A stretch of DNA of 64,000 nucleotides from sequence record MH359124. The stretch is one strand, 5' to 3'. The position numbers were made by a program, and so were the translations under genes. The notes beneath the pieces were generated by a model. That model saw only the letters and a program-made list of their open reading frames with translations, was not told the origin of the DNA and ran no database searches. This stretch comes from Escherichia phage SF. Positions 1 through 64,000 of this stretch are shown here, piece by piece (positions within the stretch are counted from its first letter, which is position 1; every line of letters begins with the position of its first letter).

Positions 1-1565
1 ACTGTCGTCTGAGCCTTTTTGGCTTCAGCCATTTTATTATTTAGCTTTTCAAATCTAGCATCTAATTCCTTTTTAACAACAGGAGTTTTATTAAGTTCAG
101 GGTCTTTAATAAGTTTACTTAAATCAGCATAAGACTTCTCAACGTTTTTAGCATTTTCCGGATTAGTCATATCAATTTTATCGATATAATCCTCAAATCT
201 AACTAAGGCTGCCCGAGTTTCATTAGCTTTTATATATGCCTCTTTACGTTCCTCTTCAGGTAACTCTTTTAATTTTGCCGATTCCGCAGCACGCTCATCG
301 CTTGTACTAAACTCTTCTTTATTGTCATTACCACGAACCCAGTTAGTAACGAATGTTTTGCCGCGTTGTAACATATCAAGACCTTTAGAAACGGTTCCTA
401 ATTCCCCATCGTCACGCTTCATTTGATATTTAGCGACTTTCTCTTGGTCTTCTTTCTTTAATTTGTTTCCGGTAGTTTCTTGGAATCCTTCCAAAGCACG
501 TCCTTCTATTTCGTCCGCGGTATCACCAAAACCTATAGCACGCAATATAGACGCGGAGAGTTTAGCCATTCCTAATTGAATTAGTTCACCTAAGTTCATT
601 AATGCTGTTCCTACACCTTTGACAATAGCAACGGTTAAACCACCCCAGTCTCCAGCTTCCCACAATTGTTTTATAGAGTCAATAGAAGTGAATATATCAC
701 TTAAGAATTTACCCCACTCTTTAGCTTCATCGGAGAATTTAGTAAAGTTTTCATCAAATAAATCCCAGGCAGAAGTGAACTTGTCTGTCCAATATTTGAA
801 ATGGACTATCAATAAATCAATACCGATAACAATACCAAGAATAAGTGCGGCCATTTTTGCTGCTTCAATAGCAGCCGTTATAGTGTATTTGAAAAGCATT
901 CCAGCAATTCTGTCTGAAATTGATATTGATTTATTAAACCCGGTTTGAACTGTTTTGGTGAGCATTGCAATTTTATCGCTCAATTTAAAGCTAATTCCAC
1001 CTTTAGAATCGGAAGTAGAATTAGCACTTTCTTGAACCGGGACCGGGAAGAAATCTTCGTCTGGCTTATTATCAATCTTTTCAGGTGTAGGTAATGCTTT
1101 AAACAACTCATCAGAAGTTTCGTTCTCAACCACTTTAACAGGTATTGCGTTCTCAATTACTTCAAGAGAGGTGCCTCCTGTGTTTTGAATAGTGGTAGAT
1201 GTTTGTAATTTTTGCTCTAATAATGTAGCTAATCGGTCTAACTTAGAGCTTATTGCACTAGAAACTTCGTTTATACTTTTAGTGACTTCAGTTTGTTTTT
1301 CAATAACTTCTGCGATAAGCTCTGTGCCTTCAGCAGTATTATCTGTCGAATTCTTTAAGTCTCCAATTGATTCAATAATTCCATTGCCTTTATCTTCTAC
1401 ACTTTGTGATGTGAGTTCAGACGCGGCTTGGACATCGTCTAGTTTTGATGAAATGTTATTCAATGCTTCTAATGAATCAGTAGCTGCTGTTGCAGCTACT
1501 TTTTGTGGTTTATTATCGGCAATGACCTTATTTCTACGCATGGATTTCATTTCTTCAGGTTTCAT
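1..1565 (-). CDS. 29: gp29 baseplate hub / tail length determinator (partial, C-terminus beyond window edge)
   Basis: Minus-strand ATG at 1565..1563 translates [22 protein letters not shown], matching the T4 gp29 N-terminus; start overlaps gp28 stop (ATGA); synteny 29-28-27-51. Frame assumed open to position 1. Confidence 0.8.
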   Translation of the reverse strand, partial: MKPEEMKSMRRNKVIADNKPQKVAATAATDSLEALNNISSKLDDVQAASELTSQSVEDKGNGIIESIGDLKNSTDNTAEGTELIAEVIEKQTEVTKSINEVSSAISSKLDRLATLLEQKLQTSTTIQNTGGTSLEVIENAIPVKVVENETSDELFKALPTPEKIDNKPDEDFFPVPVQESANSTSDSKGGISFKLSDKIAMLTKTVQTGFNKSISISDRIAGMLFKYTITAAIEAAKMAALILGIVIGIDLLIVHFKYWTDKFTSAWDLFDENFTKFSDEAKEWGKFLSDIFTSIDSIKQLWEAGDWGGLTVAIVKGVGTALMNLGELIQLGMAKLSASILRAIGFGDTADEIEGRALEGFQETTGNKLKKEDQEKVAKYQMKRDDGELGTVSKGLDMLQRGKTFVTNWVRGNDNKEEFSTSDERAAESAKLKELPEEERKEAYIKANETRAALVRFEDYIDKIDMTNPENAKNVEKSYADLSKLIKDPELNKTPVVKKELDARFEKLNNKMAEAKKAQTT

Positions 1566-2095
1566 TCAAGCAATCCAATAATTTCTGCTATACCCTTAAT
1601 AGGGCCATTAGGGCCTGGAATAGCAATAGTTGTCGAAAGGTCTTCTGCCCATTTGATTACAAAAGCAGGCATCTCAAGGAAAGAAATTTCTTTCTCTTCG
1701 TCATTAACTTTTATTAAGCAATTTGATAGCATTTCACTGATTGTAGCGAATTGTTCAAATTTGCCTGGGGGTCTAAAATAAAAAGTATTACCTTGAAATT
1801 GGAATTCTGTTCGTTGGCATACATAGACGTCATCTAGTTTATAAGTGAATCCATCTTTTTCAACTTCAGACTTAAGTTTGTTATTAAATTCCAATATGTG
1901 TAGACATGCAAAATCAAAATCCGCGGGACTCATATTTTTACAAATAGAATCAGCTAAGATTTTCATGTTTTCGTCAGGACCTTTAACATCCTTTAAAAGA
2001 TTATAATGTTTGAGCCCTAATTTGGGAATCATTACCTTTTTATTAGACTGTGGTAGAATTATTTTCTTTAGAGGTAGAATCAGATTTAAGTTCAT
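1562..2095 (-). CDS. 28: gp28 baseplate hub distal subunit
   Basis: 177-aa ORF, synteny between gp27 and gp29; start may be the internal [10 protein letters not shown] (about 2032) since the ORF overlaps gp27 by 53 nt. Confidence 0.8.
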
Positions 2096-3215
2096 TTTTA
2101 ACCTTAACTGGGTTAACAGGTTCTAACACCATTGAGTTGGTAAACATGTACAGATGAGTTTGTGAGTTGTTATTTGATAACTCATGAATAACTTCATCCA
2201 CGTAAAATTCGGATTTGAATTGGTTCTTTTGGTCAACAAATATAATTTTAGTGGCAGGCGTTATGTTAAAATTACCTGTAGTAGTGCATTTAGCATATCC
2301 GTCATATTGAGCCATTGTCTGAAGACGACTTGCTTCTTCAAATCCATTACGATAGGTCATTTCGGAATATCCACCCGATCTTGACACAAGAATAGCATTA
2401 TCACCATCGCCTGTAACAATAACCGGAATAGATGTATCTAAAAATGAATGAGCGAATACCGTGGCGTTTTTAATAGGGTCTCTTGTAAATTGGTTAGCTT
2501 TAGTCATCCAGGTGAAATCCCATACTAATGGATACTCAAGCTCTTGAATATACTGACCTACAGTATTTGGCTCGCCTACAATCATCTTAATGCCTTCCTG
2601 ACCAATAAGAGTATCATAGTCAATCATGTTTACGCCTAAAATATCTTGCCATACGAATACGAACTTATCACTCGCTGTAGCAAGTCCTAATTCTCTGACA
2701 TATGCCAAATAATCATCAAATGTGCTTGTCCAAGGGATATCAGGAACATAAGCATTAATAGTGTTTATTGGCGGAGTAATTAACGTACGGTCTTTATATA
2801 TGACACCTAACATTTCACGTATAGATTCTCCTGCGTCTGAGAAGAATGGTCGCCCAAATTTAAGGTTCTCTATAGAATGTATTGTTCCAAGCTCAATTGC
2901 AATAATATTGTCACCTTTTGAGTCCACAGACACAGAATAATGTCTACATCCATAAATTCGAGTTCTAACTTGGAGAGGTGTGTTTGAATTTGAAACAGAG
3001 ATTTGGACTATCTGTCTACCATCCATTTTAGTGTGGATGTTTTTAGTGTCATAAAATTGAAGAATCCCTTCATTTCTTCCATATAGCGAATCTCGCATGG
3101 TTAAAGTTGTTATTGTTGCTGCGAGTTCAATATATCTATTTTCTTGCCAAGCCGAATAATCTTGATATAATTTAACGCTTAAGTTAGGATATCCTGGACG
3201 TTGGAATACTGTCAT
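2043..3215 (-). CDS. 27: gp27 baseplate hub subunit
   Basis: 390-aa ORF, size and synteny match T4 gp27 (391 aa); 4-nt overlap with gp51. Confidence 0.85.
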
Positions 3216-3964
3216 TTTTTATGGTCCTTTTCTACTAATGTTAAAGCAATACCACGTTCAACAGGAATCATTTGCATAATAGAATCCAATGTGTATTGAC
3301 TCTTTACTAGTGAATGGTTTATCTGATAGAATGTAAAAATCTCATCAGGGTTAACTAACAATTTAAAAACCTCTAAGATATCAGTGTATGTTTTAACATG
3401 ACGTTCACAACAACCTAATCTAAGGGTCAAATTAATAGGGTTCATAGAAGCAATAACCTTCTCGAGCGAGTCAATGTCTATTGCTTCTATTACTTGGATT
3501 TGGTTCTCTTCAGTCAAATCATTCCATGGGTACCATTCATCATTATAATATATTTCTTTTATGTTTTCACTTATCATTAATGCTTTATTGTCATAAAACT
3601 TTTCAGGGAAAGAAAAACGTATTTTTATACCAGCAACATCAAGTTCAGGTTCGACTAGTTCTTTTTGATATATCTCAAATGGTGCAGTTTTTTCTTTAGA
3701 GCATTTAGGGCAAGTGAAAATAACAGGAACTTTTGTTTTGCCTATAGAGCCTGCAAAAACTTGCAGGAATATAAATGGTTGCCATGTTTTAGGGTACTCG
3801 CCAAAATAATCATCAATCAGATCGGCAATTATTTCTTTTTGTTCTTGCGGCGAACGATGTTCGATATCATTTCTAACTAGTAAAAAGTCTCTATAATCCG
3901 CCACAGTGAACGGCTTAAAACGATGAACACCATCCGGTAATTTACAACGAATTATATTAGCCAT
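3212..3964 (-). CDS. 51: gp51 baseplate hub assembly catalyst
   Basis: 250-aa ORF divergent from gp26 across a late-promoter region; synteny. Confidence 0.8.
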
Positions 3965-3981
3965 AATTACTCCTTTTCTAT

Positions 3982-3993
3982 TATTTATAAATA
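3982..3993. promoter_or_regulatory. overlapping divergent late promoters (TATAAATA on both strands) for gp26 (+) and gp51 (-)
   Basis: tatttataaata: TATAAATA on plus at 3986..3993 and on minus (TATTTATA) at 3982..3989, 20-25 nt from each start. Confidence 0.7.
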
Positions 3994-4011
3994 CACAATA
4001 AAGGAGTTAAC

Positions 4012-4638
4012 ATGTACAAATATACGTTTACCGTACGTTTAGGCGATAAAGAAGTGAATTGTAGAGCCTTTACTTTAAAAGAATATTTAGGACTCATTGG
4101 TGCGCGGGCTACCGGTACTATTGAATCAGCAGTGAACAATATTATCACTAATTGCTCTAACGCTAAAAACTTGACTAAACAAGAAGCCGAGCTATTGTTG
4201 GTAAATCTGTGGGCACATTCATTAGGTGAAGTGAATCAAGAACACACCTGGAATTGTTCCTGTGGGCATTCATTTCAAGTCTATATGAATTTATTGCACA
4301 CTCAATTAGATGAACAGGCCGATCCCTGGTATTCGTTCAGTGGTATTAAAATTAAGTTCCGTCAACCTAAATTATTTGACGATAAAAATATCGCATTAAT
4401 GATTGCTTCATGTATTGAGGCCGTTTTTGTCAATGGAGAGTCCATCCCTGTTGAAGATTTAACTGAAGCAGAAATAAACGACCTTTACGGCCTTATAACA
4501 GAAGATGACATGATCAATATTAAAAATCTTTTAGTATCGCCATCAATTTATCTGGCAACCCCTATTAAATGTCCCAAATGTGGGGCGTCACACGTTCACA
4601 CAATACGAGGCCTCAAAGAATTCTTTGAGTTACTATAA
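4012..4638 (+). CDS. 26: gp26 baseplate hub subunit
   Basis: 208-aa ORF (T4 gp26 is 208 aa), RBS AAGGAG upstream, TATAAATA late promoter upstream. Confidence 0.85.
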   Translation: MYKYTFTVRLGDKEVNCRAFTLKEYLGLIGARATGTIESAVNNIITNCSNAKNLTKQEAELLLVNLWAHSLGEVNQEHTWNCSCGHSFQVYMNLLHTQLDEQADPWYSFSGIKIKFRQPKLFDDKNIALMIASCIEAVFVNGESIPVEDLTEAEINDLYGLITEDDMINIKNLLVSPSIYLATPIKCPKCGASHVHTIRGLKEFFELL

Positions 4639-5036
4639 TGTCTAATATCAATAAACTTTATTCAGATATCGACCCAGAAATGCGTATGGATTGGAACAAG
4701 GACGTTGCTCGTTCTGTAGGACTTCGTTCTATTAAAAACAGTCTTCTTGGCATAGTGACAACTAGAAAAGGCTCACGCCCCTTCGACCCTGAATTTGGAT
4801 GCGATTTGGTCGACGAACTTTTCGAGAACATGACACCACTTACAGCCGATACGATTGAGCGTAATATCCAGGCAGCTGTTCGTAACTATGAGCCACGCAT
4901 CGACAAACTTTCTGTAAGTGTAACGCCAGTATATGATGACTATACGGTTATAGTAGAGATTAGATTTTCGGTCGTAGACAACCCTGACGATATTGAACAA
5001 ATTAAACTTCAGTTAGCGTCAAGCAATAGAGTGTAA
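4638..5036 (+). CDS. 25: gp25 baseplate wedge subunit (gpW/lysozyme-like fold)
   Basis: 132-aa ORF (T4 gp25 is 132 aa), translationally coupled to gp26 (ATGA overlap). Confidence 0.9.
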   Translation: MSNINKLYSDIDPEMRMDWNKDVARSVGLRSIKNSLLGIVTTRKGSRPFDPEFGCDLVDELFENMTPLTADTIERNIQAAVRNYEPRIDKLSVSVTPVYDDYTVIVEIRFSVVDNPDDIEQIKLQLASSNRV

Positions 5037-5116
5037 TGCTTCAAGGCAACCTATGTATAATGGTTTTAGGTCCTTCCGATACAGCCGGGAGATTATTAGT
5101 TAAAAGAGAGAACATT

Positions 5117-5530
5117 ATGAAGCTGGAAGATTTACAGGAAGAGTTAGACGCAGACTTAGCTATTGATATGACAAAGTTGCAATATGAGACGGCGAATAAT
5201 GTTAAGTTATACAGCAAATGGCTACGTAAGCACTCATTTATTCGTAAAGAAATGTTGCGTATAGAGACTCAGAAGAAAACTGCTCTAAAAGCAAGATTAG
5301 ACTACTACTCGGGACGAGGTGACGGTGATGAATTCAGTATGGACCGATACGAGAAATCTGAAATGAAAACTGTCCTGGCTGCCGATAAAGATGTACTTAA
5401 AATAGAGACTACTTTACAATACTGGGGAATTTTACTTGAGTTCTGTAGTGGTGCACTTGACGCAGTTAAGTCTCGTAGTTTTGCACTTAAACATATCCAG
5501 GATATGCGAGAATTTGAAGCGGGGCAATAA
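5117..5530 (+). CDS. uvsY: UvsY recombination mediator
   Basis: Translation from internal ATG 5117 gives MKLEDLQEEL...KLQYE..NNV.LYSKWL...DYYSGRGDGDEFSMDRYEKSEMKTVL, near-identical to T4 UvsY (137 aa); RBS AGAGAG upstream. Confidence 0.92.
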   Translation: MKLEDLQEELDADLAIDMTKLQYETANNVKLYSKWLRKHSFIRKEMLRIETQKKTALKARLDYYSGRGDGDEFSMDRYEKSEMKTVLAADKDVLKIETTLQYWGILLEFCSGALDAVKSRSFALKHIQDMREFEAGQ

Positions 5531-5754
5531 TGCGTTATTCAATTGAAGATGCCTTTAATAATGATGAAGAATTTGAAACTGAAATTAAATTCTTAATGGA
5601 AAAGTATCGTCTACGACGCCAGGATATTCGTATTCTGGCAGACCATCCTTGTGGCGAAGACGTCCTTTATATTAAAGGGAAGTTTGCTGGGTACATCGAC
5701 GAGTATTTTTATACAAAAGATATGGGTATCGATATGTGCATGCGATTTGTATAA
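5530..5754 (+). CDS. uvsY.-1-like small protein
   Basis: 74-aa ORF coupled to uvsY stop (ATGA overlap); position as in T4. Confidence 0.6.
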   Translation: MRYSIEDAFNNDEEFETEIKFLMEKYRLRRQDIRILADHPCGEDVLYIKGKFAGYIDEYFYTKDMGIDMCMRFV

Positions 5755-5786
5755 ATAGATATGTAATTTCAACTTAGGAGGCAATC

Positions 5787-5954
5787 ATGTCAGATAAGAT
5801 TTGTGTTGTCTGTAAAACTCCAATCGATTCTGCATTGGTTGTTGAAACAGACAAAGGACCAGCACATCCTGGACCTTGTTATAATTATGTCCAACAAATG
5901 CCGGTTTCAGAAAGTTCAGAAGAGCAATTGAACGAAACCCAACTTTTACTATAG
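5787..5954 (+). CDS. uvsY.-2-like small Cys-rich protein (55 aa; not in ORF track)
   Basis: Manually translated: MSDKICVVCKTPIDSALVVETDKGPAHPGPCYNYVQQM...; RBS AGGAGG 7 nt upstream; followed by a hairpin and T-run. Confidence 0.5.
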   Translation: MSDKICVVCKTPIDSALVVETDKGPAHPGPCYNYVQQMPVSESSEEQLNETQLLL

Positions 5955-5980
5955 TGTTACCTTTTTTGCCTATGGTTTTT

Positions 5981-6010
5981 GGCCCTTCCAAAAAGGTCGG
6001 GCCTTTTTTT
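5981..6010 (+). terminator. putative rho-independent terminator after uvsY.-2
   Basis: GGCCC...GGGCC hairpin followed by TTTTTTT between convergent genes. Confidence 0.45.
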
Positions 6011-6012
6011 AA

Positions 6013-6246
6013 TTAGAAGTCTTCTTCCTCATCCTCATCGTCGACGCCTTCAAGTTCGGCACGCTTACCTGCTAAGGCATCCCTGACAGAAATATCATCT
6101 GTATCTTTTAATTCCGTTTCTTTTATACGTTTCTTATAATAAGCTTCCAATTCTTCAAGCCCTTCTAAGGTATGACAACTAGCAATTTTACCCATGAATT
6201 CGTCAATAGATGCTTCGTATAAAAATTGTTTAAATTCAAGTACCAT
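6013..6246 (-). CDS. UvsW.1 small acidic protein
   Basis: 77-aa ORF immediately downstream of uvsW on the same strand, as in T4. Confidence 0.7.
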   Translation of the reverse strand: MVLEFKQFLYEASIDEFMGKIASCHTLEGLEELEAYYKKRIKETELKDTDDISVRDALAGKRAELEGVDDEDEEEDF

Positions 6247-6257
6247 TTTTATCTCCT

Positions 6258-6273
6258 AAGGGCCGAAGCCCTT
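6258..6273 (-). terminator. hairpin AAGGGC-cgaa-GCCCTT downstream of uvsW
   Basis: Perfect 6-bp stem with tetraloop. Confidence 0.45.
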
Positions 6274-7786
6274 ATAAATTAATTGTTTTCATTACATAGT
6301 TAAATTTCTCATCAGCGTAACGTTGGATACGATCAATACCGTGTTTTAACAAGTAATTAAGATGAGTATACTTCTTTTTAGTATTTAATGATTTAGGTTT
6401 TACACCTGCGTCATCTATGAGATCCCAAACTGTAGCAACAGCTTTAGAACCATGCTTACGAAGCACGCGACCTACGGTTTGAAGTACGATAATTTTTGAT
6501 TTAACACCATGGGCGAAAATAACATGATGAAGATTCTTGACTGAAATACCAGTAGAGAATACTCCATATGATGCGACAATAATAATGCCTTTACCATTTT
6601 CTGCCATGACTTTAAGCGCGTTACGTGTTTCAGTATCAACTTCACCTGATACGTAATAAACTTTTTCGTATCCAAGCTCTTTAATAGCTTCAAATATTTC
6701 TTTACCGTGTGTAACGTGTTTAAACATTACAAAGGCGTTCTCGTCTTTCTTAGCCAATTTGACTGAAAGTTGAGCAATCCACTTTGTACGTCGTTTTAGT
6801 CCGGTAATAATTTTAACTTCTTCTTGGTATGTTTTACCTTTTAATTTAACAGTGAATTCGTCCGGATAACGAAGGAAAATACTATTAATCTTAAGCTCAG
6901 TTACCTGTCCGTCTTCCATTAATTTAGACGTGCTAACAGGACGGAAGATTTCGCCGAACATACCTACGTACTGCATTACATTGGCTTTTCCGTCTCTTAA
7001 TGAGCCAGATAAACCGAATTTAAACATGCAATTATTTAATCCTGAGATGATTGAAGAAATACTTTTGCCTGTTGCTAAGTGGCATTCATCATTCATCATC
7101 ATACCGAACTGAGAGAACCATTCTTTAGGCTGCTTAACCACTGTTTGCCATGTACCAACAATAATTGGAGCGTCGTTTTTAGATTTGTCTGCTTTATCAG
7201 CACCACCGCCAATTTTCTTAATCATTGAATGACTAAACAAGCGATAATCAACAAAATCATTAGCCATCTGGGTTGTCAATGCTGTTGTAGGGACGATAAT
7301 GAGAATTTTACCTTCATAGTTCTCTAGATAATATCGAGCTAAAAGTGCTTGGATTAGTGATTTACCTGCTGATGTCGGAAGGTTTAAAATTCGCCGACGA
7401 TTAACTAGTCCTTCATATACTGCATCTTTTTGATACCAATGTGGTTCGATTTTGGAGTTGCCTGAATAAATTTCTTGTTTAGAAAGCCATGCGTCAAAAT
7501 CTTCCCTGGTAAGGTCTTCAGTCTCAAAGATTTTAGGGTCAATCCATACAGAATAACTCATATTGTTACAGAACTTTTTTATTTGTCCTACAAGTCCATA
7601 TGGTAACAAACGATTGTAATCTAAAAGTCGAATTCTACCATCCCATTGCCCATAGCGATATTTTGGGTTAAATTTATACCCGTCAGCTTCAAAGCTAAAA
7701 AAGTCACGAAGTTCGTAAAACGTACTTTCGTCGCATTCAATGCGAACGTGACTAAAATCATAAAAATGTACTTTAATGTCAGTCAT
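6272..7786 (-). CDS. uvsW: UvsW ATP-dependent DNA/RNA-DNA helicase
   Basis: 504-aa ORF with helicase motifs (LNLPTSAGKS Walker A, DECH box, TVGRVLR motif VI); size matches T4 UvsW; late promoter upstream. Confidence 0.92.
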   Translation of the reverse strand: MTDIKVHFYDFSHVRIECDESTFYELRDFFSFEADGYKFNPKYRYGQWDGRIRLLDYNRLLPYGLVGQIKKFCNNMSYSVWIDPKIFETEDLTREDFDAWLSKQEIYSGNSKIEPHWYQKDAVYEGLVNRRRILNLPTSAGKSLIQALLARYYLENYEGKILIIVPTTALTTQMANDFVDYRLFSHSMIKKIGGGADKADKSKNDAPIIVGTWQTVVKQPKEWFSQFGMMMNDECHLATGKSISSIISGLNNCMFKFGLSGSLRDGKANVMQYVGMFGEIFRPVSTSKLMEDGQVTELKINSIFLRYPDEFTVKLKGKTYQEEVKIITGLKRRTKWIAQLSVKLAKKDENAFVMFKHVTHGKEIFEAIKELGYEKVYYVSGEVDTETRNALKVMAENGKGIIIVASYGVFSTGISVKNLHHVIFAHGVKSKIIVLQTVGRVLRKHGSKAVATVWDLIDDAGVKPKSLNTKKKYTHLNYLLKHGIDRIQRYADEKFNYVMKTINL

Positions 7787-7815
7787 GTCAAATTACCATG
7801 TAATAAATATAGTTA

Positions 7816-7823
7816 TATTTATA
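7816..7823 (-). promoter_or_regulatory. late promoter TATAAATA for uvsW
   Basis: Plus-strand TATTTATA is TATAAATA on minus, 30 nt upstream of the uvsW ATG. Confidence 0.65.
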
Positions 7824-7836
7824 ATGAGGAAATACT

Positions 7837-8505
7837 ATGATCGATAAAGACTATATTGAAGAGTTACGTGCTCTTTCTGATAAAAAGGAAGCCAAAGCTA
7901 AACTGTTTGAATATGCGGAACAATTTGGCATTAGTGTTAAGAAAACAAAATCATTCGATAATATTGTTATTGATATCGAAGAAGCTCTTAAAGCACTGGC
8001 TGATGAACCATTACCTGAAACTGATGGATTATCTATCACCGATTTAATTACTGCCGCAGATGATGTGGACGGTGTTAATTTCACCAACGAAGAAGTTAAA
8101 GAAGAAGCTATTCTGTTGTTTGATTCTCCAACAGAACAAGTTGAAGTATTAGAAGTTGTCGAACAAGAAAAAGAATTCGACCATGATAAATTCGAAGAAG
8201 CAATTACTCAGGTTGTTGAATCTGAAAAAGAGCCTGAGACAGAGGTAAATAAAGAAGTAAAATTTGTTCTGCCTGAAAATTTTAGTCCTACACTCATTAA
8301 ATTAGGCAAAGCTCCAGGATATGTTACTGTTCCTTGGTGGATTTATCAATGGATAGCCGAAACCCCAGATTGGAAATCTCGCCCAACTAGTTTTGTGCAT
8401 GCTTCTGCTCACCAAACATTATTTAGCTTAATTTATTATATTAATCGCGATGGATCAGTTCTAATTCGTGAATCTCGTAATTCTTCTTTCGTAACATTAA
8501 AATAA
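7837..8505 (+). CDS. inh: Inh inhibitor of prohead protease gp21
   Basis: 222-aa ORF with acidic central region, position immediately upstream of hoc as in T4. Confidence 0.75.
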   Translation: MIDKDYIEELRALSDKKEAKAKLFEYAEQFGISVKKTKSFDNIVIDIEEALKALADEPLPETDGLSITDLITAADDVDGVNFTNEEVKEEAILLFDSPTEQVEVLEVVEQEKEFDHDKFEEAITQVVESEKEPETEVNKEVKFVLPENFSPTLIKLGKAPGYVTVPWWIYQWIAETPDWKSRPTSFVHASAHQTLFSLIYYINRDGSVLIRESRNSSFVTLK

Positions 8506-8514
8506 GGATAACTT

Positions 8515-9645
8515 ATGGCTTTTACAGTTGATATAACTCCTAAAACCCCTACTGGAGTTATAGATGAGACTAAGCAGTTTACTGCTACTCCCAGTGGTGA
8601 AACTGGAGGTGGAACTATTACCTATGCATGGAGTGTAGATGGTGCTCCTCAAGTAGGATCGGCAGAAACTTTTGATTATGTGTTAAAAGGACCTGCTGGA
8701 ACAAAAACAATTAAAGTTGTTGCAACAAATACTATTCCTGATTCTGAAGCTGAAACAGCTGAAATTAGTACAACTATCACAGTTCAAAATAAGACACAGA
8801 CAACTACGTTGGCAGTAACTCCTAATAGTCCTTCAGCTGGAGTAATTGGAACCCCAGTTCAATTTACTGCTTCCTTAGCTTCTCAACCGGCTGGAGCGTC
8901 TGCTACGTATCAATGGTATGTTGATGATTCTCAAGTTGGTGGAGAAACTAACTCTACATTTAGATATACTCCAACTACAAGTGGTGTAAAAAGAATTAAA
9001 TGTGTAGCCCAAGTAACCGCAACAGATTATGATGCAAAGGAAGTTACTTCGAATGAAGTATCATTGACAGTTAATAAGAAGACAATGAATCCACAGGTTA
9101 CATTGACTCCTCCTTCTATTAATGTTCAGCAAGATGCTTCGGCTACATTTACTGCTAATGTTACTGGCGCACCTGAGGCAGCACAAATTACTTACTCGTG
9201 GAAGAAAGATTCTTCTCCTGTAGAAGGGTCAACTAACGTATATACCGTTGATACTTCATCTGTTGGAAGTCAAACTATTGAAGTTACTGCAACTATTACT
9301 GCAACTGATTATGATAGCAAAACTATTACAGCAGAAGGTCAAGTTCAAGTGACTGATAAAGCTGCTCCAGAACCAGAAGGTGAACTACCTTATGTTCATC
9401 CTCTTCCACATCGTACTTCAGCTTACATCTGGTGTGGTTGGTGGGTTATGGATGAAATCCAAAAAATGACTGAAGAAGGTAAAGATTGGAAAACTGAAGA
9501 TCCAGATAGTAAATACTACCTGCATCGTTACACTCTTCAGAAGATGATGCAAGACTATCCAGAAGTTGATGTTCAAGAATCACGTAATGGATACATCATT
9601 CATAAAACTGCTTTAGAAACTGGTATCATCTATACATATCCATAA
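8515..9645 (+). CDS. hoc: Hoc highly immunogenic outer capsid protein (Ig-like domains)
   Basis: 376-aa ORF (T4 Hoc is 376 aa) with repeated Ig-like T/S-rich modules and conserved capsid-binding C-terminus; hairpin terminator follows. Confidence 0.9.
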   Translation: MAFTVDITPKTPTGVIDETKQFTATPSGETGGGTITYAWSVDGAPQVGSAETFDYVLKGPAGTKTIKVVATNTIPDSEAETAEISTTITVQNKTQTTTLAVTPNSPSAGVIGTPVQFTASLASQPAGASATYQWYVDDSQVGGETNSTFRYTPTTSGVKRIKCVAQVTATDYDAKEVTSNEVSLTVNKKTMNPQVTLTPPSINVQQDASATFTANVTGAPEAAQITYSWKKDSSPVEGSTNVYTVDTSSVGSQTIEVTATITATDYDSKTITAEGQVQVTDKAAPEPEGELPYVHPLPHRTSAYIWCGWWVMDEIQKMTEEGKDWKTEDPDSKYYLHRYTLQKMMQDYPEVDVQESRNGYIIHKTALETGIIYTYP

Positions 9646-9650
9646 TCGTA

Positions 9651-9672
9651 AGGGGCTTCGGCCCCTTTCTTC
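9651..9672 (+). terminator. terminator after hoc (AGGGGC-ttcg-GCCCCT plus T-rich tail)
   Basis: Perfect stem, tetraloop, tttcttcgttttt. Confidence 0.6.
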
Positions 9673-9746
9673 GTTTTTAAAGCATACAAAACACATCTTG
9701 AGATTGATGTATATAATGGCACAAACCAAATAATACGGGATTGATT

Positions 9747-9941
9747 ATGAGAGCTGAAGTTGAAGTTTATACATTACACGAGGCGGGATTTTCATTCGTA
9801 GAAATTGCTCAAAAAATCGGTTTACAACCTAAAGAAGTTGGATTACTATGGACTAAAGCCGAGACAGCTCGGTCAAAGTTTAAAGCAAAAGAAAAAGTTG
9901 TATACCGTAAACGTTTGATTAACAAAAAGGTGAAGAAATGA
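9747..9941 (+). CDS. 24.3-like small protein
   Basis: ORF begins at ATG 9747 (track start 9741 is TTG); position between hoc and rnlB. Confidence 0.5.
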   Translation: MRAEVEVYTLHEAGFSFVEIAQKIGLQPKEVGLLWTKAETARSKFKAKEKVVYRKRLINKKVKK

Positions 9942-10189
9942 GTTTTGCACAGGAATTAAGAGAAAGGGCCCTGGCCACTAAAGCCAATTTGTTGAAAGAT
10001 TTTATTACTAACTTCTCTGTGATGGCAGAGAAAGCCGCTGACAAAGGCCAGACACAATTTACATACTATCCGTCAAAGAATGATTTAACTATCACCGAGC
10101 AAATCGGGCAGTGGTTCCGTGATAACGGCTTTCAGTACAAAATTAATCACGACCAGCGTGATGGGCACTGGATAGAAATCAAGTTCTAG
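9938..10189 (+). CDS. 24.2-like small protein
   Basis: 83-aa ORF coupled to the upstream ORF (ATGA overlap). Confidence 0.5.
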   Translation: MSFAQELRERALATKANLLKDFITNFSVMAEKAADKGQTQFTYYPSKNDLTITEQIGQWFRDNGFQYKINHDQRDGHWIEIKF

Positions 10190-10308
10190 TATGCTTTACA
10201 TTTTTTGATGGTATAATGAATCTAGGTTTTATCCATTCAAATTAAACATTGGGCCGGAGATAGAGTCTCTGCTAATTATTTTGATATTATTATTTATAAT
10301 GGTGATTT

Positions 10309-11316
10309 ATGTTTAAGAAATACAGCAGTCTTGAAAACCACTACAACTCTAAGTTTATTGAAAAACTCTACACTAATGGTTTGACTACTGGTGTTTGGGT
10401 AGCACGTGAGAAAATCCATGGGACCAACTTCTCGTTAATAATTGAACGTGACAACGTCACATGCGCTAAGCGCACAGGCCCTATTCTTCCAGCAGAAGAT
10501 TTTTACGGCTATGAAATCGTACTCAAGAAGTATGATAAAGCTATTAAAGGCGTTCAAGAAGTCATGGAAAGTATTTCAACTTCAGTGCCGGTGTCATATC
10601 AAGTCTTTGGTGAATTCGCTGGTGGTGGAATTCAGAAAGGTGTTGACTACGGTGAAAAAGATTTCTATGTATTCGATATCATCATAAACACGGAAAGTGA
10701 TGATACTTATTATATGAGTGATTACGAAATGCAAGATTTCTGTAATACGTTTGGTTTTAAAATGGCACCAATGCTTGGTCGTGGAACATTTGATTCTCTT
10801 ATCATGATTCCAAACGACCTTGATTCTGTCTTAGCCGCTTATAATGCTACTGCGTCAGAAGACCTTGTAGAAGCAAATAATTGTGTATTTGATGCTAATG
10901 TTATTGGTGATAATACGGCAGAAGGTTATGTTCTGAAGCCTTGTTTCCCTAAATGGCTGCCAAACGGTACTCGTGTAGCTATTAAGTGCAAGAACTCTAA
11001 ATTCAGTGAAAAGAAAAAGTCCGATAAGCCTATTAAAACTCAGGTTCCATTAACCGAAATTGACAAAAACCTGCTTGATGTTCTAGCTTGTTATGTTACA
11101 TTAAATCGTGTTAATAATGTGATTTCTAAGATTGGAACTGTAACGCCAAAAGATTTTGGCAAAGTGATGGGATTGACTGTTCAAGATATTCTGGAAGAAA
11201 CTTCTCGTGAAGGTATTGTATTAACATCATCTGATAATCCGAATCTTGTTAAGAAAGAATTAGTCCGAATGGTGCAAGATGTTCTGCGTCCTGCATGGAT
11301 TGAATTAGTATCATAA
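10309..11316 (+). CDS. rnlB: RNA ligase 2 (Rnl2)
   Basis: 335-aa ORF; N-terminus [21 protein letters not shown] with nucleotidyltransferase motif I (EKIHGTNF); matches T4 Rnl2 (334 aa). Confidence 0.92.
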
Positions 11317-11319
11317 CGA

Positions 11320-11348
11320 AAAAAGGGACCGTAAGGTCCCTTTGTTTT
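11320..11348. terminator. bidirectional terminator between convergent rnlB and gp24
   Basis: aaaaaGGGACC-gtaa-GGTCCCtttgtttt: GC stem flanked by A-run and T-run. Confidence 0.65.
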
Positions 11349-12630
11349 ATTCATCAACGATGATTTTTGGCAATTTAACACCGAGTAAAACAGACAAGTC
11401 TGAACGTCCTGCCATTTTATCCATGTCCCCGCCATCAATTATTCTCGCTTCTTTTTCATCTTTTGCTACTGTGTAAGGATTTGCTGATAAAGCATATCTA
11501 ACCAATAATCCGATAGATGGTTGCAAGCTTTCTGGATCAACTACAACTTTAAATGCACCAACATGTTCTGGGTCATCTAAATCTACTCCTTCAGTGTATG
11601 GAGCATAAAAGATGGACCCTACAATTTCTTTTTCGCCGATATTTTCTACAACACCCACAATAACATAATCTAACGGACTGTTGGTGTCGCAGTAAAGAGG
11701 TAATCCATTTGCCAAGAATCCATAAGCATTTTGTGAAAGATACTTGTCATCTTCTGGCTTATGTTTTAACCAACCAGAAGCAGCAAGAATAGCAGCTGCA
11801 CGAGCTGAGGCTACACAAAACGTTGCAGTATAAGTTGTCTCTTTTTGAATGTGTGATACCATTTCACATACCATTCGATATAATGAACGACCTGCTTCTG
11901 GAGCGGATGCATAGCTCAAGTCAATAAATCCGGTGTCAGTAATTCCAGTAACTTTATAGCGTTTCGATACAGTAATTAAAGACTGAAGAATATCTTTATT
12001 AATTTCATCAGCCATTTCAGTGGCAAGCAAATCTTCTAAGAAGTTAGGGGCATCAAATCCATTCGCTTCCAAATCTTGCGCTAATTCAACCGTGAGACCA
12101 GTTTTAAGTTTACGAGATTTGACTGAAGTTTGCCATTTATTAATCTGGAATCTTGCATCAGAAATTTCGCTACCAGAGCTTTCAAATTTGCTTGTTACCG
12201 CTGCATCTGAAAATAACCGTACCTTTAAATGAACGACTGCAATCTGAAGAGCTAATTCTAGATCACTTTCTTGAATATCCGCAAATGGTGTATCTTCTAA
12301 CACTTTATAGACAATATTATTATATTTGAAAAAATCGCCTTTATTTAGTGTGACTTTTGATTCTTCTGTGAGCTCAGTAATTTTTTCTCGGTCTACATAT
12401 CCAACTTCGCCAGCATAAGTAGCACCAGTTTTAAATGTGAATTCGTTATCTGGGTTAAGATATTTGATACCATAAAAAGCAGCAACAGGTTGATTAGTTC
12501 TTTGTGTTGCTACAATGTCAGAATATATTAATTTAGTCGTAGCGCGAGTCAAAGCAACGAGATTTGGGCGACCAATTGAGTTGCTAGTAGACGTTGTAGA
12601 TTCACGCAATAATTTTTGGATTTTACTCAT
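11347..12630 (-). CDS. 24: gp24 capsid vertex protein
   Basis: 427-aa ORF (T4 gp24 is 427 aa), gp23-like fold region, RBS and late promoter upstream. Confidence 0.92.
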   Translation of the reverse strand: MSKIQKLLRESTTSTSNSIGRPNLVALTRATTKLIYSDIVATQRTNQPVAAFYGIKYLNPDNEFTFKTGATYAGEVGYVDREKITELTEESKVTLNKGDFFKYNNIVYKVLEDTPFADIQESDLELALQIAVVHLKVRLFSDAAVTSKFESSGSEISDARFQINKWQTSVKSRKLKTGLTVELAQDLEANGFDAPNFLEDLLATEMADEINKDILQSLITVSKRYKVTGITDTGFIDLSYASAPEAGRSLYRMVCEMVSHIQKETTYTATFCVASARAAAILAASGWLKHKPEDDKYLSQNAYGFLANGLPLYCDTNSPLDYVIVGVVENIGEKEIVGSIFYAPYTEGVDLDDPEHVGAFKVVVDPESLQPSIGLLVRYALSANPYTVAKDEKEARIIDGGDMDKMAGRSDLSVLLGVKLPKIIVDE

Positions 12631-12657
12631 TGCATTTTTTCCTTATGTGATATAGAT

Positions 12658-12665
12658 TATTTATA
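12658..12665 (-). promoter_or_regulatory. late promoter TATAAATA for gp24
   Basis: TATTTATA on plus, 28 nt upstream of the gp24 start. Confidence 0.65.
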
Positions 12666-12671
12666 AAGATT

Positions 12672-12702
12672 GTTTACAACGTATTTGGTATGTGATACTA
12701 TA
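12672..12702 (+). promoter_or_regulatory. T4-type early promoter (GTTTAC -35, TACTAT -10) for ORF 12732
   Basis: tGTTTACaacgtatttggtatgtgaTACTATag; downstream leader almost identical to 49557..49595. Confidence 0.6.
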
Positions 12703-12731
12703 GACTTATCAACTACAGAGGAGTAAACAAA

Positions 12732-13001
12732 ATGACTAAAGCACGTTTCTTACGAGATACTTTAAAAGTTCTGGAAGCTGAAGCAGTTAAGTTAGTAGAA
12801 AAATATGGTGCAAAAGTTAATGGTAATGCCTTCAACAAAGTATGGATGAAAGTTGATTCTGAAGCTCGAGCTAAAGGTTATTGGGCCACTGATAAACTTG
12901 CGTCATTCAAAAACAAAGACGGTTCTCCGGCATATGTCCAAGAAGGTATGCCTAATTGGCAAAATATTTTGAAAACTTACATCGAAATTGCACAGAAATA
13001 A
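12732..13001 (+). CDS. hypothetical Lys-rich 89-aa protein driven by an early promoter, antisense to the gp24/gp23 block
   Basis: RBS GAGGAG 8 nt upstream of ATG; early-promoter-like GTTTAC...TACTAT upstream; hairpin terminator downstream; no recognisable domain. Confidence 0.6.
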   Translation: MTKARFLRDTLKVLEAEAVKLVEKYGAKVNGNAFNKVWMKVDSEARAKGYWATDKLASFKNKDGSPAYVQEGMPNWQNILKTYIEIAQK

Positions 13002-13011
13002 AACCAAAAAT

Positions 13012-13029
13012 GGGAGACCGAAGTCTCCC
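13012..13029. terminator. terminator hairpin GGGAGAC-cgaa-GTCTCCC between ORF 12732 and gp23 3' end
   Basis: Perfect 7-bp stem; identical 18-mer recurs at 32353..32370. Confidence 0.55.
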
Positions 13030-13053
13030 AAAATAAGATTTAATCAATTAAGA

Positions 13054-14622
13054 TTAGATGCCTTTTACATATACACGGCGGAAGTAAGCGTTCTTACCAA
13101 GGCTGTTCAGGATAGACGGCATACCGGACTGGATGCGAGCACCTGGAGCCTGCAGGGAACTTTCAGCAAACGGGTTAACACCGATACCGTAACGAGTTTT
13201 AAAGCCCATTACCGGCTGGAAGTTCTTAGGATCGGAACCACGCAGTGGGGTAAGTGCAACGTAAGGAGCATAGTAAATACCTGCATCCATTTCGTTAGCA
13301 CCTTTGTAACCAACGGTGAAGTAATCCTGTTTAGCATACTGGTCGATGTATACGCGGTATTTACCACCAAGTACACCGGCAAATACAGACTTAGTAGTGT
13401 CGGTATTAAAACCAGAAGCCAGACCCTGTGCAGCATAAGAAATACCAGTATCAACTGAAGCCAGTACGTTAACTACGTTACGGGAAGCGATAATGAAGTT
13501 ACCTTCACCACGACCGGTTTGACGAGCAATTTCAACTGCTTCTTTATCAATCTGGAACAACAGAGCTTTAAAGCTTTCACCGGCCCAACGAGCACCACGG
13601 ATATCAATCGGGTCCTGGAAGTCAAATACGCCAGCTTTAGAACCAACGATATTAGTCATACCAGATTTACCAACCTGAGCGGAATAGTTAATCCAGTCAA
13701 CAACTTCACGGTTGATTTCCAGCATAATTTCAGTAGCAAGAATACCACTCAGTTCAGCATCAGCATCCATACCGTGTACTGCACGGAGGTCTTGTGCCAA
13801 TTCGATAGAGTAAGCTGCTTTCAGCTGACGAGATTTAGCTTCAATAACTTGTTTGTCGATACGGAAGCCCATTTCGTTCCACGGGTTGTCGGTAGAACCA
13901 TTGAAGCCTTCCTGAAGTTCAGCGATAGAAGTAGCCATACCTTCAGCGATTTCTACCAGTACACCAGCTTCCATTTGTTTCTTAATTTCAGCATCTAATT
14001 TAGCTGCATCGGTAGCACTAGCATCGATTGTTACTACAGCGGAAGCTTGCAGATACACAGTACCAGTTTCCTGGAAGAAGTGAGTATAGATATCACCTAC
14101 AACGGTTTGTGTGCTAGCAGCCAGAGCTGGGAATTTCTTAGCAGCACCCTGACCAGAGAACATCGCGTCTGGAGCATACATCGGATGGAAAGCTTCTTTA
14201 GCGCCAGCAGCGATAGGGTCTTTACCGTATACTGCACGGAGAGCAAATACCTGACCGGTAGGGCTGCTCATAGGCTGAACACCGCAAATATCAAAAGCGA
14301 TCAGATTAGGAATAGCACGACGAACCATACCCATAACGGCTGGCCCAATCTGGGTTACTGCACCAGAGGTTTGACCTGCTGCGATGTTCTGAGCATTATA
14401 ACCGTGGTCACCACCAATTTCAGCTTCGGTCAAGAAAGAACCAAATGCCTGAGCGATTTTCTCGTCTTTATATTCAGGGGATACTTCGAAATCTTTTTCC
14501 TGGTTTTCGAAGATTTTAGCGATAATAGCCTGCTTGCTATTAGCGATTTCTGGCAGGCCTTCACCTTCCAGCAGTTCTTTCCATTTGTCTACGAGCTGAG
14601 CTTTAGTTTTGATAGTAGTCAT
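13054..14622 (-). CDS. 23: gp23 major capsid protein
   Basis: 522-aa ORF beginning MTTIKTKAQLVDKWKELLEGEGLPEIANSKQAIIAKIFENQEKDF, near-identical to T4 gp23 (521 aa). Confidence 0.97.
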   Translation of the reverse strand: MTTIKTKAQLVDKWKELLEGEGLPEIANSKQAIIAKIFENQEKDFEVSPEYKDEKIAQAFGSFLTEAEIGGDHGYNAQNIAAGQTSGAVTQIGPAVMGMVRRAIPNLIAFDICGVQPMSSPTGQVFALRAVYGKDPIAAGAKEAFHPMYAPDAMFSGQGAAKKFPALAASTQTVVGDIYTHFFQETGTVYLQASAVVTIDASATDAAKLDAEIKKQMEAGVLVEIAEGMATSIAELQEGFNGSTDNPWNEMGFRIDKQVIEAKSRQLKAAYSIELAQDLRAVHGMDADAELSGILATEIMLEINREVVDWINYSAQVGKSGMTNIVGSKAGVFDFQDPIDIRGARWAGESFKALLFQIDKEAVEIARQTGRGEGNFIIASRNVVNVLASVDTGISYAAQGLASGFNTDTTKSVFAGVLGGKYRVYIDQYAKQDYFTVGYKGANEMDAGIYYAPYVALTPLRGSDPKNFQPVMGFKTRYGIGVNPFAESSLQAPGARIQSGMPSILNSLGKNAYFRRVYVKGI

Positions 14623-14639
14623 TTGTGTTAACCTTTAAA

Positions 14640-15452
14640 TTAGAAACGAGATGCGACTTTCGCATATAAACTTACATTAGAATTCTGTTCTACCTGAGTT
14701 GTGGTAGTGTCAACTGCTTCGGCAACAAAATTAAGACCGGCAGCGTCATTGTCAACTGTATTTATACTTTCGGTAATAGCGGCTTCTTCTTTAGTAGAAC
14801 CTTTAACCATTTCTACAATAGCAGTTAACTTAGTACCAAATGCGTCAGAATAATCCATACCTTCAACCAGGCCAATAACTTTTTCTTTCTGAGATTCAGT
14901 CAGGTCTTTCACGCTTTCATTAATAGCGGTTTCACGCTGAACGTAATTGATATATGCATCACGTTTGGTAACTTCTTCGAACAAACGAGCGGTTTCTTCT
15001 TTATGTTCGGCCAGCTCTTCTTCCATTTCTGCTACAACATCTACAGATTCTTCTGGAACAACAACGTTATGTTCAACAAACAGTTCTTTCAGACCACCAA
15101 GCATGGATTCGAACAAATCAGCTTTAATGCCTTTATCAACTGCGATTTGGTTTTCTGCGAGCCATTCTTTTGCAAGATGGTCTAGGAATTTAGAAGCTTG
15201 TTCAGCCAATTTTTTATCAGCTTTCTCTTCAGCATCTTCTTTAGCCTTTTCAACTTCTTCTTCGGCTTTTTCGGCGATGGCTTTGATATGAGATTCAGCC
15301 AGTTTGACTGCTTCCTGCTTAACGGTGGCTTCGAATACAGTGCTGAAATTAGCTTTAACGTCCGGAGACAGTTCTACTGATTCGAAAACACTATTAAGAG
15401 CAACTGAAGTCTCGATATTCTGAGCTTCTTTCAAAAGTTGTTCTTTGATCAT
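14640..15452 (-). CDS. 22: gp22 prohead core scaffold protein
   Basis: 270-aa highly acidic coiled-coil ORF between gp21 and gp23. Confidence 0.9.
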   Translation of the reverse strand: MIKEQLLKEAQNIETSVALNSVFESVELSPDVKANFSTVFEATVKQEAVKLAESHIKAIAEKAEEEVEKAKEDAEEKADKKLAEQASKFLDHLAKEWLAENQIAVDKGIKADLFESMLGGLKELFVEHNVVVPEESVDVVAEMEEELAEHKEETARLFEEVTKRDAYINYVQRETAINESVKDLTESQKEKVIGLVEGMDYSDAFGTKLTAIVEMVKGSTKEEAAITESINTVDNDAAGLNFVAEAVDTTTTQVEQNSNVSLYAKVASRF

Positions 15453-15485
15453 TTTAGTGTCCTGTGGTTTAGATTACATTATTAT

Positions 15486-16127
15486 TTATAATGCTTTTAA
15501 ACTCTCTGCGAGAGCTTTAAATGCTTCATCAGCACTGTTTTTGGTGATTTCCACCGAATTTTCTGATTCTGATATTTGTTTAGGAGTAACCCAAGCATCT
15601 GGAGCAGAAGGTCCCCATACGGCATCTACGCCGACGGTTAATTTAAATCCTTCGTTCACGATACGGTACCCTTTATTGGTGTCGGTTAAAGAACCAAGAC
15701 CACGAGAGGAAACACCTGGAATCCAACCAGCTCGTATATTAGCAGCTAATTTATCGCCGGGACCATGGTCGCCTTCAATAATTCTAGCACGTCCATATAC
15801 ATCGTTTCCTTTCCACCACATATCTTCAATAATGATAGCGGCTTGCATAGGGTCAACATTTGCACGAGGTGGATGGTTTAATTCTCCAAGGGCTTGTTTG
15901 GTTACGACTTGTTCTTTAATATAGTCGCTTACCGCTTTTTCCAAAACGCGTTTAGGATATAAACGTTTATTTCGGTTAACAACCTCTGCTTGAAGAAAAA
16001 TACCTTCTATATAAAGCCCTGGTTTTAAGCCAGAATCTTTTCCATCATGAGATTCCAACATTGGAACGCCATCAATAATCTCACCTGGTTGACCCCAAGT
16101 TTCAATAAGTAACTCGGGTTTATTCAT
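15486..16127 (-). CDS. 21: gp21 prohead core protease
   Basis: 213-aa ORF, size and position match T4 gp21. Confidence 0.9.
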   Translation of the reverse strand: MNKPELLIETWGQPGEIIDGVPMLESHDGKDSGLKPGLYIEGIFLQAEVVNRNKRLYPKRVLEKAVSDYIKEQVVTKQALGELNHPPRANVDPMQAAIIIEDMWWKGNDVYGRARIIEGDHGPGDKLAANIRAGWIPGVSSRGLGSLTDTNKGYRIVNEGFKLTVGVDAVWGPSAPDAWVTPKQISESENSVEITKNSADEAFKALAESLKAL

Positions 16128-16552
16128 TAGCTTAATCCTAATGCTTTACGACGTTTAAGAGCTTTTTTACGCTTACGCAAGCCTTTAACTTGGCCTGAAG
16201 GGTTAGCTTTTTTAGCTTTAACGACCTTACGAGCGATTTGTCTACGTTTTGCTTTAGAAAGACCGGTTGTTTGGAACGCGTTACGTTCACGAGTTTTACG
16301 GTCTTTAGTGCGGGTGACTTCACCGCGAGAAGAAACATGTTTAACGATAAACTCATTTAACTGTTCTTCATTAATAATGGAAGCCATTGCAACAGCTAAA
16401 TCCGTTTCAGTTTCAAGCATGTTCTCGATAATAGTATTTATATCGTCAATATCGAGAGCAGAAGACAATGCATCGATTCGGCCCTGTGCTTCAGGAATAA
16501 GTGCTTCGACATTTTCGAGTACCAATTCATAAGATTCAGGGATAAGATACAT
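16127..16552 (-). CDS. 68: gp68 prohead core protein
   Basis: 141-aa ORF with basic C-terminus, coupled to gp21 and gp67. Confidence 0.8.
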
Positions 16553-16782
16553 TATTCATCGTCCTCATCATCTTCGTCTTCGTCGTCATCGCCTTCATCG
16601 GCGTCGTCTTCCGAAGCTTTCTTTTCTTCTTCAGGTTCTTCGCCTTCAATCAAAAATTGAGAAGCGATTTCTGCTTTGCGTGCTTCAATCAAACGAACCG
16701 TTTTTTCTGCCATTGCACTTTCAAAAAACTTTCGAGTAGCAACGAGGTCGTTTGATTTAATAGCTTGAATTAAATCGTCCAT
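16552..16782 (-). CDS. 67: gp67 prohead core protein
   Basis: 76-aa ORF with poly-acidic C-terminus, coupled to gp20. Confidence 0.8.
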
Positions 16783-18353
16783 TAAAAATCCTCTTGTTCT
16801 TGGTCGGGGTCTTGGAAACGAGCCTCTTTCGACTCTTCTTCAATTTGCTTAGCCTCTTGTTCAATTTCCTCGTCAGACATCTGAAGAATATCTTTCATAG
16901 CTGTTCTGTGAGAAATATATTTACCAATAAATGGTTCGGCCATCTGAAGCATATTAATGCGACGCTCCAGAATCTCAGCATCCTTTAATTCCGAGAAATA
17001 ACTATCCCGATGAAATTTTATCTTAATATTATTTATTTCATCATTCCACTCATCTTCTGTAATAATTCCTTTAAGAATTAAATTAGTTTTAAGCGGGTCT
17101 AGGAATATCTCTTCAAATTTATGTTGCAGCTCACGAATAAATTTACCAAATGACAATTCATCTCGTGTAATAGAAGTACCAGCATCAAACTGTATACCAC
17201 CTTGGTCACTTGGAATACGGGTAATAGGAATACGTAAAGCCATATAAAGCGCATTACGGAACCAACGTACATCTTCCATATTTCCAGTATTATCTGCACC
17301 TGGTAATGTGTCAACTTCTGTTACTGCTTTACCATCACGTCGTTGTAACCAATAATCTTCGGTCATCGACATAATATGCTGCTGGTTTTTAATCTTGCCT
17401 GTAGTAGCATCATATGCAATACGGTTTTTCATCGTATTCATAACATGTTGCATATGTTCTGCTGCTTTTCTTGAAGGCATATTACCTGTATCAACGTACC
17501 ATACACGACGATCGGGAGCACGAGTAATACGATAAATTACAACAGCATCTTCAAGAAGTTTTAATTGGTTCGCTGGCTTAATAGCCCGATGCAAATAACC
17601 GATTATATTTTTACCACAACAATCAACTAAACCAGAATGGGCATAAACAATCGCGGCTTTAGGGATTTTTATTTTTGTGCCAGCTTCATATATACGACCG
17701 TCACAAGCATAAGATTCGTGTGATGTGTCATAAATGAAATATTCTTTATAACCCTTGACTATTTTAACACCGGCTTCAGTGGTTGTAATAACTTCACGGA
17801 CATATTGAACTTGACGTGGGTCTAAACGACGAAGCTCTTTAATACCTTCTTTAGGGCGTTTAGGGTCAATAATTTTATGGAAGAAAATTCGAGAATCCAC
17901 ATACCAACGTCTAAAATGATCTGAACCTTTACGTTGGAAAGATAAATGATTTAACACTTCATTAAATTCATCCAACATCATTGATTTGATATTTGGACTA
18001 AATTTTGTGTTGTCTAAATTTATAGAAACGACTTCTGTATCATCTTCATACACGATAGCATCAGAAACTATTTCAGAGACCGCGTTATCCACTTCATAGT
18101 TCGTCATCAAATTTCGATACGTATCGATTAATTCACGGGTTGATTTGAGCCCTGGTTCTTGACTACCGAACATTCTCTGAAACATAGCATTATATGTTTG
18201 CTGTGCTTCATTTTCAGATACTTCGTATTCTTTAGCGCCGTCGTCTAATTTTGGTGAGGTGATCGATTCTAAATTTTCTTTTTCTTGGTCTTTGTAATCA
18301 CGTTCGTCCATTTTTGCCCATGGAGCAAACAAACTTAAGATATTAAATTTCAT
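16782..18353 (-). CDS. 20: gp20 portal vertex protein
   Basis: 523-aa ORF (T4 gp20 is 524 aa); late promoter upstream. Confidence 0.95.
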
Positions 18354-18381
18354 TGTATTCTCCGAATGGGAATTATAGTTA

Positions 18382-18389
18382 TATTTATA
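18382..18389 (-). promoter_or_regulatory. late promoter TATAAATA for gp20
   Basis: TATTTATA within the repeated motif TAGTTATATTTATA, 29 nt upstream of gp20. Confidence 0.7.
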
Positions 18390-18437
18390 TGGACTTCTCC
18401 GTCATCACGGGAAGCTGGGGATTTCTCCCCAACCAGA

Positions 18438-18929
18438 TTATTCCCACCAATCAAGAGCAAGAGTTACTTCGAACGTTTCAATCTCGTTATTGCTGTCCCA
18501 GTCAAGAGATACTTCACCAACGTTAGTAGGCCACAAGCCAACAATTTCAACTTCTTTAGTGACCGTTTTAGCATCACGAGCAAATTGGCGAACGATAGCA
18601 GTCTTTTTATATTCAGCAGGTTTACCACCGGTAATTTCATTACCTTGTCCTGCTGCAATACCTTGCCAATCAACAAATTTCTGACGAATGCTATGAGCAT
18701 CATCGTTCATTACTGTAATAGTCCAATCATCGAATGTACGATCACCGGCCACATTAATTTTACGGTTCATATAAGAAACAGGAACCTTTTCAACGATCGC
18801 AGCAGGAAGAGCCGTAGCACGACACTGGAAGCTAAAGTTTTGCCCAAGATAAGAGATTTCTACTTCGAACAGGTTAGGGCGAGCGAAATCACCTGATTCG
18901 AAGGCACGAGTTACGTCATCTACAAACAT
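18438..18929 (-). CDS. 19: gp19 tail tube protein
   Basis: 163-aa ORF (T4 gp19 is 163 aa) beginning MFVDDVTRAFESGDFARPNLF. Confidence 0.92.
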   Translation of the reverse strand: MFVDDVTRAFESGDFARPNLFEVEISYLGQNFSFQCRATALPAAIVEKVPVSYMNRKINVAGDRTFDDWTITVMNDDAHSIRQKFVDWQGIAAGQGNEITGGKPAEYKKTAIVRQFARDAKTVTKEVEIVGLWPTNVGEVSLDWDSNNEIETFEVTLALDWWE

Positions 18930-19001
18930 ATTAGCCTCTGTAGTAATATGAGCTTAGGATTAACCAGATGCCCATAGAATTAATTTTAAACGATATAGTT
19001 A

Positions 19002-19009
19002 TATTTATA
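19002..19009 (-). promoter_or_regulatory. late promoter TATAAATA for gp19
   Basis: Same TAGTTATATTTATA motif upstream of gp19. Confidence 0.65.
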
Positions 19010-19041
19010 TGGGCTACCGAAATAGCCCATCAGGCGTCTTA

Positions 19042-21024
19042 TTAGCCACTTACAGTACCAATTAGTTCGTCGAAATCGGCACCAGTTGCTGTTGCTACAA
19101 AGTTCAACGTAATATAATTTATCGAGCGGGCAGGTTGTAAGTAGAAAGTAGCTACAAATTCATTACGGTCGATAACTGCTGGGGTGTTATTGGTAGTATC
19201 ACAAACAACTTTAAAGTTATATACACCACCAAGAGCTTTAATACCCTGTAAATATTGGGAAGTCTCTGTACGGAAAGAAGAACGGGTAAATGCGTTGTTC
19301 AATTCAAACAGGCGATATTTAGATGCTGAACCAATGTTCGTTTTAACCATATTGAACAAACGACGAACGTTAATACGGTCAAATGGTGAAGGAACAGAAG
19401 TGGCAGTTTTATCACCATACAGAACATACCCATCACCACCGGTACCAGTAACAGGGTTAATAGCTTCCTGATACAAACGATCACGCTGTGGTTGGCGAGT
19501 TTCAATTGCAAGCTTAATAACGTTAAGAATTTGTCCACGGTTATAACCGGCAGGAGACATCCAAGGCTGAGAAATATTGTCTGTGCGAGCACAAAGACCA
19601 GCAATATCAGCAGCTAATGGAACCCAACGATTCACATCATTATATTTGTCATATTGATATTTATAGTTACCGTCAATAGCAGCATAAGTAGAACTTATAT
19701 TAAAGTTATTATCAGTGTAAGTTCCTGACGCAGTACGCCAATCAACCAGATTATCAACTGCACGATTAACAGGAATACCGACTATAGTTGCACGTGGCGG
19801 TGAGCAAAGAACCAAACAATCTTGGCGAGAATCGCCAATTGCTACAACATGTTTCTGAACTGTAGAAGCAACTTCTAAAGATTCACCTGCGCAAGATCCG
19901 GCAATAAACAACTGCGCATTAACAGATTCACGGTCAGCAAACAAATCCCAAGCTTCCATTAAATCACCAGCGTCAACCGTTTCATTAGATGATAAGCCAC
20001 CATTCAGTTTGATTACACCAGAGAAACCTTTTGGCCAACCTTGTGCAGTAGCGAAAATATAATTGCTTGCGCCTTTAGCAAAGAAATCATCAATAAAGAT
20101 ATTACTACCATAAATATCGCGTTCACCACGTTTAGTAGAAAGAATTACGCTCTGAACTACAGCATCGTTACGACGAACGATAATTGCATATTGGTCATCA
20201 GTTTGTGGGCCATATCCAAACACTGCTTTAGCAGTAGATGCACGAGTACCACCATCAGGATAAATTTTTAACTGGGCTGAAGCACCTTTGTCATAGTCTG
20301 CTTTAGATACGATTTCAATTTCAAGCTGGTCGCCAAGTTCACCAGGATAAAGAGCAACTACGCCTGGGACACCATATTTTTTAATAGATTCTTGGAAAGT
20401 TAGAGAAGTAATAGCTTCTTCAGAAGTTTCAACTTCAGTTAACAGAATACCCGAATCGGTTACGATAGAACCAATTGTAATAACGCCGGAAAGTCCAGAA
20501 GAAGAACTGGCAACTTCGGCGGTCCAATTAGAACCCAATGCCGGATATTCATTAATTTCTTTTGCACGAGCAATAATTTTACCGGTTGGGATATAAATGT
20601 TAAGAATTTTACCATCGGCATCAACTGAAGTGACATAACCATCTGCTTCAACAGTTTCTGTCAAATACTTAACGATAATTTTATCACCAACTGCATAGTT
20701 ACTACCAGCAGCAGAGATTGTGAATTCAATATTGCCTGCTACAGGAGATGAGTTCTTAGCAGTATCACGATCAACTGCGCGTACAACACGAAGGTCATTA
20801 CCATATTGAAGGAAGTTCATAGCAGACATGAAATAATCTGCTGTATCTGTATTAGGAGTACCAAACATATCAACTAATGCAACTTCATCAGTGATTTGTT
20901 TAATCTGGAATGCTGGTCCCCATTGGAATTTTCCAGCCAGGGCAGCAGTACCAGTGGAGTTATTAACTACAGTACTCTGTACGGTAGTTTCTTTGAGCTC
21001 AACGCCCGGAGAGAGAAGTGCCAT
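19042..21024 (-). CDS. 18: gp18 contractile tail sheath protein
   Basis: 660-aa ORF (T4 gp18 is 659 aa) beginning MALLSPGVE. Confidence 0.95.
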   Translation of the reverse strand: MALLSPGVELKETTVQSTVVNNSTGTAALAGKFQWGPAFQIKQITDEVALVDMFGTPNTDTADYFMSAMNFLQYGNDLRVVRAVDRDTAKNSSPVAGNIEFTISAAGSNYAVGDKIIVKYLTETVEADGYVTSVDADGKILNIYIPTGKIIARAKEINEYPALGSNWTAEVASSSSGLSGVITIGSIVTDSGILLTEVETSEEAITSLTFQESIKKYGVPGVVALYPGELGDQLEIEIVSKADYDKGASAQLKIYPDGGTRASTAKAVFGYGPQTDDQYAIIVRRNDAVVQSVILSTKRGERDIYGSNIFIDDFFAKGASNYIFATAQGWPKGFSGVIKLNGGLSSNETVDAGDLMEAWDLFADRESVNAQLFIAGSCAGESLEVASTVQKHVVAIGDSRQDCLVLCSPPRATIVGIPVNRAVDNLVDWRTASGTYTDNNFNISSTYAAIDGNYKYQYDKYNDVNRWVPLAADIAGLCARTDNISQPWMSPAGYNRGQILNVIKLAIETRQPQRDRLYQEAINPVTGTGGDGYVLYGDKTATSVPSPFDRINVRRLFNMVKTNIGSASKYRLFELNNAFTRSSFRTETSQYLQGIKALGGVYNFKVVCDTTNNTPAVIDRNEFVATFYLQPARSINYITLNFVATATGADFDELIGTVSG

Positions 21025-21051
21025 TTTAATTCCTCTTAATTTGCTTTATTT

Positions 21052-23377
<2,326 letters not shown>

Positions 23378-24202
23378 TTATTGTTTTCTAGGACCAGGAG
23401 GGGTTGGTGGAGTCGGGATTGGAATATCATGAGTATAAGTTTGTTCAACTTCGCCATTCCAATCTTGTGCTTCAACGTCTCTCGGTTTAATTTCTGTATC
23501 AACTGATTCAAAAACGCTGGCGGCTGTTTGAAGGTCTCGTTCATTAGCATGAAAATCAAGATAAGTCGTTTTAATAAGGCCTTCTGCTGCGCCTACCGGA
23601 GGGTACATCCATCCATTTACTTCAAATGTTAATGACCACTCTAAACGTCGACGGGATAAATTATCACCGTCTATTTGTTCATCCATTGCTGCTGCCATCC
23701 ATACGACTTTAATATCCCTTTCAAATGGAATATCCTGCCCGTATTGCTCAATCATAGTCGTATTAAAATGCGGCTGAAAATATGGAATAATTTGCTCAAC
23801 GATTTGGAACATATCATCTTCATAACGAGTAAAGATGCTTAGTTCAAAAATCATTTTAATTGGTGATGGGTTGTATTGGTCTACAATATCCTTAGTCGAT
23901 TTACTCAAAAGAGAGTTATTCAATATATTCGTTTTAAATGTTGGGTTATAAACGAAATCTACCATTTGGAGATTTATACGTGGTAGAATAGTTTCGACTT
24001 TAGCCACATCTTCTTGTGAGTTTATAGAGGTCCATTTATTAAGTTTCATCATAAAGTGCTCTTTAGATGCGTACGTAATAGGAACTCTAATTAATTTATT
24101 GCCTGTAGACAATTGACGGTTAACTTGGATATTTGAAAACAAATCGCCCATCATTGTGATATATCGCCTGAACGACGAGTTGTAAAAATAGCCAAACATC
24201 AT
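23378..24202 (-). CDS. 15: gp15 tail sheath stabiliser / tail completion
   Basis: 274-aa ORF beginning MMFGYFYNSSFRRY (T4 gp15 MFGYFYNSSFRRY). Confidence 0.9.
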   Translation of the reverse strand: MMFGYFYNSSFRRYITMMGDLFSNIQVNRQLSTGNKLIRVPITYASKEHFMMKLNKWTSINSQEDVAKVETILPRINLQMVDFVYNPTFKTNILNNSLLSKSTKDIVDQYNPSPIKMIFELSIFTRYEDDMFQIVEQIIPYFQPHFNTTMIEQYGQDIPFERDIKVVWMAAAMDEQIDGDNLSRRRLEWSLTFEVNGWMYPPVGAAEGLIKTTYLDFHANERDLQTAASVFESVDTEIKPRDVEAQDWNGEVEQTYTHDIPIPTPPTPPGPRKQ

Positions 24203-24251
24203 TTCTCCTAACCGGCCTTTCGACCGGTGTTTGCTTTATCTTATCTATTTA

Positions 24252-25016
24252 TTAATTCATAAATCCGTCATCAAAGGGTGAATTTTGTCTACCACGGTTG
24301 TTAACTACTACATACGGCTCAACGTATTCACTTGCCTCTGAATTGATTTGCTCAACTTCAGAATATTCATCGATATTAATGTCATGGATACCGTCAAGAT
24401 TTCTAACAGGGTTAAGTTCCAAGTCACTAAATTCAGGTATATTGATACCTTCATTTTTCTGAAGCACCGGATTGATTTCTTCACCAGAGTAAATAAACTT
24501 GCCTGCAGTAATTTTACGAATCGCATTTTTACCTACTTGATAGAATGGGTCATATGGTTCAACCCAGTTAATCTCAAACAAACTATTGTCCATTGGGAAG
24601 TATATTAAATCACCTTCCTTGGGCTCCTGATTGTTGACCTGGTGTTTGAAAAGACCTGGGTTAATAGATAATGTAACTTCGTCTTGAACTTGCATTCCGA
24701 AGTTGCTGAAGAACGATTTCGCTCCTTCATAACCTTCAAATGAGTTCAGATATGCAGCAAATTTCCATGCTTTAGTAAATTTATTTTTAAGGTCCTCGCC
24801 AAAGATAAGGTCCACAGCAACATATTCACGTGGAACATAAAAACATTCAATACCGCGCATTTGTATGCTTTCTGCCACTAGAACATCGGCTAATGTCTGA
24901 CTATTCTCATAGTTATTAAAATTGACAAATGGATTGAGGATTTCGGTCTCATTTGTCTGAGAATACCCACCACGATTTTCTAGTTTGGCGAAAAGATTTT
25001 TATCATAAGTTGCCAT
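24252..25016 (-). CDS. 14: gp14 neck protein
   Basis: 254-aa ORF; size and synteny. Confidence 0.9.
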
Positions 25017-25017
25017 A

Positions 25018-25944
25018 TTAACCTACCAAAATACCAGCAGGAGGGTCCAGTAAATATAACTCTTCTCGTAAAGCTTCTTTCTCTAAACGAGCTTCATCAA
25101 TTAATCGAACGCCATCAACAGTGACGCCACCCGGTAACATCATACCTTGATGTTTAGCAAGAATTTGCCCATTAAGCTCTTTAGCTAATGCAGTTGCATA
25201 ATCTTTAACCCAGCGGTTGTTATATGCGCCTTGTTTAGTTGCAGGATCTTCACCAACTCGACGTCCGACCAAATTATGGTCTGGATTATCATAACGTTCA
25301 GAAATAGACCATGAATCACGAGGACCGACCTGTCCATAACCTACTGTATTTCCTACCATCTTATGGGTCTCAATATAAGAACGAACGTACGATTCAACAA
25401 TAATGACATCTTTCTGTCTAAAGTTACCCATTACTTTTAATTGCTCGTTTGCAGAGTTAAACCAAAAATCTGGAAGAGGAGCAATCATATCTTGAAGCAT
25501 ACCCATATAAGATACTAATTGAGAATAATACCCAAGGTCAGCGCCAAAAGCGTTCGGTCCATAGAATTTACCGCAATTACTACCCATGCCACCAGAAACA
25601 CCTGCCATTCCTAAAAGGAAATCAGTGAACCAAGGATAAGTTGCATTACCATCCATTGAAGTAATAGAGCCAACGTTTGTTCTTATAATTCTTGTTACAG
25701 CAAATACGTTAGAACCACGCATATCAAATACGCCGTGACGGTATTTTTCTTCGTCATCAACAAAAAATACATGGAAACCTTTATTCAACCCGTCAAAATG
25801 GTATTCACCATAAAGTTCTAACGCTCGTGAAATACAATCATAAATTTGATCTGTAGTTAATTCAACATTTACAATAGGAGCGCCTAAACGACGTAATATT
25901 ACATCCTTTAATTCTTTAGGGTTTTGTGCATTATAACCTGACAT
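25018..25944 (-). CDS. 13: gp13 neck protein
   Basis: 308-aa ORF; size and synteny. Confidence 0.9.
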
Positions 25945-25955
25945 ATAAATCCTTT

Positions 25956-25971
25956 AGGGCCCGAAGGCCCT
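25956..25971 (-). terminator. hairpin AGGGCC-cgaa-GGCCCT downstream of wac
   Basis: Perfect 6-bp stem with tetraloop. Confidence 0.45.
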
Positions 25972-25976
25972 TTTCA

Positions 25977-27419
25977 TTAAGCTGTAGGAAGTTCAACCCA
26001 TGCACCATCTTTACGAACATAGAATTTACCGTCTGAAGGAGCATCTTCGATATATCCAGCGTCCTTAAGAGTTTGGATTTCAGCTTCTGCAGCGGCCAAA
26101 TCAGTTTCAAGAGTAGCAATTCTAGAAGTTAAACCATTAATTGTCGTATCATGGTTTTTAACTGTTGGCAATATACCACGTTCTTCAACAGTCGAACCAT
26201 TTGGGTTGGTGCCGCTTATAAGTTTATTTAAACTAGTCACTTGTCCTTTAATACCGGACGAATTAGTTCCCAATTCGGTTTGAACGTTTTGAATGTTATT
26301 GCCTAGGTCAGTAACATCAGTTTCAAGAATACGAGTCCTATATAAAAGTGAACCAGCCGGTTCAGGTTGTCCACCATTTGAATCAACGCCAACCACCTGA
26401 TTAAGCCATGCTACGTTAAAACGTAAACCACTAGAAGAATCAACACCTAAAACTGTGTTAATACCTGAAATGGAATCGGTATTTAATTTGATCTTACCCT
26501 GAAGAGTAGTTGGTAAATCTGGAGAGCCTATAGTAGTTTCTAACGTTGTCAAACGTGGTTTAATACCGCCAGGCGAGTTAATGTCTGAATTTATTGTTGA
26601 TATAGAAAGACGATTGGCCTCGACTTGAGTTTTAATAGCGGTTGAATTAGGATATCCAACAAAATCTTTTAATGCCGCAATATCTCTGGTTTGGATAGAA
26701 ATGGATGAATCAATACCAGATAAACGAGTGTAAACCGGTACTGTTAACGATGGTCTAGGACCTATTTCTTGACGGAGGTTTTCAACTTCAGTTGTCAGAG
26801 CCCCAACATCAGAATCGGCAAATTTATTTTCTAACTCGGTTAAACGAACGCCTTGGTCAACCAACACTGAACTGTTAGTAATAATACGTCGTTTCATCCC
26901 GGTGCTTTCATTACCTTCGGTTGGGACACCATTAATATCTTGTCCAGTATATTGCCCTAATTCGGTTTTAATCCAAAGAAGGTCGTTACGCACCGTACGA
27001 TACACCGAATCTGTTTCTGGATTAACTACTCCGATATTAGCAATAGTATCATCTAGTTTTTCTTCAGTGTTTAAAATATCAACACCGTGTGAATTTACAG
27101 TGTGTTTTAATACTTCAATATCATCAGTGTTATTTCCAATTTGTGCTAAAGCATCTACGTCACCAGAAACATCCAAGATACTTTTAATTGTGACAATATC
27201 GGCATTAGCGGTATCTAAAGATTCTGCGATAGTCTTAACGTTATCGTTAATTGTTTCTACATTTCGTTGAACTTCTGATATTGGACGGTTCATTACTCCT
27301 TCAGAACCGTATAACGTATCAGCGCCAGTTATTTCTTCTGAATTTTTAATCCAGTTTAAACGTTTTTGACCCTCATCAGGAGGGCCATCAACATATGGTA
27401 GACTTTTTAATTCGATCAT
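25977..27419 (-). CDS. wac: fibritin (whisker antigen control)
   Basis: 480-aa coiled-coil ORF with C-terminal foldon-like GYIEDAPSDGKFYVRKDGAWVELPTA. Confidence 0.92.
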   Translation of the reverse strand: MIELKSLPYVDGPPDEGQKRLNWIKNSEEITGADTLYGSEGVMNRPISEVQRNVETINDNVKTIAESLDTANADIVTIKSILDVSGDVDALAQIGNNTDDIEVLKHTVNSHGVDILNTEEKLDDTIANIGVVNPETDSVYRTVRNDLLWIKTELGQYTGQDINGVPTEGNESTGMKRRIITNSSVLVDQGVRLTELENKFADSDVGALTTEVENLRQEIGPRPSLTVPVYTRLSGIDSSISIQTRDIAALKDFVGYPNSTAIKTQVEANRLSISTINSDINSPGGIKPRLTTLETTIGSPDLPTTLQGKIKLNTDSISGINTVLGVDSSSGLRFNVAWLNQVVGVDSNGGQPEPAGSLLYRTRILETDVTDLGNNIQNVQTELGTNSSGIKGQVTSLNKLISGTNPNGSTVEERGILPTVKNHDTTINGLTSRIATLETDLAAAEAEIQTLKDAGYIEDAPSDGKFYVRKDGAWVELPTA

Positions 27420-27428
27420 TTTTTACCC

Positions 27429-28979
27429 TTAGTAATGGACTTTAATAATATAATTTAAAGATATATTCCATGGTCTAGTTTCATAACCAATTAATCCTTC
27501 ACGATTAAGTGTACCAAGGGCATCTCTCGGTCCACCTAATTCGAAGCCGTCATTTGTGAAATATGATGCGTTATCCCAATCAGAGTATTTTCTAGTACCC
27601 AAATAACCTTGATATACGGATGCTCCGAATGGTGCCTCATGACGTTGATATTCGCCCCATCCACCTGCGTGTTTATGATATGACATTTGCTGTGCTTGGA
27701 CACCGCCAACATGCATTCCGTCACATCCTACACCAAGTCTATCCTTCCCATAGCCATCTTGTCCTCGTTGATTTAAAATATGGCTGCCTGTGCCAGCTCC
27801 TCTAACAAAAAGACCGCGCATGTCTGGAATTCCAGGATTATTCCAATCACCGCCAAATCTTGTTCCAACCACATTTCGATAGTCCGGAAATTGGTCTCCA
27901 GAAATGGTCCCACCATGACATAAAACCCAACCTGGAGGAGCGCTATCACCTGCGAACATTTGAATTGTTCCAACAGGAACACGTTCAGATGCATATCTCT
28001 CTGTTGCAACTGGCTGGTCACCGTTTTTCCACATTCCGCCACGCGACCAAATTCCATTTGCTGTGAGGTGATCTAAATTTAAAGAACCATTAATAGTTTG
28101 TCCACCGCGTGTATTAATTACATCTGCGTTCCATGCTAATGCTCCGGAGCTATCGCCTTCTGGTGCAACACCGGCCTGCGTCGTTAATTTTACGACTCCA
28201 CGCATAGAACCGGTAGCTCCTCTACCATTTAGCGTTTCACCTGTTACAGCAACATCTCCCAAATTACTATTAATTTCCGCTTGTGTTCCTAGACGTATAA
28301 CACCTTTATATTCTTGTGTTGCAACAGAATTCATAAAGGTATACGGGGAAATTGAATATCCTTCGCGAAGAGTTCCTTGACGTGTTTGAGCCACCGTAGC
28401 TAAACGCACAACACCTGTAATAGATTCTGAAGCCGGGTCGTTATTAGGAGCTATTTGAGAAATTAATTTTATTGCTAATTGCTGCGTTTTAAGCGGAGTC
28501 ATTGCTGTGGTGTCATCAGACCCGGCAAGTGCAGCGGTTTGAGTTGCAATTTTAATAACACCGTTAGTTGTTTCTGTTGAATAACGAGTAGAGAACGTGT
28601 TATCAATAGTTTGGTCTAATTTAAGCGGAGTAATAGAAACAGTGTCTAAAGTGCCAGCAATGGCCTCCTCTTGTGTTGCATATTTAGTTACGCCGTACTG
28701 TGTTTCTGACGCGTTCGGATACTGAAGTCTTGCATTTAATGTGGCGGGTGTAACAACCTTAGTACTATTAAAACCGTCAAGAACTTCTTGTTCCGTCGCT
28801 AATTGAATTACGCCTTTTTCTGTTTCACTTGCGTCCGGAACACCTTTAACACCATATGCGCTAATTGAGGCTAAGGCCGTCTGGACATTGGTTACTGAAC
28901 TATCAAAATTTGACCCGGTAGGGTCAAATTCAACATATACAGATTCGTTCGAAACGTGTTGATATGTATTGTTACTCAT
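27429..28979 (-). CDS. 12: gp12 short tail fibre
   Basis: 516-aa ORF; size and synteny between gp11 and wac. Confidence 0.9.
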
Positions 28980-29635
28980 GCGGTTCTCACAAAATAATAA
29001 AAGGTTGTAGGTGAAGTATGGTTGTCAAGAGTAAGGGTTTGCGCACCTAGTAAATTCCAAGTGCCGTACCCGGACTTAGCCTGAGACACTATTTCTTGAG
29101 AAACCGTGATACCATAAGCGGAATACGTTGGGAGTACGTGTCTTTGGTTATCTAAATATGTTATTTGTAATTTAGTCCCATCAGTAGGGTCATCTTTATA
29201 CTCTGCAATAGCCAATTGGTCGGAAATCGCATTACGGAGAGTAGTACGTAATTGTACAACAAATTCGTCGGCTGTCATACCTACGGTAGCATTAACAGGA
29301 AGCCCGTAAACTTTTACAATAACAGGGCTTCCATCGGGTAAACTAGGGTCAGTTACACTTCCACTAAAGGACCAATAATCTACCTGTGAAGTTCCTTCAG
29401 GAGATACACCTGAGGTGTTAATTGTAACTGTTCCTACATCTGCTCTAGCAATATTATGAACATCGTTTATTGCAGATTCTACGTTATCATCGTAGAATCC
29501 TTTTGCCAATTGAGAAATAGTTACAGAACCTACGCCTTGGTTGTTTAAAATATCAATTTGAGTAGGATTTTTTCTAAATCCTAAAAAATCTGCTTCGCGG
29601 GATATTACTCCCGCTTTAGTATTAAGTATGGTCAT
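28976..29635 (-). CDS. 11: gp11 baseplate wedge / short tail fibre attachment
   Basis: Start placed at ATG 29635 ([20 protein letters not shown]), overlapping the gp10 stop. Confidence 0.88.
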
Positions 29636-31449
29636 TATGCAATCCTTACCCAACGGTATACGGTAATTGACGGTTGAATATTATTTACGGCTTGAGGCGG
29701 TATGTGTGTACTATTCGTTGTGGCGTGGCCTTCACGGTATTTGGTGTATATAGGACCTTCTGCATCAGGGTCGTATTGACATCCACCAATAATAATTGTA
29801 CCGTTCTCATCGGAAATAAGAACTTTCTCGTCAGTTTGAGTAGGAGGTAAATCAGAATTAGTTAGTGTGTTAGACGTTGTTCCGACTGTTCCACCGGCTG
29901 TATGTGTAGGATTCCCGCTAGAATCAAGGTCGTTATTATTTAATGCAAAATTAGGATCGCTAATATCGTCGTTCCATCCAACTAATACTTTTCCTTGTCC
30001 CCATAATTTCCAAGAACCAAATCCTAAATACGTGGCTGGGTTATTAGGGTTCACTGCATTTTCGTAAATAGTACCGACAGGGTAAATAGTGTTAAAAATA
30101 TTTGCAATAGATGAGAATTCCCTGCTATATGCCGGAACAGATTCTACATTAGGCCATCCGATATTATTGAAATCGGTCAAAGCCACATCGCCGGTCACAT
30201 TTACGGTTGCACCTTGTGCGACATACTTTTCATCAGTTGTATCTAAAATGTCATCGATACTTAATAAAGTGCCTAAATCGTTATTAAACCATGTAATATC
30301 AATAATGTCTTGGTCTTCAAACTTACGGTCAAAGACTAAAGCACGTGCAATAGTTGCATCGTTATCATCATATTCAATAGAATAATCGGTGTTAGATGTA
30401 ACCCAAGTCCCACCTAAAGCTGAACACTCGGTAGAAGTTTCTGCATCAGCACCTTCACATCTGAACATAGGTAAACCAACAGTACCAGCTAATTCTTGAA
30501 GAATACCATTAAAACGAACTTCTAAAGAATTGGTATTGACCGGTTCTGAAGGATTAACTCCAAATGCCGAAAAAGGAATAGATTTCAAAGTTGACAAATC
30601 AGCGACATATACACTTCCTTCTAAGGAAGGACGGGTTGTTAATTTCGAATCTAAAATACGTATTTGGCGGCGAGAATAAGAACTGCGTAATTGTGTAATC
30701 CCATCCAAAAAGGTTTCAATTTGTACGGTGTCGCCAATATTACATGGTTGTCTTAAACGGATGTTTTTACCATCTAACGCAACGATTTCTCCAGGATTAG
30801 CTCCTGGAGAACCAAAGTCACTATTGTCACTGAACGCATCGCCGTAGTATAATTCGTTACCACGATGTTTTACACGGATATTATTCACATTATAAGAAAC
30901 AGACCCAAATACATCAAGAAAATCAGTTTGACCTTGAACTTCGACTAAAAATTCTTTACGAGCTACACTACTAATATCAGAACTAGTAATTTTGTCTATT
31001 TGTTTATTTTTAACGTATTCCCAGCGCCCAGGAGAACAGTAAACTAATTCTAAGTCTGAAAACTGCACATTGATTTCTACTGGGCTAGAAGAACCTTTAA
31101 TAGTATCACCACTGGCAGCAATTAATGTTACAGGGTTAATATTCCATGTGGCGAATACATCACGGGCTCTAATTACTTTATTATAATCTTCCACTGTTCC
31201 TTTAGGTAAATTTATAGAAACACGCCCTGTTGAAGTATCAATTGCGTATGATTTACCCCATTCAGCAGCTAAATTAAGTCCATCTGAAGAATGGTATGTT
31301 TTCCAGGCACCAGCGGAATACGGAACTTCGCCATCGCCTAATTCATAATACAACTCATCAAAGTTTTCATTAATTTTTGCACCACCACGACGAAGGTAAT
31401 CGCCTTGTCCGTCATCAACGAAGTTCCCAATTTTAATATTTTGTTTCAT
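29635..31449 (-). CDS. 10: gp10 baseplate wedge subunit
   Basis: 604-aa ORF (T4 gp10 is 602 aa). Confidence 0.9.
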
Positions 31450-32312
31450 TATTGAGCGACCCTAATTTTCTGAGTTGAAATAACTTTAGCTGCCACTCGA
31501 AGACCATTTATATGTGAAGAAACTGTCATAGTGGCAAAATTGTTAATTATCGAAAAACTAATATTCGCAATTTCATCTTCTTCGTTATCATTACCAACGC
31601 GCATCACTGCGTATTCGGTTGAAATAACTCTTGAATTAATTGTATCTATTAGAATATTTATTTCGCATGATTTAATTTTTCTGCCGTTGGCAGATTGGCA
31701 TGTAACCAAAAGTTTAGCAGCATTATATTCAGTTTTATAAAATAGAGGAATATTGACATAGTCTGAAATAATATTCCATGTCCCGTCTACAGGAATTTCG
31801 GTATGACTAAACATACTTTCTGTAGAATAATCCCATATTGAACCGCCTACACCAGAAGAAATACAACGAAGAGTAACTTTAGTATAAGGTGTAGTTATAA
31901 CTAAATTACCTGCAACACCTTTAATAGAATCTAATGCTTGGATACTTAATGGGTTGTTTACAGAAATTGACCCGTTTGAATTTATAAATTCCACGGAATC
32001 GCCGAGTTCACCTCTAGCAACAGTAACAATAACACCACCGGTAGAAGCATCTATGTCATGTCTACTTCCTACTGGAACAGGGGTGAAATAATCAGTAGGG
32101 CCTCCTTTTTGGTAGTATCCAGTGGCATGGATTATTTGTCCATTTGGTCCTGTCCCATTAGCAGTTGCCATTTTTCGTTGGTCACCAAACGCATTGTAAA
32201 TAGCATTTATATCATTGTTTATTTTAACACCGCCGTCAAAAAGGATATCGCCTGTAGAAGCGTTACCAATTTCGCCAACGTCAATCAATTGTTTTGGAGT
32301 TTGAATATACAT
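31449..32312 (-). CDS. 9: gp9 baseplate wedge / long tail fibre socket
   Basis: 287-aa ORF (T4 gp9 is 288 aa); late promoter upstream. Confidence 0.9.
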   Translation of the reverse strand: MYIQTPKQLIDVGEIGNASTGDILFDGGVKINNDINAIYNAFGDQRKMATANGTGPNGQIIHATGYYQKGGPTDYFTPVPVGSRHDIDASTGGVIVTVARGELGDSVEFINSNGSISVNNPLSIQALDSIKGVAGNLVITTPYTKVTLRCISSGVGGSIWDYSTESMFSHTEIPVDGTWNIISDYVNIPLFYKTEYNAAKLLVTCQSANGRKIKSCEINILIDTINSRVISTEYAVMRVGNDNEEDEIANISFSIINNFATMTVSSHINGLRVAAKVISTQKIRVAQ

Positions 32313-32337
32313 GTGGCTAATCCTTAATAGTTTATAC

Positions 32338-32345
32338 TATTTATA
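32338..32345 (-). promoter_or_regulatory. late promoter TATAAATA for gp9
   Basis: TATTTATA 26 nt upstream of the gp9 start. Confidence 0.65.
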
Positions 32346-32352
32346 CACGAAA

Positions 32353-32370
32353 GGGAGACCGAAGTCTCCC
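32353..32370 (-). terminator. hairpin GGGAGAC-cgaa-GTCTCCC downstream of gp8
   Basis: Identical to the hairpin at 13012..13029. Confidence 0.5.
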
Positions 32371-32374
32371 TAAA

Positions 32375-33379
32375 TTAGAACATAAACAAAATATTGATCT
32401 CTTCGGTTTGGTCCATTGCCATAATAATAGGTGGACGGTTTTCCATATAAATCATTTCACCAGAATGACGCTGTAAATCTCTGGGGTCATAATAATCCTT
32501 TTCAGCCTTTATATTAGGGTCATTAGGACGGAGTTTAGCTTCCAAGGGGTTTGTGATAATAGAAATTTGTCTAAATCCTTTATTACCAGGCAGTGCTGCA
32601 TTAGGGAAATAAACTGAGTCTAAATAGGCTTTAAAACGAATTATGTTTGCTTTAACTCTATACACAAGGCCAAAATCATCTTGTTGCCAGGTTAGATTGT
32701 TTTCATATCCCCAACGAGCAGGGTCTTCTTTAACTTCTTCCGGCCATGGAACGACTATATATTCATTAGTACATCGGTTTATAGACACATCAGGTGGAAT
32801 CTCATAAAGATACTCCCATATATATCCGTCACCAACTTCGATAATCCCTTCAGCATCTCCACGGCCTTCAGGAGGGGTTAAAGACCTAACAGACGGAGTC
32901 CATTTACCACCTAATTTAAGACATTCTTCTTTGTTGTCGAGAGACTCAATAGAACACATCCCAACATCAGGAACATCTACGCAACGGTATACTAACCATC
33001 CGGCCCCGACTTCAGTGGCATTATATGGGGCTGTATTACATACGACTATATCATTTATTTTGAATGTATAAGGGTCTGGATAACGAATATCTCCCCAGTC
33101 ACGTCTAGGAATAACCGAGTCTAACATAGATGGGATAACTTTAACTAAACCCATCATGTTAGTCCACATATCTGTTACACCTAAAACCGAGTCTGTTGGA
33201 TACGGTGGGGCGAAGCCCACCTCATTTTCATTAGCAGCCCATGGTTCAGACCGACCAAACGTTATAAAGATGGTGTTTTTATTATCACCATCACCTATTG
33301 AATTGTAGAAATTCAACATTTTTTCAGTTCTAAATTTTGAAGTAACTATCGCACGATAGACAACACTTGAATCATTCAT
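32375..33379 (-). CDS. 8: gp8 baseplate wedge subunit
   Basis: 334-aa ORF (T4 gp8 is 334 aa). Confidence 0.9.
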   Translation of the reverse strand: MNDSSVVYRAIVTSKFRTEKMLNFYNSIGDGDNKNTIFITFGRSEPWAANENEVGFAPPYPTDSVLGVTDMWTNMMGLVKVIPSMLDSVIPRRDWGDIRYPDPYTFKINDIVVCNTAPYNATEVGAGWLVYRCVDVPDVGMCSIESLDNKEECLKLGGKWTPSVRSLTPPEGRGDAEGIIEVGDGYIWEYLYEIPPDVSINRCTNEYIVVPWPEEVKEDPARWGYENNLTWQQDDFGLVYRVKANIIRFKAYLDSVYFPNAALPGNKGFRQISIITNPLEAKLRPNDPNIKAEKDYYDPRDLQRHSGEMIYMENRPPIIMAMDQTEEINILFMF

Positions 33380-36300
33380 CTAATTTAACCTGTGGTGGAT
33401 TAATCGGGTCTCTAGGATTTCCCACGTTATCTAACAATCTTTCATTAACAAGCTCTCTAAATCTAGAGAACGTTGTACCTGATGCATCAAATAATGGGCT
33501 CATTGGCTTGCGTCGTTCGGACGGTAATTGTCCTTGGAAAATAGAATTATCATTTTCTTCGTCATAATTTGCAGGTAAAGGGTATTCGATACCGGCATAA
33601 GGACCGGCATCATAAATTACTTCACCTGTAACAGGATTGAATTCTACATTACCTTGAGGGTCTAAACGAGCGACGCGGTCTGCATATTCCGTAGGCAGTC
33701 CGGAATCCCACTTATAATTTTTATATTTATTAATAATAGTTTCAACATGTTTAAGCGTTAATCCTGTGTTAATAAACATTGTTAATAAGGTTATTGCAAT
33801 AAATCCAAATCCTACCGGATGTACAAAACGTAGTACGTCAGATTTCCAACGAGAGGATGGAAGATTTGACTTTATTTTCATGACGTAATAAGCTCTACCA
33901 CGATTAAAATAATCAATAGTGTTTTGGGCAAGTTCTTTACCTTTAATACCGCGAACTATTTCACCTTCAAAATCTGCTAGTCTTTCGGCTTTTACTTCTT
34001 GACCGACTAAAAGCCTACCTAAAAGGTTATGAATAGTCACAGTCCATTGTAATTTACCTTTAGAATAGCTTCTTTCTAAATATGTAACATTACATCTACC
34101 TGTAGCGGTGTATATAGTTTGTCCAACCAAATCTTCACTTATAGAATCAGATTGAATTATGATATCGTACTCTGTTCCAGCAGATGACTCAATTTCCACT
34201 TCAACGTCTTCGTTATAAAGAACTTTAAACAAAAACTTATACGACGCTTCAGTTCCTTTAGTAGAATAAAAATCGTAACTTCTGGACTCAAAGAACCTAG
34301 AAACTAGATCACGTTTCTCAGCATTCAAATAAATGTTCCGTTTATAAATTTCAGACCAAAGATATTCCCATGCGTGTTCTTCTCGTGGGTATTTATTTTT
34401 AATCAAATTCAATAAGTTATTATAATGAGTCCCGTATCCATCAGAAAGATATTGAATATACGCTTCACAAAATGCTTCAAAGTTTGTATTATCCAACAGA
34501 TAAGACTCTGGCATCATTGTAGTGAGTAATGGGCGTAAATCCGGGTCAGCTAGACCTGTTTCTTCAACAGGAACCCAAGAAGTTTCTTTTTCTTGGTTTT
34601 GTAATGAGGAGGTCAAAAATACGTTAGTGGGCTTCCAAATTATAGAAACATTATCTCTAACACGATAACTAAAATCGTAATATGAAATTATTTCACCTGA
34701 TGATTTATAAAACAACATACCAGATGCGTATTTTTTAAATCCAGTGAATTCTATATTCGGCATAACAATCTTACAATCACCATCATTCCAGTATTCATGA
34801 ACTTTACGATCAGGTGAAGTGCTAGGGTGGCTTTCCACTACCTTTGTGTAAAGCAAATCAGAATAAATCACTACCGCTCTATCAGAGTTATTAATCCAAG
34901 AACGTGTGCCTGATTTTCTAGAATAACTAAAGAAAGGTTCTGCATAATACTGCATAGGAGTTGGTGAAAAAGTTTCCCAATTACTTTCTTCGTTTGATGC
35001 GAAAATCATCATATGGTAATGTTTATCTGCGAGCCATTCTCTAGGATATTCATACTTAACTGCTTCTAAAAGTCCATACTTAGATTGCGTTTCTGGGTCG
35101 TCAACAATATCAGATTCTAAAAATTTAAAATTACTAGAGGAGATATAAAGCTCAACACCATCAGTAGACATATTGGTGAAAGCCGGTTCTATACGACGGC
35201 GTTCTTCTTCGGTATTACCAAATATCCTTTTAAATGTTCCAGCGTCATGGTCTAAAACGTATACACCTTTATCAACGGAATCCAAAATAGGCTTTGTTCT
35301 TGGGTCGTCATTAACGTTTTCGACTTCACCAATAATAAGAGCGAATATTCTTCCACCAACAGAATCCATTTTATAACAAACTGCTTTAGGGTTGCCTGTT
35401 ATTGTAAACGTCTCGGGTTCAAACAACCGTTCGGAATAGGTCGGAGATAATGGATCTGAATCAATAGGAGCGTTACTGGTTTTAACGAAGCGAACTTTAT
35501 CTCTGGCCGCAATATAAACATAGTCATCATTACAAGTAATAGCTTCTGCAATACGTGATACGTTTCCTGGTAATGACGCGTATGTACCGAAAATCTCTAC
35601 ATCAAAACCTAAATTTAATCGGTCCCCGATTTTAGCAAACGTTACATCTTGTGAACTGAAACGAACATCATTAGCAGACCAACGAATATCGGATGATTTA
35701 CGCCCGTAAAAAATCTTATCATAGCCGAGCAAATACGTCGTATATTCTGATTGGTAATATACGGTTCGTGAAAGTGGATATCCTACACGGTCATTAAGCA
35801 ATTTAACCGCTTTCCATGTTTGGCCTTTATCATTAGACACTTTTACAATAGGTTGGAATCTTTCAAAAAGGTAAAGAATTCCTTCAGATTCCATTAGATA
35901 TACTCGATTTATATCTTTACATACGTCCTGGATATGCCCCTGGATTTCATGATACTGATTTTCGCCAATTATAAAATTTCTAATCGATGACACATCGGTG
36001 TATGCAGGACTAAATTGGAACGACTCGCTCATCAGCGCTGCCATGATCGTGTCATTATTAAAATCAACGTAGTTGGTATTATTTTTTGTAAATTTTTCAG
36101 AAATAAACTCATTAGCTAATTGCATTTCAATCATATGTTGGAATGTATAAGCGTTTATTTCAAATGTTTCAAACTCTTCGGTGTATCTCCAATCAGACTG
36201 CTCAAATCCCTCCGCTGCTGTAGCCACACGCATCATATATGTTGTTAATGAATTTAAACCAGACTCAAAGAAATTGTTATCAGCGGTATATCCTAAATTA

Positions 36301-36470
36301 GTCCATCTATAGCTATTACGGGGAATTGCTTCCCCATTAGCTGTTTTGGTCTCAGCTATTTCCACAAAATAGTAGAAATTAGCGCCAACCTCATCCCAGC
36401 GAATTTGAACTTGGTTTGCGGACAATTTAGATAATCTGAGACTCGTGACTGCTGGCGCTTTTACTGTCAT
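33372..36470 (-). CDS. 7: gp7 baseplate wedge initiator
   Basis: 1032-aa ORF (T4 gp7 is 1032 aa). Confidence 0.92.
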   Translation of the reverse strand: MTVKAPAVTSLRLSKLSANQVQIRWDEVGANFYYFVEIAETKTANGEAIPRNSYRWTNLGYTADNNFFESGLNSLTTYMMRVATAAEGFEQSDWRYTEEFETFEINAYTFQHMIEMQLANEFISEKFTKNNTNYVDFNNDTIMAALMSESFQFSPAYTDVSSIRNFIIGENQYHEIQGHIQDVCKDINRVYLMESEGILYLFERFQPIVKVSNDKGQTWKAVKLLNDRVGYPLSRTVYYQSEYTTYLLGYDKIFYGRKSSDIRWSANDVRFSSQDVTFAKIGDRLNLGFDVEIFGTYASLPGNVSRIAEAITCNDDYVYIAARDKVRFVKTSNAPIDSDPLSPTYSERLFEPETFTITGNPKAVCYKMDSVGGRIFALIIGEVENVNDDPRTKPILDSVDKGVYVLDHDAGTFKRIFGNTEEERRRIEPAFTNMSTDGVELYISSSNFKFLESDIVDDPETQSKYGLLEAVKYEYPREWLADKHYHMMIFASNEESNWETFSPTPMQYYAEPFFSYSRKSGTRSWINNSDRAVVIYSDLLYTKVVESHPSTSPDRKVHEYWNDGDCKIVMPNIEFTGFKKYASGMLFYKSSGEIISYYDFSYRVRDNVSIIWKPTNVFLTSSLQNQEKETSWVPVEETGLADPDLRPLLTTMMPESYLLDNTNFEAFCEAYIQYLSDGYGTHYNNLLNLIKNKYPREEHAWEYLWSEIYKRNIYLNAEKRDLVSRFFESRSYDFYSTKGTEASYKFLFKVLYNEDVEVEIESSAGTEYDIIIQSDSISEDLVGQTIYTATGRCNVTYLERSYSKGKLQWTVTIHNLLGRLLVGQEVKAERLADFEGEIVRGIKGKELAQNTIDYFNRGRAYYVMKIKSNLPSSRWKSDVLRFVHPVGFGFIAITLLTMFINTGLTLKHVETIINKYKNYKWDSGLPTEYADRVARLDPQGNVEFNPVTGEVIYDAGPYAGIEYPLPANYDEENDNSIFQGQLPSERRKPMSPLFDASGTTFSRFRELVNERLLDNVGNPRDPINPPQVKLDE

Positions 36471-38437
36471 TGTGAAATAGGCTCCAAATCTATGGTTAAA
36501 TATTGCGGACGTAAGTCATTTTCAAATACAATTAACGACCCGTCTTTAGTAAAGATAACATCATCAGCTGGGTCTGAATAGAGTTCAATAGTTTGAACTT
36601 CAAACCTATCAGAAGTTAAATCAATTTTAGCTATATTCCAATAAATTGAATCAGCCGGATAATTTACTTCACCTATAGAGTAATATTTGTTTCTTCCGTC
36701 CTTAACATTAAGTTTATTAAAATCGTCACCAGTATATGGTTGAATATAAGCGTTTTCTATAACGTCGCCATCTGCAAACGGGCCAATAATAACTTGTCCA
36801 ATGCCGCGGTCATTTCTATCTGAACCTACAATGCGAACGTCGTATTTAATAGTAACTTCCGTTTCAGGGTCAACGCGTAAACTATCAAATGAAAACACGT
36901 TAGATTCTAATGTTCTATCTTTAATCTGGTTATTGTATTTAATACCTGTTTCAGGTGTTTTGTAGAAGTTCTGTACCTCGCGAACCATTTGAATAGTCGC
37001 AGACGAACCAATGATAGAAATATCTGCGTCATCGACATACGTTAGCATTTTAGATTTTGCGAATGACGAGTTAAAAATTTCCACGTCTTCAATATAATAA
37101 CGGTCGATTTTATTAATAATTTGGCCTTCTAACCATTGTTCAGATTCCTGTAATTTGTTCAATGCATACGTAACGCGAATATTCATTTTAATAAACAAAT
37201 AATCAGGAGAAATAACAACAGGAGTTATCGTCCCTAAGTTATACTCATTAAGATAATTTTTAATATCGTCTCGTTGGACGGAAGTCAAATATAACCCAGA
37301 CTTAGGTTTAGCAGCAATAAATGCGTACCCAGGCTTAGATGAATCCGTAAATGTCTGAACCGCTTGAATAATAGAACCAAATCGCTCAGAGACGAATGTG
37401 TCGTAATCAGTCGCGGTCACACATCGTTGTTGAGTTTCGCGTTTAATTGTACCTAATTCACGGATACGTTCAATATCTTCAGGGTCGCCGCCGCCATCCG
37501 CGCCAACGAAGTCAGGGTTATTACTTGGGTTTTCATTAATTCCAATAACCGTGATATTAGCTAATGTATCAGCATAAGAAAATCCTACTGCACCATTTGC
37601 TTCAGCACCATTAGTAGAAATATATTCAATTACGATTTTAGAACCCTGAACAGGTTTAAGGCCACCAATATAGTTAGATGTTAACGCACCTTCTGATGTG
37701 TTAATAGAGATTTCGCCTTCACCAAAATAAAATTCAGTGTTCCCATCAACTGTTTCACGCATATAATAGATTGTTGACGTAGAACCAGCGTGAACCATCG
37801 ACTTACGAGTCCAGTTAATCCATTCTGCTCCGTCAACATACAACTTAACCAAATTACGGTCAATATTCTTATCACGAATAATGATAGGTTTTAATCTATC
37901 AAATGTTAATTCAGTGCGAACAATACGTCCTTGAGCTAATCGAAGACGTGGAAAATATTGGTTATTTTTGTCTTTAACTACAATGACATCTTCAGTAGAA
38001 ACAAAGTTATACGGGTTAACAGAAGTATCTTTAGCGTATGCTAAGAAACGAGTGCCACGTGGAATGGTGATATAGTTTCTATTTAATGCATCCGTACATG
38101 TGAGCATAATTTCTGTTTGTGCTGCTGATTTAGATGAAGGCAGATATCCGTTATCTTGAGCCGCTTGTACAACAGAACTACGCAAGTTTGCAGTACGCAT
38201 AAAACTTTCATACACTGCACTATTACTGAACTGTTGGATGTAAAGAGTGTTATATGCTAAAAGGTCACACAATACGTTTAAACGTGAACCTTCAAAATCA
38301 TAATCAAGAAATTCATTCTGTCCGTTGAGCCATTCGATAATGTTCTGTTTGATTTCGGCAAATGTGCCCCCGATAAAAATCTCGGGAATAGCATTCGCTG
38401 TTCGGGTTAATTGATAATTTACAGGAGTGTTTGCCAT
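36467..38437 (-). CDS. 6: gp6 baseplate wedge subunit
   Basis: Start placed at ATG 38437 (MANTPVNYQLTRT) with RBS AGGAA; about 656 aa (T4 gp6 is 660 aa). Confidence 0.9.
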   Translation of the reverse strand: MANTPVNYQLTRTANAIPEIFIGGTFAEIKQNIIEWLNGQNEFLDYDFEGSRLNVLCDLLAYNTLYIQQFSNSAVYESFMRTANLRSSVVQAAQDNGYLPSSKSAAQTEIMLTCTDALNRNYITIPRGTRFLAYAKDTSVNPYNFVSTEDVIVVKDKNNQYFPRLRLAQGRIVRTELTFDRLKPIIIRDKNIDRNLVKLYVDGAEWINWTRKSMVHAGSTSTIYYMRETVDGNTEFYFGEGEISINTSEGALTSNYIGGLKPVQGSKIVIEYISTNGAEANGAVGFSYADTLANITVIGINENPSNNPDFVGADGGGDPEDIERIRELGTIKRETQQRCVTATDYDTFVSERFGSIIQAVQTFTDSSKPGYAFIAAKPKSGLYLTSVQRDDIKNYLNEYNLGTITPVVISPDYLFIKMNIRVTYALNKLQESEQWLEGQIINKIDRYYIEDVEIFNSSFAKSKMLTYVDDADISIIGSSATIQMVREVQNFYKTPETGIKYNNQIKDRTLESNVFSFDSLRVDPETEVTIKYDVRIVGSDRNDRGIGQVIIGPFADGDVIENAYIQPYTGDDFNKLNVKDGRNKYYSIGEVNYPADSIYWNIAKIDLTSDRFEVQTIELYSDPADDVIFTKDGSLIVFENDLRPQYLTIDLEPISQ

Positions 38438-38445
38438 TTTAATTC

Positions 38446-38739
38446 CTATTTTATAAAGACTTTTGACGAGGCCTGAGAAACAGTATCCCCGCATGAAATT
38501 GGGTCGGCCATTTGAACGGCCTTTTTACCGGTGACGTATACTTTAGATGTACGAGGTTCAGTAACACCTCCATGAGTCTCGTATGGTTTTTTAATTTCTG
38601 TATGAGGTGTTATTTGGTCTCCTGCCACAAGAACAGGAATACCGCCGGTGAACACTTTAGATTGGGAAGCATTTATTACAGTAGGAGGCCATGCTTCATG
38701 ACCTGATGTAACGCACTTGTCGTAACTTAAGCCAGACAT
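38446..38739 (-). CDS. 5.4: gp5.4 PAAR-repeat baseplate spike tip
   Basis: Start at ATG 38739 gives a 97-aa protein [19 protein letters not shown]...PISCGDTV matching T4 gp5.4; RBS GAGG upstream. Confidence 0.88.
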
Positions 38740-38741
38740 TT

Positions 38742-39257
38742 TCACGGCCTCACATAAACATAGTTTCGTAATTGTTGAGCCCATTTGCTCCAATTTCCTA
38801 CTATAGTTTTTGTATAAACCTTAGTAAGAGTTTTTTGTACTGGAGCCGGTGGAGGTTCCGTACCAGAGTCACTTCTAGAACCGCCTGATGAACTTTCTTC
38901 TTGGTAATTATAAATCATTTCAACCGTATAACTAAACACTTTACGAAGATTCTGAGGAGCTCTCCACAAATATAACTGTGTGGATTCATCTTTTGGTAAA
39001 TCGTCCCATGAAGATGCGGTTTTAAAATCGTCATTTAATCGGTATTTCAATGCATCCGAAGAAAAGCTAAACACACTTTCATATGTTCCATATAAACGAT
39101 TACCATCTACCGTAATGCCTTGTGTCGGTTCATAATCTGTTATATTTATTGACACTAAAGTTTCGGTTGTTTCTAACTGTGGAGTAAAAAGGACGTCAAT
39201 AGACGCCCCTTCCATGTCTTCTCCTAAGTCGGTATTTAAAGGAAGTATTTGTGCCAT
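38742..39257 (-). CDS. conserved protein at the gene 5.1 position (between gp5 and gp5.4)
   Basis: 171-aa ORF, synteny only. Confidence 0.6.
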
Positions 39258-39260
39258 ATA

Positions 39261-40994
39261 TTACCCAATATCAATACGAGATCCGTCAACAGTGTATTGT
39301 CCTGAAGCTATTGAGCTCATTGTAGACATTGTCTCTGACCAATCCCCGGCAACAGTCATATCAACATTACCATTAACAGTCCATTTAACGTTTCCGTTGA
39401 CGGTGTAATCATGATTCCCTTCGACCTGAGTTTTAGCATCGCCTTTAACAAGAATATCTGCGTTTCCATCAACAACTATTTTGATATTGCCCTTAACGTA
39501 AAGAGTTCCATCGCCTTCAACAGTTTTAGATTGGTTACCACGAATAAAGATTGTGTCATTGCCGTCTATTTGATGGAGGCGGTCTGCCATGTTATAATAT
39601 ATTTCGTTAGCACCAACGTTAACAAGTTTATCACCGGAAATCAAGAAGTTCCCATCACCATTAGTGATGTCAAAAAGGTCTTCTACAGTTTTACGAGTGC
39701 GACGACCGGACGGAGAAACTTCCTCATATGACCCTGTTGGATGAACTAAGCGATAACGTTCGTTACCTGGAGTGTCGTCAAACTCTTGGATATGACCGCT
39801 TTCTGTTTCCATAGCGTGAACATACGGGTATTCACCACGATAACTTGATTCCGGTTCTTTAAAAAGGATACGCGAATCTAACGGAACAGGAGGACCGGCT
39901 GGGTCTTCTGGATCTGTATTTCTAGTAACTAAATCGGCACCAACTCCCGGTGAAGGCGGTGTTTTAACAGGAACACCATATGATTCCATGTTACCAGTTA
40001 AAATAATTGTTGTTACACGTGAAGCACGCCCTTTAGTCTGTTGGAACCATAACGAATCGCGTCCAGATTTGTATGCGGTTTTCCAATCACCTGCGGCCAT
40101 TGCTTTAAGCATAGTATTGAATTTTGCTACACCACCAACGCCCATCTGGAAGCACATGTTTTCTAATGCCATTTGGCGAGATCTGTTCATTTTAGCATAA
40201 ACAGGACCTACTTTAGAATTAGAACGAATGTCTTTCTGCATCTTAGCAAGGTCCTTCTCAAATAACGCTGTTGCTTCTTCTAACGTAATAGTTCCCGGAT
40301 TTCCTGTTACTTCACGCCCTACTTGATCAGATAACAATTTATTAATCCGAGACATATCTCGGGTTTTTTCCATTACGATAAGGTGTCCAATACCTACTGT
40401 AGGATATCCGAGATGGTCCCAATACACTTTATCACGAAGACCTTCGTCACGACGTAACATTTCTGTTATTGTAAAATTAGGGTCATCATCTTCTGGAATA
40501 TTTGCTAAATCTGTATCATCTGGGTTTATACCATAATCTAAGTTGTTATCTTGAATTACGTTAGAGTTCGAATAATAACCAGCTTCACCACCTTGGTTTA
40601 GTACGTTCGTATCATTACCTAAACGTCGCGGATACTGACCTGTCGGGTCTGAAAAACCTTCAAGTCTATTAGGCTTTTCACGTACTATTCCGCCGTATGT
40701 ACCAAGTACAATCCCGTTTGTTTTCCATTTGTCTAAGAAATGACCATATACTCGAGTTCCTTCAACAGGACCTGTAACAGAACCACCAATACCAGACATT
40801 GATGCAGACGTAATAGGTTGAATAACAGTCATCCATGGAAGTTTTTCTGTAGGAATACCTTGTACGTCACCTTGTGCTCTCTGTGCTGGATGAAGACCAA
40901 CGACTCGAACTCGAACTCGCCCTTGTTTTAATGGGTCCATTCTGTCCTCGACAACGCCCACGAACCAATTAAGGCTACTGCTAATCATTTCCAT
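39261..40994 (-). CDS. 5: gp5 baseplate hub / cell-puncturing spike with lysozyme domain
   Basis: 577-aa ORF with T4-lysozyme-like domain (RDEGLRDKVYWDHLGYPTVGIGHL) and C-terminal beta-helix VxGxxxxx repeats. Confidence 0.95.
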   Translation of the reverse strand: MEMISSSLNWFVGVVEDRMDPLKQGRVRVRVVGLHPAQRAQGDVQGIPTEKLPWMTVIQPITSASMSGIGGSVTGPVEGTRVYGHFLDKWKTNGIVLGTYGGIVREKPNRLEGFSDPTGQYPRRLGNDTNVLNQGGEAGYYSNSNVIQDNNLDYGINPDDTDLANIPEDDDPNFTITEMLRRDEGLRDKVYWDHLGYPTVGIGHLIVMEKTRDMSRINKLLSDQVGREVTGNPGTITLEEATALFEKDLAKMQKDIRSNSKVGPVYAKMNRSRQMALENMCFQMGVGGVAKFNTMLKAMAAGDWKTAYKSGRDSLWFQQTKGRASRVTTIILTGNMESYGVPVKTPPSPGVGADLVTRNTDPEDPAGPPVPLDSRILFKEPESSYRGEYPYVHAMETESGHIQEFDDTPGNERYRLVHPTGSYEEVSPSGRRTRKTVEDLFDITNGDGNFLISGDKLVNVGANEIYYNMADRLHQIDGNDTIFIRGNQSKTVEGDGTLYVKGNIKIVVDGNADILVKGDAKTQVEGNHDYTVNGNVKWTVNGNVDMTVAGDWSETMSTMSSIASGQYTVDGSRIDIG

Positions 40995-41569
40995 TATGCA
41001 ATCTCCATCTCACGAATCAAATCTGTTATAAACGAGTTTATATCTTCTTTTGCAACGATTTTTATTTTACGAAGTTTTTCATTATCTAATACTGCCGCTT
41101 CATAAGTATCTACTGCAGCTAAAGGTCCTTTATATTGTGGATACTTACGAGCTTTATCGCCTTTATCATACCATACTAATGGCTCATCTGGATATGAAAC
41201 TAAGTTATAAAATTTCTCGCGTTTTTCGTTAATATGATAAAGAACTTGGTCTCCGCCAGCATTTGCATATTTCTGAATAGAAGCTTGATACGCTGCTTCC
41301 TGAGATGTAATCCAACCATAATACGGATCATAGTTATCATTACACATCAAAAGGACCCAGTATAATTGAGGGTTGCCATAAATTATGTTTGCTAGTTCTT
41401 CAGGACGCGGAGAGCCTTTAATGTAATAAGAACGTAATCTATAATTGGCAGCAACACGCTTAAAGTACTCTTTATAGTTACGAAATATGTCTGTCATAGG
41501 AATAGTAGGTGCGTTCTTATTAACTGTTTTAGCACTATATCCTATTGGGTCGAAGAATGTAAATAACAA
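40994..41569 (-). CDS. 53: gp53 baseplate wedge subunit
   Basis: 191-aa ORF beginning MLFTFFDPIGYSAKTVNKNAPTIPMTDIFRNYKEYFKR; divergent from gp4 across a late-promoter region. Confidence 0.88.
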   Translation of the reverse strand: MLFTFFDPIGYSAKTVNKNAPTIPMTDIFRNYKEYFKRVAANYRLRSYYIKGSPRPEELANIIYGNPQLYWVLLMCNDNYDPYYGWITSQEAAYQASIQKYANAGGDQVLYHINEKREKFYNLVSYPDEPLVWYDKGDKARKYPQYKGPLAAVDTYEAAVLDNEKLRKIKIVAKEDINSFITDLIREMEIA

Positions 41570-41596
41570 GATAGTCTCCTTCCAATATGAAATTGG

Positions 41597-41619
41597 TATA
41601 AATAATAATACTATTTATA
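41597..41619. promoter_or_regulatory. divergent late promoters for gp4 (+, 41597..41604) and gp53 (-, 41612..41619)
   Basis: ggTATAAATAataatacTATTTATAagg in the 61-bp gp53/gp4 divergent spacer. Confidence 0.7.
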
Positions 41620-41630
41620 AGGAGGACAAC

Positions 41631-42080
41631 ATGGCCTACTCTGGTAAATGGGTCCCAAAAAATTTAAAAAAATACCGTGGAGACCATACCAAAATAACGT
41701 ATCGTTCAAACTGGGAAAAATTCTTTTTCGAATGGTTGGATAAAAATCCAGAAATTATTGCATGGGGTAGTGAAACAGCAGTAATTCCATATTTTTGTAA
41801 TGCTGAAGGTAAGAAACGTCGATACTATATGGACATATGGATGAAAGATGCATCAGGTCAAGAGTTCTTTGTAGAAATAAAACCAAAGAAAGAAACTCAG
41901 CCGCCTATTAAGCCTGTAAATCTTACGACCGCAGCAAAGAAACGTTATATGAACGAGATCTACGTGTGGTCTGTGAACTGTGATAAATGGAAAGCTGCTT
42001 CTGCTGTCGCAGAAAAGAGAAATATAAAATTTCGAGTTCTAACCGAAGATGGACTTAGGAAACTCGGATACAAGGGGTAA
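41631..42080 (+). CDS. 4: gp4 head completion protein
   Basis: ATG 41631 with RBS AAGGAGG; [43 protein letters not shown] matches T4 gp4. Confidence 0.92.
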
Positions 42081-42082
42081 TT

Positions 42083-42904
42083 ATGAGCATATTCCAAATT
42101 ATATCTGAAGGCGTACAAGCCCCTAAGATTGCTCAGTCTATGAATGAAAGAAAATGGATTGAGATAGGATTAGAATACAAGAAAGCTAAAGAGAAAGGAA
42201 TCACTGCAAAAGCATTTGCAGAATCAAAAGGAATAAAATACTCGTCGTTTACATCTGCAATGTCTAGATATGCATCATCTATTAAGACTGCACAGAAAAT
42301 TGAAACGCTTGAATCTAAACCTAAAAATAAACTCAATAAGCAAGAACGTCAACTTCTGATGATAAACTCGTTTCGCAGTTCAATACGAGAAAAGATTAGA
42401 AATGAAGGCGCAGCAGTAAACAACAAATCATCTAAGTGGTTTGTTGAAACAATTAAGAAAAGTGTAAAAGGTCATAAAGTAGTCAAGCCTACGCCAGGCA
42501 AAATTTATACTTACGTGTATGATGCTAAACATAAAGATACTCTGCCATATTGGGACCGATATCCTTTGATTATTTATTTAGGATTAGGTAAACATAATTT
42601 GATGTATGGGCTAAACTTGCACTATATCCCACCTAAAGCACGTCAACAGTTTCTTGAAGAATTGCTGAAGCAATATGCTAGCACAACTACTATTACTAAT
42701 AACACAAAGTTGAAGATAGACTGGAGCAAGGTGAAAGGATTTCAAGGTGCTGACAAAATGATTAAAGCATACCTGCCAGGCCACATTAGAGGAACAATAA
42801 CAGAAATAGCTCCTAAAGACTGGGCTAACATAATCATGTTACCTACTCAGCAGTTTATGTCAAAAGGAAAACGTTTCTCTGCGAATACTGTTTGGAAATC
42901 TTAA
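42083..42904 (+). CDS. 2: gp2 DNA end protector protein
   Basis: 273-aa ORF (T4 gp2 is 274 aa), synteny 4-2-3-1. Confidence 0.88.
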
Positions 42905-43006
42905 TTCTATTCTCTTCCGTTCTTCTGATATTCTGTTGAACCAGATTAATGGAAGAGACCTAAAACCATTATACTGCATTTTTATTAAAGCGTTTTTGAG
43001 GTGCTT

Positions 43007-43591
43007 ATGACTCGTCCAGCGAGACAGATTTTTAACCAAACAAATATAACAAACTTTGTTGTGGATATCCCGGATAGTACACGAACTTCAGGTTTTGTGC
43101 TCAATGCCCAAACGGCTCCACTACCAGGTGTGAGAATTCCTGTTGTTGAAACTGTGACTGGCACAATGGGGTTAGGACGTGCAATGCGTGCAGGCACCAC
43201 ATTTGAATATGACCCTTTTGTTGTACGATTTATAGTTGATGAAGACATGACGTCCTGGATGAACATGTATAAATGGATGCTCAGCACTAATAACTATATA
43301 ACCGGGCATAATACTGCACACTCCGATGGTCCTGAGTTTGTTACTTTGCACATTTTAAACAACAATAAGACAGAAGTAGTTTTGACGGCAAATTTCTATA
43401 AACCATGGATTTCCGATTTGAGTGAAATTGAATTTAGTTACACTGAAGACTCTGACCCTGCCGTTACGTGCGTAGCAACTATTCACTACGCGTATATGAC
43501 GATAGAAAAGGATGGCGAAGTCATTGTATCTCAACAACCACGTCAAGCTGCCGAATCTAAATCCATTTCTAGACACCCTTCCTTGCGCTAA
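43007..43591 (+). CDS. 3: gp3 tail completion / sheath stabiliser
   Basis: ATG 43007 (MTRPARQIFNQTNITNFVVDIPDS) with RBS GAGGTG; the track start at 43001 is GTG. Confidence 0.85.
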   Translation: MTRPARQIFNQTNITNFVVDIPDSTRTSGFVLNAQTAPLPGVRIPVVETVTGTMGLGRAMRAGTTFEYDPFVVRFIVDEDMTSWMNMYKWMLSTNNYITGHNTAHSDGPEFVTLHILNNNKTEVVLTANFYKPWISDLSEIEFSYTEDSDPAVTCVATIHYAYMTIEKDGEVIVSQQPRQAAESKSISRHPSLR

Positions 43592-43645
43592 TCGCTTCTA
43601 GCTCCATATGTTATAATCGTTCATAAATTATATGAGGAAAATCCT

Positions 43646-44380
43646 ATGGAGCTAATCTTTTTAAGCGGCATCAAACGTAGTGGTAAAGACACTACTGCTG
43701 ATTACATCAATTCAAACTTTAAATCCATAAAATATCAATTAGCATATCCAATTAAAGACGCTCTAGCAATAGCTTGGGAACGTAAACACGCCGAAAACCC
43801 AGATGTATTCACTGAGTTGAAATATGAATACTTTGAAGGCATTGGATACGACCGTGAAACGCCATTAAATCTCAATAAATTGGATGTTATTGAATTATTG
43901 GAAGAAACGCTAATTTATTTACAACGACAATACCTGCCAATTAATGGTGTTAACGTATTATCATCACTAGAAGGTGGATACTCATATCTAGATATTAAAC
44001 CGTACGAAGCCCTGCGTGAAGCTATAAATAATATCAACGACACGTGGTCGATCCGCCGTCTTATGCAAGCCCTCGGTACGGATGTTGTCGTTAATTTATT
44101 TGACCGTATGTATTGGGTTAAGCTTTTTGCATTAAACTATATGGATTATATTGGAAGTGATTTCGATTACTACGTTGTGACCGATACACGCCAAGTCCAT
44201 GAAATGGAAACCGCTAGAGCGATGGGTGCTACAGTTATTCATGTGGTTCGCTCTGGTACGGAATCCACTGATAAACATATTACAGAAGCTGGGTTGCCTA
44301 TTGAAGAAGGCGACTTAGTTATTACAAACGACGGCTCTTTAGAAGAGCTTTATTCTAAAATTGAAAAAATCTTAAGGTAA
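43646..44380 (+). CDS. 1: gp1 deoxynucleoside monophosphate kinase
   Basis: 244-aa ORF with P-loop LSGIKRSGKDTTAD; matches T4 gp1. Confidence 0.92.
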   Translation: MELIFLSGIKRSGKDTTADYINSNFKSIKYQLAYPIKDALAIAWERKHAENPDVFTELKYEYFEGIGYDRETPLNLNKLDVIELLEETLIYLQRQYLPINGVNVLSSLEGGYSYLDIKPYEALREAINNINDTWSIRRLMQALGTDVVVNLFDRMYWVKLFALNYMDYIGSDFDYYVVTDTRQVHEMETARAMGATVIHVVRSGTESTDKHITEAGLPIEEGDLVITNDGSLEELYSKIEKILR

Positions 44381-44384
44381 TAAA

Positions 44385-45070
<686 letters not shown>

Positions 45071-45082
45071 TTTTCAAAAACA

Positions 45083-45118
45083 GTTTACATAAGGATGATG
45101 GCGTGTTACTATCATCCT
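45083..45118 (+). promoter_or_regulatory. early promoter with stem-loop (PeSL-like) for the ipI-locus gene
   Basis: GTTTACA, then inverted repeat AGGATGAT...ATCATCCT enclosing TACTAT. Confidence 0.6.
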
Positions 45119-45146
45119 ATCAAATAAACAACCTCAAGGAAATAAA

Positions 45147-45458
45147 ATGAAAACCTATCAAGAGTTTATCGCTGAAGCTACTAAAGCCGATAAAAATTTT
45201 ATTATTAACACCACCGGTCCGTTAGATGATGAATACGCTAATGCTATTATTAAGTCAATTTCTAATCAAGGCGTTGAAGTAACAAATTTCGAATATAAGA
45301 AAAATGATACTTATATGATAATTAGTATCAAAAAAGGTTCAAAAGCCAAAATTAAATCCGCATTTGGTGTTATGCGAGTTGACCAAATCGATAACCACGA
45401 TTTTTCACAAACAGGGGCCAAACGCCAAAATACCATTTCTTCTAAAGGCATAAAATAA
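45147..45458 (+). CDS. internal protein (ipI locus) with capsid-targeting leader
   Basis: N-terminus MKTYQEFIAEA, the T4 internal-protein capsid targeting sequence; early promoter upstream; position adjacent to 57B. Confidence 0.8.
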   Translation: MKTYQEFIAEATKADKNFIINTTGPLDDEYANAIIKSISNQGVEVTNFEYKKNDTYMIISIKKGSKAKIKSAFGVMRVDQIDNHDFSQTGAKRQNTISSKGIK

Positions 45459-45494
45459 TTTACAACACGATAGGACTATGTTATAATAGTCCTA
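45459..45494 (+). promoter_or_regulatory. early promoter TTTACA-17-TATAAT embedded in a stem-loop (PeSL)
   Basis: aTTTACAacacgaTAGGACTAtgtTATAATAGTCCTAtc: -10 lies in the loop of an 8-bp inverted repeat. Confidence 0.7.
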
Positions 45495-45519
45495 TCAAAA
45501 CAACCAAATGGAACCTAAA

Positions 45520-45783
45520 ATGAAAACTTTCAACGAATTCATCTCAGAATCGTCTGGTGTGAAAATTAACAAAGCGGTCAATCAGGTTATTGCTGATATT
45601 CTTAATTTGTATAACATTGACTTAACTCCGCATATCACGCTTGGTAACAAACGAAACTTTTTCATATTTGACACATCCGAACTTGATGAAAATCAGTTCA
45701 ATAACATTCAACGTTTTGCGAATGATAAAGGTCTTCGACACGAGCCTGGCGGCTATAAAAAATACGCAATATATTTGAAATAA
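45520..45783 (+). CDS. internal-protein-like (CTS variant MKTFNEFISE)
   Basis: Start at ATG 45520; CTS-like N-terminus; PeSL-type promoter-stem-loop upstream. Confidence 0.65.
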   Translation: MKTFNEFISESSGVKINKAVNQVIADILNLYNIDLTPHITLGNKRNFFIFDTSELDENQFNNIQRFANDKGLRHEPGGYKKYAIYLK

Positions 45784-45852
45784 AGGTATACAAGCCTATA
45801 GGGATATGTTATAGTAGTCCTATCAAAACAAATGAGTAAATGGAGAAATAAA

Positions 45853-46038
45853 ATGAAACGCGCTGAACTGATTCGTAATGTTGCTATAGTAATTGCTTCA
45901 ATGGCTTTTAGTTTTTCGATGTTTGTAGGATTCATTTGTGGACTACTGACAACAACTGAAAACTCTATCTCATTGGTAGTAGCATTTCTAATCGGCTTAA
46001 TCGCTATCGTTATGGATAAAATTGCAAAAGGTGAGTAA
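45853..46038 (+). CDS. small membrane protein (2 predicted TM helices)
   Basis: Start at ATG 45853 with RBS GGAG; hydrophobic segments VAIVIASMAFSFSMFVGFICGLL and LVVAFLIGLIAIV. Confidence 0.5.
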   Translation: MKRAELIRNVAIVIASMAFSFSMFVGFICGLLTTTENSISLVVAFLIGLIAIVMDKIAKGE

Positions 46039-46039
46039 A

Positions 46040-46402
46040 ATGAAATATCATGTATATGCGGATTTTGAAGCAAATCCTTCTAAAGACCATGATTGTCGTT
46101 TGATACGCAGACCATTTGATTCAGCAGCTCAAGCATGGGCTTGGATTAAAACTTGTACTCCTTCTTACACTTTCTTTGAAGTGGTAGATGATAACGGTGT
46201 TCTACATCCAGAACCTACAGAAACTATTAATTTCCTTCTGTTTGCTGGTTACGACTGTTATCCTCTTGGCGGTATTGACGATCTTGTTGCTACAGGAAAA
46301 ACTGTTGAAGCTCTTCGTGAAATCTATAAAAATGCTGAAGAAAATTTTGACTGGTACCAGATTGTCAGTGCACATACTTTTGAAGTGGTGGAACACTCAT
46401 GA
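46040..46402 (+). CDS. hypothetical protein
   Basis: ATG 46040 with RBS GGTGAG; 120 aa; no recognisable motif. Confidence 0.6.
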   Translation: MKYHVYADFEANPSKDHDCRLIRRPFDSAAQAWAWIKTCTPSYTFFEVVDDNGVLHPEPTETINFLLFAGYDCYPLGGIDDLVATGKTVEALREIYKNAEENFDWYQIVSAHTFEVVEHS

Positions 46403-46689
46403 TTCTTTATGCTAAAGTAAAATCTGTCGAGAATGGATATGAAAGCGATCAACGTGCAGCTAAAGCACTAGTCGATGACTATGGTATTTTGACTAATTTT
46501 GAAGTTGAAAAGGTTTACATCGACCGTTCGTCTTCACAGGTTAAATTGCTCTGTGAAGATGATAAATTTAACACAGTTAACTTTGATTTCTTTATTGAAA
46601 CAGAAAAAGGCCCTCTTGAATATGATATTTTCAAGAATCCTTTGAAATTACGTTGCATTGAATATAATTACATTAATATGGTACGGTGA
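46399..46689 (+). CDS. hypothetical protein
   Basis: 96-aa ORF coupled to the upstream gene (ATGA overlap). Confidence 0.6.
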   Translation: MILYAKVKSVENGYESDQRAAKALVDDYGILTNFEVEKVYIDRSSSQVKLLCEDDKFNTVNFDFFIETEKGPLEYDIFKNPLKLRCIEYNYINMVR

Positions 46690-46693
46690 TTAA

Positions 46694-47209
46694 ATGAATA
46701 TTTGTTTAGGCAGTACAATTCCTAAAGGTTACGTAATTGATGTCACTACCTATGAAAGTGATGGCGACAATTATAAAACCAAAACATTGTTTGAAGTGGA
46801 AGAGCATGAGCTCCAACAGTTTAAATATCTCTTGAAGAAATTTAAGAGCCGTCATTCTAGCACCAAAGCCGAACGTTATTGCGGTAATACACCATTCGGT
46901 CGTTGTTCGCTTATTATCTACGAATATCTGGTTGAAGGACTGTTCTCAGACCAACTCCAACCGGAATTTATTAAAAAGGTCTTTGGCATCGAAGTAGACC
47001 TTGGTGATAAATCTGAAGAAGACGAAGCCCGCGTATTCGACCTGTTCTTTGTGAAAGGCGGTGAGATATCTCAAGGACTTATTTATATTCTTGGCTATGC
47101 TTCTGAATACTATGATTACGATTTCTTGCGTGTAGTTGAACGTGTCGAATTTGCTTATATTGAAGAAGAAATCGTTTTGCCAACCGTTAAAATGATTGAT
47201 TTGCTTTAA
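46694..47209 (+). CDS. hypothetical protein
   Basis: 171-aa ORF, acidic; no recognisable motif. Confidence 0.6.
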   Translation: MNICLGSTIPKGYVIDVTTYESDGDNYKTKTLFEVEEHELQQFKYLLKKFKSRHSSTKAERYCGNTPFGRCSLIIYEYLVEGLFSDQLQPEFIKKVFGIEVDLGDKSEEDEARVFDLFFVKGGEISQGLIYILGYASEYYDYDFLRVVERVEFAYIEEEIVLPTVKMIDLL

Positions 47210-47288
47210 GAATTATGTGTTATTATTAATTCATACCATCTATTACCAAAGGTGCTCTAAAGTGCCTTTCATAATAGAAAGTTATTTA

Positions 47289-47362
47289 GGCCCTGTAGCT
47301 CAACGGTTAGCAGCAGTCCCCTCATAAGGGAAAGGTTACCAGTTCGAATCTGGTCTGGGTCA
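47289..47362 (+). tRNA. tRNA with anticodon CAT (Met/Ile2 type)
   Basis: Manual cloverleaf: acceptor GGCCCTG/CTGGGTC (one mismatch), D-arm GCTC-AACGGTTAG-CAGC, anticodon loop CTCATAA, T-arm ACCAG-TTCGAAT-CTGGT; 6 nt before the next tRNA. Stems are imperfect. Confidence 0.6.
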
Positions 47363-47368
47363 TATATT

Positions 47369-47445
<77 letters not shown>

Positions 47446-47463
47446 ACTTTAAGTGAGGAAAAT

Positions 47464-47808
47464 ATGAAAGGCAACATTTATCTGGTAGTTCATGATTTAA
47501 CGTTTTATTTTAACGAATATGATACAGTTATTTCTCATCGATTGATTAATTCGCTGTATCAGCATGCCGATTACATCTATGTTCAAAATGAATTTGGTCA
47601 TTGGAAGTTCATTAAAAATCGTTCTGGGTTAACTAGTTTTGAATACTTTGACCGTAAAGACCTTTTAAACGAAATCCCATTGCAACATCGGTTCCAGAAA
47701 CGTGAATCATTATATTATTGCCGCCATATACCAAACGCCGAATGTGTTAATGAAGCGATTAATCTATGGCGTCGGCGTCGAGAGCAAATTGATGATATGC
47801 CAAAATAA
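47464..47808 (+). CDS. hypothetical protein
   Basis: ATG 47464 with strong RBS GAGGAA; 114 aa; the track ORF start at 47416 lies inside tRNA-Arg. Confidence 0.6.
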   Translation: MKGNIYLVVHDLTFYFNEYDTVISHRLINSLYQHADYIYVQNEFGHWKFIKNRSGLTSFEYFDRKDLLNEIPLQHRFQKRESLYYCRHIPNAECVNEAINLWRRRREQIDDMPK

Positions 47809-47959
47809 GAAGCCGGGTCGCTACCGGTAAGTCGTCGGACTGATGTTCCCTGCGTAAGGACTGGTCTTAAATAAATCTTTATGATTTGTTAATATCCCCT
47901 TACATCACAGCAGAAACGGCGCACAGAATTATCGATTCGAGGAAATATCTTTGCCGTAA

Positions 47960-48150
47960 GCCGAGTAGCGTTTTTGACGGAACGTTCGGATATGGTCGAG
48001 ATATGGCCTTTTAAAAATATTGAGTAGCGTCAACTGCTTAATAACCGGGTTCGAATCCCGGCGTTTCGTACAAACACTTGCCTTAGCAGGTGGAACCCCG
48101 ACAAGGTTGCCGCAAGGCATAGCCCCTTCCGAAAGGTTGGGGCTTTTTGG
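47960..48150 (+). ncRNA. candidate small stable RNA with tRNA-like T-arm and terminator (possibly analogous to T4 rnaC/rnaD)
   Basis: 385-bp ORF-free stretch next to the tRNAs; tRNA-like T-arm CCGGG-TTCGAAT-CCCGG (48045..48061) and pairing 7-nt acceptor-like strands; GC hairpin plus T-run at 48121..48148. Boundaries approximate. Confidence 0.35.
48121..48148 (+). terminator. rho-independent terminator (AGCCCC...GGGGCT plus TTTTT)
   Basis: agccccttccgaaaggttggggcttttt at the end of the ORF-free RNA region. Confidence 0.65.
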
Positions 48151-48193
48151 CATAATAATAAATAGATAAGTTAATTAACTTAGGAAAAGCAAA

Positions 48194-48658
48194 ATGAAAT
48201 CATACGCCGAATTTTTGACTGAACAATCTAGTTCAGATGTAAAAGCCGCTGCGATTGCAGCAATTCAAGCAGGTAAATATTCTTACAAAGACGCCTCTGA
48301 TGAAGAACGTTTCCGTTTTATTAGAGATTTTAAAGCCGAAGGTTTTACTAATGCTAATACTGTTAGCCGAGTTTTTAAAAGCCTAGCTGCATCAGGTGAA
48401 TTGTTCCAGAAAGCTACAGGTAAAGCACCTGCGCCAAAAGCGGACCCTAAAGCCGCTCAAGAAAAAAATATCGCCAAAGGAATTATTTCTAAGTATGAAG
48501 CAATTCTTAAAGAGCTTTTAGTAATCAAAACAGAAGGCCAGAAACTGGCACGAGCACATAGCTTCAAAGATAATCCTCACGCTCATAGCCTTGAGTATGT
48601 TGAAGATATCCAAAAACTTATTAAAGACCGTATCTGGTCTGCTAAACAAATTAAATAA
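48194..48658 (+). CDS. internal-protein-like (CTS variant MKSYAEFLTE), 154 aa
   Basis: CTS-like N-terminus; flanked by near-identical terminator hairpins. Confidence 0.7.
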   Translation: MKSYAEFLTEQSSSDVKAAAIAAIQAGKYSYKDASDEERFRFIRDFKAEGFTNANTVSRVFKSLAASGELFQKATGKAPAPKADPKAAQEKNIAKGIISKYEAILKELLVIKTEGQKLARAHSFKDNPHAHSLEYVEDIQKLIKDRIWSAKQIK

Positions 48659-48664
48659 TAGAAT

Positions 48665-48691
48665 GCCCCTTCCTTACGGTTGGGGCTTTTT
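48665..48691 (+). terminator. rho-independent terminator after IP gene 48194, near-copy of 48121..48148
   Basis: gccccttccttacggttggggcttttt. Confidence 0.65.
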
Positions 48692-48829
48692 GGTATCTAG
48701 GCCTTTCCGGGAATCTCTAGGCATCATTTAGTTTATACCCTTTATAATAATATATTATCCTACCTTTTAATTGCCTCTCTCTGCCCTAGAATTCCCCGGA
48801 ACTTTTTAAAAATTTTTTTTCACAAAACT

Positions 48830-48859
48830 GTTTACATCCCTGTTCTTCCGTGGTACTAT
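48830..48859 (+). promoter_or_regulatory. early promoter GTTTACA...TACTAT
   Basis: ctGTTTACAtccctgttcttccgtggTACTATac upstream of ORF 48902. Confidence 0.55.
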
Positions 48860-48901
48860 ACAACTATCAACTACCGATACAGAAAAAACTTGGAGAATGA
48901 A

Positions 48902-49165
48902 ATGGATAATTACGGCGAACTGTTCAACTTCTTTATGAAATGTGTTCCAGAAGATTTCGGACGTACGGTGAATGATATTAAAGTTATCGGTCCTGAACAC
49001 CCTGTGTATGAAACCTATGCAGTAATGGGTAATGAAGACGGACAGTGGTATACAATTAAAGTTGTGATTAATATGTTCTCGGCCGAAGGCTACGCCAAAT
49101 CGTCTACCAAAGTTTACCATGATAACGATTTTGATGCGGAAGATTATTTCAATAATATGAAATAA
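48902..49165 (+). CDS. hypothetical protein
   Basis: ATG 48902 with RBS GGAG; early promoter at about 48830..48859. Confidence 0.55.
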   Translation: MDNYGELFNFFMKCVPEDFGRTVNDIKVIGPEHPVYETYAVMGNEDGQWYTIKVVINMFSAEGYAKSSTKVYHDNDFDAEDYFNNMK

Positions 49166-49223
49166 ATGTGTACATGGGCTCATGATTAAGATATTATGAG
49201 CCCTATTAATGAGAAAGAATGTT

Positions 49224-49529
49224 ATGAGTCTTTATACTGAACTGAATAAAAAATCTGAAGAATCTGCTGAAACTATTTTTAAAAACGTGCAAAAGCGTAT
49301 TTTAGAAAAGATGTATAACACTGCAGCTAAAGGTGAAAAATCTTGCCGGTTTCCGATGAGGTGTTCTTCTGATTTATGCGCAAATACTATTGAATGGCTG
49401 GAAAGTGAAGGTCTTACGGTAGAGAAAAACCCGGCGACTTCTATTGACAGTGAATCATATATTAGTATTTCTTGGGATAAACCACGTATTAATGAAGGAC
49501 ACTACAAGTTGTTGAGTTGGAAAAATTAA
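49224..49529 (+). CDS. hypothetical protein
   Basis: ATG 49224 with RBS GAGAAAG. Confidence 0.55.
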   Translation: MSLYTELNKKSEESAETIFKNVQKRILEKMYNTAAKGEKSCRFPMRCSSDLCANTIEWLESEGLTVEKNPATSIDSESYISISWDKPRINEGHYKLLSWKN

Positions 49530-49537
49530 AATAATGA

Positions 49538-49566
49538 TGTACAAGCACCAAAGATGGTGATACTAT
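49538..49566 (+). promoter_or_regulatory. early promoter for ORF 49596 (leader duplicated at 12690..12731)
   Basis: tgatactatagacttatcaactacagaggag shared with the 12732 upstream region; -35 is TGTACA here. Confidence 0.55.
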
Positions 49567-49595
49567 AGACTTATCAACTACAGAGGAGAAACAAA

Positions 49596-49823
49596 ATGGC
49601 TACAGTTAGTATTGATGTCGTTGATTATGAATACACTGAAGAAGTTATTCGCAACCGTCACCCTGAAGTTCGTATCGATTCAGTCCAAGATTCCAAGTTC
49701 TGGACAACTGAGCTTAATCTGAGTGGTCCTTATGAAGCTGTTAAGAAGTTCATGGTTGAAGAATACTGTGAAGGCATGCACCCGGAAGACGCCGAGTTTT
49801 ATGTCAATTTGATTAAAAAATAA
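49596..49823 (+). CDS. hypothetical acidic protein (75 aa)
   Basis: RBS GAGGAG; promoter and leader nearly identical to the one upstream of 12732. Confidence 0.6.
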   Translation: MATVSIDVVDYEYTEEVIRNRHPEVRIDSVQDSKFWTTELNLSGPYEAVKKFMVEEYCEGMHPEDAEFYVNLIKK

Positions 49824-49893
49824 TTTACAAACTCTTGAGAGCAGAGTATAATGCTCTCATTGGATAATAAACCACCAATTGAAAGGTAATAAT

Positions 49894-50487
49894 ATGAACA
49901 CACTGAAGAAACTTGTTGAATTCATCCGCACTAAACTGGGTACTGCTATGGCTAAAAATCTAACTGTCGAAGAACAGTATAACGCAGCTGCAGATAAGTT
50001 GATTACCCAAATCAAAGAACTAAAAACGGCTTCTGTTAAATCTATTAATGAAGAAAAACGTATTCGCGAACTTGTTATTGAAAAGAATAAGCAAGCCGCT
50101 TCTAAGGAACGTGAAATTCGTAAGCTCCTGGCTGAAGGACAAGATGTTACCATGCATGCTAAGCTTGGTCTTCTGTATCGTCGAACTGCCGAACAACTTA
50201 ATACAAAAGCTGATGGGTATGCCGCTATGCGAATTGAAATTGCTCGTAAGGTGGTTGAACTTGACGACGCTCGTCAGAATCTGGCAATCAAACTCGAATA
50301 CATTCGTGAAACTCGAGCAGCTAATGCCCTTGGTATCTCTACGGCCGATGATGTAATTGAAATCGCTGCACTGACTAAGGTTGATATCGAAGACACTCTG
50401 ACTCGTGTTGAAACGTTCAATGGCACTCCAACCGGTGTCGAAACCACTTCTGCTGATGTACAAGAATATATTAACTCTTTGAAATAA
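49894..50487 (+). CDS. coiled-coil protein (possibly PspA/IM30-like; weak inference)
   Basis: ATG 49894 with RBS AAAGG; 198 aa, predominantly helical and charged heptad-like; hairpin terminator follows. Confidence 0.6.
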
Positions 50488-50495
50488 AATAATAC

Positions 50496-50517
50496 GGAGG
50501 ACTCCGGTCCTCCTTTT
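50496..50517 (+). terminator. rho-independent terminator after ORF 49894 (GGAGGAC-tccg-GTCCTCC plus TTTT)
   Basis: Perfect 7-bp stem and T-run. Confidence 0.65.
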
Positions 50518-50536
50518 GGATAATAAAGGAGTTAAC

Positions 50537-51133
50537 ATGCGAAACCAAAATAATGATATTGACTCGATGTTCGAAGAGTTCCGAAATAAGGTAAATCCAC
50601 CTACGTCTTTAGTTGATTCATTACGATATGTTGCAACTGGACGTAAATGGTACTGGTCGTCTTCTTATGAGACAACTGAATATGCAAATAACCGAAAATC
50701 TTTATTAGCCCCAGGTATTATGATTCATGATATCGGAGCTATTGCTAAACTAGTTGCAGACCATGATATTAGATTCACCGATTTCGTTGCTCCTACGTGG
50801 TCTGTTTGTTGTTTAAACACTGAATGGGAATATATCAGCGAACGCTCTGAAGATTATTATGGTTTTAGAGACAAGCTTTTAAGGTCTAACATGTTTTATA
50901 TTGATACAGAAGTTCTGGTCAATAATAAAAAATACTATTTCACTTTAATAGTCGATTCTGAAACTATGTATGAAGGCAAGCCTTTGCTTAAAAGAGTTGA
51001 TGCTTTAAGTGCTATTGATGCGCTTTATGAAACCATGGTTGTTAGTCCTAATTTCACTAACAATTTAATCCTTGAGCAATTTATTATGGAATGTAGAGAA
51101 TATGTCAAAGCCAACCCTATACATGCCAAGTAA
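50537..51133 (+). CDS. hypothetical protein (199 aa)
   Basis: ATG 50537 with RBS AAGGAG; C-terminal region contains the FIMECRE junction motif. Confidence 0.65.
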   Translation: MRNQNNDIDSMFEEFRNKVNPPTSLVDSLRYVATGRKWYWSSSYETTEYANNRKSLLAPGIMIHDIGAIAKLVADHDIRFTDFVAPTWSVCCLNTEWEYISERSEDYYGFRDKLLRSNMFYIDTEVLVNNKKYYFTLIVDSETMYEGKPLLKRVDALSAIDALYETMVVSPNFTNNLILEQFIMECREYVKANPIHAK

Positions 51134-51497
51134 GCCCTGGGCGTATGAATACAAGCGTAAATTAATCCCAAATGAAGTACTATTTGGCCCTATTTTAGCT
51201 TTAGCATTTTTAATCTTTATGATTATAGGAGCTGTTTTAGATTCTAGTGAAGTTATATCGTCTGATGCAGTGTTTTTACTTATTATAGTCGGGTCGTTTA
51301 TTGTACCATTTTTATTAATGCCTATTAACTGGGTAGGATATTGGCACCAAGGCCGTCATCACAGAGCCCGATTAAGAGAATGGAAAGTTCAGTGCGCAAA
51401 AGCCCAAGCTCAGTATGATGAAGCTGTTAAAAAGTACGAATATGAAGAAGCTATGGAATTCGTTAAGGAAATAAGATGCAAAAGCCTCAACTCTTAA
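51102..51497 (+). CDS. small membrane protein (2 TM), ECR-family paralog
   Basis: Start at 51102 (alternative 51123); TM segments ILALAFLIFMIIGAVL and VFLLIIVGSFIVPFLL; C-terminus EFVKEIRCK. Confidence 0.6.
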   Translation: MSKPTLYMPSKPWAYEYKRKLIPNEVLFGPILALAFLIFMIIGAVLDSSEVISSDAVFLLIIVGSFIVPFLLMPINWVGYWHQGRHHRARLREWKVQCAKAQAQYDEAVKKYEYEEAMEFVKEIRCKSLNS

Positions 51498-51835
51498 CCG
51501 TATGGCCTTCTCTTGGTGAGAACATTCTAATTTTTATTATGAGTATTGGCGTGGGATTTGCCTTTGGATTAGTTGGATTTCTTATTGACGGCGTTGTGTT
51601 AGGATTTATAGGGAACACTGGTGGATTCACAGACCAATGGCAGGACTTACGGTATACCCAAGCCTTTGCATCCATCGCATCATTTTGTACTGTAGTCTAT
51701 TTTTACTATGATTTTATAAACCATAACAAGAAAAATAAAAAGGTTTACGCTTCTCAAATGATTAGTTATAATGAACTCCTAGCTAGACGTGAAAATGAAA
51801 CAATAGAAAACTTTATTAAGGAATGTAGAAAATGA
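51476..51835 (+). CDS. small membrane protein (2 TM), ECR-family paralog
   Basis: TM segments; C-terminus ENFIKECRK; coupled to the downstream gene. Confidence 0.65.
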   Translation: MQKPQLLTVWPSLGENILIFIMSIGVGFAFGLVGFLIDGVVLGFIGNTGGFTDQWQDLRYTQAFASIASFCTVVYFYYDFINHNKKNKKVYASQMISYNELLARRENETIENFIKECRK

Positions 51836-52137
51836 GTAAGATTATTGAAATTAAAGTACCAGAGTTTAATGATGCCAAATCCGCTTCAGATGCAATTTAT
51901 AAACTTCTGAATCAAGCTGAACGTATCGAAGAAGAAGCAACAAAGATCGCAGACCAATATGCCGTATCATTTTCTGTAGGTGATTATGGTAGCGGTCGTA
52001 CTTATTATCCTAAGGGTGAAATCGTATCCCAGTGGATGAAAAATGAAATTGAAAATAATGGTGGCGATGTTAAGCGTGAAGGTAATGGTTACGTTATTAC
52101 TGAAGGTGCTTGGGTTTCGTCTTCTGCGTTGTGCTAA
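51832..52137 (+). CDS. small protein, member 1 of a tandem paralog triplet (C-terminus GAWVSSSALC)
   Basis: 101 aa; shares C-terminal G-W-[VI]-[SA]-S-S-x-x-C and upstream spacer GCTAAGGAA with the next two ORFs. Confidence 0.65.
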   Translation: MSKIIEIKVPEFNDAKSASDAIYKLLNQAERIEEEATKIADQYAVSFSVGDYGSGRTYYPKGEIVSQWMKNEIENNGGDVKREGNGYVITEGAWVSSSALC

Positions 52138-52146
52138 GGAACCACT

Positions 52147-52419
52147 ATGTCTAAAGAACAAACCGAACTGGCTGAAGCCGTAGCAAAAATCTATGCAGCT
52201 ATTGAGGCTGCCAAAGAAATTGCTGATAAACAAAACACAACATTCGACTTGTATCCAGCTTATGGTATGGGTGGAACATATCATTCACCCGGACAGCTTA
52301 AAGCCGATCTTGAACGTTGTACAAAAAACGGCTATGCTGAATGGGCTGACGTTTACCAATACGACTACAACCTGAGCCTCGAAACTGGTGGTTGGATCGC
52401 ATCTTCTCACACTTGCTAA
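52147..52419 (+). CDS. small protein, member 2 of the tandem paralog triplet (C-terminus GGWIASSHTC)
   Basis: 90 aa; conserved C-terminus and RBS context. Confidence 0.65.
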   Translation: MSKEQTELAEAVAKIYAAIEAAKEIADKQNTTFDLYPAYGMGGTYHSPGQLKADLERCTKNGYAEWADVYQYDYNLSLETGGWIASSHTC

Positions 52420-52428
52420 GGAAACCAT

Positions 52429-52626
52429 ATGTCTCGTGAATTAGATTGTGCTGTACGTACTGCAGTAGCTGCCCTGGAAAACCTGTTCCAAATTGCAACA
52501 GAAGAACGCGAAGAAGTTACATTATGGATTGAAGATAACGCAGGTCTGAATCTCCAGGACGCGATCTCATTATCCCACAATAGTATCACTGTTCAAGGCT
52601 GGGTATCGTCTAGTTATTCTTGCTAA
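52429..52626 (+). CDS. small protein, member 3 of the tandem paralog triplet (C-terminus QGWVSSSYSC)
   Basis: 65 aa; conserved C-terminus and RBS context. Confidence 0.65.
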   Translation: MSRELDCAVRTAVAALENLFQIATEEREEVTLWIEDNAGLNLQDAISLSHNSITVQGWVSSSYSC

Positions 52627-52630
52627 AACA

Positions 52631-52670
52631 GTTTACAACAAGATAGGGCTATGTTATAGTAGTCCTATCA
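52631..52670 (+). promoter_or_regulatory. early promoter with stem-loop (PeSL)
   Basis: GTTTACAacaagaTAGGGCTAtgtTATAGTAGTCCTAtc. Confidence 0.65.
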
Positions 52671-52688
52671 AATTAAATGGAGTCCACA

Positions 52689-52928
52689 ATGATTTATTAC
52701 GAAAGTATTGGAACCGAAGTGGTTGCTAAAACCATTACTCGTGAAAAGTTTGCAAAGATATTCGATATGCGTTATAAAAAATCTGAACACAAAGGCATTC
52801 GATTCGAAGATGCGCACTGTACAATTTGCCCTTATAATGAAGACATAAATGGTACAATCGTTCCATTGGTAGAGGCTTCACATGATGACCTCTGGGATGA
52901 ATATAATATCGCATGTCGCGAAATTTAA
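52689..52928 (+). CDS. hypothetical protein
   Basis: ATG 52689 with RBS GGAG; PeSL-type promoter upstream. Confidence 0.55.
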   Translation: MIYYESIGTEVVAKTITREKFAKIFDMRYKKSEHKGIRFEDAHCTICPYNEDINGTIVPLVEASHDDLWDEYNIACREI

Positions 52929-52953
52929 GTAATCTAAATTCGAGGAAATTATT

Positions 52954-53910
52954 ATGATGTTAGTTATTGGTTCTCGTGCACTTCACTATCATGGACTTAT
53001 TGATTCTAATGCTATCAAAAATAGTGACTGGGACTTTATTGCAGACCAAGGTTCTTGGAATGCATTCAAAAATCAAATGATGGGTGTATATGTTCATCAA
53101 GATAACCCTGATGTCCAAGTTTTCAAATGCTTCCATAATGGACGCGAAACTCATTTTGAAGCATATATTGTTCCGGCAATCACTAATGTCCGTGAATTAG
53201 TCGGTGAACTCACTCCTGAAGATTTCACATCTTCTTACGACCTTTTAAAATACGCCAAGAAAAATTTGACCAAAGACCGTTTGAACGGGTTTTACTGGGC
53301 AACTCCTGAGATATGTCTTGCAATTAAGATGTCTCATCGTTTCAAGAAAAATAATCCATTCTTTTTAAAGACTATGAACCATATTCAGTATCTTCGTGGT
53401 AAAGGTGTTACACTGAACGACGAACTTACTGAAATTATGCTGAAACGCCAGAAAGAAACCTTGAACTATGCTCACCCAGTTCTTGACACTTCTAAAAGTG
53501 CGTTCTTTAAAGATGACATCTATACATATGACCATGATACTATTCATGAAGCCATTGCACTAACAGACCGCCCGGCTTATACATTTTACATGAAAGATGG
53601 TTCTGAAGTCATGACCTCACGCGAGAAGTTTGAATCATTACCAGAAATGGTAAAATTGGCTGGTGTATACGAAGAATCATGTGTACTAGCATTAGAACGT
53701 TCTCAGATTCCTAACGACTTTAAAATTAACCCTGAAGCCAGTTTTATGATGGCATTGGAAAAAGTCTGTACAAGCATCACCTCTGGTTGGTTCCGTGAGT
53801 ATGCCTGGGAAAACTATAGCAAAGTAGTAAGTATGTACCAAAGCTTAGGACATGATGATTACGTCAAACGTTTCAAACAAAATTTCCATATGGTAAAACC
53901 TTTCAAATAA
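52954..53910 (+). CDS. 318-aa protein with putative Pol-beta-type nucleotidyltransferase motif
   Basis: RBS GAGGAA; N-terminus MMLVIGSRALHYHGLIDSNAIKNSDWDFIA fits h-G-S...D-x-D, with a possible third carboxylate in HFEAYIV. Motif-level inference only. Confidence 0.7.
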   Translation: MMLVIGSRALHYHGLIDSNAIKNSDWDFIADQGSWNAFKNQMMGVYVHQDNPDVQVFKCFHNGRETHFEAYIVPAITNVRELVGELTPEDFTSSYDLLKYAKKNLTKDRLNGFYWATPEICLAIKMSHRFKKNNPFFLKTMNHIQYLRGKGVTLNDELTEIMLKRQKETLNYAHPVLDTSKSAFFKDDIYTYDHDTIHEAIALTDRPAYTFYMKDGSEVMTSREKFESLPEMVKLAGVYEESCVLALERSQIPNDFKINPEASFMMALEKVCTSITSGWFREYAWENYSKVVSMYQSLGHDDYVKRFKQNFHMVKPFK

Positions 53911-53922
53911 CTTCACAAAACT

Positions 53923-53962
53923 GTTTACATAATTATAGGGACTATGTTATAGTAGTCCTATT
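53923..53962 (+). promoter_or_regulatory. early promoter with stem-loop (PeSL)
   Basis: GTTTACAtaattaTAGGGACTAtgtTATAGTAGTCCTAtt. Confidence 0.65.
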
Positions 53963-53981
53963 AAAACATGAGGAGAATATT

Positions 53982-54287
53982 ATGAAATTAACAGAAACCA
54001 ATCGAATCGGTCTTTTAACAATATTTGCATCACCTTTTTACGCAGCTCTTTCTGTTGCAGTATTACAAAAGGCCTACGATATGGATGGAGTTACTGGTTT
54101 TGTATTCTTATCGCCGTTTTTGCTATTCGTTGGAGCATTGTTATTATACGCCACGACTAGTTTCGACCATAATGTCTGGGTCAATTATAAATGTAAATTG
54201 TCTGAAGAAGAACACGCAGAAGCTCGTAAAAAAGCTATTGAATCTACCAATCTAGAAAATTTCATTAAAGAATGTCGAGGAAAATAA
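53982..54287 (+). CDS. small membrane protein (2 TM), ECR-family paralog
   Basis: RBS GAGGAG; TM segments; C-terminus ENFIKECRGK. Confidence 0.65.
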   Translation: MKLTETNRIGLLTIFASPFYAALSVAVLQKAYDMDGVTGFVFLSPFLLFVGALLLYATTSFDHNVWVNYKCKLSEEEHAEARKKAIESTNLENFIKECRGK

Positions 54288-54288
54288 T

Positions 54289-54975
54289 ATGAATAGTTCT
54301 AAAGTGTTTAATAGTCAAGCTCGTGCAGTAGGTGGTTTTGCTCATGCGATTAAAAACGAGCAGATTAAAAACGAGCCTATGTTCTTTAACTGCGATTTGA
54401 ATTTTGCTTTTGATAATGGCGGTCCAATTACTCGTAGCTTTATCCAAAATCTTCCTGACGATTGGAAAGACTCGGATGTAGTATTTGATTCACGAGTCCA
54501 CATGCTGATGCCTGGTTGGTATCCTGCTATTCCTGGATATCACCATGATGATGTTCCTCGCCCTGATATTCCAGTTGGTCAACACTTTATTACTGCAGGA
54601 CAACCTGATTATGACAATCCTCGCTATTTGTCTGAACATATTCTTGGTCTTGTTAACGCTGATGTGTGTCCTACTCATTTTGCAACAGGAGCTGCAGAGT
54701 TCAGTCAGATTCCTGATGGCGAACTTATCTATCGCCAGTGGCACAAAGAAGTCCTCGAAAAAATTGAAAAAGGCGAACTAGAGAAATGGGAAGCTCCAGA
54801 TCGTACTCTTCTTCAGTTTGATTGGCAAACATGGCACACTGGTTCTCGTGCAATTAGTAATGGATGGCGTTGGTTCGGACGTGTATCTCGTAATACAGGC
54901 CGAGTTAAAAAGATTACCAATGAAATTCGTGTCAATGCTCAAGTTTATCTGGAATTCCCTATGGAAGGCTGGTAA
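54289..54975 (+). CDS. 228-aa His/Asp/Trp-rich protein (possible metal-binding enzyme)
   Basis: RBS GAGGAA; motifs PGYHHDD and CPTHF; no confident family assignment. Confidence 0.65.
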   Translation: MNSSKVFNSQARAVGGFAHAIKNEQIKNEPMFFNCDLNFAFDNGGPITRSFIQNLPDDWKDSDVVFDSRVHMLMPGWYPAIPGYHHDDVPRPDIPVGQHFITAGQPDYDNPRYLSEHILGLVNADVCPTHFATGAAEFSQIPDGELIYRQWHKEVLEKIEKGELEKWEAPDRTLLQFDWQTWHTGSRAISNGWRWFGRVSRNTGRVKKITNEIRVNAQVYLEFPMEGW

Positions 54976-55466
54976 TGATACATAAAATTCACTGGACAAA
55001 CATGGACGATGGCGACGAAGGTATTTCATATTATTCTATAGATTGGACAGGATGTCCATCCTACTTAGTGAAACATATTTGCCAAGAATTTAAAATCGAC
55101 CAGCCAGCAGGTATTATCGTGAACAGATACATTAATGGATATCAACCTATCGATGAAGTAATACGAACAACTCAAGCTGAGCTTGAAAGGTTTTTCAATA
55201 AGTGTCAATGGATAACAGGATGGATTATATTTGTACCGTCTATATGGTTTTTCAGTACTAAGGTGAGTTCTTTCGGTTTTGTTGATATTATTGCTATCTT
55301 ATTAGCATCTAGTATCATAAGTGTTGTTGGTGGCATCATTGGCGGCGGTACCGCCGCCATCATTATTAATCTTATTAAAAGTAGTTTACAAGAACATAAA
55401 GACAAGATAAAGGCCAAGAATAATGAAGTTGAACGTTTTATTACCGAATGCAGGAATTTGAGATGA
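54975..55466 (+). CDS. membrane protein with N-terminal soluble domain and 2 TM, ECR-family paralog
   Basis: C-terminus ERFITECRNLR; TM segments WIIFVPSIWFF and IIAILLASSIISVVGGIIGG; ATGA coupling. Confidence 0.65.
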   Translation: MIHKIHWTNMDDGDEGISYYSIDWTGCPSYLVKHICQEFKIDQPAGIIVNRYINGYQPIDEVIRTTQAELERFFNKCQWITGWIIFVPSIWFFSTKVSSFGFVDIIAILLASSIISVVGGIIGGGTAAIIINLIKSSLQEHKDKIKAKNNEVERFITECRNLR

Positions 55467-55699
55467 GTATAGCAATTTACATTAAATCAGAATCATGTGA
55501 TTCTTATCTGTACACATACGATAAAGATGTGTCAGAAGAAAAAATCAAAGACGACCTTAATATGGACCTTGATTTGTTCCGTCCTATTTCAGATTACAAA
55601 CTAGCATTCTCCGATAGCGAGCGTCCTGATAAAGAAACTCGCATTGAAGAATTTATGTCCGAATTAATGGCCAAATCATGGGACCGAGATGATGAGTAA
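55463..55699 (+). CDS. hypothetical acidic protein
   Basis: ATG 55463 with RBS AGGAA, overlapping the upstream stop; alternative start 55448. Confidence 0.5.
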   Translation: MSIAIYIKSESCDSYLYTYDKDVSEEKIKDDLNMDLDLFRPISDYKLAFSDSERPDKETRIEEFMSELMAKSWDRDDE

Positions 55700-56147
55700 G
55701 AAAAATAAAGTGAAAGAACTATCAGCCGGTATTATTTTCATGACAAAAGATAAAGAGTTATTCATGGGCCGTGTGACTGGTTCTCGTCCTAAAGGTTCTT
55801 TAACTCATCGGTGGGATATTCCTAAAGGCCGTGTCGAACCTGGCGAATCTCCTATTGAAGCCGCTATTCGTGAATGCGAAGAAGAAACTGGGTTTACACA
55901 ATATGACCCTGCCTTCCTGAAAGACCTAGGTGAACATCATTACTCAGACAATAAGAATATTCATCTGTTCCTATATACCATCCCTGTAGAGCACGAGCAA
56001 TTCAGAAACAGTGTTTGTAATTCCTATCATACATTCCCAGACGGACGACAGATTCCTGAATTTGATGCATTCGCTTTAATTAAACCTTCTCAATGGGAAT
56101 ATGTAATGGGCAAATCATTATATAAGGTGCTCACTACCCTCCTATAA
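55689..56147 (+). CDS. nudE: NudE Nudix hydrolase
   Basis: Nudix box GRVEPGESPIEAAIRECEEETGF; 152 aa; directly upstream of e, as T4 nudE (e.1). Confidence 0.88.
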   Translation: MMSKKNKVKELSAGIIFMTKDKELFMGRVTGSRPKGSLTHRWDIPKGRVEPGESPIEAAIRECEEETGFTQYDPAFLKDLGEHHYSDNKNIHLFLYTIPVEHEQFRNSVCNSYHTFPDGRQIPEFDAFALIKPSQWEYVMGKSLYKVLTTLL

Positions 56148-56181
56148 GTAATAAATACCTCCTATAAACGTGGGAGGTATT

Positions 56182-56670
56182 ATGAATATATTTGAAATGC
56201 TTCGTAATGACGAAGGTCTTAGACTGACTTTATACAAAGACACTGAAGGCTTTTGGACGATTGGCATAGGCCATTTAGTAGCAAAGAACCCATCTTTAGC
56301 CGTAGCTAAAGCTGAACTTGACAGAATGATCGGACGTAAATGCGACGGTACAATTACCCTTGATGAGGCTGAAAAGCTATTTAATGAAGACGTTGATAAA
56401 GCTGTTCGCGGAATCTTGGGTAATGCTAAACTTAAACCGGTATATGATTCTTTAGATGCAGTTCGTCGATGTGCGTTGGTCAATATGGTCTTCCAAATGG
56501 GTGTAGCAGGCGTCGCTGGTTTTACTAATTCTCTTCGTATGCTTCAACAGAAACGTTGGGACGAAGCGGCAGTAAATCTAGCCCAATCTAAATGGTATCG
56601 TCAGACACCTAATCGCGCGAAACGCGTAATCTCAACATTTAAAACAGGAACTTGGAAAGCGTATATATGA
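56182..56670 (+). CDS. e: lysozyme (endolysin e)
   Basis: [32 protein letters not shown]...[19 protein letters not shown]...[16 protein letters not shown], near-identical to T4 lysozyme; RBS GGGAGG. Confidence 0.97.
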
Positions 56671-56948
56671 AAACATATAGTGAATTTTTATCAGAATCTA
56701 TTCTTAACGAAGCTACTGACACCTTTGCAACTAAGCTAGGTGCAGCTTTGGTTGAAGCCGAAAGTCTATTAGCACGTATTTCTGAACTTGCTAGTAAGAT
56801 AGATACTCGCAAATTTGAACGTACAAGCGATATCGTTAAGCTTGAAGCCTTGTTGCGTATGTGCGATAAACCGGAAGAAATCGCCAAGAACGGTTCGCTG
56901 ATGAAACAACGTCTTGAAAAATATATTTCAGGCGCTTCAGAAAAATAG
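56667..56948 (+). CDS. internal-protein-like ([14 protein letters not shown]), 93 aa
   Basis: CTS leader; ATGA coupling to e; at the T4 ipIII position. Confidence 0.7.
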
Positions 56949-56949
56949 T

Positions 56950-56999
56950 GTTTACTTCCTCCAAGGGTTTTGATACTATACATTCATCAACTACTTGGA
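56950..56999 (+). promoter_or_regulatory. early promoter for denV with inverted repeat enclosing -10 and RBS
   Basis: GTTTACttCCTCCAAGggttttgaTACTATacattcatcaactaCTTGGAGGaa. Confidence 0.65.
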
Positions 57000-57006
57000 G
57001 GAAATT

Positions 57007-57420
57007 ATGACTCGTATCAATTTAACACTTGTTTCTGAACTGACCGACCAACATCTTATGGCTGAGTATCGTGAATTACCACGCGTATTTGGTGCAGTCC
57101 GTAAACATGTTCAAAACGGTAAACGTGTAAAGGATTTTAAAATCTCTCCAACATTTATCTTAGGCACAGGTCACGTAACATTCTTTTACGACAAACTCGA
57201 ATTTTTACGTTTACGTCAAATCGAGCTAATCGCTGAATGCTTGAAACGTGGTTTCAAAATCAAGGACACAACTGTCCAGGATATTTCCGACATCCCTGCC
57301 GAATTTCGTAATAATTATATCCCGACTGAAGCGTCCATTGCGATAAGTCAAGCACGCTTAGACGAAAAAATTGCCCAACGTCCTACTTGGTACAAATACT
57401 ATGGTAAATCAATTTACTAA
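57007..57420 (+). CDS. denV: DenV endonuclease V (pyrimidine dimer DNA glycosylase)
   Basis: [34 protein letters not shown]...[22 protein letters not shown], matching T4 DenV (138 aa); early promoter upstream. Confidence 0.95.
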
Positions 57421-57451
57421 GGAAAAAGGTGGCGATGGTAAAGCTTAAACA

Positions 57452-57481
57452 GTTTACGCTTAAGTATTAATATGGTATAAT
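57452..57481 (+). promoter_or_regulatory. early promoter GTTTAC-18-TATAAT for the ipII-like gene
   Basis: aGTTTACgcttaagtattaatatggTATAATtac. Confidence 0.65.
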
Positions 57482-57511
57482 TACTCTATCAAAACAAACA
57501 AGGAAACAAAA

Positions 57512-57814
57512 ATGAAAACATATCAAGAATTTATTACCGAAGCGCGAGTGAGTGCAGGTAAATTAGAAGCCGCTATAAATAAAAAGGCCCATTCATTTCA
57601 CGATTTGTCCGATAAAGACCGTAAGAAACTTGTAAGCCTTTATATTGACAAAGAGCGTATTCTCGCTCTTCCTGGCGCTAATGAAGGTAAACAGGCCAAG
57701 CCTTTGAATGCTGTCGAAAAGAAAATTGATAACTTTGCTTCTAAATTCGGTATGTCTATGGATGACCTTCAGCAAGCGGCTATCGAAGCAGCTAAAGTAA
57801 TTAAAGGTAAATAA
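57512..57814 (+). CDS. ipII: internal protein (ipII-like, 100 aa)
   Basis: MKTYQEFITEA CTS; 100 aa matches T4 IPII length; early promoter upstream. Identity as IPII versus another IP is uncertain. Confidence 0.7.
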   Translation: MKTYQEFITEARVSAGKLEAAINKKAHSFHDLSDKDRKKLVSLYIDKERILALPGANEGKQAKPLNAVEKKIDNFASKFGMSMDDLQQAAIEAAKVIKGK

Positions 57815-57816
57815 CA

Positions 57817-57846
57817 GTTTACTTTCTCCTAGAATTGTGATAGTAT
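57817..57846 (+). promoter_or_regulatory. early promoter upstream of a long structured leader and IP gene 58086
   Basis: GTTTACtttctcctagaattgtgaTAGTATattc; transcript would traverse repeat copy A. Confidence 0.55.
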
Positions 57847-57984
57847 ATTCATAATTACTTGGAGAGGTAAAATGACTCAATGAAAAAATTTTAATGAAGC
57901 CACACTGGTATAAGTATTAAGGCAAAAATATTTACATTCAAATAACATGGGAACAAGCTGGACCTCATGATTCTATGAGGGATT

Positions 57985-58085
57985 CCCGCCAACCTGTAAT
58001 AAGGTCGAGCCCAAGTGCGGTAATGGGTAATACAGAAATGGACAATTCGCGTGCCATGGAATGGCACAAACCTAGAGAGAACAAA
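57985..58085 (+). repeat. direct repeat copy A (~100 bp) immediately upstream of IP gene 58086
   Basis: ccaacctgtaataaggtcgagc[c/g]caa..tgcggtaatgggt...cgtgcca.ggaatggc.caa...agagaa...aaATG shared with copy B; internal hairpin GTGCCA-tggaa-TGGCAC. Confidence 0.7.
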
Positions 58086-58415
58086 ATGAAAACATATCAA
58101 GAGTTTATCACTGAAGTTACATTATCTGCGGAACAGAAAGCTGCTATCGAAGAAGGTAAAAATCCCAAAGTAACATATAAAGTAAATAGTAAAGGCGTTT
58201 TTGATGGCTTGGTTCAAGACCCTGAATTGAAAAAAGCTCTTTCTAAAACTAATGCGTACTTTGCTCCTAAATTTAACACAGCCGGTGTACTTATTGGATT
58301 GGATGTATTCAACTCTAAAGGTGTTCTATCTAATGCCTTTGGTTATGCCGCTAACAAAATTACTAAAGCCGCATGGGAATCCAATACCAAACAAGCTCAA
58401 AAGCCTAGAGTATAA
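58086..58415 (+). CDS. internal-protein-like (CTS MKTYQEFITEV), 109 aa
   Basis: CTS leader at the internal ATG of ORF 57975..58415; flanked by paired ~100-bp direct repeats. Confidence 0.75.
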   Translation: MKTYQEFITEVTLSAEQKAAIEEGKNPKVTYKVNSKGVFDGLVQDPELKKALSKTNAYFAPKFNTAGVLIGLDVFNSKGVLSNAFGYAANKITKAAWESNTKQAQKPRV

Positions 58416-58475
58416 TTCTTGCCTAATAAAGGGAAACGCAACCTCTCCTTATGAACGTCGAGTCCTCTGAGTGAT

Positions 58476-58587
58476 GTACCTTTTCCAACCTGTAATAAGG
58501 TCGAGCGCAATGCGGTAATGGGTTTACATAGCGAGTCGAAGGACATAACACGTGCCACGGAATGGCCCAACCTAAAAGAGAAACTAA
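58476..58587 (+). repeat. direct repeat copy B (~110 bp) immediately upstream of ORF 58588
   Basis: Same motif as copy A with small indels; hairpin GCCA-cggaa-TGGC shows compensatory changes. Confidence 0.7.
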
Positions 58588-59127
58588 ATGAGAACATTTT
58601 TAACTGGACCTTATCTATCCCTGATGAATGCTTTTACACACCATTCTGATGCTAGAGTAGAAGAAATTTGTAAGAATGGTTATATCCCGCCATTTGAAGA
58701 CGTACTCAAGCAGTACTGTACACTTCGTTTAGACGGCGGCAGACAATCAGGTAAATCAACTGCAGTAACTAATTTTGCGGCTAATTGGCTGCACGACGGT
58801 GGAACAGTTATTGTTCTTTCTAATACTTCAGCTTATGCTAAAATTTCTGCTGGCAACATTAAAAAAGAATTTTCTCGTTATTCTAGCGATGATATTCGAT
58901 TCCGTTTATTTACTGATTCTGTCCGTAGTTTTATTGGCAATGAAGGTTCTAAATTCCGTGGATTAACGCTTTCTCGTATTCTGTATATAATTGACGAGCC
59001 TATTAAAGCTCCTGATATGGATAAGATTTACAATGTCCATATTAAATCAGTACAGCACTGCTGCAAAAGCAAATATTGCATCAGCGGTACTGCTCGTCCT
59101 CAATTTTTTGTGATTGGACTGCAATGA
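58588..59127 (+). CDS. P-loop NTPase (Walker A GGRQSGKST, Walker B ILYIIDE)
   Basis: 179-aa ORF with Walker motifs; at the T4 vs.8 position by synteny. Confidence 0.7.
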   Translation: MRTFLTGPYLSLMNAFTHHSDARVEEICKNGYIPPFEDVLKQYCTLRLDGGRQSGKSTAVTNFAANWLHDGGTVIVLSNTSAYAKISAGNIKKEFSRYSSDDIRFRLFTDSVRSFIGNEGSKFRGLTLSRILYIIDEPIKAPDMDKIYNVHIKSVQHCCKSKYCISGTARPQFFVIGLQ

Positions 59128-59432
59128 TGACCACTATTGAAGTTTTTGAGTATTGTTATAACAGCCCAGTATGCAATAAAAGGGCTCTTGTAGAAAATTA
59201 CGAGATTTACCATTTTAAACCTAAACGATACCGTTTGACTAAAGGTCCGTTCGCAGGGCAGCAGGTTCTTTGTACTGCTCCTAATGCACGGTTGATGACT
59301 AGTATTCCGCATTTCAAAATGGAATTTATTGATGGGCCATTTAAGGGATTAATCACTCAAAGTTTAATGGCGTTTAATTCCGACCCATTTTTGATTAAAG
59401 AAAAATCTTGGATAAATTTATTTTCTAATTGA
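59124..59432 (+). CDS. hypothetical Cys-containing protein
   Basis: ATGA coupling; 102 aa. Confidence 0.55.
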   Translation: MMTTIEVFEYCYNSPVCNKRALVENYEIYHFKPKRYRLTKGPFAGQQVLCTAPNARLMTSIPHFKMEFIDGPFKGLITQSLMAFNSDPFLIKEKSWINLFSN

Positions 59433-59438
59433 GGTTAT

Positions 59439-59801
59439 ATGAAAGCATATCAAATTCTTGAAGGTGCACATAAAGGCACTATTTATTTTGAAGACGGTAC
59501 TCAAGCCCGGATTATCGTCTCTAAGACTTTTAAAGAAGACGCTATTGTAGACCCGGAAATTTTCTACGGTTTGAATGCCCGTGAAATTGAAATTGAACAT
59601 CAACCTAAAGTTAAAATTGAAGGTGGTCAACACCTGAACGTTAACGTTCTGCGTCGTGAAACTTTGGAAGATGCAGTTAAGCATCCAGAAAAATATCCGC
59701 AGCTGACCATCCGTGTATCCGGTTATGCAGTTCGCTTTAACTCTCTGACTCCGGAACAGCAGCGCGACGTTATCGCTCGTACCTTTACTGAGAGTCTATA
59801 A
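59439..59801 (+). CDS. autonomous glycyl radical cofactor (GrcA/YfiD-like)
   Basis: C-terminal [59 protein letters not shown] carries the RVSGY glycyl-radical signature, matching E. coli GrcA and the T4 Y06I protein (from memory). Confidence 0.9.
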
Positions 59802-60025
59802 TGGCTAAATTGATTATAGAAGGGTCTGAAGATGTTTTAAAATGTTTTGCCGCCTGGTTTAGTTGCTCAGGCGAGCAATCATTCATTGAAGCATTTAGAA
59901 CGTGTGATATTACTGGAAAATATCCGTCAACCGATATCACCGTACGCGGATATGGTATTAATGAGCCTATCCAATTGGTCGAATATGACCTTGCCACAGA
60001 TGAGGAAATTCCTTATGTCGATTGA
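59801..60025 (+). CDS. hypothetical protein
   Basis: 74-aa ORF, ATGA coupling to the GrcA-like gene. Confidence 0.55.
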   Translation: MAKLIIEGSEDVLKCFAAWFSCSGEQSFIEAFRTCDITGKYPSTDITVRGYGINEPIQLVEYDLATDEEIPYVD

Positions 60026-60281
60026 AGACATCAAAGGCTACAAGCCGCATACCGATGATAAAATCAGTAAAGTGAACGCTATTAAAGATGCAGAAGTCCG
60101 TCTTGGATTGTTGTTTGATGCTCTGATTGAAGAAGCATATATCTTGAAAGAAAATGAAACAGAGCAACAAACCAAAGAAGATATGGATGCAGTGCAGGCT
60201 CTTAAGTATGCTAAGCAACATCTAAAAGAGGCCAGCATGTGGGCATGTCGTGCAGTATTTCGACCTGAGGAAAAATACTAA
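60015..60281 (+). CDS. small protein at the T4 vs.4 position (candidate Acb2-like cyclic-nucleotide sponge; synteny only)
   Basis: ATG 60015 with RBS GAGGAA; 88 aa; third ORF upstream of regB as T4 vs.4. Functional call is positional inference. Confidence 0.5.
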   Translation: MSIEDIKGYKPHTDDKISKVNAIKDAEVRLGLLFDALIEEAYILKENETEQQTKEDMDAVQALKYAKQHLKEASMWACRAVFRPEEKY

Positions 60282-60496
60282 TGGCTTCTACTATTACCGG
60301 GTTATTAGACTTTCAAGAAAAGGTCAACAAAATTTGTAGTGAATACTTAAAGTATCTTGAAGAAGACCTTGAAGATTGTAAGGAAGAAGGCGAAGAAGAC
60401 TATGCTGACCAGCGTAGTCGCCAAATCGAAGAGATGAGGCATTTCGCCGATATGGTATCTAAAGAATCTTGGGCTTTAACTCCATTTTATCAATAA
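60281..60496 (+). CDS. hypothetical acidic protein
   Basis: 71-aa ORF, ATGA coupling. Confidence 0.55.
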   Translation: MASTITGLLDFQEKVNKICSEYLKYLEEDLEDCKEEGEEDYADQRSRQIEEMRHFADMVSKESWALTPFYQ

Positions 60497-60500
60497 AGTT

Positions 60501-60550
60501 GTTTACTTCTCCTCTAGATGTGTTACTATAGACCTGTCAACTAGAGGAGA
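60501..60550 (+). promoter_or_regulatory. early promoter for regB with inverted repeat CCTCTAG...CTAGAGG
   Basis: GTTTACttctCCTCTAGatgtgtTACTATagacctgtcaaCTAGAGGag. Confidence 0.65.
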
Positions 60551-60557
60551 AATCAAA

Positions 60558-61016
60558 ATGACTATCAATTCAGACGTTTTTATCCGCCGTAATAAACTCC
60601 GTCGAATCTTTGAAACGGAGTTCCGCAAAATAAATGCTGGTATAAAAGATGCTGCAAAGTCTCTTGGACTACCAGGCTTTCATATCAAGTATTCTCAACA
60701 TCTCTTAGATCGTGCTATCCAGAGAGAAATAGATGAGAATTACGTTTTTGAATTATTTCGTAAAGTAAAAAATCATGTTAAAGAAGTTGCAGAATTTTTA
60801 TCAATGCCTGCACGTCCAGATGTTGATGAAGATTTTGTCGAAGGTGTCGAATATCGCCCAGGCCGTTTAGAAATAACTGACGGAAATCTTTGGTTAGGAC
60901 TTACAGTTTGTCGCGAAAATCCGGCATTCAAAATGAAGACTCTCCAATGCAGAATGGCTATTATTAACAGTAAACGACTACCAGGAAAAGCTTCTAAAGC
61001 AGTGATTAAAATCTAG
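60558..61016 (+). CDS. regB: RegB site-specific endoribonuclease
   Basis: MTINSDVFIRRNKLRRIFETEFRKIN...HIKYSQHLLDRAIQREIDENYVFELF...GVEYRPGRLEITDGNLWLG...LQCRMAIINSKRLPGKASKAVIK matches T4 RegB; early promoter upstream. Confidence 0.93.
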   Translation: MTINSDVFIRRNKLRRIFETEFRKINAGIKDAAKSLGLPGFHIKYSQHLLDRAIQREIDENYVFELFRKVKNHVKEVAEFLSMPARPDVDEDFVEGVEYRPGRLEITDGNLWLGLTVCRENPAFKMKTLQCRMAIINSKRLPGKASKAVIKI

Positions 61017-61024
61017 AGGTAAAC

Positions 61025-61567
61025 ATGAGAAAAGCACTACTCGCTGGTCTATTTGCTCTTTCATTATCAGCACATAGCTCCGAGCATACTTTTAGTAATG
61101 TCCAACTCGATAACTTGAATTATGCTTATCAGTTTGGGGAACAGTTTTCTAAGGACGGAAAATTTAAAACGCATGAAAATATGCATAAGAAAGGACTTGG
61201 ATACATAATGGCCGCAATACTATGGCAGGAATCATCTGCCGGTATTAATCTTAAAGATAAGAAAGGTCACCATGCGTATGGAATGTTCCAAAATTATCTA
61301 CCAACAATGAAGGCAAGAATTAACCAGCTTGGTTATAATATGTCTGATGCCCAAATTAAGAAAATGCTATCTAAGCGGTCTAATTCAGCCAGATGGGCTT
61401 ATATCGAATTTTCTTATTGGTTAAATATACATAACGGGGATATAAGAAAAGCTATATCCTCATATAATGCGGGATGGAAGACAAGTGCTGGAAGTAAATA
61501 TGCTTCTGAAGTCCTAGAAAAGGCTAATTACCTTAAATCAAATAAACTACTGGAAATAAAAGAATGA
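61025..61567 (+). CDS. secreted lytic-transglycosylase-like protein (signal peptide plus SLT-type ES...GMFQ motif)
   Basis: N-terminal signal peptide MRKALLAGLFALSLSAHS; motif LWQESSAGINL...AYGMFQ; at the T4 vs.1 position. Confidence 0.65.
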   Translation: MRKALLAGLFALSLSAHSSEHTFSNVQLDNLNYAYQFGEQFSKDGKFKTHENMHKKGLGYIMAAILWQESSAGINLKDKKGHHAYGMFQNYLPTMKARINQLGYNMSDAQIKKMLSKRSNSARWAYIEFSYWLNIHNGDIRKAISSYNAGWKTSAGSKYASEVLEKANYLKSNKLLEIKE

Positions 61568-61911
61568 CCAAAATGTTGGCTTTAATAGTTGGCTTGGTTT
61601 CATTTAACACTCTTGCTAATACTACATATACTGATGTAACGGAGTATACAAACAGAACGGCGTCTGATTATTGTGGTAAAAGTCAAGAGTGTAAAGTAGA
61701 TTTTTCACAAAAATTGTTATATGCATATAAAGACGGAGAAAAAGATGGGGCGTCTAGTAGGTTCAAGGCGTCTACCTTAATTAAAAGATACTATAAAAAA
61801 TGGCAAATATTAGAATGCTCGGTGGCGGAACCTAAAGATAAGGCAGCATGCAATTCTATGGTGGACCGTCTAGTTGACTCTTATACTAGAGGACTTGCAG
61901 CAAGTGATTAA
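61564..61911 (+). CDS. 115-aa protein with hydrophobic N-terminus (size and position match T4 vs)
   Basis: Synteny (regB, vs.1, vs) and length 115 aa; no motif. Confidence 0.5.
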   Translation: MTKMLALIVGLVSFNTLANTTYTDVTEYTNRTASDYCGKSQECKVDFSQKLLYAYKDGEKDGASSRFKASTLIKRYYKKWQILECSVAEPKDKAACNSMVDRLVDSYTRGLAASD

Positions 61912-62371
61912 AAACTATATCAAGGGCGATATTGTCGCCCTGTTTTCTAAAGGTAATAATATCGCTCACGGGTGTAATTGTTTTCATACAATGGGCGCTG
62001 GTGTGGCAGGACAATTAGCAAAGGCTTATCCAAAAATTCTGGAAGCCGATAAACTTCAAACCGAATTCGGAGACGAGTCTAAACTCGGGACTTATTCGGT
62101 TTATGAAAAATATTTTAAGACACATAAAGCTTATTGCTTTAATCTTTATACACAGTTTGAGCCTGGACCTAATTTTGAGTACTCTGCTTTAATGAATTGT
62201 ATAATAGAATTAAATGAATTCGGAAAGAATAAGATAACAAAACCTGTAATTTATATGCCAAGAATTGGTGCAGGTATCGGTGGTGGAAACTGGGATGTCA
62301 TCGAAGAGATTTTAGATACGTATTCCACTAAACTAGAAATTGTGATTGTTGATTGGGAACCATTATTATGA
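61874..62371 (+). CDS. macro-domain-like protein (possible ADP-ribose-binding/processing fold)
   Basis: Gly-rich motifs GDIVALF...HGCNCFHTMGAGVAGQLAKAYP and MPRIGAGIGGGNWDVIEEIL; 165 aa. Start may be downstream; overlaps the upstream ORF by 38 nt. Confidence 0.55.
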   Translation: MTLILEDLQQVIKNYIKGDIVALFSKGNNIAHGCNCFHTMGAGVAGQLAKAYPKILEADKLQTEFGDESKLGTYSVYEKYFKTHKAYCFNLYTQFEPGPNFEYSALMNCIIELNEFGKNKITKPVIYMPRIGAGIGGGNWDVIEEILDTYSTKLEIVIVDWEPLL

Positions 62372-62580
62372 ATATACATTATCCACATCCATATGACCCA
62401 AAGAATAAGGCAGTAATTATTCGTCAATGGGAACGCATTTGTCGTACTAAATGTCCAATTAATAGTCCGCATGATGTAGATAAAGACTACATTGGAACAT
62501 TCGTTGAATATACCTTTATTGATAAGAAAGGTCGTAAACAACACGTAGAAGAATATTGCTTAAAGGTGACATGGTTATGA
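62368..62580 (+). CDS. hypothetical protein
   Basis: ATGA coupling; 70 aa. Confidence 0.5.
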   Translation: MNIHYPHPYDPKNKAVIIRQWERICRTKCPINSPHDVDKDYIGTFVEYTFIDKKGRKQHVEEYCLKVTWL

Positions 62581-62762
62581 GTTTAAGTAAAGAACAAAAA
62601 GACCGACTGTTTTCTCTTATTCATGAAGTTATGGATAAAAACAATGAATTGGAAAAAGTTTGTGATGAATGCGGTCCTTTTAATACCGATGAATATGAAG
62701 AACTGTGTAAAGATTTCGACGATAAAGAACAAGAACTTATTGATTATATAAATTCCTTATGA
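62571..62762 (+). CDS. small acidic protein, paralog pair member 1
   Basis: SKEQKDRLFSLIHEVMDKNNELE resembles TREQKNEIRFLISEIISLERDL of the next ORF. Confidence 0.5.
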   Translation: MVMSLSKEQKDRLFSLIHEVMDKNNELEKVCDECGPFNTDEYEELCKDFDDKEQELIDYINSL

Positions 62763-62947
62763 TTACTCGCGAACAAAAGAATGAAATACGATTTTTAATC
62801 AGCGAAATTATTAGTTTAGAACGAGATTTATCTTTTGAATTGGCTTCGGATTATGGAGATGCTGAAACATACTACGAATTAGTAAAATCTATCGATAAAG
62901 CTGAAAATGATTTAGAAACATATTTAGAAAATTTAACTAAGGACTAA
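62759..62947 (+). CDS. small acidic protein, paralog pair member 2
   Basis: ATGA coupling; similar to the upstream ORF. Confidence 0.5.
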   Translation: MITREQKNEIRFLISEIISLERDLSFELASDYGDAETYYELVKSIDKAENDLETYLENLTKD

Positions 62948-62948
62948 G

Positions 62949-63530
62949 ATGGCGAGTTTAATTTTTACTTATGCAGCAATGAATGCTGGAAAATCTGCTT
63001 CTCTTTTGACTGCTGCACATAATTATAAAGAACGTGGCATGGGTGTATTAGTTCTTAAACCGGCTATTGATACTCGCGATTCAAAAGGTGAAATAGTCTC
63101 TCGTATTGGTATTCGTCAAGACGCCAATATAATTACAAAAGACATGGATATCTTTGAATTCTATAAATGGGCTGCAGCACAAAAGGATATTCATTGTGTA
63201 TTTGTTGACGAAGCTCAGTTCTTAACCACTGAAAAGGTGTATCAACTTAGTCGTATTGTTGACGTATACAATGTGCCGGTAATGGCATATGGACTACGAA
63301 CAGATTTTAAAGGTAATCTATTTGAAGGTTCTCAAGCATTAATGGCTATTGCCGATAAGCTTGTTGAACTTAAAGGTGTCTGTCATTGTGGTAAAAAGGC
63401 CACAATGGTAGCTAGAGTCACGGAAGACGGACTTCCAATTACAGATGGCAGTCAAATTGAAATTGGTGATACCGATAGATATGTGTCATTATGCCGGAAG
63501 CATTGGAATGATTTGACAGGGTTGTTATAA
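62949..63530 (+). CDS. tk: thymidine kinase
   Basis: 193-aa ORF (T4 Tk is 193 aa) with P-loop YAAMNAGKSASLL and Zn ribbon CHCGKKAT...SLCRKHW. Confidence 0.95.
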   Translation: MASLIFTYAAMNAGKSASLLTAAHNYKERGMGVLVLKPAIDTRDSKGEIVSRIGIRQDANIITKDMDIFEFYKWAAAQKDIHCVFVDEAQFLTTEKVYQLSRIVDVYNVPVMAYGLRTDFKGNLFEGSQALMAIADKLVELKGVCHCGKKATMVARVTEDGLPITDGSQIEIGDTDRYVSLCRKHWNDLTGLL

Positions 63531-63557
63531 ATACTAATATCTAACCAAGAGGTATAT

Positions 63558-63770
63558 ATGCAGCAATTAAACGAAAGACAACTTCGTAATCTTACTGTAA
63601 CCCAATTGGATGAAATCCGAAGAGAATTAGGACATTCTATTTCTCATTTAAACGAGGATATCCGTCAAACTGGTTCTAAAGCTGATTATACACGCAAGCG
63701 CAAGCTGGAAAAATACCTCACAGATGTTAAGGCCGTCCAAAGGCGAAAAATAAATACTGGCCAAAATTAA
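63558..63770 (+). CDS. small basic protein (rI.-1 position)
   Basis: 70-aa ORF between tk and rI. Confidence 0.55.
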
Positions 63771-63782
63771 CAGGAGGCCTAT

Positions 63783-64000
63783 ATGGCCTTAAGAGCGATA
63801 GCCATTGCGGCGATGCTGGGGTTTTTTGCAGCAACAACTCCTATCGTTGGCACTGCATATGTCGACCCATACTTTGACAACTTTATGGAATCAGGGATTA
63901 AAAACGTATATACTTTGTTCGAAATTCAAAATGTTGAGAATTCCGAAAAATTTTATAAGTATATGGCAAAGCATTACAAAAATAGCCCCTGTGATGATGC
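63783..64000 (+). CDS. rI: rI lysis-inhibition regulator (partial, continues beyond window)
   Basis: MALRAIAIAAMLGFFAATTP...DPYFDNFMESGIKNVYTLFE matches the T4 RI N-terminus (signal-anchor plus periplasmic domain). Confidence 0.8.
   Translation, partial: MALRAIAIAAMLGFFAATTPIVGTAYVDPYFDNFMESGIKNVYTLFEIQNVENSEKFYKYMAKHYKNSPCDD

Follow-up and report, generated by a model that had tools for sequence, protein, structure and literature searches.

The region at 47809-48193 of Escherichia phage SF (sequence record MH359124; the window, that is, the whole stretch of DNA analysed, comprises 64,000 nucleotides) is very probably the 3' end of the phage tRNA operon, with orthologues of the T4 stable RNAs rnaD and rnaC and, behind them, a conserved trailer and the terminator of the operon. 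This identification is based on orthologous sequence and on a gene order shared with T4. An alignment to the 3' end of the T4 tRNA operon matches the region position by position, with 91.5% identity over 352 nt. The identity to T4 is 98.6% for rnaC (137/139 nt), 91.6% for the trailer and terminator (48071-48153), and 85.1% for rnaD, while the adjacent protein-coding DNA is only 74-86% identical. T4 rnaC (species 1 or band C RNA; NC_000866 70908..71046, minus strand) occupies the same slot, after rnaD and before the operon terminator; it differs from the window copy by two substitutions and has the same predicted fold. T4 rnaD (species 2 or band D RNA; NC_000866 71053..71171, minus strand) is likewise orthologous, with the same two-hairpin architecture. 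The source phage groups with Mosigvirus (RB69-like, T4-type); the stretch around the finding has its closest matches, at 98%, in Mosigvirus phages that include BEU50, a20, and SA79RD. About 800 T4-type phage records match this stretch. Among the relatives, ATK47 has an annotation that coincides exactly with rnaC and reads "ncRNA rnaC; small stable RNA", rnaC and rnaD are both annotated under the match in RB3, T4T, RB5, and others, and the match in GiZh is likewise annotated.

The initial annotation had proposed that the region encodes a stable RNA analogous to T4 rnaC/rnaD beside the tRNA genes, and the T4 alignment supports this proposal, with an orthologue of each. Its candidate RNA was indeed tRNA-like, but it is not a single molecule, as the 385 bp hold two RNAs and a conserved trailer. 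The feature itself is already known. The species 1 and species 2 RNAs of T4 were described in the 1970s, about 50 years ago, when Paddock and Abelson reportedly sequenced species 1 RNA, and our finding is a rediscovery. In T4, transcription proceeds across the entire tRNA cluster and stops after the species I gene; eight tRNAs and the species I and II RNAs are derived from a primary transcript of approximately 1.75 kb (PMC2330249). RNAC and RNAD of T4 were detected as late RNAs by RNA-seq and northern blotting (PMC9697503). Discrete stable RNAs of about 140 nt (rnaC) and 120 nt (rnaD), as seen in T4, are presumed to be formed by this phage as well.

The layout of the region was derived from a three-way alignment of the window, T4, and phage ATK47, with coordinates carried over from the T4 annotation. 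All features lie on the plus strand and are as follows.

47289-47362 (+): tRNA gene with anticodon CAU (ARAGORN, Rfam)
47369-47445 (+): tRNA gene, Arg-UCU (ARAGORN, Rfam)
47464-47808 (+): 114-aa ORF, RB69ORF150c-like, phrog_3355, between tRNA-Arg and rnaD
47805-47925 (+): orthologue of rnaD (T4 species 2 RNA), from the T4 alignment and 20 distinct homologues
47926-47931 (+): 6-nt spacer GAATTA, the counterpart of the T4 inter-RNA spacer, from the alignments
47932-48070 (+): orthologue of rnaC (T4 species 1 RNA), 139 nt, tRNA-like
47933-47939 (+): 5' strand of the rnaC acceptor-like stem, CGAUUCG, pairing with 48062-48068 (helix 1)
47940-48009 (+): long hairpin P2 of rnaC, about 26 bp with bulges (helices 2-6), with the apical hexaloop UUGACG at 47974-47979
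48010-48017 (+): A-rich single-stranded joiner of rnaC (UUUAAAAA), unpaired in both the minimum free energy (MFE) and the consensus structures
48018-48043 (+): hairpin P3 of rnaC, 10 bp (helix 8), with the hexaloop CGUCAA at 48028-48033
48045-48061 (+): T-arm of rnaC, a 5-bp stem with the loop UUCGAAU (helix 9)
48062-48070 (+): 3' strand of the rnaC acceptor, CGUUUCG, and the UA tail
48071-48120 (+): conserved 3' trailer of the operon, in which two or three small hairpins occur, from the trailer alignment
48121-48148 (+): intrinsic terminator of the tRNA/stable-RNA operon, a hairpin followed by T5

The upstream context is reduced compared with that of T4. Only two tRNA genes are present, and the phrog_3355 ORF separates tRNA-Arg from rnaD. 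The stop codon of this 114-aa ORF overlaps the first bases of rnaD, whereas rnaD follows tRNA-Arg in T4. The same ORF arrangement is also found in T2 and U115; T4 lacks the ORF, and its tRNA-Arg abuts rnaD. Pfam and PHROGs searches with three neighbouring ORFs gave matches only to families of unknown function. The GAATTA spacer between the two RNAs is presumably trimmed off following cleavage at the 5' end of rnaC.

The fold of rnaC was established by comparison. Homologues were collected from Tequatrovirus, Mosigvirus, Gaprivervirus, Karamvirus, Moonvirus, Kanagawavirus, and Marfavirus, together with contigs from IMG/VR and metagenomes. In the RNAalifold consensus of a 12-sequence alignment, 22 of the 40 pairs were compensated. 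A covariance model (R1) built from these 12 homologues was used to align 37 copies, 27 of which were distinct; it scored 150.7 bits at 47932-48070, its sole match in the window. Across the 27 distinct homologues, standard pairs were found in 98.1% of the cells, with changes on both sides in 26 of the 45 pairs. Register shifts, used as controls, left 38-50% of the cells paired, and none of 500 shuffles reached the observed values. The MFE fold of the single window copy agrees with the consensus structure (z = -4.55; 0/200 shuffles fold as well). These data support a tRNA-like fold for rnaC, in which an acceptor/T-arm minihelix is retained, and a long hairpin and a 10-bp hairpin would replace the D and anticodon arms.

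The T-arm noticed at the outset, CCGGG (48045-48049), TTCGAAT (48050-48056), and CCCGG (48057-48061), was confirmed as a 5-bp stem with a canonical 7-nt loop. One pair of its stem covaries between G-C, U-A, and A-U, and in the loop, variation is confined to positions 59-60, with positions 54-58 (UUCRA) the same in all copies, a pattern shared with genuine tRNAs. The acceptor stem had to be reassigned. The initial annotation paired CGGAACG (47978-47984) with CGTTTCG (48062-48068), and these strands can pair in the window copy (7 bp, one G.U), but the pairing is not conserved. Among the 27 homologues, 86.8% of its cells pair, without any compensatory change; 25 cells are broken, and at one position the pairing is broken in 13 of the 27 sequences. 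CGGAACG belongs to P2, where it makes up the 3' strand of the apical stem, and the true partner of 48062-48068 is the 5' end of rnaC at 47933-47939. The resulting stem has seven positions, is 100% paired, and carries an invariant tandem U.U in the middle; its pair 4/139 is A-U in 12 sequences and G-C in 15. The intervening stretch of about 60 nt had been described as lacking a canonical D or anticodon arm. It is indeed not canonical, but it does have a covariation-supported structure, comprising half of the long hairpin and the 10-bp hairpin.

In the two hairpins, changes on both sides were found in 15 of the 20 pairs of helices 2-6 (P2) and in eight of the nine pairs of helix 8 (P3). The P2 versions of Kosakonia, Karamvirus PG7-type, and Marfavirus phages differ in sequence and keep the pairing. 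In the joiner between P2 and P3, an AAAAAU core is conserved. A single unpaired nucleotide separates P3 from the T-arm, and the variable arm of a canonical class II tRNA is similarly spaced from the T stem. Helix 2 (AGG/CCU) and most pairs of the acceptor stem are invariant; covariation is therefore silent on these pairs.

The 20 distinct homologues of rnaD are nearly invariant over about 48 nt at the 5' end and about 30 nt at the 3' end, and in these 48 and 30 nt the window copy is nearly identical to T4. Two hairpins are predicted in the RNA, H1 at the 5' end (47812-47828) and the long, irregular H2 (47831-47924), the apex of which varies among phages. This apical region occurs in three or four unrelated sequence versions, each of which folds as a hairpin, and the version in the window differs from that of T4. 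The 3' end is CACA here and CACCA in T4. RNAalifold placed 33 pairs in rnaD, seven of them with a compensatory change, and the closing pair of H1 is A-U, G-C, or G-U. The two-hairpin fold is plausible, and its support is less firm than that for rnaC.

The two RNAs do not always occur together. In Dhakavirus (VR5, C6, and IME08), the trailer follows directly after rnaD, and rnaC is precisely absent. Conversely, rnaC occurs without rnaD in Karamvirus, Moonvirus, Kanagawavirus, and Marfavirus. In Karamvirus and Moonvirus, 5-8 nt separate it from the preceding tRNA-Trp or tRNA-Met and from the tRNA-Gly that follows. The neighbours of rnaD in Providencia phage PSTCR6 are tRNA-Arg on one side and tRNA-Ile on the other. 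This independent occurrence and the tRNA-like spacing within arrays indicate that rnaC and rnaD are independent cassettes that travel with tRNA genes. Such mobility within tRNA arrays fits their putative release by the tRNA-processing machinery.

Outside these phages, the family was not encountered. Exact-pattern scans of IMG/VR and metagenomes with the T-arm and acceptor motif recovered T4-type phage contigs only, and the same motif had no match in 185,579 bacterial and archaeal genomes. When the region was compared by blastn with 5,426 E. coli genomes, no match was obtained either. Scanning with a loose gapped pattern gave 120 loci, most of them unrelated, in which the covariance model recognized only ordinary tRNAs with scores of 20 bits or less. 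Because cellular genomes, including those of E. coli in the blastn search, gave no matches, the family appears to be confined to T4-type phages of enterobacteria.

What is known of T4 suggests how the RNAs are made. Host tRNA-processing machinery would cut both from a polycistronic tRNA precursor, with RNase P acting at the 5' end of rnaC and an endonuclease and 3' exonuclease trimming elsewhere. Both RNAs would then accumulate in stable form late in infection. No role has been assigned to T4 RNAC or RNAD (PMC3014915; PMC12685909), and we found no functional study of either in the literature searched. As the most likely mode of action, we tentatively suggest that rnaC may be a tRNA mimic acting as a decoy or sponge. 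Its acceptor/T-arm half would engage a tRNA-recognizing protein, which could be an enzyme of the phage or one of the host's processing, modification, or defence enzymes, and its body would not be decodable. The blastn comparison, with no match to host DNA, lends the decoy idea no support. rnaD would act separately and affect host-specific fitness. In the T4-like phage BW1, virulence on ECOR34 rose from 0.17 to 0.98 through one convergent SNP in the region of rnaD (PMC12685909). This effect on a semi-permissive E. coli strain indicates that at least rnaD matters in a host-specific manner, and it fits a counter-defence or defence-trigger role better than that of a pure processing by-product.

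The strongest rival of the mimic reading, which we nevertheless consider unlikely, is that the RNAs have no function in trans. According to this explanation, they are cis-acting processing or stability modules, which provide entry points for RNase P, E, or III or protect the 3' end of the precursor, and the molecules that accumulate are structured by-products. Species 1 RNA is cut by RNase III in vitro, and p2Sp1 is a dimeric precursor or processing intermediate that is processed by RNase P and other endonucleases. Deletions of the T4 tRNA region are viable in laboratory hosts; therefore, any role of rnaC or rnaD would be conditional. All of these observations agree with cis-acting modules, as do the location at the 3' end of the operon ahead of the terminator and the RNase P-type minihelix in rnaC. 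However, the 98.6% identity of rnaC between T4 and a Mosigvirus phage, set against the 74-86% of the neighbouring genes, and the conservation of its loops and joiner over seven genera (the hexaloops are invariant in six) exceed what a processing spacer needs. In Karamvirus and Moonvirus, moreover, rnaC stands in the middle of an array and not at its 3' end. The independent movement of the two RNAs and the change in host-specific virulence caused by one point mutation in rnaD also argue against modules that serve processing alone.

The loops of P2 and P3 provide a further structural feature of rnaC. The P2 hexaloop UUGACG and the P3 hexaloop CGUCAA are perfectly reverse-complementary (6/6), and closing pairs directly flank both loops. 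Neither hexaloop varies in six genera, and the Marfavirus lineage has UUGGCG and CGCCAA instead, a compensatory change from A-U to G-C, so that the loop-loop helix (helix 7) is 100% paired. None of the 27 distinct homologues has a change in one hexaloop alone. These observations are suggestive, although not proof, of a kissing-loop contact between P2 and P3, with the covariation resting on a single evolutionary event. The perfect Watson-Crick complementarity and the directly adjoining closing pairs resemble those of HIV TAR-TAR* and ColE1 RNA I-RNA II, which have fully paired hexaloops or heptaloops. Unlike in those complexes, both loops of rnaC are situated in one 139-nt RNA. No description of a kissing-loop contact in rnaC was found in the searchable literature.

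The complementarity might alternatively reside in the DNA, with TTGACG and CGTCAA as an inverted repeat, for example co-evolving half-sites of a dimeric DNA-binding protein. The symmetric change to TTGGCG and CGCCAA would suit a palindromic protein site equally well, and a single event of covariation leaves room for this explanation. We regard it as very unlikely, however, because the hexamers are 48 bp apart, each corresponds exactly to the loop of a hairpin with a stem that is independently supported by covariation, and the element is a known abundant RNA.

A kissing contact in rnaC could be intramolecular, or it could link two rnaC molecules into dimers. An intramolecular contact would require a sharp bend or fold-back at the 4-nt bulge of P2. 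From a simple count, we infer that this geometry would close, since P2 below the bulge spans about 25 steps and the upper part of P2, the kissing helix, and P3 together span about 22. The kissing P2-P3 domain would form a rigid body and thereby deprive rnaC of an adaptor role in translation; the body would not be decodable because its only anticodon-like loop is paired. A bolder extension of the mimic reading, which we think rather improbable, is that rnaC represents a distinct, uncatalogued class of tRNA mimics, in which the kissing contact replaces the D and anticodon arms, and that rnaC, rnaD, and the trailer jointly serve host-specific counter-defence or a hijack of tRNA metabolism. If true, this would explain how a SNP in rnaD rescues a T4-like phage on semi-permissive E. 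coli.

The likeness of rnaC to tRNA also raises the question of whether it is a degenerate or unusual functional tRNA (class II, tRNA-Sec-like, or with an insertion) that would be charged with an amino acid and serve in translation. It shares with canonical tRNAs a 7-position acceptor stem stacked on a 5-bp T stem, the T-loop UUCRANN, and a slot in tRNA arrays. The T-arm has G53-C61 and U54, U55, C56, R57, and A58, and the acceptor stem has two invariant U.U mismatches. Several observations outside the fold could be read in the same way. ARAGORN calls a 96-nt "tRNA-Phe" inside the Pet-CM3-4 copy, "tRNA-OTHER" is annotated under the match in one record, and the Marfavirus copies encode a 3' UCCA. 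The best Rfam match, albeit weak, is to tRNA-Sec (RF01852) at 47977-48069, with 16.6 bits (E = 5.2) against a gathering threshold of 47. The tRNA-Sec assignment was rejected; the score is below the threshold, and the alignment relies on the acceptor pairing refuted by covariation. The Pet-CM3-4 call likewise relies on that non-conserved pairing.

The remaining evidence makes a functional tRNA highly improbable. In place of a cloverleaf, the consensus fold of rnaC shows a hairpin of 70 nt and a hexaloop on a 10-bp stem. The RNA measures 139 nt, lacks a D-arm and a 7-nt anticodon loop, and mostly lacks an encoded CCA. Its sole candidate anticodon loop is a hexaloop, all six bases of which are complementary to another loop of rnaC. 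ARAGORN and Rfam, which had been named as checks, were run, and at gathering thresholds they detected the two upstream tRNAs only, with no match inside the region. tRNA models scored far below threshold, ARAGORN made no call in 47805-48153, and RF00005 had no match there even at E = 10 in the E-value mode of Rfam, where the sub-threshold tRNA-Sec match was accompanied by noise alone. At the 3' end, the genomic sequence is G-UACAA in six genera and, in Marfavirus, G-UCCAA, with CAA conserved after the UA tail. Most copies thus have UACA and not NCCA. The lack of an encoded 3' CCA (UACA, or UCCA in Marfavirus) would count against aminoacylation, and it also weakens some of the tRNA-mimic scenarios.

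The tRNA-like domain (TLD) of tmRNA and the bacterial Y-RNA-like YrlA resemble rnaC in placing an acceptor/T-arm minihelix on a non-tRNA body, and in each case the minihelix is probably handled by tRNA-processing and tRNA-modification enzymes. rnaC has neither a tag ORF nor pseudoknots, and its body is built differently. ARAGORN predicted no tmRNA, and Rfam gave no tmRNA match; rnaC was therefore rejected as a tmRNA. No YrlA match covers rnaC, and the sole YrlA match in the Rfam scan covers real tRNAs (47334-47394).

That the region or part of it codes for a small protein is barely credible: a 74-aa ORF with an ATG start on the minus strand (47929-48153) and plus-strand ORFs of 42 and 49 aa are present in this sequence, many GenBank records annotate a hypothetical protein, and several have a CDS under the match, but no reading frame is open throughout the 27 distinct rnaC homologues, the open antisense frame of the window is interrupted by a stop in T4 and most others, the substitutions are compensatory in RNA helices, and tRNA genes within 5-8 nt leave no space for an ORF in Karamvirus and Moonvirus. 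The plus-strand ORFs, moreover, have TTG starts only, and the original remark that the region has no plausible plus-strand ORF holds.

No Rfam family exists for rnaC or rnaD. Annotations of rnaC or of both RNAs are already present in a few relatives, and most of the approximately 800 records leave the element unannotated; others label it as a hypothetical protein, a terminator, or "tRNA-OTHER". The practical value of the present analysis lies in this widespread mis-annotation and in the missing Rfam families. In addition, the comparative model offers concrete, mutable handles on the long-standing question of what rnaC and rnaD do, namely the covariation-backed fold, the candidate kissing loop, the independent mobility of rnaC and rnaD in tRNA arrays, and the ultra-conserved trailer.

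The trailer is conserved to an unusual degree. The first 48 nt or so past rnaC are almost invariant in Tequatrovirus, Mosigvirus, Gaprivervirus, and Dhakavirus. One possibility is that this conservation reflects a processing determinant. Another is that the trailer is an overlooked third small RNA of about 80 nt, which ends at the terminator and may co-migrate with tRNAs. Duplex prediction among rnaD, rnaC, and the trailer, in which intramolecular structure was ignored, gave an rnaD-trailer duplex that beats 97% of the shuffles, which is unconvincing, and the other duplexes in this prediction were no different from shuffles.

The strong terminator noted at the end of the region was borne out at 48121-48148. 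A GC-rich hairpin and a subsequent U run close the transcription unit, as expected for an intrinsic (rho-independent) terminator. The hairpin (48121-48143; AGCCCC UU CC GAAA GG UU GGGGCU) has a predicted free energy of -15.6 kcal/mol, and T5 follows at 48144-48148. The internal UU/UU mismatch explains why a simple terminator scan overlooked it. In Dhakavirus, the terminator stem carries a compensatory change from C-G to G-C.

In the window, two ORFs of families of unknown function lie beside the stable RNA genes rnaD and rnaC.

47464-47808: 114-aa ORF, RB69ORF150c-like, phrog_3355.
48194-48658: ORF of the family phrog_2280, between two terminator copies.

The first of these is inserted exactly at the junction between tRNA-Arg and rnaD, and the 5' end of rnaD overlaps its stop codon. 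The same insertion is found in T2 and U115 and is missing from T4. Therefore, processing of the tRNA-Arg 3' end cannot generate the 5' end of rnaD in phages that carry the ORF. The slot before rnaD is occupied by tRNA-Arg (UCU) in both the window and T4; however, the window gene (47369-47445) gave no blastn match to its T4 counterpart, and the isoacceptor gene seems to have been replaced by a non-orthologous one. The gene at 47289-47362 was called tRNA-Met (CAT) by ARAGORN, and it shares 96% identity with the T4 gene annotated as tRNA-Ile with a CAU anticodon. Such an anticodon is decoded as Ile once it is modified to lysidine. The annotation of this gene in relatives is split between tRNA-Ile and tRNA-Met.

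The second ORF is associated with a duplicated terminator. The 32-nt terminator is present at 48122-48153 and 48665-48696; the stems are identical, and the loops read GAAA (first copy) and UUAC (second copy). The sequence is homologous to T4 up to the first copy and again from the second onwards. Therefore, the 511 bp between the copies, including the ORF, were apparently inserted into the terminator as a cassette.

The gene rnaC is precisely missing in the Dhakavirus phages VR5 (L008), C6 (L009), and IME08 (L043), with the junction at approximately position 1619 in the VR5 locus. In these phages, 1-10 nt separate the end of rnaD (...GCGCACC) from the trailer sequence AACACTTGCC, a pattern resembling the clean gain or loss of a 146-nt rnaC cassette. 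In Providencia phage PSTCR6 (L044, 802-933), the rnaD homologue is flanked by tRNA-Arg and tRNA-Ile, and neither rnaC nor the trailer is nearby. A GIY-YIG-type homing endonuclease gene is located directly upstream of this homologue, as segB is in T4.

The operon trailer (48071-48120) shows almost no variation in four genera and exceeds rnaD in conservation. This region could give rise to a terminator-ended RNA of ~80 nt, which would co-migrate with tRNAs and may have been overlooked so far. In the covariance-model alignment of rnaC, the 3' flank (columns 142-146; window 48069-48073) is U-ACA-A in six genera and U-CCA-A in all Marfavirus copies, the only lineage in the alignment to encode a tRNA-like NCCA end.

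Public records disagree on the annotation of rnaC, as compared at the homologous loci L002 (2345-2371), L007 (1532-1660), L020 (1517-1654), and L006 (1547-1642). The gene is covered by a sense CDS in VAC36, an antisense CDS in Kosakonia phage 305, a "tRNA-OTHER" in G9062, and a 96-nt "tRNA-Phe" called by ARAGORN in Pet-CM3-4. A "terminator" is placed over its T-arm in SA79RD, and most records leave rnaC blank.

Follow-up and report, generated by a model that had tools for sequence, protein, structure and literature searches.

An internal-protein-like gene between rnaC and e.8 of a T4-like phage as a candidate cassette exchanged through terminator repeats

The T-even internal protein (IP) loci, as the work of Repoila, Tetart, Bouet and Krisch (1994) is related in later papers (PMC4122927, PMC3012670, PMC12373910), hold small non-essential ORFs whose sole common feature is a conserved N-terminal capsid-targeting leader; the number, order and identity of these ORFs differ between close relatives, and the flanking conserved blocks with transcription signals are thought to mediate shuffling. 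Two such loci are named in these accounts, ipI and ipII/ipIII downstream of e. The T4 proteins Ip1, Ip2 and Ip3 are injected, and each inhibits a different GmrSD-type restriction enzyme (PMC12373910). A second relevant system is formed by the PeSL and PmSL, mobile regulatory cassettes of T4-type phages (PMC2839356, PMC4122927). In PeSLs a conserved stem-loop terminator bounds accessory ORFs in hyperplastic regions, close relatives differ by indels or replacements with breakpoints inside the element, and exchange has been proposed to proceed through flanking copies that recombine, so that a mini-circle is excised and later reintegrated (PMC2839356, PMC4122927). The locus described here resembles the T-even IP loci and the PeSLs in its sequence organisation, including breakpoints inside the repeated element, and it differs from both in ways set out below.

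The window, a 64,000-nucleotide stretch of DNA from a T4-like (Mosigvirus-type) phage, contains both classical IP loci (at 45147 and 45520, and at 56667, 57512 and 58086), whereas the gene studied here occupies a further, third site, with the tRNA/rnaD/rnaC cluster on one side and gene e.8 on the other. On the left are homologs of rnaD (T4 species 2 stable RNA, 47805..47923, + strand) and rnaC (T4 species 1 stable RNA, 47930..48069, + strand), the approximate ends of which were transferred from the T4 annotation for rnaD and agree between the T4 and RB27 annotations for rnaC, followed by a trailer of ~50 nt 3' of rnaC. The region 47803-48153 aligns with T4 at 91.5% identity. Rfam has no family for either stable RNA, and an Rfam scan of 44000-52000 with E-values up to 1 returned two tRNAs only, with zero matches in the spacer. 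The conserved right-hand neighbour is the e.8 homolog (87 aa, 48902..49165, + strand, phrog_2678), with an early σ70-type promoter at 48831..48859 (+ strand; TTTACA, 17 nt, TACTAT with TG) that is preceded by an A/T-rich UP-like tract at 48802-48829. This promoter region shows little diversity across relatives, and the annotation of Yersinia phage fPS-2 has a predicted early promoter at the same site. About 40 loci from relatives were compared, giving 30 distinct spacers, and 20 relatives were used for counting base pairs; extra loci came from IMG/VR (n=10) and metagenomes (n=8), and a 20-mer scan of IMG/VR returned 4 stretches only, on four contigs already in the set.

The initial annotation had described near-copies of a terminator on both sides of the IP-like gene, and this was confirmed: a 32-nt direct repeat (48122-48153 and 48665-48696, identical at 28/32 positions) brackets the 154-aa ORF, with three of its four mismatches in the hairpin loop (GAAA versus TTAC) and one just past the T-tract. 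Terminator 1 (48122..48150, + strand) consists of a hairpin at 48122-48143 (GCCCCTTCC-GAAA-GGTTGGGGC), a T-tract at 48144-48148 and then GG; it closes the tRNA/rnaD/rnaC unit and forms the left cassette joint, and X03016 lists the T4 counterpart of its hairpin as a potential terminator. Terminator 2 (48665..48693, + strand; hairpin 48665-48686, T-tract 48687-48691, then GG) has the same stem with TTAC as loop, and forms the right cassette joint. The 29-nt terminator pattern has exactly 2 copies in the 64 kb of the window, where shuffles predict 0.00. Both copies fold into a hairpin with a U-run after it (folding energies of -18.4 and -16.3 kcal/mol, z-scores -2.8 and -3.1), and the GC-rich hairpin with five T residues gives each the appearance of the predicted intrinsic-terminator stem-loop of a PeSL. 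A simple terminator scan missed both copies, because each stem contains a 2x2 U.U internal loop; the T4 terminator is stronger (-21.6 kcal/mol, versus -16 to -18 for the window copies).

In the approximately 40 loci, the slot between rnaC and e.8 was found in four states plus further variants. It is empty in T4, T2 and T6, contains only a second IP-like gene (cassette B) in RB69, and contains the gene of the window (cassette A) alone or cassettes A and B together in others, so that the comparison of related phages which had been proposed with the initial annotation shows the cassette to be polymorphic. The distance from rnaC to e.8 is ~225-234 nt for the empty slot, 770-800 nt with A, 911-924 nt with B, and 1400-1480 nt with both. 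T4 aligns to the window at 47803-48153 and again at 48665-49200, and its single terminator matches the window terminators on both sides of the gene, so that what is missing from T4 is precisely the gene plus one repeat. In all four occupancy states the joints are located at the T-tract of the terminator: GGGGCTTTTT is followed by GG-TATAAATA where cassette A begins, by AG-TTTGAATCAC where cassette B begins, and by GG-TATCTAGG where the spacer begins. The stem-interior variants TT, GA and AG/TAG each occur at left and at right terminator positions in different phages, and the third terminator, located after cassette B, has another stem with the same GGGCTTTTTGGTATCTAGG tail and the same joint. 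The ORFs carried by the cassettes (a 153/154/157-aa family, a 187-aa and a 205-aa ORF) all begin with MK[ST]Y..FL..E, the exception to this leader rule being a 184-aa predicted membrane ORF. As at the described IP loci, the ORFs are variable and the joints, with terminator and promoter, are conserved. Cassettes A and B are unrelated in BLASTP past the 10-residue leader, yet both match phrog_2280; since they are alike in the leader only, "IP" denotes here a leader-defined class and not a homologous family. The earlier suggestion that the cassette was inserted by recombination between the terminator repeats is supported by the four states, the joints at the T-tract and the clean indel in T4.

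We consider it quite probable that the slot holds self-contained IP cassettes that are exchanged via the terminator repeats, and that the inverted repeat downstream of the gene is incidental. In the proposed mechanism, a hyperplastic slot between the tRNA/rnaD/rnaC operon and e.8 would house self-contained IP expression cassettes, each composed of a late promoter, a Shine-Dalgarno sequence, a leader-bearing ORF and an intrinsic terminator. The terminator hairpin and T-tract of ~30 nt, present at each cassette boundary, would supply the homology, and general recombination or replication slippage on this repeat could delete, insert or swap cassettes, either within one genome or between co-infecting phages, while the adjacent transcription units would stay intact. 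The window would represent the state with one cassette only (A, 154 aa), and its remaining spacer would be ordinary inter-unit DNA, made up of terminator 2, a pyrimidine-rich untranslated stretch, and the UP tract with the e.8 promoter. Homologous recombination, and not a dedicated enzyme, would probably carry out the exchange, and we infer the direction of each gain or loss event; against the exchange model, a homology of 30 nt is short for efficient homologous recombination.

The exchange pattern matches the shuffling at the T-even IP loci and at PeSLs, which makes this slot one more example of an established type. At this locus, L005-L009-type phages carry a canonical PeSL, with the terminator abutting the e.8 early promoter. 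The window differs from that arrangement in that its repeat is the terminator and T-tract alone, without the σ70-like early promoter and AT-rich upstream tract that in a PeSL come right after the stem-loop (no TTTACA-N17-TAnnAT follows terminator 1), in that the left joint runs directly into a late-promoter box (TATAAATA or AATAAATA) and not into an early or middle promoter, and in that ~137 nt separate the right joint from the e.8 early promoter. By analogy, it is best described as a terminator/late-promoter counterpart of the PeSL, an arrangement which PMC2839356 and PMC4122927 do not mention. With regard to the T-even IP loci, the differences are the third location, from rnaC to e.8, and the annotation of its protein families (phrog_2280), which is hypothetical only.

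The gene of cassette A (48194..48658, + strand) encodes 154 amino acids beginning with MKSYAEFLTE, the capsid-targeting leader type of T4 internal proteins, which has about 10-11 residues (MKTYQEFIAE type). Its designation as IP-like stands, as the leader is common to five other ORFs of the window, four of which are in PHROGs annotated as internal head or virion protein, and a strict leader search (MK[ST][YF].[EQ]F[ILV].[ED], ORFs of at least 50 aa) recovered six ORFs only in the 64 kb. The cleavage motif of the gp21 prohead protease is (L/I)-x-E, and a putative site of this form is present at the end of the leader, where L8-T9-E10 is found at the position that I8-A9-E10 or I8-T9-E10 holds in the IPIII/IPII-like ORFs of the window. 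The protein is assigned to phrog_2280 (annotated as unknown function) and its gene was found in 510 phage records, always in one copy, with "hypothetical protein" as the sole name in the databases; 10 homologue clusters only were found, all unnamed or hypothetical, and Pfam and NCBIfam gave zero matches for the 154-aa ORF. The mature protein has a pI of ~9.6, and its AF2 model (pLDDT 76) predicts a two-part all-alpha structure after the leader. Fold searches in PDB and BFVD gave no significant match outside its own family, and matches to ferritin-like helical folds, with E-values above 0.3, were dismissed as noise. Judged from these sequence features, the cassette A protein is probably packaged and injected.

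The putative late promoter of cassette A is AATAAATA (48157..48164, + strand, 30 nt before the ATG), which differs from the T4 late promoter TATAAATA in having A at -13, is followed by GATAAGTTAATTAA and would be expected to fire late. T4 late promoters have this 8-bp box, or a documented single-base variant, about one helical turn ahead of the start site, and AT-rich sequence after it. It is embedded in a CAT(AAT)nAAATAG tract in which n differs among relatives, and in most relatives the canonical GG-TATAAATA stands here, abutting the terminator. A(-13) is the commonest variant of the late box, being found in 9/50 listed T4 late promoters (PMC2988020). On direct reading, a Shine-Dalgarno-like AGGA is present at 48182..48185 (+ strand, 8 nt 5' of the ATG), and AGGAAA is kept at this site in relatives.

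Two cassette families (154/157 aa and 187 aa) occupy the rnaC-e.8 slot in hundreds of T4-like genomes. Since the T4 IPs disarm GmrSD-type enzymes, each added IP family is a candidate inhibitor of an unmatched host defence. We tentatively raise the possibility, on balance a doubtful one, that the slot is a third, unrecognised T-even IP locus with late-mode, PeSL-like joints, the proteins of which inhibit defences, and that a conserved core in the adjacent spacer is cis-regulatory. If this were true, the 154/157-aa and 187-aa families, hypothetical in ~500 genomes, would be injected inhibitors of host defences. The locus is an unusually clean natural case of cassette gain and loss via a repeated terminator, useful for testing the mini-circle model of PeSLs, and it could offer a safe insertion site for engineering T4-like phages.

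The spacer downstream of cassette A had been described as ORF-free, and indeed there is no credible ORF in 48659-48901, but the spacer is not devoid of features, as it holds terminator 2 and the e.8 early promoter with its 5'UTR. Stop codons close all frames for small ORFs, the one 17-codon ORF on the minus strand is not conserved, and the spacer ORFs annotated in PsgM02F and HP3 look like artefacts. A repeated or mobile element resembling a MITE was also discarded, as the spacer is single-copy in each genome.

Within the spacer there is a conserved AT-rich core (CATCATTTAGTTTATACCCTTTATAATAATATATTATCC, 39 nt, 48722..48760, + strand), in which the window has a private 3-nt insertion. We think it unlikely, although it has some evidence in its favour, that this core and not the arms of the inverted repeat is a cis-acting element (a protein-binding site or an unrecognised promoter), with the arms as irrelevant flanks. 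Only 5/39 columns are variable in the core, compared with 32/58 in the flanks and 41/87 third codon positions of e.8, in an alignment of 30 related, recombining sequences in which AT-rich sequence may mutate more slowly. The low variability of the core is nevertheless maintained within both A/T-majority columns (3/31 versus 21/55) and G/C-majority columns (2/8 versus 22/28 in the flanks). In its degree of conservation the core is comparable to first and second codon positions, so that the spacer is not simply neutral, a feature for which the cassette model does not account; the core is also more conserved than the hexamer region of the e.8 promoter, and is present in a single copy per genome in 517 records. 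Read as a promoter, the core offers a perfect TATAAT, but neither a -35 element nor a MotA box (TGCTT) stands at a usable distance from it; direct reading found no TATAAATA-type late box on either strand, a consensus promoter scan found nothing in it, and it is not among the about 60 mapped T4 middle promoters. By-eye matches to IHF sites and DnaA boxes were poor. Further arguments against a cis-acting element are the 3-nt insertion in the window itself and the dispensability of the core, which PhAPEC2 and JM10 have lost by deletion and which L005-L009-type phages do not have.

Next to the core is a C-rich and G-poor stretch (48760..48839, + strand, about 22 C and 6 G in 80 nt) with a composition that may be called rut-like. 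It is in the 99.6th percentile of C minus G within the window, and the maximum of this value in the 6-kb T4 locus is at the same spot. Sites for Rho loading (rut) are unstructured and often C-rich, and one could propose that the spacer RNA (~48722-48840) is a Rho-loading insulator that shields the e.8 promoter from read-through, where Rho would back up a leaky, mismatch-bearing terminator against transcription from the tRNA operon or the late IP gene. The C/G ratio of 4.2-9.3 persists in 30/30 spacers despite sequence variation, the window terminators are weaker than that of T4 with their U.U mismatches, and the RNA of this stretch (~80 nt) is untranslated, folds weakly and has far more C than G, as would a rut site, although such base composition is a heuristic only and seven other regions of the window score equal or higher on the same strand. 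Rho sites have been placed upstream of T4 delayed-early genes (PMC2988021), whereas the literature consulted documents no Rho-dependent terminator at the corresponding T4 position. In L005-L009-type phages the e.8 promoter follows immediately on the terminator, without any C-rich stretch, and PhAPEC2 has lost the upstream (core) part of the spacer. We hold the Rho reading to be rather improbable. A role for Rho is compatible with the cassette model, and concerns the spacer and not the palindrome.

With regard to the joints themselves, the terminators could be alike through convergence on an optimum, or the hairpin could be read by a site-specific (integron-like) recombinase. Arbiol et al. left the choice between homologous and site-specific recombination at PeSLs open (PMC2839356, PMC4122927), the cassette joints are remarkably precise, and a terminator hairpin is a plausible structure for recognition by a protein. 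We nevertheless regard both versions as very unlikely: details without function are identical as well (the destabilising TT/TT internal loop and the GG[C/T]AT tail), the third terminator has retained the GGGCTTTTTGGTATCTAGG tail and the unchanged joint next to an unlike stem, none of the neighbouring ORFs is an evident recombinase gene, and deletions at microhomologies elsewhere in the spacer (TTTCC in PhAPEC2) point to general mechanisms. Exchange by general recombination or slippage on the repeat is the reading that we retain.

The initial annotation had also described a palindrome of ~100 bp that could serve as an origin of replication, a site of recombination or a structured RNA. What could be retained of it are two 17-nt arms that are 82% complementary, TTCCGGGAATCTCTAGG at 48705..48721 and CCTAGAATTCCCCGGAA at 48785..48801 (both + strand), but the 63-nt core between them is not palindromic. 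Even these arms owe part of their complementarity to bases private to the window, namely GGGAAT in the left arm, where the other aligned spacers have G/A-G/A-G/A-CCT, and GGAAC in the right arm, where relatives have AAAAC and PhAPEC2 has AGAAC. Inverted repeats of this kind (arms of 17 nt with no more than 3 mismatches and a loop not exceeding 100 nt) occur at 13 places in the window, where first-order Markov shuffles of the window give 9.2 +/- 2.8, so this one is not beyond chance. The folding check proposed at the time gave unremarkable values (z-scores of -1.5 for the + strand RNA, -1.1 for the - strand RNA and -1.4 for DNA). The extended arms are unique among the 30 distinct spacers, and 28-mers of either arm are shared by none of 50,697 phage records. 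Pairing across the 20 relatives is 71.6%, versus 71.3% in shuffles, and of the 18 pairs that form in the window, 4 are seen in few of these relatives or in none. Changes on both sides were seen at 2 pairs (2 cells), a value reached by 256/500 shuffles, and hence there is no covariation; RNAalifold on the relatives returned a trivial CTAG hairpin only. The arms are as diverse as third codon positions of e.8. In PhAPEC2, the closest full-length relative, window positions 48709-48770 with the left arm and core are deleted, and in JM10 both the spacer and e.8 are absent. The palindrome is not conserved, which the initial annotation had itself named as the finding that would speak against it. An enrichment of CTAG (3 copies in 95 nt) was set aside, as by our estimate it is not significant over all window positions.

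The T4 origins oriF and oriG combine a MotA-dependent middle promoter (TGCTT at -30 and a -10 element) with a downstream unwinding element. The spacer resembles them in its AT-rich core, its intergenic position and its location on the early-transcribed strand, and differs from them in having no MotA box (no TGCTT or AAGCA on direct reading of 48694-48830), in having no middle promoter nearby (the T4 table in PMC2988021 lists none near T4 70.7 kb, the nearest being at 66724 and 72593), and in being dispensable in several relatives. Cumulative GC skew shows no turn at the locus, and the inverted repeat is not a member of the oriF/oriG class. With private pairs, no covariation, no MotA box and no skew turn, the palindrome has no support as a functional element or origin. 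Cruciform extrusion is very unfavourable with a 63-nt loop. A functional role for the inverted repeat as a DNA or RNA structure (origin, cruciform or recombination site, or structured RNA) is extremely unlikely, as the eighteen possible pairs of the window and the location of several rearrangement endpoints of PhAPEC2 and JM10 near TCTAGG motifs are outweighed by its chance-level frequency, the low fold scores, the lack of an Rfam match and the synonymous rate at which its arms evolve.

The repeat would instead be an incidental quasi-palindrome, in which two private dinucleotide changes (CC->AA in the left arm, AA->GG in the right arm) fortuitously extended the pairing. Both changes raise the complementarity, and selection for structure could in principle have acted in this one lineage, but such pairing-increasing changes are open to ascertainment bias because the region was picked for its palindromic look. 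Ripley and co-workers reportedly described direct-repeat deletions and quasi-palindrome template switching in T4; these are mutational mechanisms rather than elements, and at this locus we infer their action from sequence comparison alone. The likeness extends to all three kinds of change seen here, i.e. the exact loss of one repeat with the intervening DNA, the 62-nt deletion between TTTCC microhomologies in PhAPEC2, and the tandem double substitutions that perfect an imperfect inverted repeat.

The window belongs to a T4-like phage with its + strand in the T4 early-transcription direction, and the 1.4 kb around the gene at 48194-48658, initially annotated as internal protein (IP)-like, is ~98% identical to Mosigvirus genomes (PhAPEC2, ST2) and ~84% to Tequatrovirus genomes, T4 included. 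Based on annotated relatives, the gene order is ipI-type genes, trna.4, trna.3, trna.2, tRNA-Met (47289-47362), tRNA-Arg (47369-47445), an extra 114 aa ORF (47464-47808), homologues of the stable RNAs rnaD and rnaC (~47805-48069, 91.5% identity to T4), the region containing the IP-like gene, and e.8 (48902-49165). The species 2 (rnaD) and species 1 (rnaC) RNA homologues are both well conserved, and neither had an Rfam match with the E threshold relaxed to 1. The extra ORF is RB69ORF150c-like (phrog_3355, no assigned function), and the equivalent gap in T4 is 1 nt. Within the scanned 44000-52000 region there are two tRNA genes (Met, Arg) versus eight in T4; relatives differ widely in this tRNA cluster, some carrying segB and others lacking it.

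The near-copy terminators reported to bracket the IP-like gene are real, and form part of a 32-nt direct repeat (48122-48153 and 48665-48696) identical at 28/32 positions; the hairpin loop (GAAA vs TTAC) accounts for three mismatches, and the fourth is directly past the T-tract. The 29-nt terminator pattern occurs twice in the 64 kb, where none was expected, and folding gave a GC-rich hairpin followed by UUUUU for both copies. They also share a 2x2 U.U internal loop, because of which a simple terminator scan missed both, and which makes them weaker than the perfect stem of T4. T4 aligns to window positions 47803-48153 and again to 48665-49200, its single terminator matching both window copies, so that what T4 lacks is precisely the gene together with one repeat copy.

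We compared this rnaC-to-e.8 slot across GenBank phages, IMG/VR and metagenomes, some 40 loci in total. The rnaC-e.8 distances fall into discrete classes, with all four combinations of two cassettes represented: the slot is empty in T4, T2, T6, PST and phiEC1 (~225-234 nt), contains only cassette A, encoding the 154/157 aa IP-like protein, in the window, RB27, fPS-2 and RB68 (~770-800 nt), contains only cassette B, encoding a 187 aa protein with the leader MKTYAEFLTE, in RB69 and EP01 (~911-924 nt), and contains both in PhAPEC2, phiC120, HP3 and BW-1 (~1400-1480 nt). Four further loci (L005-L008) have other combinations, in which a membrane ORF and a 205 aa ORF with the leader also occur. The joint is the terminator T-tract in every case compared, with GGGGCTTTTT followed by GG-TATAAATA (cassette A), AG-TTTGAATCAC (cassette B) or GG-TATCTAGG (spacer between the last terminator and e.8). 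The stem-interior alleles TT, GA and AG each occur in the left terminator of some phages and in the right terminator of others, a scatter which exchange within or between repeats would produce. The initial proposal of cassette insertion via the terminator repeats, to be checked by presence or absence in related phages, is thus well supported at the sequence level by the clean T4 indel, the four slot states and the T-tract joints, while the direction (gain or loss) of any single event cannot be read from the comparison. In vB_Eco_F26, one of few records with two BLAST positions for the spacer, the cassette B terminator and the start of the spacer occur twice, about 350 nt apart, apparently through a duplication local to this slot.

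The cassette A ORF encodes a 154 aa protein starting with MKSYAEFLTE, and a search with the IP leader pattern selected only six ORFs in the window. The other five (MKT[YF].EF[IL].E) are located at the classical ipI position (45147-45458, 45520-45783) and the ipIII/ipII position (56667-56948, 57512-57814, 58086-58415), and 4/5 are annotated in PHROGs as internal head or virion protein; ORF 58086 belongs to phrog_3966, annotated only as unknown function. Residues 8-10 of the 154 aa protein (L-x-E) coincide with the prohead-protease cleavage site of the other leader-bearing proteins and, together with the shared leader, bear out the IP-like designation. No function is assigned to the family of this protein (phrog_2280), whose database names are all "hypothetical". 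The AlphaFold model of the 154 aa protein (pLDDT 76) consists of two helical parts connected by a Pro/Lys-rich linker, and fold searches with this model returned no informative structural neighbour. In teqhal (L023) and PsgM02F (L028) the 157 aa cassette A gene is shortened to 97 aa, and similar truncated forms of 93-111 aa are present in the protein database (clusters P0007-P0009), which suggests that decay is under way in some lineages.

In most relatives GG-TATAAATA, the T4 late promoter, abuts the T-tract, with a Shine-Dalgarno site and the ATG further downstream. In the window and related Mosigvirus genomes, CAT(AAT)nAAATAG takes the place of the GG-TATAAATA of the Tequatrovirus relatives, and this replacement contains AATAAATA (48157-48164), an A(-13) variant of the late promoter found at 9/50 listed T4 late promoters. 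The (AAT)n tract (48151-48165) is variable, with n=1 in locus L009, n=2 in the window, PhAPEC2 and phiC120, and n=3 in locus L013. With promoter box, Shine-Dalgarno site, leader-bearing ORF and terminator in series, cassette A is predicted to be a self-contained late transcription unit. While cassette A has a late box, early-type TTTAC-N17-TAnnAT promoters are found upstream of the ORFs at 45147, 45520 and 57512.

The ORFs of the T-even IP loci are described as alike only in their leader and as flanked by conserved transcription signals through which shuffling is proposed to occur (Repoila et al. 1994, as cited in PMC4122927, PMC3012670 and PMC12373910). The slot shares both the leader-only resemblance and the conserved signals at its flanks, but lies outside both of the "two Ip loci" as these appear in the literature citing Repoila et al. 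In PeSL (promoter-early stem-loop) elements, terminator-promoter units flank accessory ORFs, recombine and even give mini-circles (PMC2839356). Here too a terminator unit is repeated at the borders of accessory ORFs and exchange probably occurs there, although the window repeat is the terminator alone, with a late rather than early promoter joined downstream. The cassette A slot is a further instance of known phage genome plasticity, and its practical value lies in flagging two uncharacterised candidate injected proteins.

Downstream of terminator 2, the initial annotation described a ~100-bp imperfect palindrome as a possible replication origin, recombination site or structured RNA. Two 17-nt arms do exist (48705-48721 and 48785-48801, 82% complementary), but the 63 nt between them are not palindromic, and the window has 13 repeats of equal quality, versus 9.2 +/- 2.8 in shuffles. 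An origin is not supported: there is no MotA box at the repeat, no middle promoter has been mapped around 70.7 kb in T4, and cumulative skew shows no turn. Nor is a structured RNA supported, as single-strand folds gave z-scores of -1.1 to -1.5, and in alignments of 21 and later 30 distinct spacers 71.6% of cells in the whole proposed structure were paired, versus 71.3% in shuffles. Conservation had been set beforehand as the test, and the outer arm halves proved private to the window: the left arm has GGGAAT versus G/A-G/A-G/A-CCT in every other aligned spacer, and the right arm CCCCGGAAC versus CCC[C/T]AAAAC, with an intermediate AGAAC in PhAPEC2. Among 50,697 phage records, none had a 28-mer in common with the window form of either arm. 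The inner TCTAGG/CCTAGA pairs mostly persist, and those variants present break pairs without compensation. Nucleotide diversity is 0.135-0.146 in the arms, equal to that at third codon positions of e.8 (0.125), with much lower values in the e.8 promoter and 5'UTR (0.04-0.05). PhAPEC2 (L002, ~4090-4100) has lost the left arm and core in a 62-nt deletion (window 48709-48770) with endpoints in a short TTTCC direct repeat, suggestive of slippage or microhomology, and Escherichia phage JM10 (L047), with an IP protein 100% identical to that of the window, lacks spacer and e.8. The palindrome is therefore not supported as a functional element and is best read as an incidental quasi-palindrome. In JM10 (2255-2400) a near-identical terminator 2 (loop TTAT) is present, and directly past GGTATCTAGG follow a different early promoter and the next gene, the joint being just after the first TCTAGG.

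Both private tandem substitutions increase arm complementarity, as would be expected if one quasi-palindrome arm had templated changes in the other, a type of template switching documented in T4; we give this little weight, since the region was chosen for looking palindromic. TCTAGG occurs three times in a 95-nt stretch (48697, 48717, 48786), twice in direct and once in inverted orientation, while CTAG is twofold under-represented in the window (107 observed, about 221 expected). This clustering is not significant once all window positions are allowed for, and as CTAG is self-complementary, the copies give the trivial hairpin reported by RNAalifold.

Between the arms, a 39-nt AT-rich core (48722-48760) has 5/39 variable columns, versus 32/58 in its flanks and 41/87 e.8 third positions, a contrast which holds with A/T and G/C columns separated. 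Its conservation is about on a par with that of codon positions 1 and 2, whereas the sequence on either side diverges at the synonymous rate. A perfect TATAAT lies inside the core, but no recognisable upstream element accompanies it. No ORF or repeat, and no promoter, late box or MotA box, was found that would account for the conservation, and several lineages lack the core.

All 30 spacers have a + strand rich in C and poor in G between the core and the e.8 promoter (C/G 4.2-9.3), with 22 C and 6 G per 80 nt at 48760-48839, and 23 C and 4 G in the homologous T4 stretch (about 70.66-70.74 kb). In composition this resembles a Rho-loading site, and such a candidate site would make sense as backup to a leaky terminator, both being only a heuristic reading. 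The stretch lies directly 3' of the intrinsic terminator and 5' of the e.8 early promoter, and ranks at the 99.6th percentile of the window, the same position being a local maximum in T4.

Follow-up and report, generated by a model that had tools for sequence, protein, structure and literature searches.

It is likely, in our judgement, that the short peptide shared by several early proteins of Escherichia phage SF is a C-terminal motif conserved as protein, in whose codons a ribosome-binding site is embedded, and that it may serve as a docking or assembly helix. The window (the whole stretch of 64,000 nucleotides analysed here, sequence record MH359124) belongs to an RB69-like Mosigvirus and contains five copies of the motif, each 1–11 residues from a stop codon and with −1 to +10 nt between the end of the Arg codon and the next start codon (Table 1). 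The motif would be a short C-terminal amphipathic helix of the form hydrophobic-x-x-[F/W]-[I/V]-x-x-C-R, and in T4-like phages a number of early proteins whose genes lie between e.6 and nudE end with it. In e.5 it is found 11 residues upstream of the stop codon, and in e.4 its Arg codon is overlapped by the ATG of e.3; the start codon of e.4 agrees with the T4 annotation. The e.2 to e.5 homologues of the window are full-length members of PHROGs 2203, 2330, 2604 and 2607, and the e.2, e.3, e.4 and e.5 families are all listed as being of unknown function. Database relatives of these families carry the newer Pfam accessions PF26896, PF26873 and PF26876.

Table 1. Positions in the window of the carrier genes, the motif copies and the associated sequence elements.
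Feature	Position	Strand	Remarks
e.5 homologue, soluble, 198 aa	50537..51133	+	RB69 annotation; phrog_2607 E = 5e-95; 47% identity to RB51 e.5
Motif copy 1, E-Q-F-I-M-E-C-R (preceded by L), in e.5	51074..51097	+	e.4 start codon at 51102
e.4 homologue, two-transmembrane membrane protein, 131 aa	51102..51497	+	phrog_2604 E = 3e-62, full length from ATG 51102
Motif copy 2 (variant), M-E-F-V-K-E-I-R, in e.4	51453..51476 (EFVKEIR from 51456)	+	
AAGGA, Shine-Dalgarno of e.3, inside e.4 motif copy	51465-51469	+	
e.3 homologue, two-transmembrane membrane protein, 119 aa	51476..51835	+	phrog_2330 E = 1e-49; 38.5% identity to RB51 e.3
Motif copy 3, E-N-F-I-K-E-C-R, in e.3	51806..51829	+	
AAGGA in e.3 motif copy	51818-51822	+	9 nt upstream of following ATG (51832)
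PeSL-like copies in the same region (n = 2)	about 52627-52690 and 53915-53975		natural insertion breakpoints in one of them
RB69ORF133c homologue, two-transmembrane membrane protein, 101 aa	53982..54287	+	phrog_9798 E = 7.5e-67
Motif copy 4, E-N-F-I-K-E-C-R, in ORF133c homologue	54255..54278	+	
GAGGA, conserved ribosome-binding site of ORF132c, mostly 3' of motif copy 4	54277-54281	+	ORF132c ATG at 54289
e.2 homologue, small N-terminal domain and two transmembrane helices, 163 aa	54975..55466	+	phrog_2203 E = 1e-52
Motif copy 5, E-R-F-I-T-E-C-R, in e.2	55431..55454	+	
AGGAA at e.2 motif end	55452-55456	+	6 nt upstream of following ATG (55463)

The strict pattern F[IV]x[ED]CR has four matches in the six frames of the 64-kb window compared with 0.10 expected, and 300 residue shuffles gave at most one match. 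All four matches are located in this gene cluster within 11 residues of a stop codon; the pattern is found nowhere else in the window and not in positions 1–66,000 of RB69, and the e.4 copy is a variant (FVKEIR) outside of it. The original prediction had placed the five peptide copies correctly to within 3 nt, but the conserved DNA motif of about 24 nt that it proposed was not confirmed, as only the copies in e.3 and ORF133c fit its consensus with up to three mismatches. According to a manual count on the codon table, the e.5 copy deviates from this consensus at four positions, the e.2 copy at five and the e.4 copy at at least eight, and a repeat finder joins only the e.5 and e.3 copies (18 nt, 89%) amid dozens of chance-level short repeats.

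A comparison with related phages, as had been suggested, revealed the motif across T4-like genera, with instances in Mosigvirus, Tequatrovirus (RB51 and T4), Dhakavirus, Gaprivervirus, Kanagawavirus and one unclassified T4-like contig. T4 itself has EKFVKECR in e.5, KFVKESR in e.4, EFVIDCR in e.3 and NFITECR in e.2. Orthologues in the five genera and the unclassified contig, which are not phylogenetically independent of each other, retain the hydrophobic-x-x-[F/W]-[I/V]-x-x-C-R pattern, whereas the carrier proteins are otherwise just 20–50% identical between these groups. In the alignment of the e.2 family (24–29% identity) three of the nine invariant columns belong to the motif (I156, C159 and R160, besides I2, W7, D11, G16, W24 and G124), and the most conserved peptide pattern picked automatically from this alignment is the motif. 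F182, E185, C186 and R187 are invariant in 13 e.5 sequences. In the e.4 lineage and in a subset of the e.3 and e.5 orthologues, I, S or V takes the place of the Cys, which is therefore not indispensable; other exchanges (I/V, F/W, E/D) are conservative for the protein. The bodies of the carriers are unrelated: they comprise the soluble e.5 type, two-transmembrane proteins, the e.2 type with an N-terminal domain followed by two transmembrane helices and a soluble family of 92–99 aa in Kanagawavirus, and the other genera hold further carriers beyond the five of the window.

The motif is predicted to be helical. In the AF2 model of e.5, residues 177–192 form a C-terminal helix that spans it, and in the model of e.2, residues 102–161 are helical with the second transmembrane helix running on unbroken to residue 161; the two models reach a moderate quality (pLDDT 64 and 75, pTM 0.67 and 0.42). 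The position three residues before the Phe is hydrophobic in 19 of 22 aligned tails (manual count); this residue, the Phe, the Ile/Val and the Cys occupy i, i+3, i+4 and i+7 and hence one helix face. In the e.2 model, the motif helix reaches past the membrane-spanning stretch, and the Lys/Arg-rich tail should be cytoplasmic according to the positive-inside rule. Searches for clues to function in Pfam, NCBIfam and PHROGs returned nothing or 'unknown', Foldseek gave no match at E ≤ 0.001, and in a limited literature search we did not find a description of a shared C-terminal motif in e.2–e.5. We infer a shared docking or assembly helix, by which co-expressed membrane and soluble carriers would bind each other or one common partner, Cys-Arg making the key contacts.

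Alignment of the junctions by codon revealed that the copies agree in their amino acids while synonymous sites vary freely between them, a pattern that the original prediction itself had named as speaking against a DNA element. Among the copies of the window, 30 of 52 codon pairs encoding the same residue are identical compared with 28.8 expected from codon usage, and for 17 instances from five genera the numbers are 319 identical codons and 307 expected. The e.3 and ORF133c copies encode the same ENFIKECR, yet four of the eight codons differ synonymously, and between copies and genera TTT alternates with TTC, TGT with TGC, and ATT with ATC, GTT, GTG and GTA, in addition to five different Arg codons. 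Thus, conservation across genera is at the amino-acid level without an excess of codon identity between copies, and the proposed protein-level C-terminal tag is supported, as synonymous sites are as free as codon usage permits. The DNA copies would look alike because they encode the same residues with the strongly biased codons of an A+T-rich genome, and their place at gene junctions would follow from the C-terminal position of the motif in genes that lie end to end and often have ATGA overlaps.

Within Mosigvirus, the synonymous sites of the motif are nearly invariant. In five Mosigviruses the third positions of motif codons are variable at 1 of 40 sites (background 19%, other gene ends 12.5%), and in the 24 nt upstream of start codons 1 of 120 sites varies where the start follows a motif, compared with 18 of 215 before other starts. 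From this near-invariance it follows that the nucleotides of each junction are truly constrained, so that selection on the RNA plays a part, although at the Lys-Glu and Arg codons it is not fully separable from selection on the peptide. As a second layer, the ribosome-binding site of the downstream gene would use the variable codons of the motif or the bases directly following it (Lys-Glu as AAG-GAA, Lys-Gly as AAA-GGA, Arg as AGG/AGA), which would constrain synonymous sites locally and couple the genes translationally. At 15 of 19 junctions, motif codons share bases with the best match to the anti-Shine-Dalgarno sequence, and both AAG among the Lys codons (6/11 compared with 21% genome-wide) and AGA/AGG among the Arg codons (9/16 compared with 24%) are frequent in the motif. 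The original claim that the motif supplies the Shine-Dalgarno sequence is right for e.4>e.3 and for the junction of e.3 with the next gene, in which AAGGA derives from the Lys-Glu codons, and right in part for e.2>next gene (Arg codon plus next base) and ORF133c>ORF132c; at e.5>e.4 it is weak. By our own tally of the junction table, with the nudE start of Entb_45 corrected, codons 6–7 form an AGGA-type core in 10 of 11 junctions with the next ATG at most 4 nt past the Arg codon, and in none of eight if it is farther away. The idea of a coupling or ribosome-binding cassette survives in part: at most junctions the Shine-Dalgarno sequence is located in the motif or directly next to it and biases the choice of codons (AAG, AGG, AGA), but its position slides relative to the motif, which is kept with the next start 22–31 nt away and the Shine-Dalgarno outside in e.5 of JS10, e.5 of Entb_45 and the e.5-like gene of contig L019.

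A Shine-Dalgarno sequence that lies inside the upstream gene is a known means of translational coupling (ATGA-type overlaps, which are common in T4 early gene clusters), and the junctions described here resemble it in that the upstream 3' codons give AAGGA, GAGGA or AGGAA 5–10 nt before the next start and in the biased codon choice. To our knowledge, however, ordinary embedded sites come without a conserved peptide common to several non-homologous proteins, whereas in the present case the position of the Shine-Dalgarno relative to the peptide is not fixed, and the peptide is also kept without it. It would be an unlikely, though not far-fetched, explanation that the initiation region of the downstream gene is what is selected and the peptide a by-product. 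The overlap, the enriched AAG and AGR codons, the dependence of the AGGA-type core on spacing and the near-invariance within Mosigvirus would all fit such an RNA cassette, but the codons for F, I/V and C add nothing to the Shine-Dalgarno and yet encode the most conserved residues, and together with those for Arg they differ freely between copies and genera. Moreover, the Shine-Dalgarno lies, according to the spacing, in the Lys-Glu codons, at the Arg codon or past the motif, the motif is kept with non-Shine-Dalgarno codons (AAAGAA, GACCAA, AAACAA) and the next start 10–31 nt away, and the substitutions are conservative in the protein.

That the motif is a functionless relic of serial tandem duplication of one small membrane-protein gene seems improbable. 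e.3 and e.4 are indeed alike in their N-terminus (M-x-K-P-x-L), in two transmembrane segments and in a weak full-length similarity (E = 0.005–0.15), and the C-terminal half of the ORF133c homologue weakly matches the e.2 family (phrog_2203, E = 0.0017). A neutral relic would, however, decay with the rest of these proteins, while the motif is among the only invariant columns, and it also ends the soluble e.5 and the Kanagawavirus proteins, which have no detectable similarity to the membrane carriers.

The original prediction had also considered the copies as short homology linkers, with recombination between them shuffling, deleting or duplicating the intervening genes. The location at gene boundaries within a hyperplastic region is compatible with this, the unrelated carrier bodies imply that a tail-coding segment was once joined to different genes, and T4-type phages lack all of the block that the other genera have between e.3 and e.2, the left edge of this difference abutting the e.3 motif. 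Gene content between the copies does vary among the relatives checked, but no indel or replacement breakpoint lies inside the motif: TU01 and PNJ-9 have their additional 201-nt gene in a repeated promoter/stem-loop (window 53923–53929), the p000v deletion is internal to e.3, the right bound of the ORF133c slot is the conserved ribosome-binding site of ORF132c itself, GAGGAAAATAWT, and the right edge of the T4-type difference at the e.2 start has no motif copy. The genes replacing ORF133c in JS10, SP18 and Entb_45 are without the motif, and JS10 and Entb_45 lack e.4 but retain an e.5-type tail after the motif, which is not expected from a motif-to-motif crossover. As the best DNA match between copies is just the 18 nt at 89%, synonymous sites are randomised and gene conversion is not seen, we regard linkers as very improbable. 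PeSL (promoter-early stem-loop) cassettes of T4-type phages (Arbiol et al., 2010, PMC2839356; Comeau et al., 2014, PMC4122927) are likewise short conserved sequences recurring at gene boundaries of hyperplastic T4-like regions, and they have been proposed to mediate modular shuffling. In contrast to the motif, which is coding and conserved between copies only in its amino acids, PeSLs are intergenic DNA with a sigma-70-type promoter and a stem-loop, conserved as nucleotides, and they coincide with indels between close relatives.

Finally, a capsid-targeting-like sequence or a site for the prohead protease gp21 seems very improbable, even though the motif contains I-x-E and resembles the targeting peptide MKTYQEFI(T/A)E. 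T4 internal proteins carry MKTYQEFIAE, gp21 cleaves after L/I-x-E, and F7, I8 and E10 matter for targeting or processing (PMC9026906). FITE-x-R of e.2 is identical to the corresponding stretch, and internal-protein genes of the window start MKTYQEFITEAR (57512) and are caught by a loose pattern. Both are conserved peptides of about ten residues on otherwise unrelated, fast-evolving T4-like proteins, with a common F-I-x-E core and a hydrophobic residue three positions before the Phe. The targeting sequence is, however, N-terminal, removed by the protease and found on soluble head-packaged proteins, while the motif is C-terminal on mostly integral membrane proteins, which would be unlikely head contents, and cleavage would take off just 2–5 residues. 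Furthermore, the Glu is G, D or R in most e.2 representatives, Q or N in Kanagawavirus and D in T4-type e.3, and Asp at this position of the targeting sequence blocks processing (PMC9026906). In the motif, unlike in the targeting sequence, the Glu is dispensable and Cys-Arg is the conserved part.

Between e.6 and nudE/e (lysozyme) the window contains five genes that share a short C-terminal peptide (...F-I-K-E-C-R). Over its full length, the surrounding region (50500-55700) has matches of 96.5% to Escherichia phage PHB12 and of 95.3% to RB69; the source of the window is a T4-type Mosigvirus resembling RB69. The ORFs were identified using the RB69 annotation and PHROG profiles, and the T4 annotation was concordant. 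All five peptides of the original prediction were confirmed at their positions, namely LEQFIMECR in e.5, MEFVKEIR in e.4, ENFIKECR in both e.3 and the homologue of RB69ORF133c (in the following ORF133c), and ERFITECR in e.2. Each copy lies inside an ORF, 1-11 codons ahead of the stop, and the e.4 copy is a variant with Ile replacing Cys. A six-frame scan of the 64 kb for F[IV]x[ED]CR gave exactly four matches, all on the same strand within one 4.4-kb stretch and none more than 11 residues away from a stop. The number expected from residue composition is 0.10, the maximum in 300 shuffles was one, and the pattern is absent from RB69 positions 1-66,000, the span of most other early genes. Therefore, the repeat is real and specific to the e.6-nudE gene cluster.

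Positions in the window of the motif-bearing genes, the Shine-Dalgarno sites at their junctions and the PeSL-like (promoter-early stem-loop) repeat
Feature	Position	Basis or description
e.5	50537-51133	phrog_2607, 5e-95, full-length profile match
e.4	51102-51497	phrog_2604, 3e-62, full-length profile match
e.3	51476-51835	phrog_2330, 1e-49, full-length profile match
RB69ORF133c homologue	53982-54287	RB69 annotation, PHROG profiles
e.2	54975-55466	phrog_2203, 1e-52, full-length profile match
Shine-Dalgarno site	51465-51469	AAGGA
Shine-Dalgarno site	51818-51822	AAGGA
Shine-Dalgarno site	54277-54281	GAGGA
Shine-Dalgarno site	55452-55456	AGGAA
PeSL-like repeat	52627-52690 and 53915-53975	TTTACA-N17/18-TATAGT early-promoter consensus with overlapping stem-loop

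The motif is kept in orthologues whose remaining sequence has strongly diverged. In the Tequatrovirus phages RB51 and T4, whose carrier proteins are 26-49% identical to those of the window, it reads EKFVKECR in e.5, KFVKESR in e.4, EFV(S/I)DCR in e.3 and NFITECR in e.2. Three to four motif-ending genes each were found in the same cluster of JS10 (Dhakavirus), SP18 (Gaprivervirus), Entb_45 and three IMG/VR contigs (Kanagawavirus-like), and likewise in a further 171-kb T4-like contig; in all instances (at least 19) the motif is C-terminal. An exhaustive HMMER search with e.2 yielded representatives at 28-37% identity, every one ending in [F/W]-I-[K/E]-x-C-R-[K/N/R], and I156, C159 and R160 of the motif make up three of only nine invariant columns in their alignment. 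In general form the motif reads hydrophobic-x-x-[F/W]-[I/V]-x-x-C-R, in which the Glu of K-E-C-R is not essential, as G, D, R, Q and N occur at this position; the e.4 lineage, and outside it a few orthologues, have another residue in place of the Cys. Word-indexed protein searches with e.5 and e.3 returned close relatives only, and a 45-aa tail profile only fragments of e.2, e.4 and e.5. The degenerate pattern E-x-F-I-K-E-C-R had 42 matches in IMG/VR, of which most were internal in unrelated proteins, in about the number estimated for chance, and only a few were C-terminal in T4-like contigs. The carrier genes (e.2-e.5 of T4) have long been known, and a shallow literature search found no prior description of the shared C-terminal motif.

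Judged by their sequences, the carriers do not all appear to be homologous. The small products of e.4, e.3 and ORF133c each have two hydrophobic segments, e.2 has a small N-terminal domain of its own followed by two such segments, and the e.5-type carriers (window, RB51, JS10_0129, Entb_196) are soluble, as is a family of 92-99 aa that is also motif-terminated in Kanagawavirus-like phages. Outside the motif, similarity between the carrier groups is absent or marginal, with only weak full-length matches of the SP18 e.3-like protein to e.4 of the window (E = 0.005), of the JS10 e.3-like protein to JS10 e.2 (E = 3e-4) and of ORF133c to phrog_2203, the e.2 family (E = 0.0017). An exchange of bodies behind a constant tail was considered for the Kanagawavirus carriers of 92-99 aa and rejected, as these are homologous over their whole length. 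Pfam and NCBIfam scans of the five carrier proteins gave nothing above threshold and their PHROGs matches are only to families of 'unknown function'; the newer Pfam families PF26876, PF26873 and PF26896 are attached to relatives. The name 'sulfurtransferase', given to T4 e.3/e.4 (OL964735.1) in some GenBank records, is not backed by any Pfam, NCBIfam or PHROG profile. In the same T4 sequence (1860-2347) a frameshift splits e.2, uninterrupted in both RB51 and the window, into ORFs of 102 and 63 aa, the latter retaining one transmembrane segment and the motif. The e.2 gene of the window also contains a G+C-rich perfect hairpin, TGGCGGCGGTACCGCCGCCA (55340-55359; 8 pairs, 7 of them G-C), which codes for the Gly-rich portion of the second transmembrane segment and is unusual for an A+T-rich genome.

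AlphaFold2 models place the motif of e.5 in a C-terminal helix (residues 177-192; pLDDT 64, moderate confidence) and that of e.2 at the end of a long helix (102-161) running on from the second transmembrane segment (pLDDT 75, likewise moderate); with the e.5 model as query, Foldseek found nothing in the PDB at E<=0.001. In 19 of 22 tails a hydrophobic residue precedes the Phe by three positions, and with this residue, Phe, Ile/Val and Cys at i, i+3, i+4 and i+7 these side chains would fall on one helix face. Being rich in Lys and Arg, the tails are predicted to be cytoplasmic by the positive-inside rule. The motif genes are co-oriented and overlapping, and they are translationally coupled. We assume that the motif may serve as a shared docking or assembly helix, gathering the carriers at one partner or at each other. 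A more specific version, to which we give only a tentative place, would make it a portable C-terminal tag, through which no fewer than five unrelated early proteins would be brought to a common partner or complex on the cytoplasmic side of the inner membrane. Its bearers, all of them products of the e.6-nudE interval, would be two-transmembrane proteins, e.2, soluble e.5 and the soluble 92-99-aa family. Candidate partners would be a host protein or e.6, a neighbour of high conservation, and the tag would parallel the capsid targeting sequence, but early in infection. The strongly conserved peptide offers a common handle on e.2-e.5, decades-old genes of the best-studied phage, and suggests that they act jointly or on a single target.

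The original prediction had also offered a ribosome-binding cassette, and this holds in part. For each of 19 junctions, the sequence ahead of the downstream start was searched for the strongest anti-Shine-Dalgarno match. Complementarity was found approximately 4-10 nt ahead of the next start, and at 15 of the 19 junctions the best site overlaps motif codons; at the e.5>e.4 junction it is weak. Most often the site takes the form of AAGGA (supplied by Lys-Glu, AAG GAA), GAGGA (by Glu-Glu) or AGGAA (by the Arg codon AGG and the base that follows it). The site shifts with the spacing to the start: where the next start is 10-31 nt away (ORF133c>ORF132c, JS10 e.5, Entb_45 e.5 and the Kanagawavirus soluble family), it lies past the motif, and codons 6-7 read AAAGAA, GACCAA or AAACAA. 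An apparent exception is e.2>nudE of Entb_45, where nudE seems to be annotated from a start that lies too far in the 3' direction (~5476-5542 of the retrieved sequence); an ATG in the same frame, located 66 nt upstream and one base past the Arg codon of the e.2 motif, regains the conserved NudE N-terminus MAVIKKEVSAGIMFFTEDKELFMGRV and has AAAGGA 7 nt ahead of it. Lys is encoded by AAG in 6 of 11 cases within the motif versus 21% genome-wide, and Arg by AGA/AGG in 9 of 16 versus 24%, a skew in keeping with the overlapping Shine-Dalgarno. In five Mosigvirus genomes, which are few and related, third positions of the motif vary at 1 of 40 sites, compared with 19% of other third positions and 12.5% in the last eight codons of motif-less neighbours. 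This indicates a local nucleotide constraint at each junction, fitting a translation-initiation region laid over a conserved peptide, and from these comparisons the constraint appears to be specific to each junction and not common to the copies. The ribosome-binding site alone is insufficient to explain the conservation, because F, I/V, C and R are kept via different codons and the motif persists where the Shine-Dalgarno lies elsewhere. The ATG in GA-ATG-Y of Glu-Cys was discarded as start of the next gene, since it usually runs into a stop or has no Shine-Dalgarno; its being in frame with the ATGA overlap follows from geometry.

A DNA element common to the junctions is not supported by the data. 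The proposed 24-nt consensus finds only two of the five copies (e.3 and ORF133c) at up to three mismatches, and in a repeat search e.5 and e.3 were the only copies linked (18 nt, 89%), amid many short repeats at chance level. The identical octapeptides of e.3 and ORF133c differ in four of eight codons, all synonymously. We compared codons at same-residue positions between copies, using the codon usage of 44 long ORFs of the window: they were identical in 30 of 52 comparisons for the five window copies (28.8 expected) and in 319 of 581 for 17 instances from five genera (307 expected), although the orthologues among the latter are not phylogenetically independent. Therefore, nucleotide conservation between copies is no greater than amino acids and codon bias impose; amino acids kept with synonymous sites free was the result by which, according to the original prediction, a DNA junction element would be refuted. 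Through its codon bias and the ribosome-binding site embedded in it, a peptide motif may be mistaken for a DNA junction cassette, as this case shows.

The motif as a homology linker for gene shuffling fared no better, as no mapped indel or replacement breakpoint falls inside a copy. A genuine shuffling element, in contrast to the motif, is found only 1-2 kb away: the PeSL-like repeat has a 27-nt core whose two copies are 93% identical, and it fits the PeSL cassettes described for T4-type phages (PMC2839356, PMC4122927). Unlike these, the motif is not intergenic, is not conserved in nucleotides between copies, does not coincide with breakpoints and has no sigma-70-like early promoter hexamers with a stem-loop. 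Strong plus-strand promoter-like sites flanking or within the gene block are located at 49824, 52632 and 53924, none at a motif copy, and the sole terminator-like hairpin with a strong T run lies 3' of e.6 (50496-50513). A minus-strand 9/12 promoter match overlaps the ORF133c copy, but such matches are near chance (37 found, 26 expected). Among the matches listed, the matched spans of Mosigvirus genomes cluster at ~5.2 kb and ~5.47 kb. The two longer-form genomes examined, TU01 and PNJ-9, have an extra 201-nt gene between the DUF7275 gene and ORF133c, with breakpoints at 53923-53929 in the second copy of the PeSL-like repeat. The other mapped breakpoints lie inside e.3, where p000v and phiE142 have a deletion (51493-51742) that retains the last 30 codons, and at the conserved ribosome-binding site of ORF132c, GAGGAAAATAWT, the right boundary of a slot in which JS10, SP18 and Entb_45 have unrelated genes without the motif in place of ORF133c. 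In T4-type phages, which lack the block from e.3 to e.2, the right edge of the difference has no motif copy, and JS10 and Entb_45 lack e.4 and keep the e.5-type post-motif tail. Crossovers between motif copies are thus unsupported, because the mapped differences are not what such crossovers leave. The e.3 deletion (p000v, 4989-5001 of the retrieved sequence; phiE142; also PTE-Eco05) leaves a remnant without gene annotation. Near the 5' end of the ORF132c homologue we also observed an exact 14-nt tandem duplication, GATTAAAAACGAGC (two copies, 15-nt spacing, 54348-54376), which codes for IKNEQIKNE.

The capsid targeting sequence bears a striking likeness to FITECR of the motif, and cleavage by the prohead protease gp21 occurs after L/I-x-E (PMC9026906). 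Internal-protein genes of the window begin with MKTYQEFITEAR. This likeness fails on testing, because the motif is C-terminal and not an N-terminal propeptide within the first ~10 residues, its Glu is dispensable where a gp21 site has an obligatory one, and most carriers are membrane proteins. The three internal-protein-like genes (~56667, 57512 and ~58086), which start with MKTY[Q/S]EF[I/L], lie on either side of e and denV, an arrangement shared with other T-even phages. The resemblance of the motif to the RegA operator is poor.

Two neighbours of the motif genes are worth recording. The e.6 gene (49894-50487; phrog_1203) encodes a highly conserved, helical-looking sequence and is found ahead of the motif genes in all retrieved sequences that extend far enough (RB69, RB51, p000v, JS10, Entb_45 and a T4-like contig); a PspA-like nature, an idea taken from its helical sequence, found no support in Pfam or PDB sequences. 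Furthermore, three tandem small genes (51832-52137, 52147-52419 and 52429-52626) all end in G-W-[V/I]-[S/A]-S-S-x-x-C just before the stop. Their first two junctions share the conserved TAAGGAAnCAnTATGTCT (48-nt repeat, 71%), and relatives of these genes (phrog_899, phrog_4882) occur in JS10, SP18, Entb_45 and the T4-like contig.

Follow-up and report, generated by a model that had tools for sequence, protein, structure and literature searches.

Tandem small phage proteins with a constrained C-terminal tail and a putative Pol-beta-type nucleotidyltransferase form an almost strictly linked gene module

Aminovinyl-cysteine (AviCys)-forming lanthipeptides and linaridins derive from RiPP precursors which carry a C-terminal S/T-x-x-Cys. 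The motif hG[G/S]x(9-15)DhD is known from Pol-beta nucleotidyltransferases and from AbiEii (PMC3985639). In the MntA-HepT (MNT/HEPN) system, the partner protein is reported to be (poly)adenylylated on a Tyr by a minimal Pol-beta nucleotidyltransferase (PMC7641770). For RlaP (PF10127) and the CCA-adding Pol-beta nucleotidyltransferases of large phages, a role in RNA-end repair has been proposed (PMC7824862). Here, we describe a phage module of small tail-bearing proteins and one large putative enzyme, represented in the window, i.e. the whole 64-kb stretch of DNA analysed (Escherichia phage SF, MH359124), which is of the RB69-like Mosigvirus genome type. The families concerned are catalogue entries without assigned function, namely phrog_899 and phrog_4882 for the small proteins and the Pfam families DUF7277 and DUF7275 for the enzyme. 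Searches of the literature and of structure databases yielded no publication, function or solved structure for the module, and neither the tail common to phrog_899 and phrog_4882 nor the link of the small proteins to the DUF enzyme is mentioned in searchable annotations or literature.

Three consecutive ORFs on the forward strand constitute the triplet. P1 (51832..52137) encodes a small acidic protein of predicted alpha/beta type with 101 aa and a pI of 4.7 and ends in GAWVSSSALC. P2 (52147..52419; 90 aa, pI 4.7) belongs to the same family and ends in GGWIASSHTC, and P3 (52429..52626; 65 aa, pI 4.2) ends in QGWVSSSYSC. A sequence-only reading of this DNA had described three adjacent small paralogs with a conserved C-terminus, and the ORFs indeed end in this way. 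P1 is represented in the RB69 reference by RB69ORF139c and RB69ORF138c, which are divided there by one additional T; P2 and P3 correspond to RB69ORF137c and RB69ORF136c. Common to all three proteins are a W at position -7, an S or A at -5, Ser at both -4 and -3, and a C-terminal Cys. In addition, P1 and P2 contain a loop (GDYGSGRTYYP and AYGMGGTYH, respectively), and P3 has no such YG loop. A six-frame scan of the whole window for W.[SAT]S..C directly followed by a stop returned P1, P2 and P3 only, and the likeness of their tails is therefore not due to chance.

Both junctions within the triplet, P1/P2 (52135..52149, forward strand; GGAACCACT) and P2/P3 (52417..52431, forward strand; GGAAACCAT), consist of TGC-TAA, a 9-nt spacer and the ATG of the following gene, and in both cases the TAA stop overlaps a TAAGGA Shine-Dalgarno sequence. 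The common spacer noted in the sequence-only reading is thus present at both junctions of this genome but is not strictly kept in RB69 and F27; at the first junction it varies even among near relatives and reads GGAATCATT in these two phages. It looks like an ordinary ribosome-binding spacer and not like a duplication scar. Relative to T4, the small genes are a non-core accessory insertion between e.3 and e.2. A consensus scan predicted early-promoter-like sites on both sides of the triplet. The first (51744..51772, forward strand; GTTTAC(G)-17 nt-TATAAT, 10/12 matches) is located upstream of P1 within the end of e.3 and is a predicted site which we take to resemble the T4 early-promoter consensus. 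The second (52632..52660, forward strand; GTTTACA-17 nt-TATAGT with a TG extension) lies in the gap between P3 and the next gene. This next gene, RB69ORF135c (52677..52928, forward strand; phrog_3723), encodes 83 aa, or 79 aa from the ATG at 52689, and separates the triplet from the enzyme gene. It carries no tail motif, is restricted to the RB69-like lineage and is absent from the families common to diverse loci, and probably does not belong to the core of the module.

Homology between P1 and P2 extends over most of the two proteins, and P3 has only the last ~19 residues in common with them (hhalign probability 81%, E 1.2e-5; blastp E 5e-4). This similarity is not confined to the junction nucleotides but exists at the protein level, as seen from the pairwise alignment of P1 and P2 (E 2e-4 over 57 residues) and from tail codons that differ synonymously (TCG TCT TCT, GCA TCT TCT and TCG TCT AGT). 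Identity between the three paralogs is only 24-33%. Orthologs across T4-like genera show 36-63% identity for P1, 51-56% for P2 and 37-63% for P3, and a P2 ortholog with 42% identity is encoded on a 371-kb jumbo-phage contig. Residues 1-21 of P3 are almost invariant across genera, and pN/pS values in four Mosigvirus genomes range from 0 to 0.28 for P1, P2 and P3. Furthermore, unrelated phages repeatedly carry such arrays, with 2-5 divergent tail-bearing genes each. From these old orthogroups, the low pN/pS, the P3 N-terminus and the recurring arrays it follows that the duplication is old and that purifying selection maintains the copies. P1, P2 and P3 are ancient, individually conserved paralogs, at least via their common C-terminal module.

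In profile comparisons, P1 and P2 match phrog_899 (E 1.8e-22 and 1.9e-18) and P3 matches phrog_4882 (E 7.7e-37), with nothing significant among the named families of Pfam, NCBIfam and PADLOC. An exhaustive profile search for the tail family (E<=1e-3) led to 171 clusters at 50% identity, almost all with members of 75-120 aa and a match running to the final residue. Cys is the last residue in 137 of 150 sampled representatives, and W -7, S -4 and S -3 (counted from Cys = 0) are each found in 134-136 of the 137 Cys-ending ones; G-G is frequent at -9 and -8, just before the tail W. The terminal Cys, which had been called invariant and a possible modification or metal-binding site, is by these alignments clearly under strong constraint. 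Some tails in Acinetobacter phages end in Y or S instead, which argues against a Cys-dependent chemistry. The central loop, YG(M/S)GxTY(Y/H) in P1 and P2, is absent from P3 and from many other members ("type C") and therefore marks a subfamily, not the whole family. The family of P1-P3 is phage-specific, and its common C-terminal module is composed of a beta-strand, W-x-[SA]-S-S, a short helical turn and Cys-COOH.

The AF2 model of P1 (pLDDT 91.3) predicts the tail as a strand (residues 93-96) and a helix (97-100) which are packed into the protein's own fold, so structural demands, and not a role as an acceptor site, may account for the conservation of W and S-S. P3 (pLDDT 82) is predicted with a long N-terminal helix, short strands and a terminal helical turn, in a layout similar to that of P1. 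Foldseek found no PDB match to the P1 model below E 0.4, a PDB sequence-profile search with P1-P3 gave nothing below E 0.26, and a fold search of BFVD with the P1 model returned uncharacterised family members only. The small proteins have neither a beta-grasp fold nor a C-terminal Gly-Gly, and a ubiquitin-like or ThiS/MoaD carrier was rejected on these grounds. An acidic DNA-mimic anti-restriction protein was likewise discarded, as no structural or sequence likeness to Ocr, Arn or ArdA was found.

The enzyme gene RB69ORF134c (52954..53910, forward strand) starts 328 nt past P3 and encodes 318 aa comprising DUF7277 (residues 2-101) and DUF7275 (residues 120-305). As a conserved downstream gene it is the key context of the triplet, and it was absent from the sequence-only reading. 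The N-terminus of the protein, VIGSRAL...SDWDFI, fits the Pol-beta nucleotidyltransferase signature at the motif level only. In 20 diverse homologs, G6, S7, D25 and D27 are invariant, with a spacing of about 10-20 residues between GS and DxD that agrees with hG[G/S]x(9-15)DhD; further invariant polar residues are K125, S127, H128, R129, K139, T140, R165 and H194 as well as D195, H198, E240, E241, E248, R249, K270 and R281. Two GenBank annotators labelled homologs as "(putative) nucleotidyltransferase". At E<=10, none of the 20 homologs matches a nucleotidyltransferase family of Pfam, DUF7275 and DUF7277 being the only hits, and the enzyme has no match to PDB sequences at the same threshold or to the NCBIfam nucleotidyltransferase and PADLOC models. 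From the short motif we infer a Pol-beta-type nucleotidyltransferase. No covariation was seen between Cys272 of the enzyme and the tail Cys, as enzymes with C272A or C272S keep Cys-tailed partners.

The enzyme was found in 732 phage records. Among genomes of 185,579 species it was detected on 7 contigs only, all from metagenome-assembled genomes, and the module is thus virus-specific and essentially absent from bacterial genomes. The more than 700 sequenced phages with the enzyme infect Escherichia, Klebsiella, Acinetobacter, Aeromonas, Pseudomonas, Vibrio and others, with tail genes at most of the loci checked.

Linkage between the small genes and the enzyme was followed from both sides. In a set of 31 diverse viral loci gathered by a search on the YGMGGTY subfamily, the enzyme is encoded immediately downstream of the small protein in 30, the exception being a truncated contig. 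With the enzyme as query, tail ORFs were found at 73 of 80 loci. All 213 of them lie upstream of the enzyme gene and on its strand, and a comparable length of sequence contained none downstream of the enzyme or on the opposite strand. The number of tail genes per enzyme locus varies from 0 to 5. Across 119 loci, only the tail family and the DUF enzyme are common to all lineages. Apart from the one truncated contig, the small genes were never seen without the enzyme, whereas the enzyme sometimes occurs without small genes, and this asymmetry fits a small component which depends on the enzyme. Recognisable tail proteins are missing at about 7 of the 80 enzyme loci and in two actinophages examined, and the enzyme therefore does not strictly need them. 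P1-P3 and the enzyme belong to a conserved, almost strictly linked two-part module with a multi-copy small and a single-copy large component. The best reading, drawn from gene linkage only, is that the small proteins are partners of the enzyme. In RB69-like phages the module is located a few kb from tRNA genes. Near the module, tRNA genes occur in only 4 of 55 diverse loci, which rules out a tRNA-related function as the general link.

As the explanation for the whole module we favour, at a probability of about 0.5, that the enzyme nucleotidylylates the tails of P1-P3 as a common handle, while the divergent bodies give specificity. The small proteins would probably be substrates of the enzyme. 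The enzyme would recognise every paralog by this handle, formed by the tail and, in P1 and P2, also by the YG(M/S)GxTYY loop. It would most likely transfer a nucleotide such as AMP to a hydroxyl or thiol of the tail, that is Ser -4, Ser -3 or the terminal Cys, a modification modelled on the action of MntA on HepT. The divergent bodies may then direct the paralogs to different host targets early in infection.

The linkage and the asymmetric occurrence fit equally well with a non-covalent role, in which the small proteins are unmodified adaptors or regulators whose tail docks on the enzyme and whose body brings in a host protein or RNA or gates the activity. Several divergent paralogs per single enzyme, bodies conserved within each orthogroup (e.g. 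the near-invariant residues 1-21 of P3) and a Cys that is strictly last, as would suit a free C-terminus read in a pocket, are in line with such adaptors. However, docking peptides are less likely than reactive or ligand-binding sites to carry invariant S, S and C, and the P1 model packs the predicted tail into its own fold; we regard adaptors as possible, on the doubtful side. A looser connection, in which the small proteins act as independent early host-takeover or anti-defence factors (acidic mimics or binders of ligands or metals) and are linked to the enzyme by co-inheritance and co-transcription only, appears unlikely. It would account for small size and acidity (pI 4.2-4.7; family median net charge -8) and for an accessory insertion between e.3 and e.2 behind predicted early-promoter-like sites, and a binding site for anions could arise from the Gly-rich loop and a Ser-capped helix. 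Co-inheritance is nevertheless insufficient to explain that 213 of 213 tail ORFs are upstream and co-directional in phages with no other neighbours in common; moreover, the small genes are not found apart from the enzyme and bear no structural likeness to known mimics or sponges.

A toxin-antitoxin-like arrangement, with an AbiEii/MenT-like toxic nucleotidyltransferase (acting e.g. on tRNA 3' ends) neutralised by the small proteins encoded upstream, is suggested by the order of small gene(s) followed by a ~300-aa protein with an N-terminal GS...DxD, and by an Arg four residues before the first Asp in many homologs, as in AbiEii motif II. Yet several lineages have the enzyme without small proteins, five or more different "antitoxins" per enzyme would be unusual, the DUF1814/AbiE models in Pfam and PADLOC give no match, and AbiEi has no relationship to the small proteins. 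The module furthermore resides in virulent phages and not in bacterial genomes, and the rarity of neighbouring tRNA genes (4/55 loci) adds to making this reading quite improbable. Still less can be said for RiPP-like precursors, in which S(-3)-x-x-Cys-COOH would be spaced as for AviCys rings and G-G before the W would be the leader-cleavage site. Tail spacing, the frequent G-G at -9 and -8, S -3 in about 134 of 137 Cys-ending members and tandem multi-copy arrays beside a single enzyme agree with it. Against it, the neighbourhood has no conserved decarboxylase of the HFCD/LanD type and no conserved dehydratase, protease or exporter (119 loci; Pfam of window neighbours), the model shows the protein as a confidently predicted globular fold from end to end, tail included, it is the "core" that is conserved and the "leader" that varies, and the hosts of these lytic phages are Gram-negative, so we consider it very improbable. 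Finally, the sequence-only reading had proposed a local duplication with rapid N-terminal divergence in an arms race. Adjacent genes, similar junctions and only 25-30% identity speak for a recent triplication; but each paralog has its own orthologs at 36-63% identity in orthogroups much older than the genus, the pN/pS of 0-0.28 in the four Mosigvirus genomes denotes purifying selection, the N-terminus of P3 is near-invariant, and like arrays of several paralogs occur in unrelated phages. This proposal deserves hardly any credence.

Extending the favoured nucleotidylylation to a general scheme is speculative, and we offer it with considerable doubt: the module may be an unrecognised protein-maturation system, in which a Pol-beta-type enzyme covalently modifies the tails of one to five or more acidic effectors, by nucleotidylylation or an AviCys-like Ser/Cys cross-link, and thereby yields enzyme-activated host-takeover or anti-defence factors in virulent phages of many lineages. 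Modification of the tails by the enzyme, if real, would amount to a novel type of post-translational system in phages; otherwise, the module remains a clearly delimited candidate member of the accessory gene set for host takeover or counter-defence by which RB69-like phages differ from T4. Three anonymous hypothetical genes become part of a testable two-component unit. The near-invariant tail provides a precise experimental handle for point mutants, mass shifts and pull-downs, and the module is present in E. coli phages that are simple to work with, among them relatives of RB69 and Mosigviruses of the BASEL collection. Existing labels on these genes were also reviewed. "Tail completion protein", "major capsid protein", "prohead scaffold" and "Ig-like", found in some records, are annotation-transfer errors, and the "Sulfurtransferase" of phage F27 belongs to e.4 and not to P1-P3. 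The label "DefenseFinder protein" on one Acinetobacter homolog is uninformative.

Among the systems introduced above, RlaP and the CCA-adding enzymes have in common with the phage enzyme that a putative Pol-beta-type protein is part of the accessory genome of T4-like and jumbo phages. The phage enzyme, however, matches neither PF10127 nor PolyA_pol, there is no general linkage to tRNA genes, an RNA ligase is absent from the common neighbours, and RlaP is without tail-bearing small partners. AviCys RiPP arrays resemble the locus in their tandem small ORFs, a Ser three residues before a terminal Cys and one adjacent enzyme, but the small proteins described here are predicted to be folded and globular, their tail is constant and their body variable, and decarboxylase, dehydratase, protease and exporter are lacking. 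With AbiEii/MenT (DUF1814), the phage enzyme shares a size of ~300 aa, an N-terminal hG[GS]-x(>13)-DhD and often an Arg four residues before the first Asp (PMC3985639), as well as small gene(s) upstream. K125...R129 and, in most homologs, K139-T140-x-x-D may correspond loosely in spacing to AbiEii motifs III and IV, by our own reading and not by a statistical match. In contrast to AbiEii/MenT, the phage enzyme has no HMM similarity (Pfam, PADLOC) to this group, can occur alone, has partners unrelated to AbiEi, and is found in virulent phages and not on bacterial chromosomes. MntA-HepT is similar in combining a GS...DxD-type enzyme with a small partner carrying invariant hydroxyl residues in a two-gene operon. 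P1-P3 differ from HepT in having no HEPN family match and a predicted alpha/beta fold instead of the all-helical HEPN fold. Unlike MntA-HepT, the phage module is phage-specific and combines several partners with each enzyme, which is about three times larger than MntA and possesses a unique C-terminal domain, DUF7275.

Three consecutive small genes, P1 (51832-52137, 101 aa), P2 (52147-52419, 90 aa) and P3 (52429-52626, 65 aa), lie on the plus strand and end in GAWVSSSALC, GGWIASSHTC and QGWVSSSYSC, respectively, just as a sequence-only reading had described them. They are part of an accessory insertion, bounded by e.3 and e.2, that is not known from T4. Identity of the region to RB69-like Mosigvirus genomes, HX01, RB69 and F27 among them, amounts to 96-97.6%, with RB69ORF139c plus 138c, 137c and 136c as counterparts of P1, P2 and P3. 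At both the P1-P2 and P2-P3 junctions, TGC-TAA is followed by 9 nt and ATG, and the stop codon is incorporated in a TAAGGA ribosome-binding site. The resemblance extends beyond these junction nucleotides: synonymous codons differ among the tails, so it is the protein sequence of the tails that is conserved. Homology between P1 and P2 covers most of their length (pairwise blastp E 2e-4); both match phrog_899 and have the motifs Y-G-x-G-x-T-Y and G-x-W-x-x-S-S-x-x-C in common, while the similarity of P3 (phrog_4882) to them is restricted to the last ~19 residues (hhalign probability 81%, E 1.2e-5). Scanning the full 64 kb in all six frames found no such tail outside P1-P3.

An exhaustive profile search (E<=1e-3) yielded 171 family clusters at 50% identity, with members nearly all 75-120 aa long and aligned through to the last residue. 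A terminal Cys is present in 137 of 150 sampled members, among which, counting back from this Cys as position 0, W(-7) and S(-4) each occur in 136, S(-3) in 134 and S/A(-5) in 127; the commonest central motif in the sample is YGMGG. The family median net charge is -8, and the pI is 4.7 for P1 and P2 and 4.2 for P3. A confident AlphaFold model of P1 (pLDDT 91.3, pTM 0.78) predicts a long helix (15-43), a five-stranded sheet and a tail forming a strand (93-96) and a short helix (97-100); the P3 model (pLDDT 82) combines a long helix with short strands and ends in a helical turn. Searches of Pfam, NCBIfam, PADLOC and PDB sequences with the small proteins gave no match, and BFVD returned solely uncharacterised family members.

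A search with the small protein gave 33 viral loci carrying the YGMGGTY motif, in which all ORFs were clustered. The 31 diverse loci (L005-L035) have only two families in common: small proteins with the tail, and a protein of ~300 aa, which is encoded directly downstream on the same strand in 30 of them, the exception being a truncated contig. In the reverse search, with this enzyme as query and a relaxed tail pattern applied to ORFs of 40-200 aa, 73 of 80 loci contained 213 tail ORFs, every one upstream on the same strand; comparable stretches of downstream and opposite-strand sequence contained none. Copy number varied from none (7 loci) through one (12), two (25), three (12) and four (5) to five (19). 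Pooled clustering of 119 loci again gave the small family and the enzyme as sole universal families. Some loci, including those of the Streptomyces and Gordonia phages examined, carry the enzyme without small genes; the converse was not seen in the loci examined. The module is specific to viruses: 732 phage records from many host genera contain the enzyme, but genomes of 185,579 species have it on just 7 contigs, each of which belongs to a metagenome-assembled genome. tRNA genes lie near the module in 4 of 55 loci, so there is no general link to them.

Klebsiella-phage relatives have five tail genes; in a Marfa-like contig (L005), one product of such an array (6257-6481) holds an internal DWLNSSC and a terminal RIWHPSSC. 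L062 has a comparable pair of motifs; such proteins suggest that the tail module was duplicated internally. In Acinetobacter T4-like phages, three upstream small proteins have the degenerate tails SWSPSSESY, NWSNSES and WYNSSESC (in phage Kimel at 1328-1946, with the enzyme at 2492-3445); here the module adjoins the gene for the gp41 helicase, with one for a putative ADP-ribosyltransferase just downstream.

In the window, the enzyme (52954-53910, 318 aa, RB69ORF134c) is encoded on the same strand as the triplet and comprises DUF7277 (residues 2-101) and DUF7275 (120-305). Among 20 diverse homologs, G6-S7 and D25-x-D27 are invariant in the N-terminal domain, as are K125, S127, H128, R129, K139, T140, R165, H194, D195, H198, E240, E241, E248, R249, K270 and R281 in the C-terminal one. 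The N-terminal pattern agrees with the Pol-beta nucleotidyltransferase signature hG[G/S]x9-13DhD (PMC3985639), and two GenBank records name homologs "(putative) nucleotidyltransferase". Because no nucleotidyltransferase HMM or PDB sequence matched the enzyme, we infer its class from this pattern and regard it as a putative Pol-beta nucleotidyltransferase. Identity with RlaP (PF10127), the phage RNA-repair nucleotidyltransferase, was rejected by Pfam search. Both families are catalogued just as unknowns (PHROGs, Pfam DUFs), their database names are without exception "hypothetical" or obvious mis-transfers, and we found no literature on the genes, the DUFs or their association. The labels 'major capsid protein', 'tail completion protein' and 'prohead assembly scaffold protein', attached to small genes (52677-52928, 52147-52419) or the enzyme in NC_018855.1 (HX01) and NC_055783.1/MK295203.1 (vB_EcoM_005), are evident annotation errors, as is the UniRef label 'Ig-like domain-containing protein' for P3.

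T4-early-promoter-like sites precede P1 (51744-51772, GTTTAC-17 nt-TATAAT type) and follow P3 (52632-52660, GTTTAC-17 nt-TATAGT type), suggesting early expression; no terminator-like site was found between triplet and enzyme. With a third such site directly after the enzyme gene (53924-53953, TTTACA-18 nt-TATAGT with TG extension), the accessory block seems to consist of three short units, each headed by a promoter. Another C-terminal motif, [EQ]-x-F-I-x-E-C-R, lies 1-11 residues from the stop in four surrounding genes: e.5 (50516-51133, ENFIKECRK), e.3 (51476-51835, ENFIKECRGK), an RB69ORF133c-like gene (53982-54287, EQFIMECREY...) and e.2 (54975-55466, ERFITECRNLR). Its conservation may be partly at the DNA level, since in e.3 the codons AAG GAA TGT AGA also provide AAGGA as ribosome-binding site for the gene that follows. 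Other phages have related endings (FIKYCRGK in L005, NFIRMCRK in L058). Two genes downstream of the enzyme, a conserved RB69ORF132c-like gene (54289-54975, 228 aa, phrog_1843, no Pfam match) is common to ~30 T4-like loci and absent from distant module-bearing phages.

Together, P1-P3 make up the small, multi-copy part of a two-component module that is conserved and specific to phages. The sequence-only reading had seen a local duplication with rapid N-terminal divergence of the arms-race type; a recent duplication of this kind lacks support. Orthologs in other T4-like genera are 36-63% (P1), 51-56% (P2) and 37-63% (P3) identical, and P2 has a match in a 371-kb jumbo-phage contig (42% identity, E 5e-17), as against just 24-33% among the paralogs themselves; P3 residues 1-21 are nearly invariant across genera, and pN/pS is 0-0.28 for all three (four Mosigvirus genomes; small but consistent counts). 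These comparisons indicate that the duplication is ancient and every copy maintained, and make the arms-race explanation one of the weaker ones. In the RB69 reference (L001 5833-6139), a +1 T frameshift splits P1 and Ser(-3) of the tail is replaced by Pro, reflecting either a laboratory-strain pseudogene or a sequencing error; P2 is split in phage vB_Eco_mar005P1. Such cases suggest that individual copies can be lost during propagation.

On our preferred reading, the invariant tail would be a common handle by which a single enzyme deals with every paralog, and the divergent bodies would provide different specificities. On the model of MntA and HepT, the enzyme would most likely nucleotidylylate a hydroxyl or thiol group in the tail. 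Against this modification stand the model, which packs the tail into the small protein's own fold, the enzymes without partners and the Acinetobacter-phage tails without terminal Cys. The main rival is that the small proteins act as purely non-covalent adaptors or regulators; independent small effectors, a toxin-antitoxin-like pair and RiPP/AviCys-type precursors are weaker candidates.

Among known systems, AbiEii departs from the Pol-beta signature by a longer spacer (x = 15) and carries an Arg in its motif II (PMC3985639); many enzyme homologs likewise show an Arg four positions ahead of the first Asp. There is a real chance (about one in five) that the module represents a novel type of protein modification in phages; we see the module as a variation on the theme of an enzyme with a small partner.
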